From Setoptus koraiensis (lineage: Eukaryota; Animalia; Arthropoda), in assembly GCA_048013815.1 (NCBI GenBank), contig CM106585.1, positions 6,076,001-6,140,000 on the forward strand: 64,000 nucleotides of DNA. The letters are read 5' to 3'. Below are positions 1 to 64,000 of this stretch, in pieces. The notes beneath the pieces are model-generated. The model had not been told where the DNA came from. It made no database searches and saw nothing but the letters and a program-made list of their open reading frames with translations. The number at the start of each line of letters is the position of its first letter. Position 1 is the stretch's first letter. Made by a program: the position numbers and the translations under genes.

Positions 1-3000
1 TCATTAGTTTGAACCTTTTTTTCTTGCTTTCAGTACAGTCTGATTGATTTGCAACCTCCCTACCATCACTATCATTAGTTGAGAATCAAATTAGGTTAAT
101 CGCTGTGTAGAAGCGAATTGTATTTATTTAATTTCTACATTTGTATTTCGAGGTTTGGCAACAGCCATTGGCTGTAATCAATTCGTATTGCAATGCTGCA
201 ATCACTGCCTGCTTAATTTTGATTGCAATTGAATGTAAAACTGCTGTTGACAATTTTATTCGCGCAGCCAAATAAAATGCCCAACTACTAAGCTGAATAT
301 TAATTAAGTGTCTTGATTGGCGAGATTATAACGAATAGACATTATGCTAGTTCACATAAAATGCCGGCTTCTATGTCGGCTCTGTTGCTGCCTATGTGAG
401 AGAGAGAGAGAGAGAGAGAACCTTGCCTCTACTATTGCCGACATAGATATATCAACATTGGCATCATCATTTAATGTGATTTTGATACTAGATATTATGG
501 CCAGAAGCAATTAGATAGTATTTCCACAGGAGGAGACAGAAATCAATAGAAGCGGTTATTAAACTGATTAGCATACGCAAATTCGTTTGTGTGTAGCACC
601 AAGCAATTATTGCCAGCGCACCTTGAACAATCCGGACAATAAACGGACTATGCAAAGTATAACTGAACGCTGATCTTCCGCATCGATCCGCTATCTTGTC
701 TGCGAGAATTCTTGTTGAGAGTTCTCAACCAGATCCCAGTTGCACCTAGGCCCTTTGGCAGAGCTTGCAACGTTGAATGACCCCACAGTAGACAGCCTAC
801 TTAATTTGTGATCGCTTACTGCTATTTCTTGCCAATCAGACTGTCGCTCCAATATCTATCTATTCACTTTATATTTGTGCAGTTGAATCTAGTTAGTTGT
901 ATCGTCAAAATGTCGAGATATTTTGCATGTAAAACAATTTACAATTAATTAACTAGTGTGTTAATTGCAAATAGAATATCTTGCATATCGACGATACTTG
1001 TTGTTTTTGTACAAGATGCGGCCACCATCGTATCATTAGTTGGCCCACCACAGCACACATAAAATTGATGATTATCCTAATGATGATATTCGATACTAAC
1101 ACACATGATGTCTCGTCTAGTGGATCCGACAAATACCGACGCTGATCAATATCGCGAGTCCTATGACTGACTAGTCGCTGGCTGCTAGTGCCAGTTTGTT
1201 TCGTATCAGTTGGCTGGCCTAGCAGCAATGTTCGATGATGATTAAGATCATCATTAGCTGTATGTACATTTGATTTTTGTCCAATCACACTAACACAACA
1301 GATAAACATCTTATTGCAGTTGGCATAGAAGCAAAATTTTCTGCTTCTTGTCTTGTCCGCAATCATACGTTGGCCTCTCAATGAAAAGAATGTCCAGCTT
1401 GCAAAATTTGACAAAACTGCATTCAGCAGTAAACTTTCAAAGTTCAACTAAACTCACACATAGTTTGAATATAAATATTGACACTAACTAAACTATGTAA
1501 GCTGTCAATGTTGTGTGTCGGCGTACGAATATCGAACATTATGCAATCATATATTCGAAGCCGAATGTGTGTGTATGTTGTGGTGTGTTGTTGGCTGGAG
1601 AACTGGCAAAAGATAGACTAGTTGGTAGGCAAGCAACAATAACTTTGAATTAATGGCTGCCACCATCACCATCACTCGCCAAATGAATGTTTAAATATTC
1701 AAATGCGAATCACGCACTTACTTTTTGAACCTGCTGCATCACCTAACCACCTTGCGCCTCTGGGGGATATAAATCAAATTTGGAGTGCGCAAATTACAGC
1801 CACTACCGTGATGTTGTTGCCGATGTGCACATAGCAAAAAGCAAGCTGCTGCTGTTGTTGCTGTTGGAACTGTGTAGCTGCACTGTATTGTATGCCAACG
1901 GTGCATGTAGGACTGTATAATGACGACGCCTTGCACCAACCAACCAACCAACCTTTGGCCCCGCTGCGAGCAAACAAATTGAAATCGGGGTTGGGGCTCC
2001 CCGGCCCCCTATGACTCACGCTCCTCCGTGGGGTCCCAAGTGGCTAAAGTAGTAGTGTGTGTGATGAAATGGGATTAGTGCTGACACGGCGCCGCGCGTC
2101 CAACGAGAGAGAAAAAGGAACCACGGATTATGTAACTCATTGCGGGTCCCGCAATCCATGAGTGTGCCTTGTGTGCTCACTAAGTGGGTGAGATCCATAT
2201 TTGGTTGTCTCGTGTGCGTTGTCGTTGTCGTCGTCGTCTTCTTGTTTAGTCATCCATTAACTTTACGCATATCTGGTTGATTTGCATAACGTCAGTGGTA
2301 GCGGGCGACGTTGGCGACGGCGGTTCACCAAGTGGTCGTGGTGGTGGCGGCGTTGCCAGCGCGCGAGCACTTACTTCACTTAATCAATTAGCCGACCATT
2401 GAGGTGTATCTAGTAAGGAAGCGCGTTGGTGTGCGTGTAGAGAGAAACAGCCAGAGAGCATTGTTTGAATTTTCTCTTGCGTAATGAATAAAATCTTAAA
2501 AATTACAGTCTGACAGCAGTGACGGTGGGACTCACTCGCTCGGTTGGTGTCAGTATCACACAACAGCTCAACTAATTGATGATAATCTCTATTGATTTGC
2601 ACCATATCCATATCTGGCGGCCCACTTCCTCTCGAACACCCATCACTAATGGGCGCCCAATTGGAGCCTCCTTTTCTGGAGCGCAAATGCACGCATGGTT
2701 GTATATTTTCCATATAAGCAATGAGTTGTTGTCGGTTGTGCGCGGCTTCATGCAATAGCGCCTCGCGCGCACTCATTGCGTCATCATCAATCTCGATATG
2801 GCGGGTTGGTGGTATGTGTTTGCAATGTTGTTGGCAACACGATATGGTACGCTTTGATTGTCGTCGCGCTACGCTCGCTTTTTTGCCACTATTATATCAT
2901 TTTATATTGTGTTATAACAATCAACATTGTAGTAGCAACATATGATATCATGGATTTAATCCACCGCCACTATAGGCTTCGGCGGTGGCGGCGACAACAA

Positions 3001-6000
3001 CACCAATATCTCACAACGAATACATGTGTAAACATATGGTGGCAATGGTCTAGATATAGAACGCGCAGCGCGGATTTGCCATGATTTACTTGGCCCGTTC
3101 TATTTTTGCTGCTTCCTCCCTTTTTTTATACACATAGATATACTTTTATTATATATTGCTTGCCAGTTTTTTGTTTTGTTTGTGCTGCTGTTCGCCAATG
3201 CGGGCCCAAACTCTCGCTGTCTTTTGATTATATGGCTATATGATTCGCGCAGATTTGTGTGTGTCTGTGGCAACGTAACAGCACGAACAACAACAACAAC
3301 GATGTGCGTGCGCGTTCCACCATGTTGACCCAAATGATAATTACAATGTCCCTAGTCTGTTTGCGCACCAACGATTCTAAATTGTAGGGGTCCGCAAGAA
3401 AAATATTATGATGCGCAGTGATACTAATTATGTTTGTCGTTGCTGTCCTCTTGCCAACTCTTGCGCGATATGGTGGCTCTTGTTGTCGTCTCACCCAGCT
3501 AGCAACTGTTATGTTGCGCGGCTAAAACAACGACAATTTATCCACCAAATGAGCTCTAATGACCCCGAATGGGTCTAAACAAGTAGTCGACCGACACGCA
3601 GTGTGCGCCGACACTCTCTGGCAACACTCTGGCGTTCACGAGCGCGTGAATCAATTGATTTGTCTGTTAGAGAATTTGTTGTTTTGTTGGCGCGAGCGCA
3701 CTTTATGCCAATAGAGCGTGAATCTCTCTTGCCAACGTATAGCGACACAGAGTCAACACAATCACAGCACCACCATCTCCGTTCACGGTCATATCCCCCC
3801 CCCTCTCGCTGGCCAGTCGAGCTTGCTTGCCTGTAACTGGTTGTTAACTATGCCAAATGGCTGCAATGTTATCAAGACAGCTAACGCGTCTTCATCTAGC
3901 TTGGCGAGTGCAAGAAGTGGTGGCAGTGATAGTGTATGAGCGGACGGACCCCGGTGGCCCCAGTTCCGGACAAGTGACTGTTTAGTGACCGGGGCCAGGA
4001 TTGTCGTTGGAAAAAGGGAAACCTTCCAATCGTGCCACACGCCGTTGCTCTTTCTTTCTGTTGTCCCTTTGCACGCGATAGAGGTGATCACTATTTAATA
4101 TCGAGCCACACAAGCAAGCAAACAAACAAACAACCCATGGCAGTGTTGTGTGACCATAGATAGAGCCGCGTTCGCTCTTTAGGAAAAAGGAGCACGTGCT
4201 CAATTTATTACCTCTGAAATGTATCTATTACCATTTCTGTGCTGTGCGATGATGATGATGCAATGCTGCTAAAAGCAATTGACGCGCGAAAAACAATGGG
4301 ACCCAGCGATGCGCTAATGCCTGATACTATTGCCCATTTACGCACTCTAGATACAGCTTGTGTGTGTGTGTGTGTAGTAGATACAATGTGTGTGTGTGTA
4401 GAGAGAGAGGGAGCAAAAAACTAACAGCAACTTAATTGATTTAATGATGCTATCAATCGATCAACTGATCAATGGGAGCGGGCCACTTCCTCGCTCGCAC
4501 ACACACACGCACACACCCCAAACTGTTCACCTGAGGCCCCAGCTGAGCTAAAGCGGCCCCAGATGGCTACCACTGGGGCGCCCATCTCTATAATTAATGA
4601 GCCCGCTCTGTAGTGCACATCTCGGGCCACTACAGTGGCAGCGCCGATGTAATGTGCGCCCCTGCAGAGTGCACACGGGAAGCACTTTATTCAATTGGAT
4701 GGCTGCCCGCGGTCAGCATCATTAGAAACAACAAGCGGCGCAACTGTCTGGCGAGATGGCAAGCTAGTTTGGCAAGCGCGGTTTTGTCGCCGGCCAGCAC
4801 ACAAAGAGCAAAAGAATTGAATTTTGCTTCTTTCTGTACTTTGCTTCTCTGATATATTAAAAGAATTGCCTCCGCATACAGTGCAGCGCAGTATACATGT
4901 ACTGGTGGCGGTGGCGGTTGTGTTGTGCGAGCAGGTCAAAGAGGAGGAGGGCAGTGTTGTGTTCAGTGGAGATGCTATCACTTTCATCTCGAGTTCTCTT
5001 GTACAGTTGTTGTTGCTTGCGAGTTGAATTGTTGTCGTATATTTATAAGCGGCGCACTAGTGTGTTGTGTTGTGTTGTGCAGTGTGACTGCCAGAAATAG
5101 AAGCGAGAAGAAAAATTTGACGACTTGCCTCGGCGTAGCCAAGTTAAGTGGCTTGCCATGTAATAATAATGTTTGCAATAGTTGGCATTGTTCTTTGTTT
5201 CTGGCCTCTGGCTGGTGGCTGGCTGGCTGCATGGCTGCATGGCTAACTCACTGACTGACTGACTGGCGGATGGCTTTTGCTCATGTGAGTGCCGTTGAAA
5301 AGGCAATGATGCCATAACCGAGTGAAATTGATATGACACAATAAAAAAGAGCGGACCAACGCAAGACACGATTTGAATGAATTACTTCTATTTGATATAT
5401 ATATATAAATTACTTTAGCGGCTTCCATCGCCACTATTGCACAATACAACCGTTGCCGGCTCGGCCCTAATTTGTCTAGACTAATGCAAACGCTGCAGCG
5501 GCTAACAGCAGCACTAGCGGAATAGTTGAATTATCTTGCCAACAATACTGACAACAACAACTAAGAGACAATTATCTCTCTCTCGCTATCTCTATCTGTG
5601 TACTACACATGTAAGTAAGGCGAATGAGAGAAACAATTGTCAAGTTGATAATTAGTTAAGTGCTAGTTAACAATTGGCAGCATGCTAATTTGCATTGGGG
5701 CTCGTTTGTTGCGTAGCCGCTTACGCAAGCCACTTACACAAGCCAGCAGCAGCACTGTACCTGTTCCCTTGCGTACGTTTATCGTGGCTATTATTGTCAC
5801 ACACACACACATTCGCCGAGAGAATCGAAAATTGTTTGTTTGCATGACACACATTATGCAAAAGTTTGATCGGCGCATATATTAGCAAAATATTTCCTTA
5901 TTTATCATGTCCACTGGTCCACAAGATGCCAGTGGATCAGTGGACATACATGACTGACTGACTGACCACTACTCACTTGCTGCAACCACAACAATTTAAT

Positions 6001-9000
6001 GCGAAATTACATGTTACATGTGGTATGGAGACGTTGTTTAGTGGCAGCAGAGAACACTTTTCCCGCATCACCTTTTTCCTCCTTTTATGATGCCTCTGTT
6101 AAGCTTACCTGGCTGCCTGCTTGCCTGTAAACTGCTTGAGATCACCACCGCATTCTAATCAATTACCTGGTCGCCATCACATGAGTTGGTTGATGGCAGT
6201 GTCCGCATGACGTATGCAAATAAGCTGAATAAGCCGCTTCTCTCGCTATGATTGTCGCCTTAACCAAACAAAAACAATAAGTATTATATTTTTCTTTTTC
6301 TTTATTTTTGACAAATATCCAACATGAAATGAGAACATGATTTGATTGCGTGTGCGGATTGTTTTTTTATTACTGTGTCACACAGTTTGTGTGTGTGTCC
6401 AACGGCAAGGCCAACAAAAACACAACATCAACGAAAACTTCAAGACAGAAAAATGTCACCATGTTGGTGTGTCATTGACCCCAGCTAGCTACTCGTCGTC
6501 TGGATGATTTCATCATTATGTGTTTGCAGCTAGCGACACAACGGATGTCTAAGTATACGGGCAGCTTGTTGTTATTTCCAGTTTAGAATGTTTTGCAATG
6601 TGTTATAAGCTTGCCTTGCCGCTGTTTGCTTGATCCCATTCGAACATCTGAACAACCAGTGGTGATACCAGCGGTGATGATCTATCATCATATTTGATAT
6701 CAATTGTGTGACAGCTAACGCTGCGAAACGCGCTGCAATCACGGCTGTTTTTGTTTTTGGCGTCTTAGCAGCAGCAGCAGCGTCAAAAGGAGCAACAACA
6801 GCAACAACAACGACTGCAGCAACAGCATCTAATGTCACCAGATGATCATTCAATGTCAGACAAGACGATAGCCATTGTTTGCCAGTTTTCCAGTTGTTTG
6901 TGTCGCTTGCTAATCCTATGCGTTTGTTTGAATTTGCCCACTGTGCAGCTGTGTCCAGCGCACACTTGCCAACAATCGGCGCTAATGATGCACTTATTCA
7001 CCTGTTATCCCAAATATCAAGTAGCCAGCCAGCTGTGTGGTTGTTGGTTGAGAGCTATAATTTATTCAATCTAGTCTCGTTGTGCAAGTCTCAATGAGTG
7101 TGTATGTGTGTGTGTGTGTGCGTTTGGCACGTCCAAGTGAATGATGCTCCTTGTAGGAACAAGTGGAACAAGCTTGTCAAAGTGTCACACACGTGGACTG
7201 TCATTCACGTCCGTTCATTCTTAATTACTTAGTCTCCCTACTGGCGCACACTGGTGCCACTAACTTGTGTTTGCGATATTTGCGCTAGTCCGGCAAACAC
7301 ACAAACACTTGTCGTTGTTGCGTCCATTGTTTATATCGCCGCTGCTGCTGCTGCCGCTGTTGTTGTTGTTGGTGGTGCTACTTGACGGACACGACACCAT
7401 GGCGGCGACGACCATTGTTTTTAGTTCAAGTTGCTGTTGTTGTTGTCAGCAAAGTTAGCACATGCTGAGAATGAAATGACAACAATGCAAGATGGATTCT
7501 CATTGCTCTCTGGTATGTCCACTCACTGGCCGACGCTCACTGGGCCAAGACTGGCCATCAAGAATCAATGTTTTTATTTTGCGCACGTTGCAGCCGTTAT
7601 TTGCCTTTAGTTGTGGCCACTGTCCGTCACATCAGCAGCCCCACTGACGCAACCATGGCTTTGTTTGTCTCCGGGCGGCGTCGGCGCCGGCCCATGGGAC
7701 CCCTAACACACACGCACCAAGACAGAGAGCGAGAGGGAGAGAGAAGGGCGTCGATAGTAATGATGATGATCCTCTTACTTCTTCGTCGTCATCGTCGTCT
7801 TCTTCTCCCTCTCTCGCTGCGCACAACAACGCGACTAACAAGACTGGCTGAGAATATAGAGAATATAGAGCAGCTCGTATGTTATTATTATCATTATACA
7901 GCAACAATCGTTGCTCGCTTGGATAACGGCGCGCACACATGTGAGAAGCGACAGCGCAGCAGCAATAACGAGATTACGTCATCGTCGCTGTTCGTCACCA
8001 ACTGTGCTGTGGGCAAGCGACCAGTGTTGGCCTGTGCTAAACGACACATAACAGCCAAACATAACAAATGTCTTGATAGCTCTCTCGGACGAGCCACTGT
8101 GCGCAGCAGCAGCAGCAGCCACATGACAATATCGTCGTATCCATGTCAGCGGTGCTCGGGTTTTGGTCATTTCCGTTGAGAAGCGAGCCATTGTCAGGCG
8201 CGTATAGTGTTGGCCTAGTTTGTGCGCGAGCGCGAACAGTCGCCAGTGTACGTGTTATCTCTTTCTCTCCATGAATTCTTACATGTCGTTGGCACACACG
8301 CACAAGATGGATTTGGTGGTGGCGTCAGCGGCGCCCTCCAATGAACATTTTGTGCGCGAGAGGTGGGGGCATCAAGGTGAATTGAATTGAATTTCATCTT
8401 CGCTTTGTTGGGCTCGTTGTGCTGTGTTGTGCGTTGGTCGCTCGCTCTCATTCGCTTACGCAACAACAGATAGCATCTCTCGATTTAAAATTTTGATTCT
8501 TGGCCCCATTGTAAAGCGCTCGAATTCGCGGTGTTTTGTGGCCAAACAACCACTGACGACAGCGGCGGCGGCGGCGGCCAGTATAGCTCGACTGTAGTAC
8601 AGCAGCATTCGACAGTAGACAGCGCAAACTGTAGCTGGGGCACGCGCCACAACAACGCGCGTGCAAATGGTCTGTTCCTTGGTGAGTCATCATTTTCGTC
8701 ATCATTCTCTTTTGGCGCTGCCTGTCACATGCTGTTGTTGTCATTGTGTGTGTGTGTGTGTGTGTGACTGAGTCTTGACTGTTTGCCAGAAAACGAACGC
8801 GCAAAAGAAACAGATTAAATCGCCTACACAGACAGTGGTGATATAATGGCCCGGCAGTGAGTCAGTGGGCCGGCCCGGCCCGGCCATCCGGAGGTGAACA
8901 GAGGCCGGCGTGGAGAGCTTGGCTGGATTACGCTGGCGCTATTCTTCTCGGCGGCCACTCAACAAACAACTAGCGAGCTCATTAGTGGGCCGTATTGTCG

Positions 9001-11383
9001 ATGCCAATTTGAAAGGATTTTGCTTGCCACTGGCTGCATTTCGTTGTTGCTGCGTCACACAGACCAATGGTGCGACGCAAAGAAAGTTTTCCACACAATA
9101 CAGCGATCGGCGATTTGGTTGTATGGTGGCCATGAGATGCCTCGACGGCGGCGGCGGAGGCAATTGTTTGCCGGTGCGTCCATTGATGGTCGTCGTCACT
9201 GAACAAAATGACCTCGACAGCGAATAATCGCCCGATCGCACTTGTGTCGCCAGTGGCTAGGCGCCAGCCATGCCATGCGTCATGTTTGCAGCAGCAGCAG
9301 CAGCACCGACAACAGGGCTGCCGCCGCTGTCACTTGTTGTTGTTTGTCGTTACGCAAACGGAAGTGGCATCCATTGACCCCAAGTTACTACTGTTTTCAC
9401 TGTATTGGCAGTGCCACTGACAGTGCCAGTGTGTGTGTGTGTACCGGGCATGTTTGTTGTTTGCTGTCAATAGTCTTTATCGGCTTGTCACCGTTTCCTG
9501 GCCGTTCGTTGCATGTCTTGAAGCGACCGCGGCTGTTATTGCCTGTGTGTTGTTGCGCGCACGTCGGGCTGGCCAGTGGTCGAGCAGCAACGCTGGCTGC
9601 CACAGCGGCCAGTTGGGCCAACCGTGCAACTGACGGCCACGGATTGCATAATAACGTCATGTTAATTTTGTTTAGCGTGCTTTTGTCAGCGCGTGTAGCC
9701 TGCTGCTCGCACACAAAATGCAAACTAACTGGCCAGTGGTGAATAATCGAGCAGCGGCCAGTTGTGTGTTCTGTTGAGTTGAGTTGAATTCGGTTGCGTA
9801 ACAGCAACAACAACAGCGACTGGCAGTGCAAGCAGCGACAAGCTAGTAGAAAAAGCATTTTGTGATAGCGCGCCAGATAGCGCGCGAACAAGAAAACTGT
9901 CGTCCGTGCTGGCGCCAGTTTCGGTATAGCACGCCAACTGACACGCGCTTATCTGCATGCCGCCAGACGGCCAGCGCCGACCCTTTAGCCGGCCATAATG
10001 GACTTGACCAGACCATGCACTGCGCCACAGATCACTGATATATCTGGCCAGAGAATCTAGCTGCTGGCGATGATTCATGTTGCGGTCTGGTCATATTGGG
10101 CCGCCGCCGCCGCCGCTATCGCTGGCCAGAAATCAAATTGTGTTTGGCTGAGCGCGGGCCTCGCCACTGACGCTCTCGCCCATTATCAGCATGATCTAGC
10201 TTATTTTTATTGGTTGTTGGTGGCCGCCACTGAGTCGAGAGGCAGCGTTGGCGGCACAGGCGGCTCAGGCAGCGCGCTCAATTCGCGCATTACAAACAAC
10301 GACATTATGTTTGCCATGTGGGCCAGTTACGTAACTATGCTGCTTCTTGGCCAATATTATTTGCGCACAATTTGAGCGCGTGCTTCTTCTCAAGTCAAGG
10401 GCTCGCTCTGGTTGTGTGTGTGTGTGCCGCTTCTCTAGTTCTGGTTGTGCGTTTGATTCTAGTGCGCGCTGGTTGCTGCTGCGCCGGGCCGGGCCGGCCG
10501 AAATTGGCGCGCTGACCAACGCCCACACGCTCACACATAATGAGCAAACAAACTATCAAGCTATCCATGGCCGGGGTATCACTGAGCAAATAACCAGTAT
10601 TATTTGCTCAGTGTTGTTGTTCGCAAGATTCACATGCTGCCATCCACAACTTATTGTGCAATAGGTTCTGGCCGGACTTCTCAAGTGAGCACACGCTTCT
10701 TATTCTTGTGTGTGTGTATATATATACAATACAATAATGTATGGCAATGGTGGTGGCGCCGGGCGCCAATGGAATTACCATCTCGCCCAAGTAGAACAAG
10801 TAGTGCACAACTTGCCATGATAAATAATGATAAAATGGTGCCAGTATATATATCATATCTTTGTCCATGTTGTTGTTGGTGCCGGTGTGGCCGTTGTTTC
10901 AGTCGTCAAAATGGTTCAATATTACTTATAGTAGTTGCGCTTGCCCGCCAACCGCCCTAAGTGCCGCTATTACGGCGGGCAATACGGTACCTAATGCAGC
11001 CTAATACACGACAATACACGACAATATGCGCCGCCAATATACGCCAATGTGCGCCAATAACATGGGTATATAGCAAACATGCCAACACACTATGCGACTA
11101 CGGGCCGCGACTATGGCACCAATGCGCCGGGCCCAGCTACATTGGCTTGTCGCGTTACATGAACAGACAGATGAATAACAGGATATTGAATAGTGGCCAG
11201 ACACTGAGTGACAAGCTGCGAGCTTGGAGCTGCTGCAAGCTGTCAGAGCGCGTGCCACGTGTAAATGACAAACAATCTAACTATCGCATTTGTCTTCTTT
11301 CCCTTTCTCGCTCTCTCATCTCACCTCACCTCAACGGAACTGATTTGCGCCAACCCGTGACAAACAAACAAACGAACGAACAG

Positions 11384-13558
11384 GTACTATTGAGCACCAT
11401 CAACAAGGCTGTGGAATTCGAGGACAGCTTATTGGAGGACAAGACGCCAATACTTGGTGATATCCATCTAGACAAGCACGCCAAGCACGTATACGTGGCA
11501 ACCCCATACAAGGTAAGTAAGGCTAGTTAACACTTATACACCCCATTGCTGTCTTGGTACTGCAGCGTATGCTTGCTGCTGCTGCTGCTGCCGCCTTGTT
11601 GTCGTATGTCTAGTGATGCGGCAAATCTATCCAGGGATTACTTTTATAACTTGTACGCGAGACGCGAGATTAGTGTGTGTGTTTGCCCCAACTGACTGAC
11701 TGACATTGTCGACAATGACCACTATGAAGAGGATTAGACAGATTATTATTATTATTATTATTGCTGCCGCTGCTGTCGGCTCTCATCAAGAATCGACACA
11801 CAAATACCACTGTCCTTTGCATGGCTTCTTCTGGCCAGTTGGCCTTGCACTTTTCATTATTCTTAACAGTGTGTGCGCGACAACAGCAACAACAACAACA
11901 ATAACAACTGCCAACTGCCGATTGGCCTTTTGACAAGAATTGGCCAACAGCAGCAGCAGTGCACTAACAAGCAACAAACAAAAGGTACAGCCAAAATAGG
12001 TATTAGTGTGTGCTGCGCACTGCTTAGCCATGAGAGAGAATTAACAAACTCTTGAGAGAATCGCTGCCTTATACCTTATTGTTTTGTCTTGCGTTCGTGT
12101 ATTTTCATCATCCTATTTGTGTGTGTGTGTGTGCAACTCACCTGTTATCTACATTGTATATTGCAGTGTGCATTGTAGTTGAGCTAGTGACGACTAGTGA
12201 TGCAACGCAGCCAGCCGGTCAATCGGTCGATCAGGCACCAACAGGTGCGTGTGAGAACTCAAATTAAATTAACGAGCTGCTGCTGCTGCTGCTCTAATTA
12301 GAGCAACAGCAGCAAGTGAAGGTCACCTCGTCATCACTCTTTGTTGATTGCAACTTTGGAGCTACTAGCAGCACTGGCCGTTTCCAGTAACCAGCAGTAA
12401 CCAACAGTGACCGGCAGCAACCGGCAGTAGGCAGCAGCAACTAGACAACAGTGAGCGTGTTTGTTTTCTATTTTAAAGTGCTGCTGCTGCTGACACAGGA
12501 AAGCTCGGCCCGGCGGCCCGGCTGCCCGTCGTCCGTGTCCCCCTATCTGGGCTTGGCATCTTTGGTGTCCGTGTGTATATATGGAGATATTGATATCGAT
12601 ACTTTGCGTTGTGCACAAACAACTTCTTTCAATCGAGCATATGAATAGCGATTGGCAATGGAGAGATGGCGTACAGATAGAGACACAAAGAGACAGAGAA
12701 GAAGGGAATGTATCATCTTTCGAAGCGTTCTCTCGCTTGGTTGCATCTCGTTTCAATTTGTTCCTTTCCTCTCATGCAAATCTCTCGTCCCTCTTTCTCT
12801 CTCTCTAAACACACACACTCGCCTCGAACACGCCAGATCCGCCAGCAACAACAGCAGCAGCAGCTAATCTCTGCCATTATTATTGGTGGCCGGTGTCAGC
12901 GGCATGCATCACTGGCATCACTGTTCCATCGAGCGCATGATGATAATAATTTTTATCTAGCGGTTTTTATCTATTAAATATCGGCTCTCTGCCTCTGTCT
13001 CTATTTCTGTCTGTCTCTCTGTCTGTCGCATAAAATCCCACTAAATCGGCCTAGCAACTGGCATGGCTCTAAAGCGCATGAATGCCACCACACGAATACA
13101 TGACTTTGTGCAAATGATTATCTGCCGTTGGGTCGACCCCAAATGGGCGCCATTGTGCTCACTCATTACACTCGAGCTTGCTGATAGATTTCAATGTTTG
13201 AAACCGGCTTGATTTGAAAATAACCGCTAGGAGCGCTTGTGGCACCCCAAGACGCACAGCTGAGCCCGGAGTGTTTCGTCGAGTGTTTCCTTTTTGTGAT
13301 TGCGCGCAGCCCGAGGCTTGCGCCGAGCCAAATTGTTTTGCGTAAACTTTTTCAAACTTTTCACAGAGAGCGATACGACACACCGCGCGTTGCCGGCACA
13401 AATTTGCAAATTATGGCGCTTATTTAACCCAAAATCGGGGCGCATTCGCGCGGCCAACGAGGCAGCAAACTTTGAATGTCGGCAACAAATAAATTCTCTC
13501 TCCTTGGCCCTGTCCATTATTTGTTCAACTATTGCACCCATCCAGGTATCGCTTATAC

Positions 13559-13589
<31 letters not shown>

Positions 13590-16500
13590 CAAAAAGGAGA
13601 GTGAGAATGACAAACATAAAGTTGTGTCCGTGTGTTCGCGTCGTTGCACTACTTTTCTACCTGGCGAAAGAGCCGGTGAACGCCGCGACGTGCTGAAAGA
13701 ACGTCGTCGTCACCAGCCAGGTATTCGTCGTTGGTCGCTAATGAATAGAGAGCGGGCATATTATCAAAATTCATGAATGTGCCACTACTACTACTACTAC
13801 ATGATTGTGCATCACGACACAACGGCCAGTAGCGCATATGAGACGATAGGACGGGATATAAAAAGCATTGGAGACACGCCAGAACAATAACAGCAACAAC
13901 GTATACATATAAACGCGTATCGCGCAGCATATTATACACGCTTGCAATGGCACAGTGAGTGGGGCGCACGCTGGCCCGGCACAAAAGAAGAAAAAGAAGC
14001 CAAATTATGACCAAATTATGGCCATTAATTCTTTCTTTTCGCCATTGTGTGTGTATGGCGCGCTCGGTTTCATTGGCCCATGGGCTCCTCACCGTTCAAC
14101 AGCGATAGCACCTATCGATTTCTTTTGTGTCCGTTTCTCACTTATCTTCACTTTTCTATTGCCGTATCGTCGTCTGCTCGGTCTTGTTCGGCTGCTCGGG
14201 CGATTGTTGTGCGCTGTGGTTGCCGTTGGCAGCGTTGTCATCGAGTTGTCGCCCTTCTTCTTGTGCTGCTGCCACTGCTTCCACTGCTAACTAGTGGCCC
14301 ATTAATGGGCCAATGAGGAAAACACCAGCGATAAAAGAAGAAGAAGAAGAAGTCAGCGTTCGTTTCGCTACCTTGTTGTTGTTGTTATTGTTGTCGCGCT
14401 GGCGTCGCAATTGTCCAATGGCTGACCAATATGTGTGTTGGCACGTTGTTAGAACGTGCTCCTCGGCACTACACAACGAGCAGCTCATTGTGTCGCTCAT
14501 GAGAGAGTGCGCGCCGAATGTGTCACGGCGCTGTCGTCAGCGTGGCCGTTTAATAGCTGCCGTAGATCGATTTCATTCGATTCGAAGCATGTTATTGGAT
14601 GCATATATCCATATAAAAGAATTGCTCTTGTTATTCACTTCACACCGTCACCGGGCCGCCGTTGGCCGACGCACACACACACACACGGTAGCATATGCGC
14701 TTCCTCCGCAAGCTGCTCGTCGGCTCGAACTGGCTCTCCGCTCGGTGTGAGGACATGATCGTCAATCAGCGGGCACAGATGTCTTGTTCGGGCCGCTTCT
14801 GTCTCTTTGTTCGCGCCACAGTTGATCTAAGCGATCAATCCGGTGTCGTTATCAATATAAACAATGTTGTGCTTACATGCGACCCCGACAACAACAACAC
14901 CAACAACGGCAACACCAACAACAGCACCGGCGACAACTGTCATTTGCAGCCAGTCTGTGTGCAGTGTTGGGCACGCACACAACTCGGCTGCCAACAAAGA
15001 ACTGTCAACGGCGAGCGAGGAATTCGCACTGGGCATTGTCCGTCGCTTGTGTCCATCGCCTGTGTCCATTGAGTGGCCACTCTCGAGTGGGCAGGCATAA
15101 CGCGTTGTGATTGTCGCGTTGGGTCTCAACACCAATCACAACGTTGAGGGGGTGTACGGGCCAGTGTGCTGCCGCTGTCGACGGTTCGCCATCGATCAGG
15201 TGAGAAGTGTGTCGGCGGGCGAGATTGGCCAACAATTGAGCAGCCCAAATGGCCCGAGTGGCCGAAATGGCCGAATAATCACAACGATCACAACGATCGG
15301 AACGATCACAATGATGACAATCGGCAGATATGAGCGAGACCCATTTGCATACATTGGACGGGCGTTGATATGGCTCGTTAGCGCGCCCAATCAGTGTAAT
15401 TAGGCCCGCAGCAACCCGTCAGCGGGCACCTTTGCGCGCGTCGTACGTGACACTTTGTTTGTCCGGCGTGTGTTTGCACGCGCACACACACATTACTCAC
15501 CACCACTAATACTAATTCTCCGCCACTCCTCTCCTATCCACTTATGATTTATTGCGCCCCAATCATCACCCATGATAACCCCGATGATCGCCCAACAACC
15601 GACTGCCAACAACCGACCGCCAACAACCGACTACCAAAACAAACCAACGCGAACCAACGCGAACCAACGCGAACCAACGCGAACCAACGCGAACCGGATT
15701 GCGCGGACTGTCAACAGATTATGAAGGTTCAGGCGCAACGCTGCGGCCAGTATTTATCGTGCCGCGAGTGCAGTCAGTCGCAAAATCCCTTTTGTGGCTG
15801 GTGCTCGCTGGAGAGAAGGTAAGCAACGGCAAATGACGTATTAACTTGTTGATGCGCTTAAGGCGCTCCGTCATTTGGATTAGCCGGCCACCACAGGATT
15901 AGCCGGTTGGCATTGTGGCCTCTGGCCGGTCTTGTTTACAAGTGGCTGCCAGGCCGTTTATCCCTGCGACACTTATCTCGGCTCTGAGTGGCTCAATTGT
16001 TGACACTCTCGTGTCATTGTTACCTCATCCTGTTATTGTTATCTCATCTCTCTCTCTCGTTACTGTTATCTCACCTCATTTAAATACAAACAAATTATTT
16101 GAATAACACTCCAAATTGGTGCCAATTGCTAATTTAGGTGCACAACGCGCGACGAGTGCAGCAACGCCACCTACGGCCAACACCAACCATGGTCGTCGTC
16201 CAGGTTGCTCAATGGAAATGCAAATGGCATCATGACGGCCAATGCGGCCTCTAATTCGCGATGGCTATCAATGGAGACACAAAAATGCTTCGAATTCCTG
16301 TCCATCAACCCTGATAAGATTTACATACAAAACAGTCAGATTAGCAAGGTAAGCAGCAGCAGCAGCGGCAACCGCAACATCGGTAGCATTGGCGGCCAGC
16401 GGCGCCCCCTGTCCTCTCTCATCAAGTTTGTGATTGGCAAGCGTGTACTAGCTGGTTTTGCCTACACTGGCCGTATTGTAACCTGTCCGCCATAGTGGCG

Positions 16501-17627
16501 ATGCTGGCCAGCATGGTGGTATCAATGAGAGTGGACCCCAGTTTGCCGCTCGCGCCATTGACAATGAGCGCATATGAGCGCATATGAGCGTATATCGGCG
16601 CACATGAGCGCATATTTATTGCGCGAGCAGACATTCTTGCATATCATTATAGCACTATTATTATCATCTATCTATTATGATAAACACCAGCGAGTTGCTC
16701 GCATCCATCTCTCAAGAGCAACAACTCGAATTTAAACTCCGCTTTGCCCAAACTAATCTCATCATTTCCATATTGTTAATCTACTGTGTGCGCTTAAATT
16801 GTCGACCCACTGGGCTGCCCGACGACGACGACGACCTTGCAGATCGATCTGCAAATCAATCAACTGCCCCGATTGCCGGCCACGCACTCTTACAAGTGTC
16901 TCTTTGGCGGAAAAATAGAAACGCAAGCAATACAAAGCTCCGCCGGCCTGTCATGTGCCATACCGAAGATATCGCAACGCGGCGAAATCCGACCGGGCAA
17001 AGGTAAGCAGCAGCAGCAGCCAATGTCTCTTTACTAAATTTACTATAGAGTGTTTAGTGTTTTTGTGAGGCGGCAGCATCAGCAGCACCCAATCTTTATG
17101 ATGGATGGCCAATTCACCTGATGATTTACCCGACGATCGGCTCTCACTGGGCACCAGCAGCAGCAGCGGCCGAATGTGCAGCTAATAAAATCAGATTTGA
17201 GACTCACCCTGACCTGAGCGCTCTCTTCAGTCTATCGCTCTAATCCCGGTTTCTCGTCTGACCGTCGGCGAGACTCGCCTGCGCTCGCAATTGCACTTGT
17301 GCAACTCATGATCGATTTAGCTGGCGCTGTTGCCGCTCTCGCAGCTCAATACAGTCTTAATTAACTCATGTGATATGTCATAATAATGATTGATCTGCTC
17401 ATTCTTTTTGCCAATAATACACACACACACACACACATAATTCCATTAAATGTTAATAATTATTTAGATCACATAGTTGTGGATTTGGCCATCAAGTCGA
17501 GCGAGACAAACACGGAATTTCTGCATGGCAGAATAACATTCTTTGATTGTCGCCAGCACACAACGTAAGTAGCGCCATCTGGTTATGTGCTCCGCGTACG
17601 AGCGGGCCGGACTTGCGCGTCCACGGC

Positions 17628-17671
<44 letters not shown>

Positions 17672-20600
17672 AAGCCATTATTCACCCAAATAATACAATA
17701 TATAATTAATATCCATTATCTATTATTGGCGTGTCTCCCATATACACTCATACACACCACATACACACCACATATACGCATGTACAGGTGCAAGGATTGT
17801 GTCAACGCGCAATGGAACTGCAATTGGTGCCTCAACGAAAATGTCTGCATGTACAATACGTCTAAATGTGAAAAGTCCGGCCTTGCACGCCAAGAGCCAC
17901 TCCCGATTGCGTCATTGGGTGCCGGCCGAAGCAGCTCTCTACAGCAGACAACAATGGCCCCCAAACAACAGCAGCAGCAGATGACCATCAATGGTGTCAA
18001 TTATTGTCCGACATTTGTTAATCAGCGCGACAACGAGATACTAATACCCGATGGCGTAGAGCGTGAAGTCATGCTCGACGTGAAGAACGTTCCCACATTA
18101 AAGGTAAGTTGAGGCTGGTGTGACATTTTCTTTCTGCTTTGCGCGCGCTCGCGTCCGATCCATCATTGTTGGTCTGGCCGATCATTGTTGGTCTGGCGGG
18201 ACGCGGATCTCATGGTCGCGCGGCAAATATCGCATCTGATCGCAAATGGATATGGCATGAGTGTGTGTTGTGTTTGCTTCCAGTGCGCAAAGAGTTTCCA
18301 GGGGCCACTTTCCGCTCGGTGATTGCGAACAACAACTGATTAACTTTTGCTTTTGCATTTGAATCGCAATCGGCAACACGGGTATTATGGGCCAACGTGA
18401 CACACACACGTAATCGGTGTTATAAATATATATTATTATGTAACCGTACAAACGCTTTAAATACATTTGTGAGAGCGTGTCGAGCGGACAATTTAAAATT
18501 TACATCACTTCACTTCACTTATCTACTTATGCCGGATAACTGTGTGTGTGTGTGTGTGTGTGTGCGACCGCGATCGCCATGTAACGGATAACACGCAATT
18601 AGATTTGTGCGTGAGTGTTGCTGGCAAACAATACTGCCAAATACAACTGTCAGTTGTGTTTGTTACAAACTGTTGTCGGCAACACAACCGACTACTACTT
18701 ATAATAACGATCGATAGATACCCATCGATCATGTGGGCGCCCGAAGCAACTGCCAGCAGCCGCCAACGACTCTCGACTTGACGCTCGCTGTGTGCCGGGC
18801 CGGGCCGGGCCCCAATTGTGCAGCCAGCGAGCCGCCAGTGTTGCCAATTTTGCCCTCTGCTGCCCATTTGCTGCTTTGCAATAAGTGCATCTTTGTGTTT
18901 GAGTGTGTGTGTCTCCCCGAGCACCAGCGACTGCTGCATGTTTCAACAACAACAACAGCAACAACAGCAGCGACAACAACAAACAACGCTAACGCCATCG
19001 ATCATTTGGGTGCTGATTTGCTTGTTTTGTTGCGTTCAATTGAACTATTTGCGTCATCAACTGCCATCAACAACTAGCGCCAACAACAACAACGACAACA
19101 ACACTGAATCAAATGAGCTGTTTCTGTGTCACTTCATTGCAAAGCCAAAGTCGCTTGGCTAGTGGCTAGTGCGCCATGGGCGACGCTCACATGCCCATGG
19201 TCACCTAGTGTGTGTGTGTGTTGTTGTTGTAATTCTTCATTTCGATTCTAATTATCGGAAACGAGCCACAGCCAGCATAATTATAGCCGGCCGGCGTGCG
19301 CAACGCAACAGTGATCGATCGAGCAATCGCTTAACCGCCATTTCCTGCCCCGCTATCCGTTTCTGGCCTCTCGGACGCGCGTATTTGTAACAGCAAGCTG
19401 ATTGTGTGTGTGTGTGTGTGTGGCCAAACAAGTTTGTTGCGTAACTGGCAAGCTGATTCAGAGGGGCTGCGTTCGGATAGTTTGAACAGGCTGCGTCGAA
19501 TGGGCCGCGTTCGAATGGGCCGCGTTCGAATGGAGGGATGTGTGTGTGTGTGTGTGTGTGTGTGAAGAAGCAACAATGATAATTGATCGGGCGCGTGTTG
19601 CGTGATCAGCACGCGCAAGCAATAATCAATCTTGTTGTATCAAGAGCCACAGTGCAGCAACTAGCGCCACTAGCGGTCACTATAGCGACACGATGGCCCA
19701 AGTTGTTTTCACACAGCGCATTCTCACCAAGACGATGTGAGGTTGCATGATTGCGCAACGCGGATGGTGCGCCAATCGCACGAAAGATCTCGCCCAATTC
19801 AACGAGATCTCTCAGACAGATCTTGTTGTGTGTGTGTGATTGTCGTGTGATAACAAATGCACACACACACACACACACCAATTGTAAATGGGAGAAACGT
19901 CCGATTTCTTCCTGTTGGGTCCTGCCTGTTTGTTCTTTGTGTGTCTGTTTTTTCGCAACAACAGCACCAACAACAACAACGACGCCAACAACAACAGCAA
20001 CAACAACAACAAATCTCACGAATGTTGCTCCGCTGAGAATATTCCTGAGAGATATTCATGAGAGAGATGCAATATGCAAGCAACGCAATCAAGGCACCCA
20101 AAGCGGCGAGAGAATCTGGCCAACGACGACTATTCGCGCACCATTTATCGCGCTATTCATGATTGTGTCGTGAGCAATTTTTTCTCGTAATTTACAATTT
20201 GCAAGTTACTAGCACCACTTAACGTTGTTAACATTGGCGCTGACCATTGCCGCCGACAACAACGCCAACAAGGCCCAACACGGAGCCTTGTTCATAAACT
20301 CTAATTATGATTAGATGCGTGACCATCTAATATGATTAAGGGCGCCCTCTTGCCACTATTGCCACCATTGGCAGCCAATGGTGGCAGCGCCGTTGCAGGT
20401 GAGTAGCCGCGCGACAGGTGAACTTGGCATTTGAATTTGTTGTTGTTGTTGTTGGAAATGTTGAATTTTCAGCAACAACAAGCAACCAGTTGAAAATTGA
20501 ACTTTTAGCGCTGCCCGATGATGTAATTGATTCGACTGTCCGCTGTCCGGTGGCGCCATGATTCCACTCCGACTCACATGATCCCCGCACACACACACGC

Positions 20601-22133
20601 ACACACACACACCAGGTACGGGGTGAGCATGATCATTTTATAGGCGCGTTAGAGGTGTCAAATTGGCAAAGTAGGTACCTGCTTTGCGAATTGCAAATAC
20701 AGGTTGCCGCGCAACAGTCTCGTCTGTAGTTGCTGCCGATCGATTTAATATCGAGCGGGGACGATTTCAATATCCACTTGAAAGAAATTGGATGATGCCG
20801 GCCGAAAGAGCCGGCGAAACAACCGACACAACAACCGAAGAAACAACCGACACAACAACAAAAATCGGCCGCCACCGACTCGTTTGTGGCGTTGTCGTCG
20901 TTGTTAATGTTGTCTCTCTGTCTCTCTCACCGTCATCGTCTAGTGTCGTCTTGTCGCCCATTGGCTGTTGTGTTGTTGCGCCGCCGCCGCCGCACACACA
21001 AATCGAAGCGCCCATTGCATCATCACTTTCAGTGTCACTATATCTCTAGCTATGAATATCGAGTGCGTTCTCTTCGAGTGTGCGCAAGTTGTCAGCCGAA
21101 AAGAATTGCACTGTGTGCAAACGACTACGCCCAAACTAGTTTCGGTTGTGCTTGTCGTTGTTGTTGTCGTCGTTGCGCATTATAGATAGCAATCGTCACC
21201 ACGACTGCGACGGCCACTACCGGTCGGCGCAATCTGTGTGTGTGTGTCACGATGCTCGCCAAGAAGCCGGCAACAGGCTGCCGATGCACACGCCATAACT
21301 ATATAAACACGAGGGCGACGCAGAGATTTACCTGTTGTTGTTGTTGTTGCTGTTGATAGTTGGGCGATTTCGTTGTTGATGATGGCGGTTGCAATTGAGT
21401 GTGTGTGTTGAGATATGGCCACTGGCGCGCATTGCAGCATTGGGCGAGTGAGTGGCAGCGTCTTATCATCAAGTAATGACCTTCATCATCATTGTCGGCC
21501 GGAGCCACAAGCGAGCGCAATCTAGTAATGATGATGATCAAGGTAATCATTAGCTGCTTGTGTATAAACATACATGTGGCTCGTTATTGTTGCTGTTGTT
21601 GGCGTTTGTGCTTGGCTGAACAGACTCGGCCGGACCGGGCCGCGCCGCGCCGGACCACACCGCACCGGCCACCCAGAGCACAAAGAGCCAGAGAGAACAT
21701 GGCCGGCCGGCCAGCAATGGGCCGCTCAGGGTGCTGGCGTCGCCGTGTCCGAATCTCACGCTGCTCACGCCGCTCGGGCTGGCGCGCTGACAGCCGCCGC
21801 TGCGTCTTGACCGGTGCACCGCCACGCCAAAACGCCAGAACCCGGCCAGCGTATCGACAGCGCGCCCGACTGAATTTGGCTCGTAATTTGACATGAGCTG
21901 CTGCTGGCGCCGCTCCGTTGTGCGCGCTGTCCGGTCGCTCGCCCGTTGCACCTACCTTGTTGTTGTTGGTGCCGTCGACGCTGTCGCTGATGCCGGCCCG
22001 GCCAGCGGCAACAGCGACATGACTATCGCTGTTTGCAGCATTATTATCGTGGCTATTAGTATTATTATTACTAGTATTATTATGGTCATTGTTATTATAA
22101 TAGGTGGGCCGCGCGCTCATTATCCCGCGTCCC

Positions 22134-22170
<37 letters not shown>

Positions 22171-22801
22171 TGCTGGCGTCGCAACCACAACCACAAACTG
22201 CGGATAATAGGCTCATTTTAATATTGGCCAGTCGGTCGCTTTCATTAAGCTCCCTTTGGTGCGCTCAACACAATATGGCCAAACAGCTCACTGACCACTC
22301 AAGCAATTGACCACACAGCCAATTGACCACTCAAATGACTGGCCGGCCGGCCAAACAAACAAACCTAAGACAGCCACAGCAACAAGTGCAATTGGCATTT
22401 TGCGGCTCCAGTGACGCGCTACAAAACACCAAATGCCACCACTGTGCCACTGCTATCTGATCGGAGGCGCTCGTTTATTGTTGTAATTTGTTTTTATGTT
22501 TTGTTTGATTTAATTTGATTGTTGTTGTTGTTGTTGTTGTTGAATTGTTTCTAGGTTGGCGGCTGTGTCGGCTCACGGCCAACCTAGAATGTCCGTTCAC
22601 GGCGGCCACTAGCGGCGACATTCTTCAATGCATAGCGCTGCTTTGTTGTAAAACATTGGTCGATATTATTAGCGGTGGACATGATCACCAACATACACTA
22701 CACAAACACGATGTGCGTGTGGTTGTAGTTTAAACGGTCATAAACATTTTAACGGCACGTTATTTTACGCGTTCCTCTGGCCATTTGAGCGCCATTGCCT
22801 T

Positions 22802-22843
<42 letters not shown>

Positions 22844-25800
22844 CACCGGACAATTGTTGGTTTTAGCCATGTAAGCGCTGTGAGGTTGTTGTTCAACGTG
22901 TTGCACACAAACAACCGGCCTCATTTGATCTCATCCTCTCGCATATCGGCTCCGATACCGGAGATGCTCGGCTCGGCTCACATAATCGTCCGAAAGCAGC
23001 CCGGCTCATATATCCCTCAGAAGAAGGCTCGGCCATCAGCGATCAGCTGCTTTCGGACGGATATATGGGTATCTCTGGCTGTCACTGTTGTTCAAAAGAT
23101 AAATGGGCAGCGCAAGTACGACACCTCGACGGGCCCGAGAGCGATATGTTAGCAGGCCCAGCTTGCGGCCCAACAAGTTGTGTCTGGCGTCGTGTTGGGC
23201 ACCACCGTGCGTGCCTATAGACTCCGCTGCCAAAGTGAGTCCTGCAGCATTATAGAGAGCGTGTGATTATGTTAATTATTCATTTCTGTGGCGCGCATAC
23301 TCAGTCAATATAATTTGAATTATTTCCACTCAACTATAATAGTTGTCTGCAAATATATCTCGCTCTCTAGTAATAGCCAAGTTGTAGCGGGGCTCGACAG
23401 CTGACGCTTGCAAGCATCATCATCATTGGTTTGCCTCTCTAATAAACCAAACACAACTTATCACTTTTGACACTCTCTCTATATATGTTGCTGTCTGTTT
23501 AGACAACGGTCAGACAATAACAAGAGGGCGAGAGAGAGAGCGCGAAGAATAACGAGAATTCTCGAGAATTTCCTCTGTTTGTTGCTGTGAATGCGCGCTG
23601 TGTAAATCATGGTGTTTGCTGGCGTGGCTTTGCGCCCCGGTGGTCGTGCCCGTGGTTGCCGCCGGTTGTTGTGCGCCGGCCGGCATGGTTGTTGTGCATA
23701 TTGTTATAGTTGTAATTAGTTATTTCTGGTCTCTTGTTGTGCCCATCACCTGGCCAGCCTTGCAAGAGGCAGCGACGTGGCCCAGCAGCACCCAAGAGTG
23801 CCAACAACAAGCAACAACCACGACGGGCAACAACTGCGCCGGCCAGCCACCAGCACCAACAACAACGGCACAACCATTCGTGACTGGCCGCCCTCTCTCT
23901 CTCTCTCTCTCTCGTGGCTGCAACAGCAACAACAACAGCAACACAAACAAAAAATATGTTTCCATAAACAGCACATATAGGCTGTGCTGTTGGCGAGGGT
24001 GCTGCCGCCGCCGTCGCTGTTGTTGTTGTTGGCAGTGCTCGCGTTATAGGCGCCACTCGGACACGCTTCGAATGACTGCTCACCTGAGCTCGTGACTCAT
24101 AAGACGGCCACGGCATGTGAACAGCGACTAGGTTGTGCAGTCGTTGCTGTCGTTGCTGATATTGCTGTCGGTGCTGTTGTTGCTGTCGGTGCTGTTGTTG
24201 CTGCGGTCAGGCTGGCCAACGGCAACATGCACACAGTGGAAACAGGAGAAACAAGTCGGCCAACGAGAACAACTTGTGCCGCTCTGCGGACAACAAGCCA
24301 GCACGAGTGAGCCGGCCGCTGTTGGGAGCGAGCGAAGCGTTCGAATCGCAAACGGAACCAATTGTTGCTTGGTGGGCGGTCACTGCAATTTGGTTTGGCT
24401 TGGTCGTTGTTCTCTTTGTTCTCTTGCTGTGGGTGCTGTTGGCTGCTGTTGCTCTCGTGTTCGCTCTCACTTGTGTGTGTGCGCCAAGCAACAAGCAGCC
24501 AATCGGACTTTCGACTTCGAATTTCAGTTCGAATTCTGATGCGAATTCTAATGCTGCGAACGCCAACTCCAAGTTGAGCCAAACGAGCCAGCAACGAACG
24601 CACACACAAAGAACGTCTCGCTAGTTTGGGTGCCAGTTACAGTTGGTGCACATTAGCACGCACGCTGTTTGGGTGCCGCGACCGGCATGCTCGTCGTGTC
24701 GGCTGCAAATTGGTGCAACAGCTTTTCGTTTCATTTCGAATTTCCAACTTGGAACTTGGAACGCAGCTCGCACAATAGACACACAACAAGAATAGACAGA
24801 ATAAGAATAGACAGACAAACTTGAAATTAGCGAGAGCTGCAAATGGCAAACTGGAAATAGTAATTATGCCAGCGGCGGCGGCGGGCCTATAAGCGCGCAA
24901 CGGGCACCACCGACCACCATGGCGATGCCACACACATTGTCACACCGCTTGTGACAGACGCGCACGGCGAGAGACAGCGAGCGACAGTGAGAGTGACAAG
25001 AGCCAAAAATGAAAATACTCACAAATGCTGCTGGCGCAATCGAATTGGCCGCAACTGAAGCGAAGCGACTCGGAACGCGCCTCACTGGACAGTTCGCTTT
25101 CGAAAGCGAACTGTCCGAGTGGGCGAATCGGACAGTTCGAGAGGCGCAAGTTTGAGACTTGGACACAGTTCGAGAGTCGACAATTGACAAGTCGCTCTCG
25201 CTCACAGCGACCAACAATCAGATCGTTGGCCAGTGACCAGTCGAACGCCACCAAACTGGCATGTCGGCGCAAACTTAAAGCGACAACAATTATTCGGCTC
25301 GCTAAGGGCGCCCCCACTCGCTTGACACGTCGTGTGCATCGTTTGCATATCTGTTGCCGTTGGCCGGATGTTTGCAGTGAGCTTCATTCTGATGAATGAA
25401 CAATGTTGTTGTGTCTATCTGGCAACAATCAATCTATCTATACGCCAAAAACACGCCAACTAATCACAATTCTAATTCATCTTGAATTAGAATGGCCATT
25501 AGATGAAGTGAATTCCAGTGAGTTGCATCATGCGCTCGCCGGACCGCTGGCTGAGCGATTTATGCACAATGGGCTGCCACTAATAGGCCCATTACACAGT
25601 GCTTATCAACTGATATCGATCTGCTACTAACAAACTTTCATTCTCATTCTCATTATCATTTTCATTCTCATTTTCGCTTTGCACCATCGCAACGTGCCAA
25701 CAACAAAACGTTCATTAACAACAGGGCACCTTCCACTGCAACATCGAAATCGAAAACGACAAGATGCAAGTGAGAGCCAGAATCGACAACGAGCGCATTA

Positions 25801-28800
25801 TTTGTGATCGGCTAACGGTAAGTGTGTTAACAATCGATTGCGTCATCTATGCATTCAACATTTATAGAGTCTATACTATAGACTGTTGAGATGATTTAAC
25901 TGCATGCTCTTTCTATCATGGTCTGACCATGTGTGACGTAACTGCCGCATTACTGACTTGAATCTCTTACTTCCTGTTTGTGCCCCACTTATCGCTCGGC
26001 AACAGTACACCTATGCCGAGGAACGGGATCAAATTCAAGCCCAATTGACGGTGATGTGGAACGAGAACAAATTTATCGACACAACCAATATTACAATTTA
26101 CAAGTGCCATCTATTGGCGGCCAGTCTACAGCAGCAGACTAGCGGTCATTCGTTAAAGTCCGACTGTTCCAACTGTCTCGCCTTGGACTATTCCCGTTAT
26201 CAATGCGCTTGGTGCTCGCAAGCCTGCCAATACCAGCCACAATGCCAAACAGTTGCCCAAAGGTCATGTCCGCCCGTGCAAGCCGACGATTATCTCATAC
26301 AGCAGCAGCAGCAGCCCCCATTGAATGCAATTCAAACAATCAATCAAATGTTTGCACCCATTGGCGCACCTCGTGCTTTTCCAGCGGACAGACCAGCAGC
26401 AACAACAGCAATTATTAGGGATAGGCCAGATATGCTGGCCGATATGCAAAACAGGCTATCTGCAAGTGGTACTGCTAATGCGCCTTGTCATGTCGATGGT
26501 ACCAGGGTGATTTGTATGACATCGCAACACAAATTCAATAACGGAATCAACAACAACAACAACAATTTCTCGCCGACAGAGTCATTTATGCCTGCCAGCA
26601 CAAATGGTGGCATTCAACCGGATTATATGGGCGCACCACCTATGCAAGACGACCAAGGTCAACAGCAAACAACGCCAACAACAGCGCAATCTATTAGCTG
26701 GTCCATATTGAGTATTTTGTTGTTTTTGTTGGGCATAACAATGTTGTTGTTTATATTATATACCTTGTTGATTGTGTTTCATCGTTATTATCACAGCAAC
26801 GGCGCCACAGGCGTCTTGAGTGCCTTCAACGTGGGCGGCGTTATTGTGGGCCACAATTGTGACGCCGGCAATCATCAGCACCTCAAAGATGAGCGTCAAT
26901 TTAAACGGATACAATTGCAAATGGAATCGCTGGAACGCTCCATAAAGAACGAATGTCACCTGGCCTCGGTGGCTCTGCAACAGGATCTGACAGACGTCTA
27001 CAAGGAGCTAGAGATAAGTGGGGCGCCTGTTCTGTCTTACAAGAACTACATTATAAAGGTGTTCTTTCCTGGCCTAAGCAATCATCCTTTGCTTGTCACA
27101 ACAACCGGCAACGACAACAATGCAAGAGCGCGATTGGTAGAGCAGCAACACGATCCGGCCATGGAATATTTCGAGCGACTCATTCTCAACAAGTCCTTTT
27201 TGGTGACATTCATCAATACGTTGGAGGCTCAGTCGACGTTTAGCATAAAGGATCGCGTCAATGTTGCCTCATTACTAATGATAATCCTAATGGATCGCAT
27301 GGATTATACCACCGACATATTGCGCACGCTTTTGTTTCAATTAGTGGAGAAATCTAGCAAGAAACAATCCGCTTTCCATTTGCATGTCAACGGTGCCGGC
27401 GATGCGCAGCAACAATCGGCAAACTCGGCCTATCATCAGCAACAACAGCAACACCTTTTGTTGCGTCGAACGGAATCCGTTGTCGAGAAAATGCTCACCA
27501 ATTGGCTGGCCATCAACATGTACGACTCTATGAGATTGGAATCGGGCAACGCACTTTACATGCTCTTCCAAGCTTTGAAACTTCAAATTGAAAAGGGTCC
27601 CCTGGATGCCATCACAAACGAGGCCTACTATTCGCTGAGCGAGGAGCATTTGTTGCGCGAGCCAAGAATAGAGTTTGAGACACTGACGCTGTACGTGCTA
27701 ATAGACAAAAACTTCTACAAACACCTACAATCCTGCAGCAACATCAAAACGACAACAGCAACCAACGGAAGTCAGTCACCTGATAACGGCAGCAGTGGCG
27801 CAATCTACGATCTTGTGGGTCCACCCACGCCTGTGCCATCTCAGGGTGGAGCGGCCTCATTTAGTTTGCAGCCAACACTTTTGTTGGACACGCACAACAA
27901 CGCCATATACGAGGGCAACAACACCAACAGCAATCAATTTGATCAATTTATTCGCCAACAACAACAACAGCAACATTCCTATCATCAGGCCACCCTCACT
28001 ATTCGCGTGCTTGATTGTGACACAGTGAGCCAAGTGAAAACAAAAATACTTGATCGTCTATACAAGAATTCACCAAAGATTGGCCGTTTAGAGGCCGAGG
28101 ACGTTGAGTTGGAATTGCATCAGCTTCATCATAATCATCAGCAACAACAACAACACCATCATCATCACCACGTGACAGCCGGCCAAACTCTCACAAACAA
28201 TCTGCGCTTTGGCCTGGCCAATCATCAAGTTGGCTCATTGGGACAAACATCCAAGACATTGAATCATCATTTTATTAGTCAGCAGCAGCAACAGCAACAA
28301 CATGCCATGATGCAACAGCCAATGCAAGCGACCGTTTTAAGCGACCAAGACTTCAGTAATGTGACCACTTTCAATGGTTGGAAACGGGTCAACACAATGC
28401 GACATTATGGCGTCAAGGATCAGTCTATCTTGGCATTGAACATTGTTCGTCAGCCACCATCGCCTAGCGCCAACTACCACGCGACGGCAACATTGAACAA
28501 TGGCAGCAATACTGCCATGGACACAAACTATCAACTCCAGAATCCGTACGCAGAGATACAGTACGGATCTTTCAATGCTGTCAACGTGAAACCCGAAGAG
28601 CTCGGTCTTGCCAGATTGGCGGCCAGCACGGGCTACAGGTTGTGGCATTTGGTTCGCGAAGACTCGTCCAATATGGCTGTTTCGTCGGCCGCCTCCACCA
28701 GTTCCTCAACATCGGCGTCGCCGTCGTCACTTTTGTTCAACTCTTCCTCTGTTCCGGTTGTTGCAATCAAACAACAACAACAGCAGCAGCAGCATCCAAT

Positions 28801-29815
28801 CAACAACTATTATCATTCCGCCGCGTCGTCCAATTCGGCCTCTTCAAGTGCCAATCACGTTCTAGACACAAATTCAACCTCTGTAAACTCATCCTCGTTT
28901 GCCGACAGAACTTGCGCACTTCCCACTATCGCCTACCAGCAACAACAACAACAAATGGCCGGATTGCACGCGCAACAAAACGGAAACAGTTACTACTTTA
29001 CCGTGTCGAGACCGCTTGATCCGCGCCAACACCAGCAACAGCGAAAGGGACGCAATCAAAATGCGCAATCTTTGTCGGATCAGCAGATGCTTTTGACACG
29101 TATGCTGGCCTCCAAGGCGACAGTTCACAAATATGTCAACGACTTCTTCTCATCAATATTGAATATATTTCCAAGTGGCACACTAACAACACCGACACTG
29201 GATGGCGTCGCCACTGGTGGCCAGATGAGCATCGGAACAACCAACAATTGTCCGCCTACAATAAAATGGTTGTTTGATCTGTTGGATGAGGCGGCCTTGA
29301 GTAACGGTATCACAGATCCGCAAGTTGTTCATTCGTGGAAGAGCAATAGTTTTCTGTTGAGATTTTGGGCAAATCTAATCAAGAATCCCGATTATATATT
29401 GGACGTCAACAAGACGCCCGTTGTTGATTCGTCGCTATCTGTGATTGCTCAAACGCTTATAGATTCTTGTTCGCCCACCGAATCTAAACTGTCGCCGGAC
29501 ACATCATGTAATAAGCTGCTCTTTACCAAGGATATTGTCAAGTATCGTCAACAGGTGAAGAAGTTCTACCAGCAAGTGGCCTCTATGAGACCCGTGAGCG
29601 ATCAAGAGATGAGCAAGTATATGAATTCGTTGTCAATGGTGCACACTAATCGCTTCAACACCGGCCTGGCTCTAAAAGAATTGTGCGTGTACGCCGCCAA
29701 ATACGGTGTTGAGTTGTTCGAGGCCCTCGACAATGATTATGTAAGCCAGCGGCTTGGCTTGGCTCAACAATTGGAGCAGTGCTTTAGAACGTTGCATGGT
29801 CAAAAGAATCAATGA
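11384..29815 (+). CDS. PlexB: Plexin-B-like semaphorin receptor, 5'-partial; exons 11384-11512, 15718-15818, 16138-16348, 16843-17002, 17468-17564, 17788-18103, 25725-25817, 26006-29815
   Basis: Eight GT-AG exons with matching phases join into one frame (1638 aa in window). They encode the Sema C-terminal end (KTPILGDIHLD..HVYVAT), three PSI domains (CGQYLSCRECSQSQNPFCGWCSLERRC; CKDCVNAQWNCNWC; CSNCLALDYSRYQCAWC) and a TM helix (ISWSILSILLFLLGITMLLFILYTLLIVF). The GAP motifs LLRRTESVVEKML and LRFWANLIKNP are present. The segment GTFHCNIEI..QLTVMWNENKFID..ITIYKC resembles arthropod PlexB. I could not find the rest of the Sema domain in 1-11383. Confidence 0.9.
17630..17671. repeat. (CGT)14 microsatellite in a plexin intron
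   Basis: Perfect trinucleotide run, directly visible. Confidence 0.95.
22135..22169. repeat. (GT)n microsatellite
   Basis: Directly visible; one of many CA/GT, GA, CAA and CAG runs in 1-26 kb. Confidence 0.95.
22803..22841. repeat. (CA)n microsatellite
   Basis: Directly visible. Confidence 0.95.
25087..25116. repeat. 30-bp perfect palindrome
   Basis: GGACAGTTCGCTTTC|GAAAGCGAACTGTCC is its own reverse complement. Confidence 0.95.
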
Positions 29816-30437
29816 CAACATCATAACAACGAGTGATCAACTAATTGTGAATACAAACTAAGCAAACATAATTACCTAATTTTTGATTATGTGATTATAT
29901 CATTAACAAATCACATCATAATCAACATTACTATGTTATTTAATAAGTTAAATAGACAAAAAGTTACTGTGATTTCAAGCAAAAAACGACTATTTTGTAC
30001 AACTACTACCTACCTATTATACTATTACCGCCGCCACTACTGTATCCACCAACACACAATTATCACCGTATAAAATGTGTGACAACAAGACTACAGTTAT
30101 AGTCGCGACAGGAAAAACTGACACACAACATTGCCGGCATTGCATCGATCCAATCGTTGGTGGTTTGTGATCAAGTCAGTTTAAAAATTTAATCAGTGAG
30201 AAATTAATCAGAATTGATTAGAATTAGATTCATGTAAACAACAATGAATCGTTAAATAAATATCAGACATCATTAAAACAAAATTCATGAGACATTCATG
30301 TTAGTGTAACATGTTATTTTTTCTTTTAGTGGTTCTTACTCAAAGTTTTCTATCAATTTCATCGATCGCAAGAACAATAGATTGGTGGGCGTCAAGTCTA
30401 TCGCATGTTGCTCACTGTGTAACCAGCTATAAACGCA

Positions 30438-33232
30438 TCAAGCAAGATAAATGAAAATATTCATATCATTGTCATCACGCTTCATATAGCGCTGCTCGAT
30501 CAACCATTCAATTTGTTCTTTTATCATCTTTTTTGAGGGTAAAAACATATTCTTCAAAATCTCGACTAGTTCGATTTGTAGTTGGGCATTAGATAGGCGC
30601 CGCCGCATTTTCATTATTTTCACTATGGCCTCTTGAGTTCTAAGTATTCTTAATTGAACAATGCTATCATTGTCTTCCTCGCGACTTTTTTCCGTTGACA
30701 GTTGTAAGCGTCCTATTAGATTGACACGTCCGCGAGTTTGAGGTTTTCCATTTTTACTGTAACATACGTAGCACGTAAATGAATATCATTAGTCAATAAT
30801 TAGTGTTTGTATATGTGGCAGGTCAATGGTTTGCAGGTGGTCATATTACTTACATTAAGCAGAAGTCCTGATTGACATATAACGAACTGGAATCGTCAAA
30901 GTCTTTGAGATTTTTCACCTCCGGCTCGCAGAGTAAAAGCTGACGCTTTAGTTTCGGATTGCATACCAACGACTGAGAAAGAGGAAAATGAACGAAATTA
31001 ATTATCCCTCTGAGTAATCAGACCCGCTGCAAACATTACAAGGCAATCATACTGACTGTCATTAAAAATACTTACCCAAAGCGTCTTCTTAAGTTCAATA
31101 TTGGGCAACTCGGTTGCTAGTCTCAGATCCTCGAAGCTGATCTTATCGAAAGAGCGCTCATTCCAGGCAAATAGCACTGCCATTTGGAAGGCGGTAACAT
31201 CCAGATCAAATTTTCCATTGTTTGTAGTGAAAGTCAATGTTCCATTTGACATATGATGATACCAAATCAATTTTCTACCCGAATGTTTTGTCTTATAGAA
31301 CTCCTCAATTTCCGGCACAATCTCTTCCATTTCTCTGGGTAGCGTGACGGGTATACGTTCGCCACCTCTGGACCAGGCACCGGCGTTGAGAATTTTGATG
31401 TTGATCGCATCGAGATTTTTTGCCATCCTCTCACTATTGGTTGCTGCAGTAGCTGGTGACATTGAACTACTGTCGTTATTTGAATGATTTATGTCGCCAC
31501 CGCTACTTGCGGACGATGATTGTTGCTGTTGTTGACTTTTCACTGACGATACTGTTATTATTGGCTGCTGTTGAGCACCCGGTTGCCTGAGACTATTCTT
31601 GAATTGTTGGTGCAGGTCCTCACTCACTTTTATATCTTGGAACATACGCGCCAACTTGTTAATGTGATCCGCTGGCATACCCAATTCCCTAAGGCACTCT
31701 ACCATATTTTCTTCTTTTTCACTATCTGCCGATGCGTTCAATATCAATCTACGCGTCAAATGGGCCTTGTGATAGCGCATAAAAACATCCTTGTTTTGTA
31801 CATATTTCAATACCAGAAGCACATCTTTCAGTTTGGCATCAATCTCGTCCGTTGTTAATTTTCGACTTAGAGCTGTTCTCCTCAATAACATATCACAGTA
31901 GTTGGCTAATAATTCGGGGCAACGAGATTCAGGTAGGCATTTCATTGTATGAGCATTATTGATTGACATTGCGAGAGATTGTTGTTGTAGTTGCTGCAAA
32001 GGTGATGCAACTTCACTGGAATTGTTAACAATAGCCCCAACGCCCTTACTTAGTTGTTGCTGTTGCAAAATATTGATTGTTTGATTACGTGATTTAGTTG
32101 GCAATTCTAATTTAAATATCCTAGTATCATTAACAACTGTCTTAAATGCTTGATCTCTGACTGTGGTGGCTCGCGGATCGTCTTCGAAGGCCTGCCATAC
32201 AAGATGGCTAAATTTGTGAAATAATCTAAGTAATTGCTCAACATATTTCTCCGAATCTTGCGTTATGGTGTCCGCAGAGGCCATCATATCATCGAGGCCC
32301 TTGGCGCAAATATGCTGACCTAAGTATTCTAGCATCTTTTCTACGCCTGATTCCTTGAGTTTGTCCATGAGTTTAAACATGAGCTTTAATTCGTCTGTCA
32401 TATTTTTCTCTATAAGCGATGGACACTCATTTAGTATAACTTCCCTAAAATTGGCTACTAAAATTTTTATACAACAATCATTGATTGATTTTATGGATTG
32501 AGCATTTGTCTCCAAGTACCTCCTGGCTCGTGCCTCCTCCTCTTTCAATTTCAAACTGGCCCATTTCATGTATTCCAAGACACCGTTTTCATATAAATAG
32601 GCCTGGGCTCTTGTTCTATAGTATTCTTCAGTTTCTTTCAAATAGTGCTTTTCAAAGCATTGTCTGTAGATCTTGAGTCTATCACTCGGATCTGAGCACA
32701 AATTAACATAGGACTCTCTAACACCAATAACAAGCTGAGAATCAAAAGTTTCACCGAGACGCTCGGCCCATAATAATTTCATTGCACTGTCTTGTAGTTT
32801 ACCTTGGATAGACGAAAATATGCTACTGTTCCATAAATCAAGCATCATGGTTCTAATAACATTATCTATGCTCTGATTATTTCTTAGATTGGACTTTTTT
32901 TTGCTATTCATAGCCATATCAAGTTGACAGAATGGCATTGGAACATAATTACATTGTTGATAAAACTTCTCCCATGCCTCAACATATGCTCGCAATAGCG
33001 AGTATTCATCTTGATGACTGAGTACGGTACATTGGACACCGATTATGAAATCAAGAATGTCGTGTTTAAGAGCCTGGTGTATCTTGAAACAGCCTTTGTC
33101 GTCCCATAGACAGACTATGTGGACGTCGCCAAATAGATCGTGCCATTCCTTTTTACTGACAGATTTCTGATGTAGTAACTTCTGGACGACAGGTCTCATT
33201 CGAGGCCAGTTTACCTCAAATCCTTTCTCCAT
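30438..33232 (-). CDS. CUL5: Cullin-5; exons 33232-31076, 30972-30854, 30756-30438 (864 aa)
   Basis: Contains FDSQLVIGVRESYVNLC, PESRCPELLANYCDMLLR, NKDVFMRYHKAHLTRRLIL and the neddylation region IMKMRRR..KEQIEWLIEQRYMKRD. Two short GT-AG introns restore SLVCNPKLKRQLL and KNGKPQTRGRVNLIGRLQL in frame. Confidence 0.96.
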
Positions 33233-33960
33233 ATTACCATAGGTATGTGGGCTTATATTATATATAAATAATACAATTTTTCTATGAAATAAATAGTTGC
33301 TGTAAATAATATGTATACGAATAGGCGATAATTATTATGATAGTCTGATAATTGTTTGATCCATTATTTGTGTCACCTGATTACTTGTTATGAAGGCGCT
33401 TACACATGGTAATAGCAGTATATATATTTATATAAACTAACATGAAAAAAATATAAATTTCAGCCGAAAATATAATTGAGTGAAACTGGTCTGCAGTTGA
33501 CGCATGTTACAGCTCTATAGCCGCCCATCTATTCGTATTGTATAATTGATCTTGTTTACTTGAAATATAAGGTGACTGCTGTATCCTTCGTACTGTGCGC
33601 ACGAACGAAATTGGGTTCCGCACAGAGCGTGACTCATCTGCTTTAGCGCTCACTCAACCGACACTGTGATATTCGGCGCACCACTGTTGTGTGTGCCAGC
33701 AAAACTACGCCATGTGCAATAGTCGGCTTTGACGGTGCATTTATAACGTTTCTGATCGAGGCGCACTAGTTTATGGTCACCCCATATAAACACAGAGGGT
33801 CTGGTCACAAACAAAACATCTGGATATAGTCTTCAATATTTCATTGTGTTGTCTTGGTTTATCCACTATTATTATCAAACGAATATTGATTTGTATCACT
33901 CTCTATCTATTAATATTATTATCATCATAGTCCATTGTTGAAATTACTAGCTGCAGGACC

Positions 33961-34230
33961 ATGCCACACGTAAGCTTGTCGTCGGTGGCCATATTATTAT
34001 CGGCCGTATTTCAATTCTTCGTCGTCTCATGCCAAGCCGATGGCTTGAAAAGACTCAATCTGGCCCCACTATACGACTCCCAGTTTCATGTACCATTCTC
34101 ATTAATAGCTTTCAGCTCCATTGTTTTGGTGCTGGCCGCTTTTGGAGTTTCGGTGGCCATGTGGAACCTGGATCCCGGCAGGGATTCTATCATTTACCGA
34201 ATGACTGGCCAACGAAAGAAGGACCAGTGA
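33961..34230 (+). CDS. ATP6AP2: Miniature ATP6AP2/(pro)renin receptor-like V-ATPase accessory protein (89 aa)
   Basis: The C-terminus NLAPLYDSQFHVPFSLIAF..AMWNLDPGRDSIIYRMTGQRKKDQ matches the ATP6AP2 TM/cytosolic signature (MDPG[Y/R]DSIIYRM). The N-terminus is signal-peptide-like. Confidence 0.9.
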   Translation: MPHVSLSSVAILLSAVFQFFVVSCQADGLKRLNLAPLYDSQFHVPFSLIAFSSIVLVLAAFGVSVAMWNLDPGRDSIIYRMTGQRKKDQ

Positions 34231-34373
34231 GGAATATTCACCGGCAAATGTGTACACTAGATACTTGCAGCATTTTCGTGTCAATGAACGAAATGAAGTC
34301 TGACAAACTCAAAATTTGTTTTAGTCAATATTATCATATGCTCATCATGTAACCCAGAATACAATCAATAATG

Positions 34374-34457
34374 AATAAAAACAGCAGCATATAGCCCAGA
34401 CACTTGGTTTGCCTACGAGCTACACTAGTTATATTCTAGTATAATGTTTTGTTTATT
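34374..34457. terminator. Convergent polyadenylation signals (ATP6AP2 on +, NEK on -)
   Basis: AATAAA at 34374-34379 on + and TTTATT at 34452-34457 (AATAAA on -) lie between the two stop codons. Confidence 0.5.
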
Positions 34458-34550
34458 ATTTTTTAATTATCTAATTTTATTATCACACAGCCACAGCTTA
34501 CTACATCAGATCATAAACTATGGGATGGTTCAGTTGGAGTTGGGACCAAT

Positions 34551-35786
34551 TTAAAAGGATTTCACCAGGGTCAATTGTTCTTCATACAAACTATCCACAA
34601 CAAGGCATATTTCATCCATTTTAGGCCTGAGCTCGTGTTGAGGATTCAGACAGTGACCGATCAATTCTTTGAGTTTGCTAGAGAAGTTGGCCTCTATTGG
34701 CCGAAAATGACCATTATTAATTCGATCAATGAGATCTTGTAGATTTATTATGTCGCCTCTATTATCATATTCTATATGGTGATTTGGCTGAGCCGTGGCA
34801 ACCAAGCGATCGGGCTGATCGTACTGGTAACCAGCACAAAAGGGAGGCCTGAGTGCCATCAATTCGTACAAGACACAACCCACCGACCAGACGTCTGAAC
34901 TAAAACCATAACCAGATTGTCTTATTCTTTCCGGTGCCATATAATAGAATGTGCCCACCAGCGAGTAGGCGTCCATTGTTTGTGGACTAAAGTACCGGCC
35001 CAAACCGAAATCTCCCAATTTTACGCAACCGCTGCTTGTCATAAATATGTTGGCCGGTTTAATATCACGGTGTAGCACGCTCTTAGAATGAATATACTTG
35101 ACCGCAGAGCAAATTTGAGTAAAGTACTTCAACACTGTCTTCTCCGTCAATAATTGATGTTGCTTCAGGAAGTGTCTTATCAATTTTGACAGGTCGCCAC
35201 CGTCTGCCAATTCGAGCACTATAAATAGGTCATTTTTATCTATAAATGATAAACTGTATCTTATTATATTTGGATGGTCAAGCTTCTGCAATAGATTGAT
35301 CTCTCTCAGGCAATCCACTCTAGATTTGGCGTCTTTCATATCGAATATTTTCACTCTTTTTAGAGCCACAATATGACTATCGTCCTTGTGGTGGTTGCTT
35401 TTGAATATCTTGTTGCTTGCCCCCTTTCTGCTGGTAGTTATTTTCTTGTGCCTGATAGATCTAGATCGGACATGAAAGCGATTGTGATGAAAATCTTTGC
35501 CTTTGTCTTGTGAAATAGCTTTGAAAAGTTGACTTGACTCGTTTGGAGTATGGTCATTCGGAGTTACGCGTTGCTGTTGATCACTGGCAGCAAACACTGG
35601 CGTCACGATTGTTGCGTCACAAATTGAAGCGTTCAACCATTTCGCCTTGTACACATCACTAAATTGTCCCTTGCCGATTGGCTTGATTAATTCAAATTTT
35701 GGCTTGTAGGTCAAGTTGTCCAGATTGGTCATTGGATGACCAGGCAAATGGGCGCCCACATCCGGTTGTTGTTGACAATGTTGCAT
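34551..35786 (-). CDS. NEK7: NIMA-related Ser/Thr kinase NEK6/7-like, single coding exon (411 aa)
   Basis: Motifs IGKGQFSDVY, VALKRVKIFDMKDAKSRVDCLREINLL, HRDIKPANIF, KLGDFGLGRYFS and YYMAPER match the NEK6/7 subfamily. I cannot distinguish NEK6 from NEK7. Confidence 0.92.
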   Translation of the reverse strand: MQHCQQQPDVGAHLPGHPMTNLDNLTYKPKFELIKPIGKGQFSDVYKAKWLNASICDATIVTPVFAASDQQQRVTPNDHTPNESSQLFKAISQDKGKDFHHNRFHVRSRSIRHKKITTSRKGASNKIFKSNHHKDDSHIVALKRVKIFDMKDAKSRVDCLREINLLQKLDHPNIIRYSLSFIDKNDLFIVLELADGGDLSKLIRHFLKQHQLLTEKTVLKYFTQICSAVKYIHSKSVLHRDIKPANIFMTSSGCVKLGDFGLGRYFSPQTMDAYSLVGTFYYMAPERIRQSGYGFSSDVWSVGCVLYELMALRPPFCAGYQYDQPDRLVATAQPNHHIEYDNRGDIINLQDLIDRINNGHFRPIEANFSSKLKELIGHCLNPQHELRPKMDEICLVVDSLYEEQLTLVKSF

Positions 35787-38004
35787 AATGACACTGCTAG
35801 CTGTGATGATATTCCGATCTATCTATTATGGATCTATATTGTAAATCTCTATTGTAAATCGCTATTGTGGATCTCTTTTGTGGATCTGTTCTGTAGATCG
35901 TTATTGTGGATCGTGTTTTGTGCGAGCACCCAGCGACTGATATCAGTTGAGAGAGCAATAGCAACGAAGCTTGAGCTGAACAGTTGGCAAATGAATGAGT
36001 TGCATTCACGAGGAAATTGTGAGCAAAAGGCAAACTCTTTCTATGTCTCTCATTTGAGGTGAGTCAGAACAGTCAGTGTTTCTTTGATTTGATACAACTG
36101 TTGAATTGTTGTTTGTTTGTTTATTTGTTTGTATATATATTTTATATTTTGTTTATATATAGCATCAGCAATCAAGCAGCAAATTTGCTACTATTTGGCA
36201 AGGCTGCTCAAATAGTAGCGGTGGCGGCCACCACTGACAATAATAATTATTGATACAGTGATATACAGTCACTAAAGTGATTATAGTATAGTGACACCAA
36301 TCTAGCCGCAGCATACATCATCAGCAGCAGCAGCATTGGTATGATCGTAAGCAAACAAATTCCGAAAAACACCTTGCATCACCCGCCAAGAAAAGTGATT
36401 TTTGCCTTTTGTCTGATACGCATACGCACACACTAGTGAATCCTTATTATTTAATCTAATATCTCCATCATTTATCCACTCAAACTCGAGACGTAAATCA
36501 CTCTGCTGTCGTGCATTATAACACGGCGTGTAAAGCCAAACACGCAAGAGCAATCAACAATCTTGGCAACCGTGACACTGCCAATTGAATCACTTATCGA
36601 CTGGCTGTCTGATTGGGAGATATCACAACAACGAGCAAATCGACGTACATTCAACAACATCCGATCGGAACGTCAAGCTGAATTTCCTAGTCGGCGCAGT
36701 TGCATCTTCGCTCGGCATATTTTGTCACCATGTCGACAAGTAGAAACAGTGAGCAAATGTTGAGCGAAAAAGCCACAACTTTTTTCCTTTTATTGTTATA
36801 TTATAATTACAATGATATCCACACATCTGTAAATTGAGCTCCTGTCGACCCGTCGATTCGTTTCGCTCCGTTGTTAGATGGACTTGCTGACCAGCAGACT
36901 GGCATGTTGTAAATATGCGTATATCACACGACAGCCAGAAGAATTTTCAATCCGACCGCTGCTCGCGTGAACTCTTTTCGTCTGATTATTCATTCATGAC
37001 CCATGAATCATGGGCGAGAATGATAAAAATTGCTTGCAATAAGTAGTCGTTTGATGCACTCGCACATCGCGTAGACATGCATCGAATGCCTGATTCTCTG
37101 GGAGGCATATTAGCACGTCGGGCTTTATCGCCCGAATATCGGCTGCCCGAAATTTTTAGTTCGAAATGGAGTCGATTCTGGCTGGAAAAATCGTTCGAAG
37201 GATAAACAGATCCTACATGGATATAAACACATGGATATGCGCGCTATTGCCGGTATTTGTTGCCGGCATGTTTCAGGAATGTCGCAACTTTTCTGATCAG
37301 CTCATGTTGCACTCTTTCGCTGTCCGGCTCCCGGTCACCTGAATCGAGAGTGGCAAGCGTTGATGAAATCAGAACCTCCTGAAATATGAATACACAAATG
37401 ACTACACAATACATACGTTTTGTTGGGCACAAAATATTGTCAAGTGCAACTCTGATGACTGTTGCCAATCTGAGCGACAGTCACAGACACAGTGTCCAGG
37501 TAAACACTCCATCAGATTGAAACAGTATCAGCATATGAATATTGCAAAGTTCCCAATTATCTTTGTAAAGTATAAACTATCAAGTTAAGTCTAACTTTTC
37601 AATTTGATTTATACAATGGCTCAGCTGGAGCTGCTCCATCGCGGACAGTGTGCCGACTCGTAAACAACCAATTGAACCACTAATTAGCAAGTAAGTGAGT
37701 CCGCATTCTGCCAGTGACGATTTCAAATATCTGATACCGAACCTAGTGTCTATGATGAAAACACAATTAGTTGCCGGGCGAGCCAGCTTAGTCACGCGAA
37801 AGCCCGCTTCAGATTATCAAAAGATATTTATCAAAAGTATCACCTAACTCATGGTCGTTAGCTCTATTTTTGAAACACCGAATTAAATAGCTTCATGCTT
37901 GTAACATCATACACAAAGCACTGAAGCCTCCTCCAATAAGATCGGGTGCGCATCGGGTATATTGAGGTGGCGAGTGGGATTAAGAGAACATTACATAAGT
38001 GGAA

Positions 38005-41000
38005 ATGGCTCCGTCAGCAGACCAAGGGCCCCAAATCTTTCTACCGAGATGCACCCAATTTAAATACGTGTTGCCAATGTGGGCGCTATGCTTGATTGTG
38101 GCAACGGTGCAATTTGTTGCACAATCAGGCAACTCCACAACCAACAAACAAATCGAAATCTCTTATAGCAACTTTGAAAAAATAATCTCGCCAGAAATAA
38201 AACACATGAACAGTGAACAGCAAAGTGCCCTGAATGGCACGTCAGCCCAAAGCTGTTACGCGGCGCATTCACACAATCCAGTCGGTTCAAAAAGTTTGTT
38301 TAAGAACAGTTCGTTGCATGAAAGAAAACCGTCTGGCGATCCGAGCCCAAGTGCCCCGCGAGTGAAAAGTGTTTCGTCTCCTTGTCGAACCAATTCGAAA
38401 TGGACAGTGAAAATTCGAGGGGGATCTCGTGAGGCGAACGAAATCGCCCAATCGCTCGGCTGCCGCAATCTGGGTCTGGTGAGTATCGACTCAGTCGATT
38501 CGACTGGCTCGGCGTCTCTCAGCAACATATCCCGATAATCGCTTTCTTACCCAAATTCACCACCCAAACTTATCGCCCAAATTTATCGCCCAAACTGATC
38601 GCCCAAATTTATCGCTGGGTTTACCACTGGACGACTCTGTCTCGATGAGCCCGCAGGTGAGGGGCTTTTCGCAAATGTATCTGTTCGAGGAGAGATGCCC
38701 GCGAGAATCGGCGAGCGCCCATTCACCGAGAGCCAAGAGGGGCGATTTTGTTGAGACGACAGATCTGTTGAAATTGCACAAAAACGTCGTGTGGGCCGAA
38801 CAACAAACAATATTGACTCGCGTAAAAAGATGGAGCCCTCCGGCGGAGATTTCGCACAGTCACCCGGGCGACGGAGCCAAAAGTCAGGACAGAGCGGCGC
38901 CCGTCCGACAGCCAAGATCGTCGATACTTGGGTCGCCCCCGCAGCCAGCCCACAGCTCACAGCAGCCAGCTCGCAGCTCACAGCAGCGGCCAGCGTTGCC
39001 ATTGCCGGCAATTGCTGCCGTTGTGTATGGCGAGGGCGCCTCGATGGCCGGCGGTGCTCACGTGAAGCCGGTCGGGCGACCGCTGCAGCGGCCTCAATTC
39101 GACTCACAATTGTCAATGTCGGCAATGGCGACAGCGGCAAACGCAAATGCAAACAGCGGCCACAGCGGGCCGAGTGCCGGTCGGATTGCGCAATCGGCCC
39201 AACCGCCGCAACCATTTCAGCAGCCAGCGGTGCAGCCGATGGTGCAGCCAGCGGTGCAGCCAGTGGTGCAACCAATGGCGCAAGCTGCCAGCAGTAGCGG
39301 CAGGATGATGGGCGCCAATTGGCAGTTGGTGCTAGGCACTTCCGGTGCGGCCCTGACCAGACCGGCGCGGCCGGCCGTGCCGAACGGGGCCGCTCAGCCG
39401 CAGCGCGTGTCGCCGGTCGGCCAGCAGCACCATCAACAGACTCATTTGTCTGTCGGTCACTCAACCGGCAGCCAGGGCGCCGGTCAGAAGGTGACCGGTA
39501 CGAACGGGTCGTCGGGCGCACCAGGCGGCGCTGGCGTTCACAAAAGTGGCACAGTTTCAACTAATAACAACAAAGCGGCAATTGATGCGGCGGCGACAAC
39601 AACGCCGGCGCGCAACTACGACGACGAATTGTGGACCCATCAGTGGTATTTGCAGGAACGGGCGCCAGGGGCCCCCGTCGACCAGAATCTGGTGAGCCTG
39701 CACGTGCAGGATGTGTGGCGAATGGGCTTCACGGGCAAAAATGTGGTTGTGACAGTGATAGACGACGGCCTAGAATGGAATCACACCGATTTGGTGGCCA
39801 ATTACGACTCAATGGCCAGTTACGACTACAACAACAACAGGCCAAGTCCGTATCCGCGTTACGACAGTCTCAACAAACAAAATCACGGCACTAGATGCGC
39901 CGGCGAAATAGCCATGCAGGCCAACAACAAAAAGTGTGGCATTGGCGTGGCACCAAACGCCCAAATTGGCGCCATTAAAATATTGGACGGCGAAATAGAC
40001 GAGCACATAGAGGCCATGTCACTGATACACAATTTGCACCACATTGACATTTATTCGGCCTCGTGGGGCCCCAACGACGACGGCATGACAGTGGAGGGGC
40101 CCAAGTTGACGCAGGCGCAGGCGTTGCGCGACGGCATTGAGCGCGGCCGGCGCGGCTTGGGCGCCATCTATATCTGGGCGAGCGGAAACGGGGGCAAGGA
40201 TGGCGACAATTGCAATTGTGACGGTTACGTCAGTTCACTGTACACAATCGCGATAGGTAGCGCCACTGAGAGGGGCCATTTCCCCTATTTTGGCGAACGA
40301 TGCGCCTCAATGATGGCGGTCACGTGCAGCAGCGGAACACTGACCGACAAGAAGGTGACCACCACAGATTTGCACAACAGGTGCACCACCAATTTCGTGG
40401 GTAAGTCCATCGTGGGTCTGTCATTCATTGCGTGATTTTTTCGTGATTTTTTCATGAATTTTTCATGATTTTTTCGTGATTTGTTCGTGATTTGTTCGTG
40501 ATTTGCGCGTGATTTGCGCGTGATTTGTGCGTGATTTGTTGTGACTGAAATGAGAGAGCGCGCTTCCCCACTTCCGGTTTCGAGCCGGCATACAATCATG
40601 CGACCAGTGTGTAACAATTTTCGCCGATATCAATTCTCGCTAGGAACCTCGGCGGCGGCCCCCCTCGCGGCCGGACTGATGGCTCTGGTGCTGGAGGCCA
40701 AGTGAGTGCAAACATAACAATAACATAACCATAGTCCGATACTATTATCACTGTGCTGGCTCGGCTGTCCGATGCAACCGGTTCGACGTCGCGCTAATTA
40801 ATTGCAATTGTTCTATTCAATCATAATTTGCATGATCATTATTTGCATGATCATTATTTGCATATCGTGCCGCAATTTGCATATTCGCGAATGATGATCG
40901 CTTTGATGACAATTACGCCGGCAGTCCCAACATCACCTGGCGAGACGCCCAGCACCTGGTGGCCTGGAATTGCGACTATTATCCGCTGCGGGACAACACG

Positions 41001-42211
41001 GGCTGGTTCAGAAATTCGGCCGGACTCATGTTCAACAACAAATTTGGCTTTGGTCTCATGAACGGCAAGCTGCTTGTGGAGAGCGCGCTCGCCTGGCAAA
41101 ATGTTGCCCCCAAAGGCATTTGTACCATACCCATCACAGCCGACAGCGACCTGTTGCCGGAGAGCATCTCCACTGGGGCCCCGGCTGTGCAAGTGCAATT
41201 CCACACAGACAATTGCCACAACGAGCACACCAATCATCACAATGGGCACACTAGTCACAACAATGGGGGCCCAATCAATTATTTGGAACACGTCGAATTG
41301 ATTGCAACCATCGAGTATCCCACCAGGGGCCATTTGGAGCTGTTCTTGAGCTCGCCCACGGGCACCACGTCCAATCTGCTCACCTATCGGCCCAGAGACA
41401 AGGCCATGATGGGCTTCACCGACTGGTCCTTCATGAGCGTTCACTTTTGGGGCGAACGGGCCCAGGGCACGTGGACGTTGCGGGTGCGCGACAAGCACCG
41501 GGGCCAGTCCAAAATAGACACCGGATACCTGGTCAATGCAACACTGAAACGTGAGTCAAATTATAATTTAATTATGCGATTATTCTAATTACGATTCACC
41601 TGACTCATCTGCTATTACATCATTCTATCGCCTTTCGACACGAATCAAAAATTCAACATTCAAAAATCGAAAATTCAAAAATCAAATTTGCGGCCGGCTG
41701 AAAATTAAAATTGATCAACAATGTCGAAACAACAATCAAACAATCAGTTCACGGCACAACAACTAGACCGGCTCATATGAACAAAGCGAGAGTCTATGAA
41801 GGCGAGCACGCAATCAAGGAAACACTGCAAAAGTCAATCGTTCAAGTGGTTAGTAATCTTGTTAATTGGGTTTGATTTTGACGCATTATTGTCATTATTA
41901 TTGTGACCAGTTGACGAGTTGTGCACATTACAAATCTCAGACCCAAATTCGCAAATCAGCCAAAAACAGATCATCTAATAATATAATAATATTATAATTC
42001 TAACCACAACCATCCCTGTTCTTCTGTCCACCTATCTTATGCAAATTATCCGTTTATTCACCGACTGTTCACCACCAACCAACTGACCACCACTAACAAG
42101 GATCCGGCCACCGGCCTGCAGACCCATGACGAGGACCCCTGGGATCCCGTGTATTTCGACGACATGTCGGCAGCGTTCAACGAGGAAAGTGAGGACAGAC
42201 CCGCAAGTTGA
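38005..42211 (+). CDS. PCSK1: Neuroendocrine convertase 1 (PC1/3)-like proprotein convertase; exons 38005-38478, 38657-40400, 40644-40701, 40925-41550, 41748-41848, 42101-42211
   Basis: Has a signal-like N-terminus and a prodomain (WTVKIRGG..AQSLG; VVWAEQQTILTRVKR). Catalytic motifs DDGLEWNHTD, HGTRCAGEIAMQANN, WASGNGG and GTSAAAPLAAG are present, as is a P domain (YLEHVEL..FMSVHFWGE..GTWTLRV). Exon phases are consistent. DDGLEWNHTD and EIAMQANN are PC1/3-like. Confidence 0.9.
38563..38614. repeat. 13-bp minisatellite x4 in PC1 intron 1
   Basis: Unit CCCAAA(C/T)T(T/G)ATCG. Confidence 0.9.
40431..40544. repeat. 11-bp minisatellite about x10 in PC1 intron 2
   Basis: CGTGATTTnnn units that drift in sequence along the array. 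Confidence 0.9.
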
Positions 42212-42340
42212 GTTTGTAAATAACAACAGACGATAATAATAATAATTCGGATAATTGGCCCAACTAGAAAATCACAGCGGTGCAATAAGCGACCGAATCG
42301 GGTTATTTATTTACAGTTATTTAAACGATTATTGTCATTA

Positions 42341-43503
42341 TCAAAATGCAATAACGACGACAGAATGACCACTGCTGGCCTGCCTAAACTCTGATTCGCT
42401 CTATAAAATCGTATTATTGAAATGGCCCCAGTAAAACGCCTTTAACTTACCTTGTATGTCTACCTTGATGACTTTCCTGATCTCTTGTTGTAAGCTGTTC
42501 GATGCTTTACATTCGTACCAGCCAGAATGTTCCAATTGTGTCGATTTTATCTCAAGCTGTTCGCCTAGAAAAGACTTGACAGGAATACTTACAGAGGACG
42601 AATTAGCACGTTTAAATTGCGTTGCGTCATCTAATTTTGTCCACACAATTGAAGGTTTAGGTTGACCGCGCGCCGAGCATGTCACGGACAACTTCTGATT
42701 GAGGCCCAAATGCGTATCATGCGGTTCCACGAGCCAGCCCAATTCAACTGATCACGTTAAATAAACGAAAATATAAACAATTAGACGATAACGATTACTT
42801 GCGCTGTCAGTCAGCTCGGCTATTGATAACAATAATTAATATGATGCATAAGTATATAACAGGTAAATCCTCACCTGACACGACGAGATTGGCCGTGGCT
42901 CTGTCCGAGCCAAACGGATTTTCCGCCACACAAGTGTAGTTTGCCGCATCTTGCTCGGTCACTTTTGATATGCTCAAGAACGATTGGCCCCGTTTGTCGT
43001 TATTTTCAATTTTTATCCTCTCCAAATACTGCGAATCGTCGCCCAATGCGCCCATTTCTTGGTTGTTTTTGTACCAACTGAACTTGACCCCATCGAGATG
43101 CATCTTTGAGTGCATCAATGTGCAAATCAGCTCAACATCCGAACCCTCTGCGTAGCTTTCGGCCAGCTGGATGGGATGCAGTTTGGGTGCTGGGGAGCCT
43201 GAATAATGAGCGATAATTTGAAATGTGAGTTGGATATAAAATATGATTTAAATTAGAGTCATTCAGTAGTTATTTTGTTGGACCGATTTGAGGCTAAATT
43301 ACTTATAAATCGCTTGCTGACTTGCCTGATTTAACCGGGCTCGGTGCTGCCACTGATGAGCACGGCGAGTAGTAGTGACCTGAAAGATAATAGCACATAG
43401 CGATAACGAGCAAATTGTTGGAAAAAATCCCCTTCAATGTCGTGGCTCCGCATGGTGCCAATTGGCGGACCAATCTGTTGTTTCCTCTCTGCCGAGAGCT
43501 CAT
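42341..43503 (-). CDS. Two-Ig-domain Dscam-like protein; exons 43503-43326 (GC donor), 43198-42875, 42747-42451, then an uncertain short terminal exon near 42390-42341
   Basis: Two I-set Ig domains: ELIC..FSWYKN..DAANYTCVAENPFGSD and WLVEPHD..VTCSARGQPKPSIVW..HSGWYECKASN. Exon phases match. The start codon and last exon are uncertain. Confidence 0.75.
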
Positions 43504-44700
43504 TGTTACGAATCGCAATTTAAACTGACAGCGTCAAACTGACAGCGATTAATTGAGTTACTCAATTTGAGTATGAATCGATGAGCGAAAAATATCTGGA
43601 TATATTCGTTTTGTTTGAAAAAGAGACGTTTATTTGAAGAAAAAAAAATTGAATCGTAGCCACACGAATTCGAATTGGAAAGCATGAATTCCTCACGATC
43701 AACGGCAGTGCTCCGATCAGCTGATTCGGATAAATGTTATCGTTGTGTCGAGTGTGCATCAACAACACACACTGCTGCAGCTTGGGCCCCTCGTTGGATG
43801 CGGGCCCCAGCGGGCATCTCACAGGCTCAGCTTCACTGAATCTACTGAACGAAAAGCGAGTGTCTCGATTAGAGACTCTCGTTGAGAATCAATTAGAACT
43901 CGGCGTTCTGTCATACTGCTGTCGAAATGCACAATTGGCATAATGAGACCGTAATTGGCCGTCACTAAAATATCGCGCATCGCCTCCGCTAACTTGAAAT
44001 CCGACGAGATAACTCGATTGGGGCTCCCCGAATAAATCGAATTGTATCGAATCAATTAAGACAACATGCGAATTTCTGGCGGATATTCGATTTCATGCGA
44101 ATTGCTGGCACAGGAATGAGACGAGAGAAGGATTTGAGGCCAGCGAGTTTCAGAGAGACGAGAGAAGGAGCTTATTCAGTGAATGGCATTTGTTGGAAAT
44201 TGTTTTCTTGTTTTTGGATGACATCGTCAACGTATTGCACACAAACTTTTACATAATTTAACATAATTTTATAATGTACATTGCTACTACTGTCGTCATT
44301 TATCCGATTAACCGATCCGATGCGTTGGTGATCGGTCAAGTTTGAGCATTAATTGTCATTATCGCGCCCCCGATGCGGCGATTTTTTGTGAGCGATTGCT
44401 GAATCAAGATCACAGTAGCGGATATGTGCTCACTTGCCACAAATATTTGTATTGCTGGCGCGTATTTGTTCTGGTATCAAACTGGGCGCTCCATTCAGGC
44501 AAAATTTGGCCTTCTTCAGTTCGGGCGGCGCTAACACTTGTAGTGCGGTATTGCTGGGGGCGATCAACCAAATACCCGAAATGCGCCCCAAATATGCGGC
44601 GATTGACGGCGTCTCGGGCCCATTATCCGGCGCAATCCGGCGCGATCCGGCGTGATCCGGCGCGATCCGCGACCGCCGACGACACTCAAACGCGGACGGG

Positions 44701-47700
44701 CTAGCGATTGTGCATGGGATAGGCATCCATGACTTTGTTGCCGTGATTTCTCCTCGTCATGTTATCGGCTTGTTGCGTCGCGCTGGAGCCACTGGGGGCC
44801 GACCTGTTGTTTGGGGCCAGTTGTCTGGGCTGTTGCTGGTGCGGGATATTTGTGCTGGTGAGTTTGGGCGCGGGCTTGGTGAGCGTGGGCGACTCGCAAT
44901 CGCTCAACGACGAGCTTATGTTCAATTGGGTGCAGTGTCTACGGCCGAGGGCGCATTTTTTCACGAGCCGCCGGAAGGGCAATTCAATGAATATGGACAG
45001 TAGAAATGCCAGTGCGAATGTAATGATGACATTGCCCATAAACGAGTGGAACATCATAAATAGAGATGAGAATATTGGCTGCTCTTGGATGGCCAAAACA
45101 AATGTGTGAACATAGGGAAATATCATGTAAGCCAAGAAGCTCAATCGTCCCATTAAAACAAACACTGGCGAGCCCAATATCCGGGCCACTGTCGAGTATT
45201 GGTGATCCCTGTTTGGCACACAAACATTGTACAATATGGCGGCGCAAGCCAGCGACCAAACGAGCCGGGCGCCCGCGTTGTAGAGGGCGCCCACGAGCAG
45301 GGGCGGCAGCACGCCCATGGACCAGTTGTAGGTGGAGAAGGTGATGGCGCCCATGAGCGACAGGGCGGCCAGCCAGAAGAGCAGTCCCACGCACTTTGGG
45401 GCGTCAATTCGGTCGGGAAATTCGGTCGGGAAATTCGGTCGGGAAATTCGGTCGGGAAATTCGGTCGGGAAATTCGGGCGACAATTTGGGGCGAAAATTT
45501 GGGGCGAAAATTTGGGGTGACAAGAGAGGGCGATAACAGGTGGTTAGATGACAGCTGACAGGGACAGCTGACAGGGACAGCTGACAGTGACAGCTGACAG
45601 TGACAGCGCGTGACGGCAGTGACAACAAGAGGCGACAGGTTGTGTCAGGCGTCGTGAACTCACCTTGTCGGCGGCGCCCGAGGAGCCCGAGGCCTGGCTG
45701 CCGAACAGGCGGCTCGTGTGCCGTTTGCACACGAAGCCCATGAGCAGGCCGACGGCGAAGGGCGTCAAATGGTTCCAGGTCTTGGTGAGATGCTTGCCGA
45801 AATACAGCGCCTTGTCGTCCTTGTCCGGAAACGAGTGGAACCAGGCGGGCGGAAACTCGTTGGTGTAAATGGAAAAAAAGTTGATGAGGCAGCCGAGCGC
45901 GGCCAGCAGCGGCAAAAAGAGGGCCGGGCCCCTGAAGATGCTGTGATTGTTGCCCTCCTTCGACTCGAGCGATCGGTTGATGGCCACGATGAGCGGAATG
46001 GACAGCACCAGCAGTTGCAGCTCGACGCAGAACAGCCACGTGTGCGGCAGGCACTGCAAACGATAATGATGTGATAATCGGTTGCAATTATTACGCAATT
46101 AGCGATGTGATTATTACGCAATTAGCGATGTGATTATTACGCAATTAGTGATGTGATTATTACGCAATCATGAGGATAATTGTGAGGATAATTGTCAAGG
46201 TGAAATAGCGCAGTCAATAAACTCACCATGTGCTTGTAGGAGAGGAAGTTCTGCAGGAAGGTGAGGTCGATGAGGCCCGTGGACTTGCACACCTCCGACT
46301 GGCCGTCCACGTAGTCCTTCCAGACGGGGCTGCGATTCTCGTAGAACAGCGGCGTCAGTATGGTGAGGCCGGCCAAGAACACGATCGATGGCACGAGGCG
46401 AACGTATTTGTCAATGGTATACTTGATGAGATCCTTTATGTTTGAGTCCAGATTGTAATACGAAACGCTGAATGCCGTTATCAGAATCAATGTGTCAAAT
46501 TGTAGCGAGCTGTTAATAAGCAATTGCACGGGCCATTCCATTATGAGCCGGCGCAATGACATCATTTCGCGCAAAAATTGAAAATTTAAATTTATCGAGG
46601 CGTGCACCAGAAATATCCACAACACAACCAAAACTCGCAATCCGTAGGCGGCCATGGGTTTCGTTTGTGACAGCCTATCACAGTCGACCGAGGTGTGGTG
46701 ATCAATGGATCGGCCCAGCGACATTGAGGTGAGCAGGGCGCGCATTTTGCTCTTTTGTTTGCGGCGCATCGAGTAAACGAGCGATATGAGGCTCGACACC
46801 ATCACCACCAGCACGGCCAGCAGCATGGCCCCACTGAGAAAATAAATGTTTTACATTGTCGATTATGCAAATAACCGAATATAATATATATTCATATGTG
46901 AATGTATATGAAAAATATCGGACAGAATAAGACGCGATCGGTTGGTTAGATCGTGCCAGTCGACTAGTGAATATGATGATAGATTGAATGTGACAGATTG
47001 GGCAGCTGGCTTTTGGGGCCCTGCTTGTGAGCTTACCCCCAGGCGTAGTCGTGCCCGTCAATGGTGGAGGGCTCGTTCTCTTGGGGCTCCACGTCGCAAC
47101 GGATCACCTTGGCGCGCATCTGCACCATTTCGCTGACTGCGGGTCGGTTGAGCGGGCCGAAACAATGAGAGAAAAAATCCATTCCGTGCGCAGTGGGCAG
47201 TCGGAACCGGAAGTCGTGTTAGTATCGTCCATATGATAAAGTTATTTCGTAATTTTTTTTGTAAACGTAAGTTATCTTGTGATGCGTGTGTCTCGGAAAT
47301 CATCCGCCGCATCATCAATTTTAATTATGATTATAATCATAATTAAAATTATAATTATAATTATGAGCGCTACTCACTTTGGTTGGCCACTCGTTGAATG
47401 TCGTCGCGCGAACACAGCGACGGAACGCAAATATCCATGCGAATATTGATAAAATTAAACGCCACGGCCAGCTCAGAGAACTCGTCGAAAATCTAGCGCA
47501 GCAATTAGCAACAAATGAGAGGTGAGAGGTCGATCAATAACGGAACAATGATTGCAAAGTGAATCAGTTGTCATGCATCATGCCACGGGCAACCTACCGT
47601 TTTTTCGTAATACTTGTAGCTGCGCAACAGAGGCTTGTAGGTGGAATTGAGACCGTAAAACTGGGGCTTTTTGCCCAAATACGGCTTCAGATGCAATATA

Positions 47701-50700
47701 CAGTATCGGCCCCGGAAGTACTCCTTGTATTGGTCGGTCAGTTCTATTTCGTCGTCGTCGGGCGCTCGCACCGACAAACATTGACGGTAATTTCCGAACA
47801 TGGTGAGCGATCCCTCGAGCAAGCCAGCGGTGGGCTTTCCGGCGGCATCCAACACTGTTTTTGGGCGCGTCACATTGGTGGTCACGTGGAAAGAATTGGG
47901 GCGAAATTGTGAATTTAGTGAATGCATTGTCATGATATTGTCATTGTTTGTCACGAGATTGTCATTGTTTGTCACGAGATTGTTATTGTTTGTCATTTGT
48001 TAGTTAGTTTGTTAGCCAAGTTATTTTTGCAGGAGAAGGCGCAGTTTGTAAGTTTGGGCCGTTTTGTGATGTCATATCGCACACCCATCGCATCACAGAA
48101 TCGTGAGGTAGTTGCAATTTACGATAAACAGAAGTAGACAAGTGAACCGTGGCCGGCACGCCAATACAGTATTATACTGTAGACTACGGCGACCAGTAGA
48201 TGGCGCAACACGAACCAGTCACAACCAGTGAAATTTTATAAAATAACTTTACAAAATAATTATATAAAAATATTAATCATATTAACAATTCACTCAAAAG
48301 TATAAATATAAACGTTCGTAAGCTGGCTGCGATCCAAAAACACGAGTCACGTAATGACGTGGCGACGCAATGATAAGCAAGTATTTGTGCAATGTAGCTT
48401 GCCGATGATTATTTATCTTGGACAATAATTAATCGTTGTATCGATTACGAGAGGGCCGTTGCGGCTGGACAAGGGCGAGCGGCAGCCGCGACACAATTAG
48501 AAATTTAATCATTCAAAAATCATTGATGATACGATGGTGATAATCGGCCAACAATCGACTGTTTGACTGACAGCTCGACCATTATGATCGTATCGAGTGA
48601 AATGATCGTATCGGCTGATATCATCGTATCGAGTGGCGTCATTACGCTGTCGACCATTATCATTATGTCGACTATTAGTGTGCGGCCAGAGCGGGCACTG
48701 TTAATTGGTCGCTGTTGCTCATGCTGGCGATGATAATGAAATTGAAATGAATGGCGAGCTCGTTGGCCAGCGATTGTCAGGGAGATTGAAGAATCGTTGA
48801 GATTGAATCATTTTGGATTTGGATTTGTTGGCTTGGATCGCTCACTCCTAGAGACGCCCCCTAGAGAGGAATCTAAGATTGTGCTCGGATTGCGGCCTAG
48901 ACGATTGAATATAATATATTACATAATACATGTTATATAATATATATTGCGATAGATATTGCGCATTATCTAATATAGGCAGTCGTCATAGTTGTCATGA
49001 TGGTCGCAACGGTTGCAAATCATCATGGCTGCCGACTGACGCTGTCTGACTGATCTGTGGGCTATCGGTAACAAGTTTTAAAAATAGCAAATGATGAATC
49101 GACGCGTTATCGCGCTATATTTACCTGGCCGGCGCCGCTTTGCTGCCTCTTGGCCAATTAAATATTGGCCGCCGTGCTTGCGTTTGGCTTACAACACTTA
49201 CAACACGTTACACAATGAGCAATAACGGTATATTTAGACAGACACCTGTTGTGCGCAGCGCGTACCCGAGTAACTTCATCCAGTTGCCACTGGCGCTACC
49301 AGAAAGTGTTGTTGTTGTCGTGGTTGTTGTCGTTGTTGTCGTTGTTGTTGTTGTTGCTGTTATGTAACGGTATTTGTTGTGGCTGAATAACAAGTGGCTG
49401 TGCAGACAAGTTGTTTACAGAGCGAAAGAGCAAATTCGAGGTCGCGCAAGTACCGTTATAACGATAATTGCATCATGCCAGACAGTGCGCTATCTCATTA
49501 ACTCTGACACGTCAACACACACACACACTCTGTCTATCGCGCACTTGTTGCTGTTGCACAATACCTATTACATAATACATAATAATAATGATAATATCAT
49601 GATCAACGTGCTGTTGTTACACGTTCAATGAGGACAAAATTATCGCTTCAGCAAATCGCTCGCTCGGCTGGCCAAAATGAACTTTTGTGTTGGTTGTTAA
49701 CGCTTTTGTTGTTGCTCTCACTGGTTGTCAGCCACTGGCAACTACAAAAGCCCGGCCACTTTCAATGTATCAACAATCTGGCCAATCGACAGTCTTGCCG
49801 AGATCTGGCCACTGTTGTCAGATTTACGTTACTGTTGTGGGCTAAACTTGCGAGCCAGTTGTCGACGCCAATTGACTTATCGCAACGAGATAATAACTGT
49901 CAAGATGAGCGGCGACAAAGTGACAAAAGCCAGTCGGCACCCGACAATCGGCCCAGTGCAATTGTCGCTGAAAATCATATTGTCATAACAGGAAAATCAT
50001 ATTGTCATATCAGGAAAATCATATTGTCATATTAGGAAAAGGATTTCCTTTGTGTCACTGTGATAGTTGCGCAATTGTGCGCTGTGACAGCGATAATAAG
50101 CAACGATAACAATAAATAAGTGATCGCACTTGCGACACATTCTTAAGTAATTATCAATTAATTAATTAGCGGCCCGCCAAGCGCAAATTGCTGGGCAGCG
50201 TCTCGCTGACGCTGTCACTCGATAATTAATTAGTTAACAAACTCTCTGTTCATGGAATTGATTCACGGCGATCGCTTCACACCGCTCTCGTGTCGATGAT
50301 CTGTGCACCTGGGGCCTCAATTGATCGTTGTGTCGATTGCGGGGGGCCCTTGCAACCGCTTGGTCAGTCGAAAGCGCAATCGGTGATGTGGGGCCGAACA
50401 GCTCGAGCGAGAACAACAAAACCCGCCGCAAAAATAAACAAAATGCCGAAAAAATGAATAAAATTCCGCAAAAATAAACAAAATGCCGAAAAAATTTCAA
50501 AAAAATGCCGAAAAAATTTCAAAAAAATGCCGAAAAAATTTCAAAAAAATGCCGGAAAAAACAACCGCTGCAGCTACTTACTTTGCACGGCCCATGTTCG
50601 CAAATTCTTCAGGTTGAGTATCCATTTCAGCAGTCCGCCGGCGCAATTTCCGGTAACGCGGTTCGTCATGGACACCATGCGCGGGCTGATGCTTTTCAGC

Positions 50701-51345
50701 GCCGTCGAGATGCCTGCACGAGCAAAAACAAATTGTTGTTATTTTTCTATTTATATCGATACGATTGAAATTGGCGATCGATTGGTCTGGTACGTTGTCA
50801 CATAGAAGAGGACCCTCCACTGATCTCAATGCAAACTCACCTTGCTGCAGGCCGGTGCTCATGTTCTTCCATTTGGCCACCACAAACTCGTCGGCGTACG
50901 CCATGTTGAACAGCTCGTCCACCTCGGTGTAATTGACCGACATGCTTGTTTTAGGTTTCTTTGGGGCGCTAGTAGTAGTGGTTGTGGTTGTGGTAGTAGT
51001 GGTTGCTGGCTCGGTTATTGTGCTGGCGCCAGCGCCCTCTGCATCGGGACTGTGAGTGGTGCTTGAATCGATATTTTCGGGCGGCGCCTCAGTGGCCTCT
51101 TGACGCTTGACGCGATAATGTTGAGCCATGTTCAGGTTTGATAATTCGTCGTGGTCGTATGGCTGTCGCTGGTGACCTCTATCATGGGCCCCAACGATGT
51201 GTATGGCGGTTGCTACGAACAGGAGGCCGCCGATGGCCAGTGTGAAAGACAAATTGCAGCGAGGCGAGCGCATATTGGGGCCGCTGCTTCTTCTTCTTCT
51301 GCTGCTGCAATCGCGGGGCAGTAACATGGTTGTTAGTTTGTTCAT
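44701..51345 (-). CDS. nrf-6: Nose resistant to fluoxetine-6 (NRF-6)/acyltransferase-3 family membrane protein; exons 51345-50841, 50713-50582, 47854-47598, 47492-47378, 47136-47037, 46833-46227, 46053-45664, 45393-44701 (932 aa)
   Basis: Has a signal/TM N-terminus and an NRF domain (MLDAAGKPTAGLLEGSLTMFGNYRQCL, RGRYC, ICVPSLCS). The multi-TM acyltransferase-3 region includes GLRVLVVLWIFLVH, CLPHTWL, GRLSFLAYMI and IFIELPF. All 7 introns are GT-AG with matching phases. Confidence 0.9.
45406..45520. repeat. 12-bp (AATTCGGTCGGG-type, about x6) and 13-bp (AAATTTGGGGCGA, about x3) minisatellites in NRF-6 intron 7
   Basis: Directly visible. Confidence 0.9.
46088..46167. repeat. 23-bp minisatellite about x3.5 in NRF-6 intron 6
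   Basis: Unit ATTATTACGCAATTAG(C/T)GATGTG. Confidence 0.9.
47317..47350. repeat. 34-bp perfect AT-rich palindrome in NRF-6 intron 4
   Basis: AATTTTAATTATGATTA|TAATCATAATTAAAATT. Confidence 0.9.
50425..50560. repeat. A-rich 22-bp minisatellite at the 5' end of NRF-6 intron 2
   Basis: Unit AAAAAATGCCGAAAAAATTTCA, preceded by a related longer duplication. Confidence 0.85.
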
Positions 51346-54300
51346 AATTATTAATTATTTGCCGCTGTTTTAGCGGACAATTTGAGCGGTCGTTAGCAGC
51401 TAACGTTGAGCGTTGATTTCTTCATTTTGTTGCACAACATTTGTTGTTTGTTATGCGCAAAACAGCGGATATCGAAAAGAGATTTGGGACAAGAGGTTAA
51501 TCGAGTTGTTATCGAGTCGTTATCGAGTTTTCATCGAGTTTTTGTCGAGTTACGCTCGACACACCAACACTGACGATTGAAAAACTGTCACGTCTGTCAG
51601 TCGCACACACACTGATAATAAGTGAGAATGAGTGATGTAATAGGCGATTTCACTCAGCCGCCGGTGACATATGTCACCGATTGTTTGGGCCAGTCGGTGG
51701 CCGTTGAGCGGCGATTGCGCAAGTCAGTTTAATTGCCGGTTGAACGGCGCCAGTGACATACAGCGAGTGACATACAGCGAGTGACATACAGCGAGCGACA
51801 TACAGCGAGTGGGTGGCATAGTTACCTGAGCAAGAGCAGTTAGTATGTGTCGGTAAAAAGTTGTGGTTGTGGCATCCAAGTGATGACTTGCGATTGTTAT
51901 TTTTGGCCTCAATCTTGTATTTTGTGAGCTGTTCCGTTTTTCATGCTGCAATTTCATCTATGCAACAAGCACATTTTGCAGTCAGTTTGCCTGTCGATTT
52001 GCTGATTGTTGTCACACGATGATTGTTGAATTTTCGCTTTCCGATCGCTGACTGATTTCGATTCATGCGCGCACAAATTGTGCTTGTAAGCGTTCATATA
52101 ATTTTTATATATTTAATATTTTTAATATTTATCTGCGCACGGATACTGATCTGCGGCGGATATTGATCAACGGCCGGATGTCTGTTTGTTTGTTAGTTTG
52201 TGTGCGGTGGCGCGGACGTGGCTGCGGATGCCGACGATCTGATTTGGAGGATTATTGTCGGTGCTTGAGCAGTGAGCTCATATCAATCATTGGCAACAAT
52301 TAGATAAGTGGGATTTTGAGCGGATTGCTGCGGTTGGCGGTCGACGGTCGACGGTCGGCGGTTTGCGGTGACGACAGCGAACGAGGAAAAGATGATGCCG
52401 CGTGATGAAATTGAAAAGTTTTGTTGTTTCCTTGTCGACAGCGGCAACTGGCAGCGCGATTGCAGTGCGCGATTTCAGTGTCAGTGTCGCACGATTGAAT
52501 GCGCAACAATTAATTAATTATTGTTGTCGTCAAGCTAGCTGCTGATTATATCACTTATGTTTGCATCTGATAACTGCGTGGCACAGATTTGAGCAACGTT
52601 CGTTAGTTCGTTAGTTCATTAGTGTTTGTGTGCCAAGTGGGCGACACTCGTCTGAGATTAACAACCACAGAGCGTAATTGTTGGGAAATTATGTTACTGT
52701 TGTCGTCTTATTTGGTGTTGACTTGCAATTACTCTCTCTCTCGGAGGAAGCGTCGACTCTCTCGGAGTCTCTCCACTAGGGGCTCTGTAGCACTAACTAA
52801 ACTAATTTGATGTGATCTTGGCAAATTGTTGCTCGATGCAACAGTCAACGATGCAACAGTCAACGATGCAACAGTCAACGATGCAACAGTCAGAGCCGAT
52901 CAAGTGCAAATTGTGGGCACGCCAGCCAGACAAAGTGATGTGACGTGGTGCGACAATTGTTGCGCCGATTATGGTTAGAAGTTGTATTATGCAGCTATTG
53001 CTATTATTGTAATCACGTTTACACAGTCGGTTGTCGGTGCGAAGCGAGCGCCGCGCCGGAGACAACTCCACAACTTGTTAGTTAATAAAATCTAAGTCTT
53101 AACGAGTTGTCTTAAATTATCAAAATTGTTTCACTACTTTTATTTCAAAACTTGTTGTTGTTTAGTGCTAGCGCACCGATGCACACTGATTGCTTCGTTC
53201 GTCACTGGTTGCTGCAGTTGTTCGCACCGGCTCATTCCGACGCATTGGCTGGCTGGATAGATAAATAAATTAATGAACGTCGTCAACGACGCGCTATCAT
53301 GACGTGCCCGCTGTCTTCGCTGGCTGTCGGCTGTCGGCTGGCTTCTTCGCTGGCTGTTGGCTCGCTTCTTCGCCGGCTTCTTCGCTGGCTGCTCACGACG
53401 ATCTGGCCGACTCAACTGGTGGCTGGCAAAGGGCGACCAGACGACGACGCCGAGATTCTTTCCATTTGAGAGATTCTTTCTATTTGAGAGCGATTTGCTC
53501 GCTCACCTGTTGCACTTTCGGGCCGATTCGGCTGGCGTCGGGCGCCGCTCGGCCACAGCTGCGACCATCAAAATCATATCTGCTCACATCTCGATCGGCC
53601 CTCGCTCTCGTTCGCCCAACTCGCAGCAGTTGTGTCAGTTCACCTGTTGAGCTCTGGCTGTTGCAGTTGTTGTTGCGCAAGTCGTTGTTGTTGCTGGTGT
53701 TGTTGTTGCTGTTGTTGCTGCTGGTGTTGTTGCTGTTGCTGGTGTGGTTGCGGCGGCTGTGCTGGCGTGGCTGTCGGTGGTTGCTGGCGCCGGCTCAACT
53801 TGATATCGAGCCATTAGAGCCACTCGCTAATGGTTGGCGTGCCAGCGTGCAAAGGCAACTCGGCTCAGCTCGGCTCGGCTCACTAAATTAAATTTAACAC
53901 ACAAGATGGAAGTAACGACGCCAAGAAGATGATCTAACATGATCTAAGTTTAGCTAACAGCCAATATCAGCGTTATTACTTATTAGCGCCAACTAATAGC
54001 CAGAGCCGGGCTCAGCCGCCTGTTGCTCCACTTGATTAGACTCTTTTCTGGCAGCACAAAAACGCTGCCAGAGTCGCTGGCCGGCCGGCTGGCTGGATAT
54101 TATTATCCATTACTAAATATAATCGTAATAATACCTGTAATAATAACTGGCTGCGCACAGCGAGCGACACAAATCAAAAGAAAAAGAAACGAAATTTCAG
54201 GGTTACCATGCCAACCACCGTCAAGAGCACGCTACCTAGCCAACGAGCACGCTGTTGTTGTTGTTGCTGCCGTTGCTGCCGTTGTTGCCGTTGCCGCAAC

Positions 54301-56047
54301 CAGTTGTTGTGCGGCCCATAGGCCAAACCCAAACAACAACCGGTGCCATTGTGCAACCGTCGTCGGTTCAGGCGAGTCTGGCTATTTATGGCTGCGCAAA
54401 GGTATGCCCAGCAATTGATTAGCATAAGAGCAAATGAAAAATTTATCGCCCTCCAGTCGCTGGCGCTGTTGTTGCCGCTGTTGTTGCTGCTGCTGTTGTT
54501 GTTGTTCAACAACAGCAACAACAACAACAACAGACACATAGACGCTAGTGACTAGCCGCTAGACAGATGATGATTTAACATTACATTATATATTACGCAA
54601 CACGCTCGCAAATAATAATGTAATATCTGCTAACTGCTGTTGCGCTCGCTCGTTGCGCTCGCTCGCTCGCCGAGTATCAAATTCAAAAACTTCAATTCAT
54701 CCCGTTTCAGTCACTTGTGTTGCATTATCCATTATTCATTCGCACTCACTCTCACCTGAGCTGTTTAGAGCGTCTCGAGACGAAGCGATTTTATTAACCA
54801 AAGCCACTGATATATCCAGGCCAATCGCAAACAGCCAAGCCAACACGAAACAAAACAAATTTTTAATTTTTATATATTCAACATTCGCACAAATCACACA
54901 ACATTTGAATACAATTTTTATTATTTATATACGCGCATTTGTTGTATATAAATAATAAATATAAAATATATAAATGGTGCGGGTATAAATTGCGCTATTA
55001 AGCTGGGCAATAAATACACAGCAATAGATACTTACTAATACTGTTGCCAGCAACTATAACCCCAGGCTTGCTTACTATTGACTGACAGCCAGCATTCACA
55101 ATCTGTAATAATGCGCTCGCTTGCCTTGGAGTAGCGTCGATTCGCGCGCACTAATTGTTGCAATATACCCACTAATTGTATATATTGTTCAATCGATCGA
55201 TTATCGAGTATCGCATGAGGCGTTCATTTATTTATGTTGGCATTCGACGAATTGTCCAATAAATCTCAAAATTTGAACACTGTCGAAAGGCTGGATACAA
55301 TTAGGAGGAATAACTATAATTAACTTTTGGTTCTAAAATTAACTGTCTGGCACACGAGTGATTTAGTGAGTGATTCAGAGTGAACTAATCAAAGTGCCGC
55401 CGGACGACCGCTGATCGGGGCGCCAACAGCAACAGACAGATAAGATAATAATTCAAAAGTCCATACACAATCGTGCGGACAGAGGGCATCTTGGCAGTGC
55501 AATATCCCGACAATACGACATTGGAGTGGCACCGGCATAACACAATTTGCAATCGATCGCCATTTGTCAAGGTCTCGCGCACAGACGCACAGCTGAGCTG
55601 TTGGGCTTGGGGCCCGGTTTGCAATAAAGACAAATTTGACAGGAGCAACAGGTGAGTCGGTGCACTGCCTATTCCAACAGGTGAGTGTGTGTGTGTGGAA
55701 ACAGGTTGTCGATGTCACTTTCTATTCTTGCGACGCCTCGGGGCATCGCATCACCAGTCGACGGTTCGCTGGCTCGAGTGTGGCTGTCATCGGCTGTCTG
55801 CCATGAATCTCTATTCACTCAAATCTCTATTCACTCAAATCTCTATTCACACGCAAATCTGCGTTCAAAAGTGACGGCCAAAAAGTGATTCACGACGACG
55901 CCAGAAAACGAAAAGCAAAAGGCTCCGAGAATTCAAGTTCATTTCGCTGTCAAGTCACCTGTTCGAGCTCATTCGCTGCCAAGTCACCTGTTCGAGCTCA
56001 TCCCGGCCGCCAGTGTCAGGCTTGTGGATGCGAGCGGGCGATCAATC

Positions 56048-56816
56048 ATGAGTGAAAACATTATTGTAATTAGACGACTAATCGCAACAGGTTGTTGCGC
56101 GATTTGCTGGGTTTTTCACGTCAGCGCACAACGTTTTGGGCTTTTGCCGTATAGGCCGTATCGTTCATTAAAATACACACAAGGTGTGTGCAGCAAAATA
56201 GAGACAACGTTGATACAAACAGCCAGCAATAGTCGTCGACAACCAACAAACCCATTCCATCATCTTTAGAAGCATTTTTCAGTATAGTTTAGTGATGGCA
56301 AAATGGCAAAATTCAACAACAACAACAACTGGCTGCGTCATTAGGCCATGTTGGCGTGCATTGAAAACTCGTATAAATGAACATAAATTATTCCTTGTTA
56401 CATGCGATCCAATCAAAGCTAATGCAAACAAACAACATCTGATCAATTAATAACGATCTACAACAGCCACAGCGATAACCAGAGCCATAGAGAAGCCATT
56501 AGCCGGCCCAAACGCAAAGCGAAATGTATCCCATTTTATCCTATTCGATAATACTCTCGTTTATCCTGATAATTTCAGCGCTCTGATCGCTCGCGTTCTC
56601 AACACAACACTTGTTGCCCTCGCGCCGATCCATGCCGACTTGAAATTGCTATCTATAGGCTATCGTTACGACTGTGAAAAAGTTACCCACCGGCATCAAG
56701 TTCATTTGTGGCCAGTGCAAGATCAGTGCAAAGTGCCCATTGGCCAGCATTGTCTGGCCGGCATTACCTGGCCGGCATTGCGATCAAATGGATGCTTTTA
56801 TCCAGCGTTCAGATGA
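56048..56816 (+). CDS. Candidate small secreted Cys-containing protein (about 97 aa); exons 56048-56183, 56659-56816; 3' structure uncertain
   Basis: ATG in AATC-ATG context after an acceptor (tgtcag, 56020), followed by a signal-peptide-like stretch (LIATGCCAICWVFHVSA/QR). A phase-1 donor (AAG|GTGTGT) matches a phase-1 acceptor (ctatag|GC). No family recognised. Confidence 0.4.
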
Positions 56817-57418
56817 TTCGTTTGGCCAGTATTTGTTGCATACGTGTGTTCTTATCCACCTAGGCAGTGCCATTGCGAGATGTGCAAGCCAGAGAAAGTT
56901 ATCCACTCCGATCGTAATCTCAAGGTCATCCGACAGGTGGCGCCGAACAAAGGCCGGACTCTCACGCCAAGTATTTTTTTCTTTTTTTTTTTTGACAATG
57001 TCACAGTCTTGACAGTCGCCTCTCTCTCTCTCTCTGGCCGGTCATCTCGACAAGATATTAGATATCTGGGCTCGGCGAGAATTCTTTGAGCCGTCGACCA
57101 ACTGTTGCTCGTGATCTCGATGATGTGAGCGTACGAAGATTTGGCAAGATGCGTCCGTCGGTCGATGAGATCGAGATGATATCATCGATGACAACAGCCG
57201 TCAGATTCTGGCGATTTTGGCGGTCGCTGCGCGATCAGCGTTAAATCGGCCAGATATGACGCAATATTATTATTTCTCTCTCTGAAACTATTCAAAAAAA
57301 GGCCACTCAATGCAATGACGCAATGTGACAACGAGTCACTGTTAGATCAAACTATCACAGCCAGCTGACAACTTTAGCTAATTATGCAAATTTTCTGAAT
57401 AAAATCCACTTCCAGACA

Positions 57419-60144
57419 ATGACGCCATCTAGTGCGACGCAAACACACTACTACACTAATATACTACTAATACTGCTGGCGGCCGCTATTGTGCTCATGA
57501 CAAGCTGCACCATTTCCGGGGCCCACAAACACGGCCAATCGGGGGACATTCAGCACCGGTTGAAATATAAGGGCTCTGTAATTGTAGACTATGGCGACAA
57601 CAAAAGCAAAATCGATTTGGCCTCGGAAGTGCCCAGATTGACGCGCTTTCTAGAGAGTCGACGGGGCGAAAAAAACGGTCGACTTCCGTTCGGTGAAAAA
57701 CGGCTCAAACGGTGAGTAGCTCGGTTCGAGGCCGCCAGGTGAAACATTTTTTTACTTGCGTAACTTTTAAACTCTGTTCAGGCCAAACATCCGAATAAAC
57801 TGAATTGATTTTCGATGATTTGTCTGTTGTTCGCTGCTGTAACTCAATGTGTCAATAATTTCGGACGAAACTCGAAACTTTCGGAGGAGCAGAAGCATCC
57901 ACCAAGCCAGCCGAGCCATGCCGCCTGGCGCCCCTCGTACCGGCGATTAGTAAGTAGACTGACAAATGCTGGCCAGTTTTTGAGCATTGTGGCCAGTGCT
58001 GTGATTTTGCGAGTGCCAATATTCTAATTAAGATTGCTGATTATTGTGTGTACGGAATGTAACGCTGTAAACTTGTTTGTATCATTGCTATCATGCATCA
58101 TTGTAACCAAAATAACAATAATACCTGTCCAATAAACAAAAGCGACACAGACAAAGACGACTGGTACATTGTTGTCGTTGTTCCTAAAAGCAAATCGCAC
58201 CTACGGTTCATGTATGAGCTGCTCGAGTCAGAGGTGCGTCCATCGTGGCATCGTCGTAGTTGAACTGACACGACCGCGATTTATCTCCGGTAATTAGTTG
58301 GCTGGTTGTCATTAATTTCAGCAAGCTTTCTTTTATTTAAACATCTTCGTTTCAACACGTTCGCCAGCCAGGTATCAATTTTCTGAGAGAGCCAAATGGC
58401 GTGGGAGAACAAATAGACATTCTGATGGACGCGTCGACAAGCGCAAAGTATCGACCGAAACTGGAGCGAGCCATGAAAGTGACGATAGCCATGAGGATCA
58501 ATTTCAAGAAGAGACACTACGATTTGGCGCCGCCACAACAAACTCCCGAGTCGCCGAGGTTGACTAGACAAATCGATTTGGCTGATTTGGCCGATGTTGA
58601 CGACGGATTTAGGCACGAATTCCTTGGGAAAAAGCCGGACAAAGCCAGAAAGGTGCTGGCGGACAAATTGATGAGGGCAAACGAGACGAAAGAAATGGCA
58701 ACCGACGAAATAGACATAAGCAAGCTCGAGCGTGAGACGCCCCCGCCGAGCACCGAATTGCTGTTGTCCGATCCGAACGAGCACAGATTTTTGACGTTTG
58801 ATCAGGTGATGGCCGAACGAGAAGCCGATTTACTGGATGCACCAATCAACAAGACAGACCAAGACAAACCACTCAAGGGCCTGTATGGTCTGGCAAAACT
58901 AAATGAGGACTCTGAAAAATATTACAAGAAGCATCACCACGTTGCTGACAACATTGAGCGTTGGATGAACCTCACCCGGAAATATCCGCAATTCATCAGA
59001 TATCAAATTGTTGCCCATAGTGGCCAAAGTCGGCCAATACATCTGTTTAAGATTGGCTTTTTCATGCAAAGCAATCCCAATTCGATCGATCGTTCAATAG
59101 TTTTGATCGACGCGTTGCATCACGGCAGAGAGGTGAGCCACACTGCAGACCACAACTTTTGAGCTAATGAGTATGCTAATTAGATTAGAAGTAATAATTG
59201 TGTTTGTGTCATGTTGCTATCAAATTAATTCACGCTCAATTCAATAGTGGACCACGCTGAGCTGCAGCAGCTACTTTATGGAGCAGGTGCTGGCCGATAT
59301 GGACAAAGGAATATTGGGCCACGCACTAAAAGATTTTGATTATTTTGTCGTTCCCATGGTGAATCCTGATGGCTATCATCACTCCATTAGTTCGGATTAT
59401 CCGTTCTGGCGCAAGAATCGCAAATTCACAAGCGAATTAGGCGACGAGGGCCTGTGCACAGGTATTGATCTAAAAAGAAATTATCCCCCAAGAAACAATA
59501 AACAAGGCGAGCCCCAGCACAAATTCTCGCCATGCAGTCATTATTACACAAGCAAGCTGGCGTTGTCCGAACCGGAAACTAACGCGCTCGATTCTATAAT
59601 GAGAAAATATGCCAAACAAATAAAATTGTATATCAATTTGAATGCGTACGGCAAACAATTGGCATTGCCGGCCCGACAAGCCGCGAGCGACACAGCCAAG
59701 CGATTTATCCGTGCTCTGAACGAGCTGCCCAGACGCAAGGGCAACGCAACAATCGATTTGAGCCCCAAAAGTGGCGGCACCTACAGGACGTTCAGTTTGG
59801 GACGCAAGCGTGAGTGACAAAATGCCTGAATCTCATTCACAAATTCAATTTCAGTTCGCATCGTTTATCATTTCGAATTTACTTCAAATCTATAGCTTCG
59901 TATTCTTAATTCTAATATCTTGTGTGTGTGTGTCATATCAGACGTGGACTTGGGCAACCCGGTGGAGCACGCCTTTGCCAATCACAAAATTAACTTGAGC
60001 TTCGCACTGTATTTGCCACCTCACACAATTTACGAAAACAAGTCGGCCGACGAAAGCTGGGGCTTCTTTCTTACGTCACAACAAATATTGCCGGTGGCTC
60101 GCGAATTTTATTTGGGCCTCATGGCCATGGTTGACGTGTTATAA
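57419..60144 (+). CDS. M14A zinc carboxypeptidase homolog, probably catalytically inactive; exons about 57419-57692/57711, 58368/58372-59132, 59248-59809, 59942-60144
   Basis: Has a signal peptide, a prodomain-like FLREP..IDIL segment, and catalytic-domain motifs IDALHHGREW, VPMVNPDGY, WRKNR, GIDLKRNY, SEPET and WGFFLTSQQILP. The exon 1-2 junction is unresolved: the strong donor at 57712 is out of phase with the acceptor at 58368. Confidence 0.85.
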
Positions 60145-60549
60145 CAACAAGTTTCGTAATGTTTCTGGAGTGTTTTGCTCATGTTCGAGCCGTATCGCAA
60201 GCGAGAGCCGCCGCTTCGTGGTGCGAGCACTCGACGATATTTATAGATTGGAGAAAAATTGAAAATAAATATATATTTGTATATACACAAATATAAACAA
60301 GGAGCCAGTGTGTGGATCAATATGTGGACCGAAAGAGCGTCGTTCATTGGCGACAATATTCTGGCAAGTGCGACAGCACCTCACATTACGACATAATCGT
60401 GATGTGAGGTGTTCGCGTGATGCGTTCGAGCCAGACACCTTCAAACAGACAACAGCAACAGGTCGAAAAACAGCAACTGATGGTAAACACCGAGACTAAA
60501 AATAGACTGGCAAAAAGTCCAGAACGCTCCAGCTCCGTCAGCTTCGGAG

Positions 60550-60577
60550 TATAAAAGAGGGGGCACTGTCAGTCAGT
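60550..60577 (+). promoter_or_regulatory. TATA box plus TCAGT initiator(s) of the 60664 gene
   Basis: TATAAAA at 60550-60556 is followed by TCAGTCAGT at 60569-60577 (arthropod Inr TCAGT), about 90 nt upstream of the AAAATG start. Confidence 0.65.
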
Positions 60578-60663
60578 AATTGTACACTCTACACCCGAAC
60601 TAACTGAAATAAAATAAAATATTAAAATAATTTGAATAGAAAGAGAAACTCGAAAAGGCCAAA

Positions 60664-61080
60664 ATGATGAAGCTAACAGTGAGCGTTTTGTTGGTACTCA
60701 GTGCCGCATTGTTGGTTGCCTGCGCGTCCGAACAAGACGCCGAACAGGGTCAGGCCCCGGCCGGCCCCCAAGCCCATTCGAAGCTTGGCAGGGCACTGGG
60801 GGGTCTGTTCCAGAAAGGCAAGAAACTGCACAAAGAAACTCTCAAGCCCGAGCTGGAAAACCTGGGCAAAGACGCCAAAATGATCTATGGTAAGGCCAAA
60901 CAGGATGTCATAAAGCCGCTGGCCAACCAGGTGAAACCTCACGTGAAGAATGTCGTTTCAAAAGTTAAACCGTTCGAGGTTCGCCCACCCGGACCCAACG
61001 GGCCGGCCAGTGAGCAGGCGGCGCCCGAGCAGGCTAACGCAGGACAGGTGCCCGAGCAGGCTCAAGCTGCCCAAAATTAA
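60664..61080 (+). CDS. Secreted Lys-rich amphipathic protein, unknown family (138 aa, intronless)
   Basis: Clear signal peptide (MMKLTVSVLLVLSAALLVACAS), AAAATG start context, upstream TATA/Inr, downstream AATAAA at 61297 and coding-like composition. Confidence 0.85.
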   Translation: MMKLTVSVLLVLSAALLVACASEQDAEQGQAPAGPQAHSKLGRALGGLFQKGKKLHKETLKPELENLGKDAKMIYGKAKQDVIKPLANQVKPHVKNVVSKVKPFEVRPPGPNGPASEQAAPEQANAGQVPEQAQAAQN

Positions 61081-61296
61081 CCGGATTAATGCCCATGAAT
61101 ACCGTCGGATGGGGCCAATGGGCACCAAATTCGGGTCCGCAGTCGACAAGTTGACCGGTTGACGCAAGAGTCAATGGGTGCACTCAGTTGAATGTAGATA
61201 CTCACTGTAGGAGCCCAAGTGAGCAAATGGCGTGAGACTTTGAGCGAAATTTTGTCTTTGAGTGAGCAAATCTGTAAGCGTATACAATACAGCATT

Positions 61297-61302
61297 AATA
61301 AA
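61297..61302 (+). terminator. Polyadenylation signal of the 60664-61080 gene
   Basis: AATAAA about 217 nt after the stop codon. Confidence 0.55.
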
Positions 61303-61507
61303 GAATGGGGCCTCTGTTGTTTGTAGTGCCAAAAAATGATTATTTAACTTTTCGGCGCCATTTGATTGCGTCACTCGAGTGCCCCGAACCTCGGTGCCTC
61401 GAATCAAGGTCGAGCCGCTCTTGGCGACTCGCTTAAACCGCGTAAATCACACAAATCAGGGGTCAGAGGGCCGAGACAAGACCATTTTAGTTGACAATGT
61501 GACTCAC

Positions 61508-61582
61508 TTAATGATCAATTACATGTAATTCGGTTAATGATCAATTACATGTAATTCAGTTAATGATTAATCACATGTAATT
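61508..61582. repeat. 26-bp tandem repeat about x3; the first two units carry the palindrome AATTACATGTAATT
   Basis: TTAATGATCAATTACATGTAATTC(G/A)G units between the secreted gene and the ETS gene; the third unit is degenerate. Confidence 0.85.
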
Positions 61583-62048
61583 TGGGGCCTGAGGCGACTC
61601 GATGCTGCCACTGTTGGTCGCTTGTCGGCCGAGAGGGGGCGTCACAAGGGCATCGGTATTGCTGTTTGAGGCTCACAAATTGTCAGACAGCAGCAATATG
61701 GTCAAAGTTTGAGCCGTCAATTGTGACGGCGATTTCAATCAGCAGAGGGCGCGCGCTGTGCTCGACACTGGCCGGAGTTTTGAAAGATGGTCGGTGTGAG
61801 CGCATGCGCTGTGATGGCGAGCGGCTTCGAAGTTGGGCAAGTTCGAAATTGTAACACGGAACGTTCATTTCGAAGCAGATGAATCGTTGGATCGTTTGTT
61901 TTGCTTTTGTTTTGCATCAGACGTGTGCTGTCCATCTGACAGAGGCAAGCGCGCACAGTGTCAGTTGAAAGTTAGAGCCAGCGGCGACAACAACGCAACA
62001 GCGAACAAGCGACCCAACAGCAACAGGTGAATCAAAGCAAGTGTCAAC

Positions 62049-63263
62049 ATGCAGCTTGTGCAACAACAACACTGCCTCCACATGCCCAGTCTGCCAATGG
62101 GGCCCCAAACTCACCACCACCACCAACAACACCAACAGCAGCCGCAGCAGCAGCAGCTGAGCCAGCACAACTGCCACTATTCCATGTATGATTCTTACAG
62201 TTATGATTTGAACGACACCTTCAGCGACATACTGAGCGCCCCCTCGACGCCCGAGCCCCCGTTCGAGCCGCTCGACGCGCGCCAGCAGCACCACCTGGCC
62301 GCGTACGCGAGCACCATGGACACAATCACATCGATGGGCGCTGGCCCCAACGCCGCAAGCGTCACACACGTCACAAATATGAGCGCAAGTATCGCCACGA
62401 ACCCAAACGCAAGTATCACGCCAAACATGCACGCGAACGCGACCAACTCGAACCCGAACATGACGAATTCGAACATGACGAATTCGAACATGACGAATTC
62501 GAACATGACGAACTCGAACATGACGAACTCGAACATGACGAACTCGAACGCAAATACGGACACGAAAATGATGCAGCAGCAGCAGCAGTACCTGTGGCAG
62601 CCGCTGTCGCCGCCGGAATCGTCGCACTACGGCGAGGCCTCGCCCGGCTCCAGCTACTCGGTGGCCACGCCGGCCTCGTGCTATTGGTCGACGTCGCCCT
62701 CGCCACCCATGAACGCGTCGCCGTCGTCGTGCCTGTCGTCGTCGTCGTCGGCGCCCCCCACAGCCGCCAACACGCCATTGCATCATCAGAATCAGCAGCA
62801 TCAGCATCTCCATCAACAGCACCAACACCAACAACAACAACCACAGCACCAACAACAACACCATCAACACCAACACCAACAGCAACCTGTCCTACCCACC
62901 AGCACGCACCACCGGTCGTCGCCCATTCACCTGTGGGAATTTCTCAAAGAGCTGCTCCAGCAGCAGCAGCTCCAAAACAACAACAACCTAACAACCGCCG
63001 TGACCGACAGCGACGCGCACCAGCACAGCCAAAGCAACCAAACTGTCACCATCATCAGGTGGCTCGACAGACAAAAGGGCGTCTTCAAGATCGAGGACTC
63101 GGTGAAAGTGGCCAAGCTGTGGGGCAAGCGCAAGAACAAGCCCAAGATGAATTACGACAAGCTAAGTCGCTCGATAAGGCAATATTACAAGAAGGGCATC
63201 ATGAAGAAGACAGACCGATCTCAGCGCCTCGTCTATCAGTTTTGTCCGGCCTACTGCCAATAG
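62049..63263 (+). CDS. Ets98B: ETS transcription factor, SPDEF/Ets98B class (404 aa, single coding exon)
   Basis: The C-terminal ETS domain IHLWEFLKELL..IRWLDRQKGVFKIEDSVKVAKLWGKRKNKPKMNYDKLSRSIRQYYKKGIMKKTDRSQRLVYQF is typical of the PDEF subfamily. Confidence 0.9.
   Translation: MQLVQQQHCLHMPSLPMGPQTHHHHQQHQQQPQQQQLSQHNCHYSMYDSYSYDLNDTFSDILSAPSTPEPPFEPLDARQQHHLAAYASTMDTITSMGAGPNAASVTHVTNMSASIATNPNASITPNMHANATNSNPNMTNSNMTNSNMTNSNMTNSNMTNSNMTNSNANTDTKMMQQQQQYLWQPLSPPESSHYGEASPGSSYSVATPASCYWSTSPSPPMNASPSSCLSSSSSAPPTAANTPLHHQNQQHQHLHQQHQHQQQQPQHQQQHHQHQHQQQPVLPTSTHHRSSPIHLWEFLKELLQQQQLQNNNNLTTAVTDSDAHQHSQSNQTVTIIRWLDRQKGVFKIEDSVKVAKLWGKRKNKPKMNYDKLSRSIRQYYKKGIMKKTDRSQRLVYQFCPAYCQ
62457..62546 (+). 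repeat. Coding 15-bp repeat x6 (NMTNS) in the ETS gene
   Basis: AACATGACGAA(T/C)TCG x6, in frame. Confidence 0.95.
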
Positions 63264-64000
63264 CCGATGCCGACACCACCACTCAAGGTACGTATCACAA
63301 ATTGCAATTTGCAGAGCCACTTGCCTATGCTGATTTTCCTATGCTGGCCAGATATTTCGTTTCGTCAGAAATTTCATGTAACAGCGGCACAATGTTGGAC
63401 GAAACGTTTCGCCGGAGAGAGAATTCACCATGTTGCATGACGATGAATTCTTTTTTCATTGTCGAAATTGATTATTGGTTAGCGGCTGTACAGGGTGTCG
63501 CGCCGACAGTGGATCGCCTGTGCCGCTGTCGGGCGCGCATTCGGCGCATTCGGCGCATTTGGCGCATTTGGCGCAACTTGTTGCGCGCACCGAGCGCACC
63601 GAACCGGGCGGCCGAACGCTGTGCGCGCAACAAGTCGACCAAACTGGCGCAACGGCCTGTACACGCGCCAGCACGAGATAATGGAGCGACCAGCGAAGCG
63701 CCAGACAATTCTGGCGGCGCTCCCAGCATTCTGGCCACTTCTGGCCGGCGCTGGTCAGCGTGCCTGTGCGTTCGGGGGCAGCGAGAAGCCGAAAGAAAGG
63801 CCAGCGAACGCCGAGAGAAGCCGAAAGAACGGCCAGCGAACGCCGAGAGAACGAGAGAACGGCCAGCGAACGAGAGAATAACGAGCGAGCGAGAGATGAG
63901 CGGAGAAAGTAATAATAATGATAATAATCGAAATGATGTTCCCTTGTTGTTGCTGCTCTGTAACAAATCGACCAGTCAAGGTCACCGACAGCCCGACAAC

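What the first reader, a model, noticed from the sequence alone, without database searches (positions are those of the whole stretch)
33961..34230. Miniature ATP6AP2: signal peptide fused directly to the M8-9 membrane fragment
ATP6AP2 is normally about 320-350 aa, with a luminal domain that furin/S1P cleavage sheds to leave the short V-ATPase-bound M8-9 fragment. Here the whole ORF is 89 aa: an apparent signal peptide (..VSCQA/DG), DGLKR, then the conserved NLA..TM..DPGRDSIIYRM tail. Only about 730 bp separate it from the divergent cul5 start, too little for the missing roughly 250 codons. The gene appears to encode the processed form directly, a natural test of whether the ectodomain (linked to Wnt/PCP and prorenin binding) is dispensable.
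Basis: partly seen in the sequence, partly recalled or inferred. Interest (0 to 1): 0.72.

Follow-up and report, generated by a model that had tools for sequence, protein, structure and literature searches.

The report
Mite proton-pump helper protein without ectodomain
In this gall/rust mite, the proton-pump accessory protein ATP6AP2 is made from a tiny unspliced gene that encodes only a signal peptide and the membrane stub that sits in the pump, although fly and mouse experiments found the missing outer domain essential.

Summary
The ORF at 33961-34230 (+) encodes 89 aa. Residues 29-87 match Pfam Renin_r, the ATP6AP2 C-terminal membrane segment (E 3.7e-18), behind a signal-peptide-like N-terminus.

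- **Transcript:** RNA-derived contigs from two runs lie colinear on 33801-34397 and 33813-34348. They have no joint and no loose end at the proposed acceptor near 33956.
- **Reading frame:** An in-frame stop lies at 33928, and the leader has no ATG.
- **Signals:** TATAAA lies at 33785 and AATAAA at 34374.
- **Ectodomain:** A profile of 52 full-length proteins finds the exons in Oppia and Sarcoptes, but nothing in this 64-kb window or in seven relatives' loci.
- **Spread:** Ten Renin_r-only ORFs of 62-88 aa share the same C-terminal signature. Some of them lack even the signal peptide.
- **Orthology:** Halotydeus destructor has an annotated 87-aa version at the locus where Oppia carries the 343-aa gene.

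I read it as a real, expressed mini-ATP6AP2, equal to the engineered signal-peptide-plus-C-terminal-fragment construct that fails to rescue flies. I could not test for a full-length copy, or a separate ectodomain gene, elsewhere in this genome. The scan's index lists only this same stretch.

The parts
33785..33790 (+). TATAAA box, the only one in 33601-33960, 11-28 nt upstream of where the RNA contigs begin
   Evidence: contig starts at 33801 and 33813
33801..34397 (+). Transcribed unit as seen in RNA-derived contigs. It is unspliced and about 600 nt long, and its 160-nt leader has no ATG
   Evidence: X4 record 16 at 33801-34397; X5 record 23 at 33813-34348; no joints or loose ends; no ATG in 33801-33960
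33928..33930 (+). In-frame TAG upstream of the start codon. It lies inside the transcribed leader, so the reading frame cannot continue from upstream on this transcript
33961..34230 (+). Coding sequence of mini-ATP6AP2, 89 codons plus stop
33961..34038 (+). Predicted signal peptide, residues 1-26, with cleavage inferred after S-C-Q-A
   Evidence: hydrophobic core; small residues at -1 and -3 read from the sequence. No signal-peptide predictor was available
34045..34221 (+). Renin_r (PF07850) match, residues 29-87
   Evidence: PDB alignments
34102..34158 (+). Transmembrane helix core, residues 48-66 (19-residue Kyte-Doolittle mean 2.48)
34216..34227 (+). C-terminal K-K-D-Q, a dilysine KKxx ER-retrieval type motif
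   Evidence: The requirement for KKXX in fly ATP6AP2 comes from PMC6249795
34374..34379 (+). AATAAA polyadenylation signal, 18 nt before the end of the X4 contig
30998..33232 (-). Divergent neighbour: first large exon of a cullin (cul5-like) gene. It is followed by a 103-nt intron at 30973-31075 that is confirmed in RNA

Best explanation
This is a complete, expressed, intron-less gene for a miniature ATP6AP2. The 89-aa precursor enters the ER through an N-terminal signal peptide, which is probably cut after residue 26. That would leave a 63-aa, roughly 7-kDa type I membrane protein with three parts: about 20 luminal residues starting just before the conserved L-N-L-A motif, one transmembrane helix, and a roughly 20-residue cytosolic tail ending in K-K-D-Q. 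This is the part of ATP6AP2 that is ordered inside the c-ring of the V-ATPase Vo sector in solved structures, and the part that furin/S1P cleavage leaves on the pump as M8-9. The protein therefore most likely acts as the Vo-bound subunit and KKxx-retrieved ER assembly helper, without any luminal RENR_N domain.

Its likely origin is loss of the internal ectodomain exons, with the signal-peptide exon and the last exon kept. Halotydeus still shows that arrangement, with two tiny introns, at the ancestral locus. Eriophyoid relatives went further, and some dropped the signal peptide as well.

Shown here: the ORF, the domain match, the unspliced RNA contigs, the absence of ectodomain coding nearby, the relatives, and the synteny in Halotydeus. 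Inferred: signal-peptide cleavage, topology, residence in the pump, and absence of any other copy in the genome.
For: - **Domain:** Renin_r match at E 3.7e-18. Alignment to residues about 290-346 of ATP6AP2 chains in V-ATPase structures; the 49-residue chain 8xli_p matches query residues 33-79.
- **RNA:** colinear contigs over 33801-34397 and 33813-34348, at higher contig depth (19-26) than the contigs over the two neighbouring genes (3-10), with no joints or loose ends. The runs are shown to be RNA by the spliced cul5 junction.
- **Gene signals:** in-frame stop at 33928, no ATG in the leader, A at -3, TATAAA and AATAAA in the right places.
- **Variation:** the two differences in X5 (34069 C>T, 34119 C>A) are both synonymous.
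- **Ectodomain:** tblastn with 52 full-length proteins and a profile HMM of their ectodomains find the exons in Oppia (E down to 5e-13) and Sarcoptes (E 6e-12). Nothing better than E 3 appears in the window or in L001-L004, L007, L008 and L010.
- **Relatives:** ten Renin_r-only ORFs of 62-88 aa share the C-terminal signature. None of the proteins fetched with that signature is longer.
- **Relatives with a signal-peptide-like start:** P0012 and P0166 are single ORFs.
- **Relative without room for one:** L007 has only 204 bp between the upstream gene's stop and the start codon.
- **Synteny:** the NCBI 'Renin receptor' of Halotydeus destructor is 87 aa in three exons and lies between a UCH gene and a homeodomain/OAR gene. 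The full-length Oppia gene has the same neighbours.
- **Intron position:** the last intron sits just before L-N-L-A in Oppia, Dinothrombium and Halotydeus.
Against: - The rest of this genome could not be searched, so a full-length paralogue or a separate ectodomain gene is not excluded.
- The ectodomain evolves fast: only 3 hits came from a word-indexed search with the Oppia ectodomain. A very divergent remnant could escape the profile.
- The run records do not state RNA. That status is inferred.
- Contigs cannot show rare spliced isoforms or true transcript ends.
- Signal-peptide cleavage rests on simple rules only. The 17-residue hydrophobic core could instead stay as a second membrane helix.
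- In flies, a signal-peptide-plus-C-terminal-fragment construct does not rescue lethality. In mouse cells the ectodomain was needed (PMC6249795, PMC3817224). A sole mini form therefore implies compensation that has not been identified.
- The window's gene does not share neighbours with the other loci.
Confidence: 0.78

Rival explanations
1. The mini gene is an extra, truncated paralogue. A normal full-length ATP6AP2, or a separately encoded ectodomain, exists elsewhere in the genome and does the ectodomain-dependent work.
For: The whole genome could not be searched. The window's gene has different neighbours from the relatives' loci, as a relocated copy might. Fly and mouse experiments say the full-length protein is needed.
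Against: In Halotydeus the mini gene occupies the ancestral locus itself. No long protein with the clade's C-terminal signature appeared in the exhaustive HMMER search, which has no length limit. The scan's index lists no other ATP6AP2 note in this genome, which is weak evidence.
Confidence: 0.15
2. The ORF is the last exon of a conventional multi-exon ATP6AP2. The apparent signal peptide is intron or leader sequence that happens to be open, and the upstream exons lie beyond the cullin gene.
For: In many other arthropods the last exon starts just before L-N-L-A, and read-through of the pyrimidine tract gives hydrophobic pseudo-N-termini in ORF calls (P0005, P0006, P0030, P0037). A cag lies at 33954-33956.
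Against: RNA contigs run colinear across 33956 and across the whole supposed signal peptide, with no joint or loose end. An in-frame stop at 33928 lies within the transcribed leader. No ectodomain signal occurs in the 34 kb upstream or the 30 kb downstream. Three independent relatives have their own signal-peptide-like starts.
Confidence: 0.04
3. It is a decaying remnant with no function: a pseudogene fragment that happens to be transcribed.
For: It is very short and has lost most of the ancestral protein.
Against: The frame is intact. 29 columns are invariant among four mini proteins, and 11 remain invariant across 16 sequences that include full-length ones. The KKxx end is kept. Both polymorphisms are synonymous. 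The contig depth is above that of the contigs over the neighbouring genes. The same reduced form is kept in at least eleven other sequences.
Confidence: 0.03

Closest known systems
Full-length ATP6AP2 / (pro)renin receptor (human 350 aa; Drosophila VhaM8.9/VhaPRR 320 aa; Oppia nitens P0013 343 aa; Sarcoptes scabiei P0015 297 aa)
   Same: Same C-terminal Renin_r segment: the L-N-L-A motif, the transmembrane helix, the D-P-G-R-D-S-I-I-Y-R-M-T block and a dilysine end. Residues 23-89 are 60% identical to the Oppia protein.
   Different: The RENR_N luminal domain (PF25294, about 250 residues) is missing, and so is the furin-type R-x-x-R site. The signal peptide abuts the membrane-proximal stub directly.
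M8-9 / C-terminal fragment (CTF) left on the V-ATPase after furin or S1P cleavage
   Same: The predicted mature product (63 aa, about 7.1 kDa) covers the same segment, and covers the part modelled in V-ATPase structures.
   Different: It is made directly from a gene, not by proteolysis of a precursor. It therefore never passes through a full-length stage, which is the stage Guida et al. consider the active assembly factor.
Engineered signal-peptide-plus-CTF constructs (fly D252-N320, Guida et al. 2018, PMC6249795; domain deletions in mouse cells, Kinouchi et al. 2013, PMC3817224)
   Same: The same architecture by design: signal peptide, short luminal stub, transmembrane helix, tail with KKXX.
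   Different: The constructs rescue yeast voa1 vma21QQ only weakly, fail to rescue fly lethality, and lack activity in mouse cells. The natural mite form appears to be the resident version in whole lineages.
Halotydeus destructor 'Renin receptor' (NCBI, 87 aa, P0011)
   Same: Signal peptide plus Renin_r only; 62% identical to the window protein over the aligned part.
   Different: It has three exons with two introns of about 55 nt. It still sits between the ancestral UCH and homeodomain/OAR neighbours and keeps the R-M-K-K-D-Q end, one residue longer. The window gene has no intron and has other neighbours.

Membership tests
ATP6AP2 / (pro)renin receptor | C-terminal Renin_r transmembrane segment (Pfam PF07850) above the curated cut-off | tested here: met
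   65.8 bits against a cut-off of 27.8, E 3.7e-18, residues 29-87. PDB ATP6AP2 chains match at E about 1e-9.
ATP6AP2 / (pro)renin receptor | N-terminal luminal domain RENR_N (Pfam PF25294) | tested here: not met
   No Pfam hit in the ORF. tblastn with 52 full-length proteins and an ectodomain HMM find nothing in the 64-kb window (best E above 7), while they find the Oppia and Sarcoptes exons.
ATP6AP2 / (pro)renin receptor | Cleavable signal peptide and type I topology | tested here: inconclusive
   A hydrophobic core at residues 6-22 and small residues at -1 and -3 (C-Q-A then D-G) fit a signal peptide (and the sequence). No dedicated predictor was available, and cleavage is inferred.
ATP6AP2 / (pro)renin receptor | Furin/S1P-type processing site between ectodomain and membrane stub | tested here: not met
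   Only L-K-R lies before L-N-L-A, and there is no R-x-x-R. No processing is needed if the stub is made directly.
ATP6AP2 / (pro)renin receptor | C-terminal dilysine (KKxx) ER-retrieval motif, required for function in fly and yeast assays | tested here: met
   The protein ends K-K-D-Q, and K86 and K87 are nearly invariant in the 16-sequence alignment. The requirement comes from PMC6249795.
ATP6AP2 / (pro)renin receptor | Orthology by conserved gene neighbourhood (UCH upstream, homeodomain/OAR downstream in acariform mites) | tested here: not met
   The window's neighbours are a cullin and a protein kinase, and no neighbour is shared with other loci. The feature is met for the Halotydeus mini gene.
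ATP6AP2 / (pro)renin receptor | Physical residence in the Vo c-ring next to ATP6AP1 | not testable with these tools
   Inferred from homology to the modelled segment in PDB chains.

The most novel reading that the evidence does not exclude
Eriophyoid mites and at least one eupodoid mite run their V-ATPase with an ATP6AP2 reduced to the c-ring stub as their only copy. Some lineages have even dropped the signal peptide, leaving a roughly 62-68-aa protein that must insert N-terminus-out without one. On this reading the luminal domain, which fly and mouse experiments find essential for V-ATPase assembly and planar polarity, is not a universal requirement. The shared loss may also be a rare genomic character bearing on where the four-legged mites sit among Acariformes.
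Probability: 0.6. Interest if true: 0.75.

Novelty: new variant of a known kind. Interest (0 to 1): 0.68.

Why it matters
ATP6AP2 is a human disease gene (glycosylation disorder, X-linked intellectual disability and parkinsonism). How its work is divided between the ectodomain and the membrane stub is still argued.

- Domain-deletion work in mouse cells found the ectodomain indispensable for V-ATPase biogenesis (PMC3817224).
- In flies, the signal-peptide-plus-C-terminal-fragment construct cannot replace the full-length protein (PMC6249795).

A group of animals that encode exactly that construct as their natural gene gives a ready-made comparison. One can look for what changed in the partners (ATP6AP1/Ac45, VMA21, Frizzled and Flamingo polarity proteins) to allow it. 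The mite proteins can also be put into the published yeast and fly rescue assays.

The finding adds to a pattern of trimmed proteins in these very small genomes. I found no paper in the held library that describes an ectodomain-less ATP6AP2 gene.

Tried and rejected
- **Upstream splicing.** The acceptor-like cag at 33954-33956 and a possible aag before 34036 were considered. RNA contigs cross both without a break. A GTAAG at 33970 would, if paired with that aag, break the frame (read).
- **Exact look-up.** The 89-aa protein is not in the 15-billion-protein collection, so this species' own proteome could not be queried.
- **Ectodomain search.** The word-indexed search with the Oppia ectodomain gave only 3 hits. 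That is too insensitive to say anything about separate ectodomain genes.
- **Dinothrombium (L009) and P0010.** Too little upstream DNA, or no DNA at all, so I could not tell mini from full length.
- **Naming the nearest full-length representatives.** This returned only spiders, a tick and an isopod. No spider-mite entry was identified.
- **UniRef100_T1K8C1.** The organism of this 67-aa, Renin_r-only entry is not shown by the tools. I take it for Tetranychus urticae from memory only.
- **Structure prediction.** Not run, because a single helix gives no informative fold search.
- **Signal-peptide prediction.** No SignalP-type tool was available.

Full report
**1. Observation**

The + strand carries an ATG-to-TGA ORF at 33961-34230 that encodes 89 aa. 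Pfam-A places residues 29-87 on positions 19-77 of the 79-position Renin_r model (PF07850), at 65.8 bits against a cut-off of 27.8 and E 3.7e-18.

Against PDB sequences, the same residues align to residues about 290-346 of ATP6AP2 chains from human, rat, bovine and other V-ATPase structures, at E about 1e-9. The 49-residue chain 8xli_p matches query residues 33-79. The predicted mature protein therefore covers the part of ATP6AP2 represented by that chain.

The first 26 residues have a 17-residue hydrophobic core and end in S-C-Q-A before D-G.

The neighbours are a cullin gene on the minus strand, whose ORF starts at 33232 (Pfam Cullin, E 1e-135), and a convergent protein-kinase gene at 34551-35786. 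The two divergent start codons are 728 bp apart.

**2. Is it a whole gene or a last exon?**

One read-laying run was available. Runs X1 and X3 cover the whole 5.9-kb stretch evenly, as DNA assemblies do. Runs X4 and X5 (one study) have contigs only over coding stretches.

One X5 contig fits 31076-31155 and then runs on for 161 unlike letters. The 30 loose letters shown lie at 30943-30972. The skipped 103 nt read GTAAGT...CAG on the minus strand. That is a spliced cul5 junction, so these runs are RNA-derived even though their records do not say so.

In both runs the ATP6AP2 locus is covered by one contig colinear with the genome: 33801-34397 (599 nt, contig depth 19) and 33813-34348 (536 nt, contig depth 26). 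The contigs over the two neighbouring genes have depths of 3-10. No joints and no loose ends were reported for these runs in this interval.

- They also cross the in-frame TAG at 33928.
- The 160-nt leader has no ATG, and the start codon has A at -3.
- The only TATAAA of the interval lies at 33785-33790.
- AATAAA lies at 34374-34379, 18 nt before the end of the longer contig.
- The two differences seen in X5 (34069 C>T, 34119 C>A) are both synonymous, Leu37 and Ser53.

Contigs cannot prove transcript ends or exclude rare isoforms. The main transcript is nevertheless unspliced, and its first ATG opens this ORF.

**3. Is the ectodomain nearby?**

I took 52 full-length homologues (270-400 aa) returned by the exhaustive HMMER search.

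- tblastn of these against the window and the fetched loci gave only scattered hits with E above 0.25 for the ectodomain part. The C-terminal part hit one place in the window.
- A profile HMM of the 52 ectodomains, run with filters off on all six-frame segments, recovered the ectodomain exons in the Oppia locus (E 5e-13 to 5e-4) and in the Sarcoptes locus (E 6e-12).
- The same profile found nothing better than E 3 in the window or in the relatives' loci L001-L004, L007, L008 and L010.

Two cautions apply. The two positive controls were part of the training set. The ectodomain also evolves fast.

**4. Relatives**

Earlier notes of this scan describe the genome as a gall or rust mite, Eriophyoidea. 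I did not verify the species.

The closest proteins in two very large collections are all short. Ten ORFs of 62-88 aa share a distinctive C-terminal signature with the window protein: W-N-L-N-P-G (with minor variants in three of the ten) plus the end Q-R-K-K-D-Q, which is one residue shorter than in other mites. The window protein itself reads D where these have the second N. No protein longer than 88 aa among the 239 fetched carries that signature.

Their contigs are gene-dense. Three of the loci share a WD40 gene, a small ORF and Rad10 around the mini gene. The window shares none of these neighbours.

- **With a signal-peptide-like start:** P0012 (L001) and P0166 (L008) are single ORFs.
- **Without one:** P0157, P0159, P0163, P0164 and P0168 start with Met only 4-10 residues before the conserved L-x-L-A motif and have no hydrophobic N-terminus.
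- **L007:** only 204 bp separate the stop of the upstream SET-domain gene from the start codon, and that interval holds no signal-peptide-like ORF.
- **L003:** the only other candidate start is an ATG followed at once by GTAAGT, with a CAG acceptor 80 nt later, in frame with E-K-P-L-G-L-A-P.

So part of this clade seems to have lost the signal peptide as well.

**5. Orthology and origin**

The NCBI protein 'Renin receptor [Halotydeus destructor]' (P0011) is 87 aa, from assembly GCA_022750525.1. One search gives the protein's organism, and the papers tie the assembly to the same mite.

Its gene has three exons separated by two GT-AG introns of about 55 nt. The first two exons encode a signal-peptide-like start, and the third begins two codons before L-N-L-A. 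It lies between a UCH gene and a homeodomain/OAR gene.

- The 343-aa Oppia nitens protein (one search gives the name) has RENR_N plus Renin_r and lies between the same two gene families.
- The 297-aa Sarcoptes scabiei gene has the homeodomain neighbour (assembly identified).
- The Dinothrombium last exon also has the homeodomain neighbour.
- In Oppia and Dinothrombium the last exon begins one codon before L-N-L-A.

The simplest reading is an in-place loss of the internal ectodomain exons that kept the signal-peptide exon and the last exon. In the intron-poor eriophyoids the remaining introns were then lost. That reading is an inference. I could not decide whether Halotydeus and the eriophyoids share one loss or lost the exons separately.

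**6. How it most likely works**

By homology, the mature 63-aa product (about 7.1 kDa) is the counterpart of the M8-9 fragment. It would have a short luminal stub, one helix inside the c-ring, and a cytosolic tail with a KKxx end.

In fly ATP6AP2 the KKXX motif is required for function, and the protein acts in the ER as a Vo assembly factor together with ATP6AP1 (PMC6249795). The mite protein keeps that motif. I therefore expect it to cycle between the ER and the Golgi and to be built into Vo.

What it cannot do is anything that needs the luminal domain. That includes the N-terminal contact with ATP6AP1 described in that paper, and the ectodomain-dependent Frizzled and planar-polarity roles.

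The published experiments make this notable.

- The fly construct made of a signal peptide plus D252-N320 rescues yeast voa1 vma21QQ less well than the full-length protein.
- That construct does not rescue fly lethality, even when co-expressed with the N-terminal fragment.
- In mouse cells, both the ectodomain and the transmembrane domain were indispensable.

**7. Comparison and novelty**

It is known that the C-terminal part is conserved across metazoans while the prorenin-binding part is conserved only in vertebrates (PMC3553411). Searches of the held library found no description of a gene encoding only the C-terminal part, and nothing on ATP6AP2 in mites. The Aculops genome paper mentions neither renin receptor nor V-ATPase.

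The protein meets the Renin_r and KKxx criteria of the family. It fails the RENR_N and processing-site criteria. I file it as a new variant of a known kind.

**8. Limits**

- The rest of this genome, and the genomes behind the Logan contigs, could not be searched. A full-length paralogue or a split-off ectodomain gene remains possible; I put it at about 15%.
- The RNA status of X4 and X5 is inferred.
- Signal-peptide cleavage and pump residence are inferred.
- The species names of the Logan samples are unknown.

Noticed in passing
window 33438-33439: In DNA run X1, the two contigs that meet at this TA each continue into unlike letters that are reverse complements of each other over at least 24 nt. 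That sample carries an element with terminal inverted repeats and a TA target duplication between cul5 and the mini gene. The element is absent from the window and from run X3, and the window holds no copy of the repeat.
   Followed up: partly
window 30973-31075 (minus strand): A 103-nt GTAAGT...CAG intron of the cullin gene is confirmed by a spliced RNA contig. The first cullin exon (30998-33232 as an ORF) carries long Q- and S-rich inserts inside the Cullin domain match.
   Followed up: partly
L007 3696-3902; L010 64-252; proteins P0157, P0159, P0163: Relatives have even shorter Renin_r-only ORFs (62-68 aa) with no signal peptide. They would need to insert with the N-terminus outward without one.
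   Followed up: partly
L003 5952-6035: A candidate intron starts immediately after the start codon (ATG then GTAAGT, with a CAG acceptor 80 nt on, in frame). The alternative start at 6001 gives the 72-aa ORF P0009. Neither version has a signal peptide.
   Followed up: no
protein P0016 (UniRef100_T1K8C1, 67 aa): A UniRef entry annotated as containing only the Renin receptor-like C-terminal segment starts Met-Ala-Thr-Asp-Glu-Lys before the conserved L-N-L-A motif. The tools do not show its organism. If it is Tetranychus urticae, which I recall from memory only, ectodomain loss would extend to spider mites.
   Followed up: partly
window 34551-35786 (minus strand): An intron-less protein-kinase gene converges on the mini gene, and its ORF has about 120 residues ahead of the kinase domain. 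Only about 150 nt separate the kinase ORF's stop codon from the end of the mini gene's RNA contig.
   Followed up: no
L001, L003/L004, L008, L010: WD40, a small ORF of 136-159 aa and Rad10 lie near the mini gene in L001, L003/L004 and L008; L010 shares a Methyltransf_8 and an NPL gene with L008 and a ribosomal S23 gene with L001. These loci seem orthologous to one another. The window's locus has been rearranged relative to them.
   Followed up: yes
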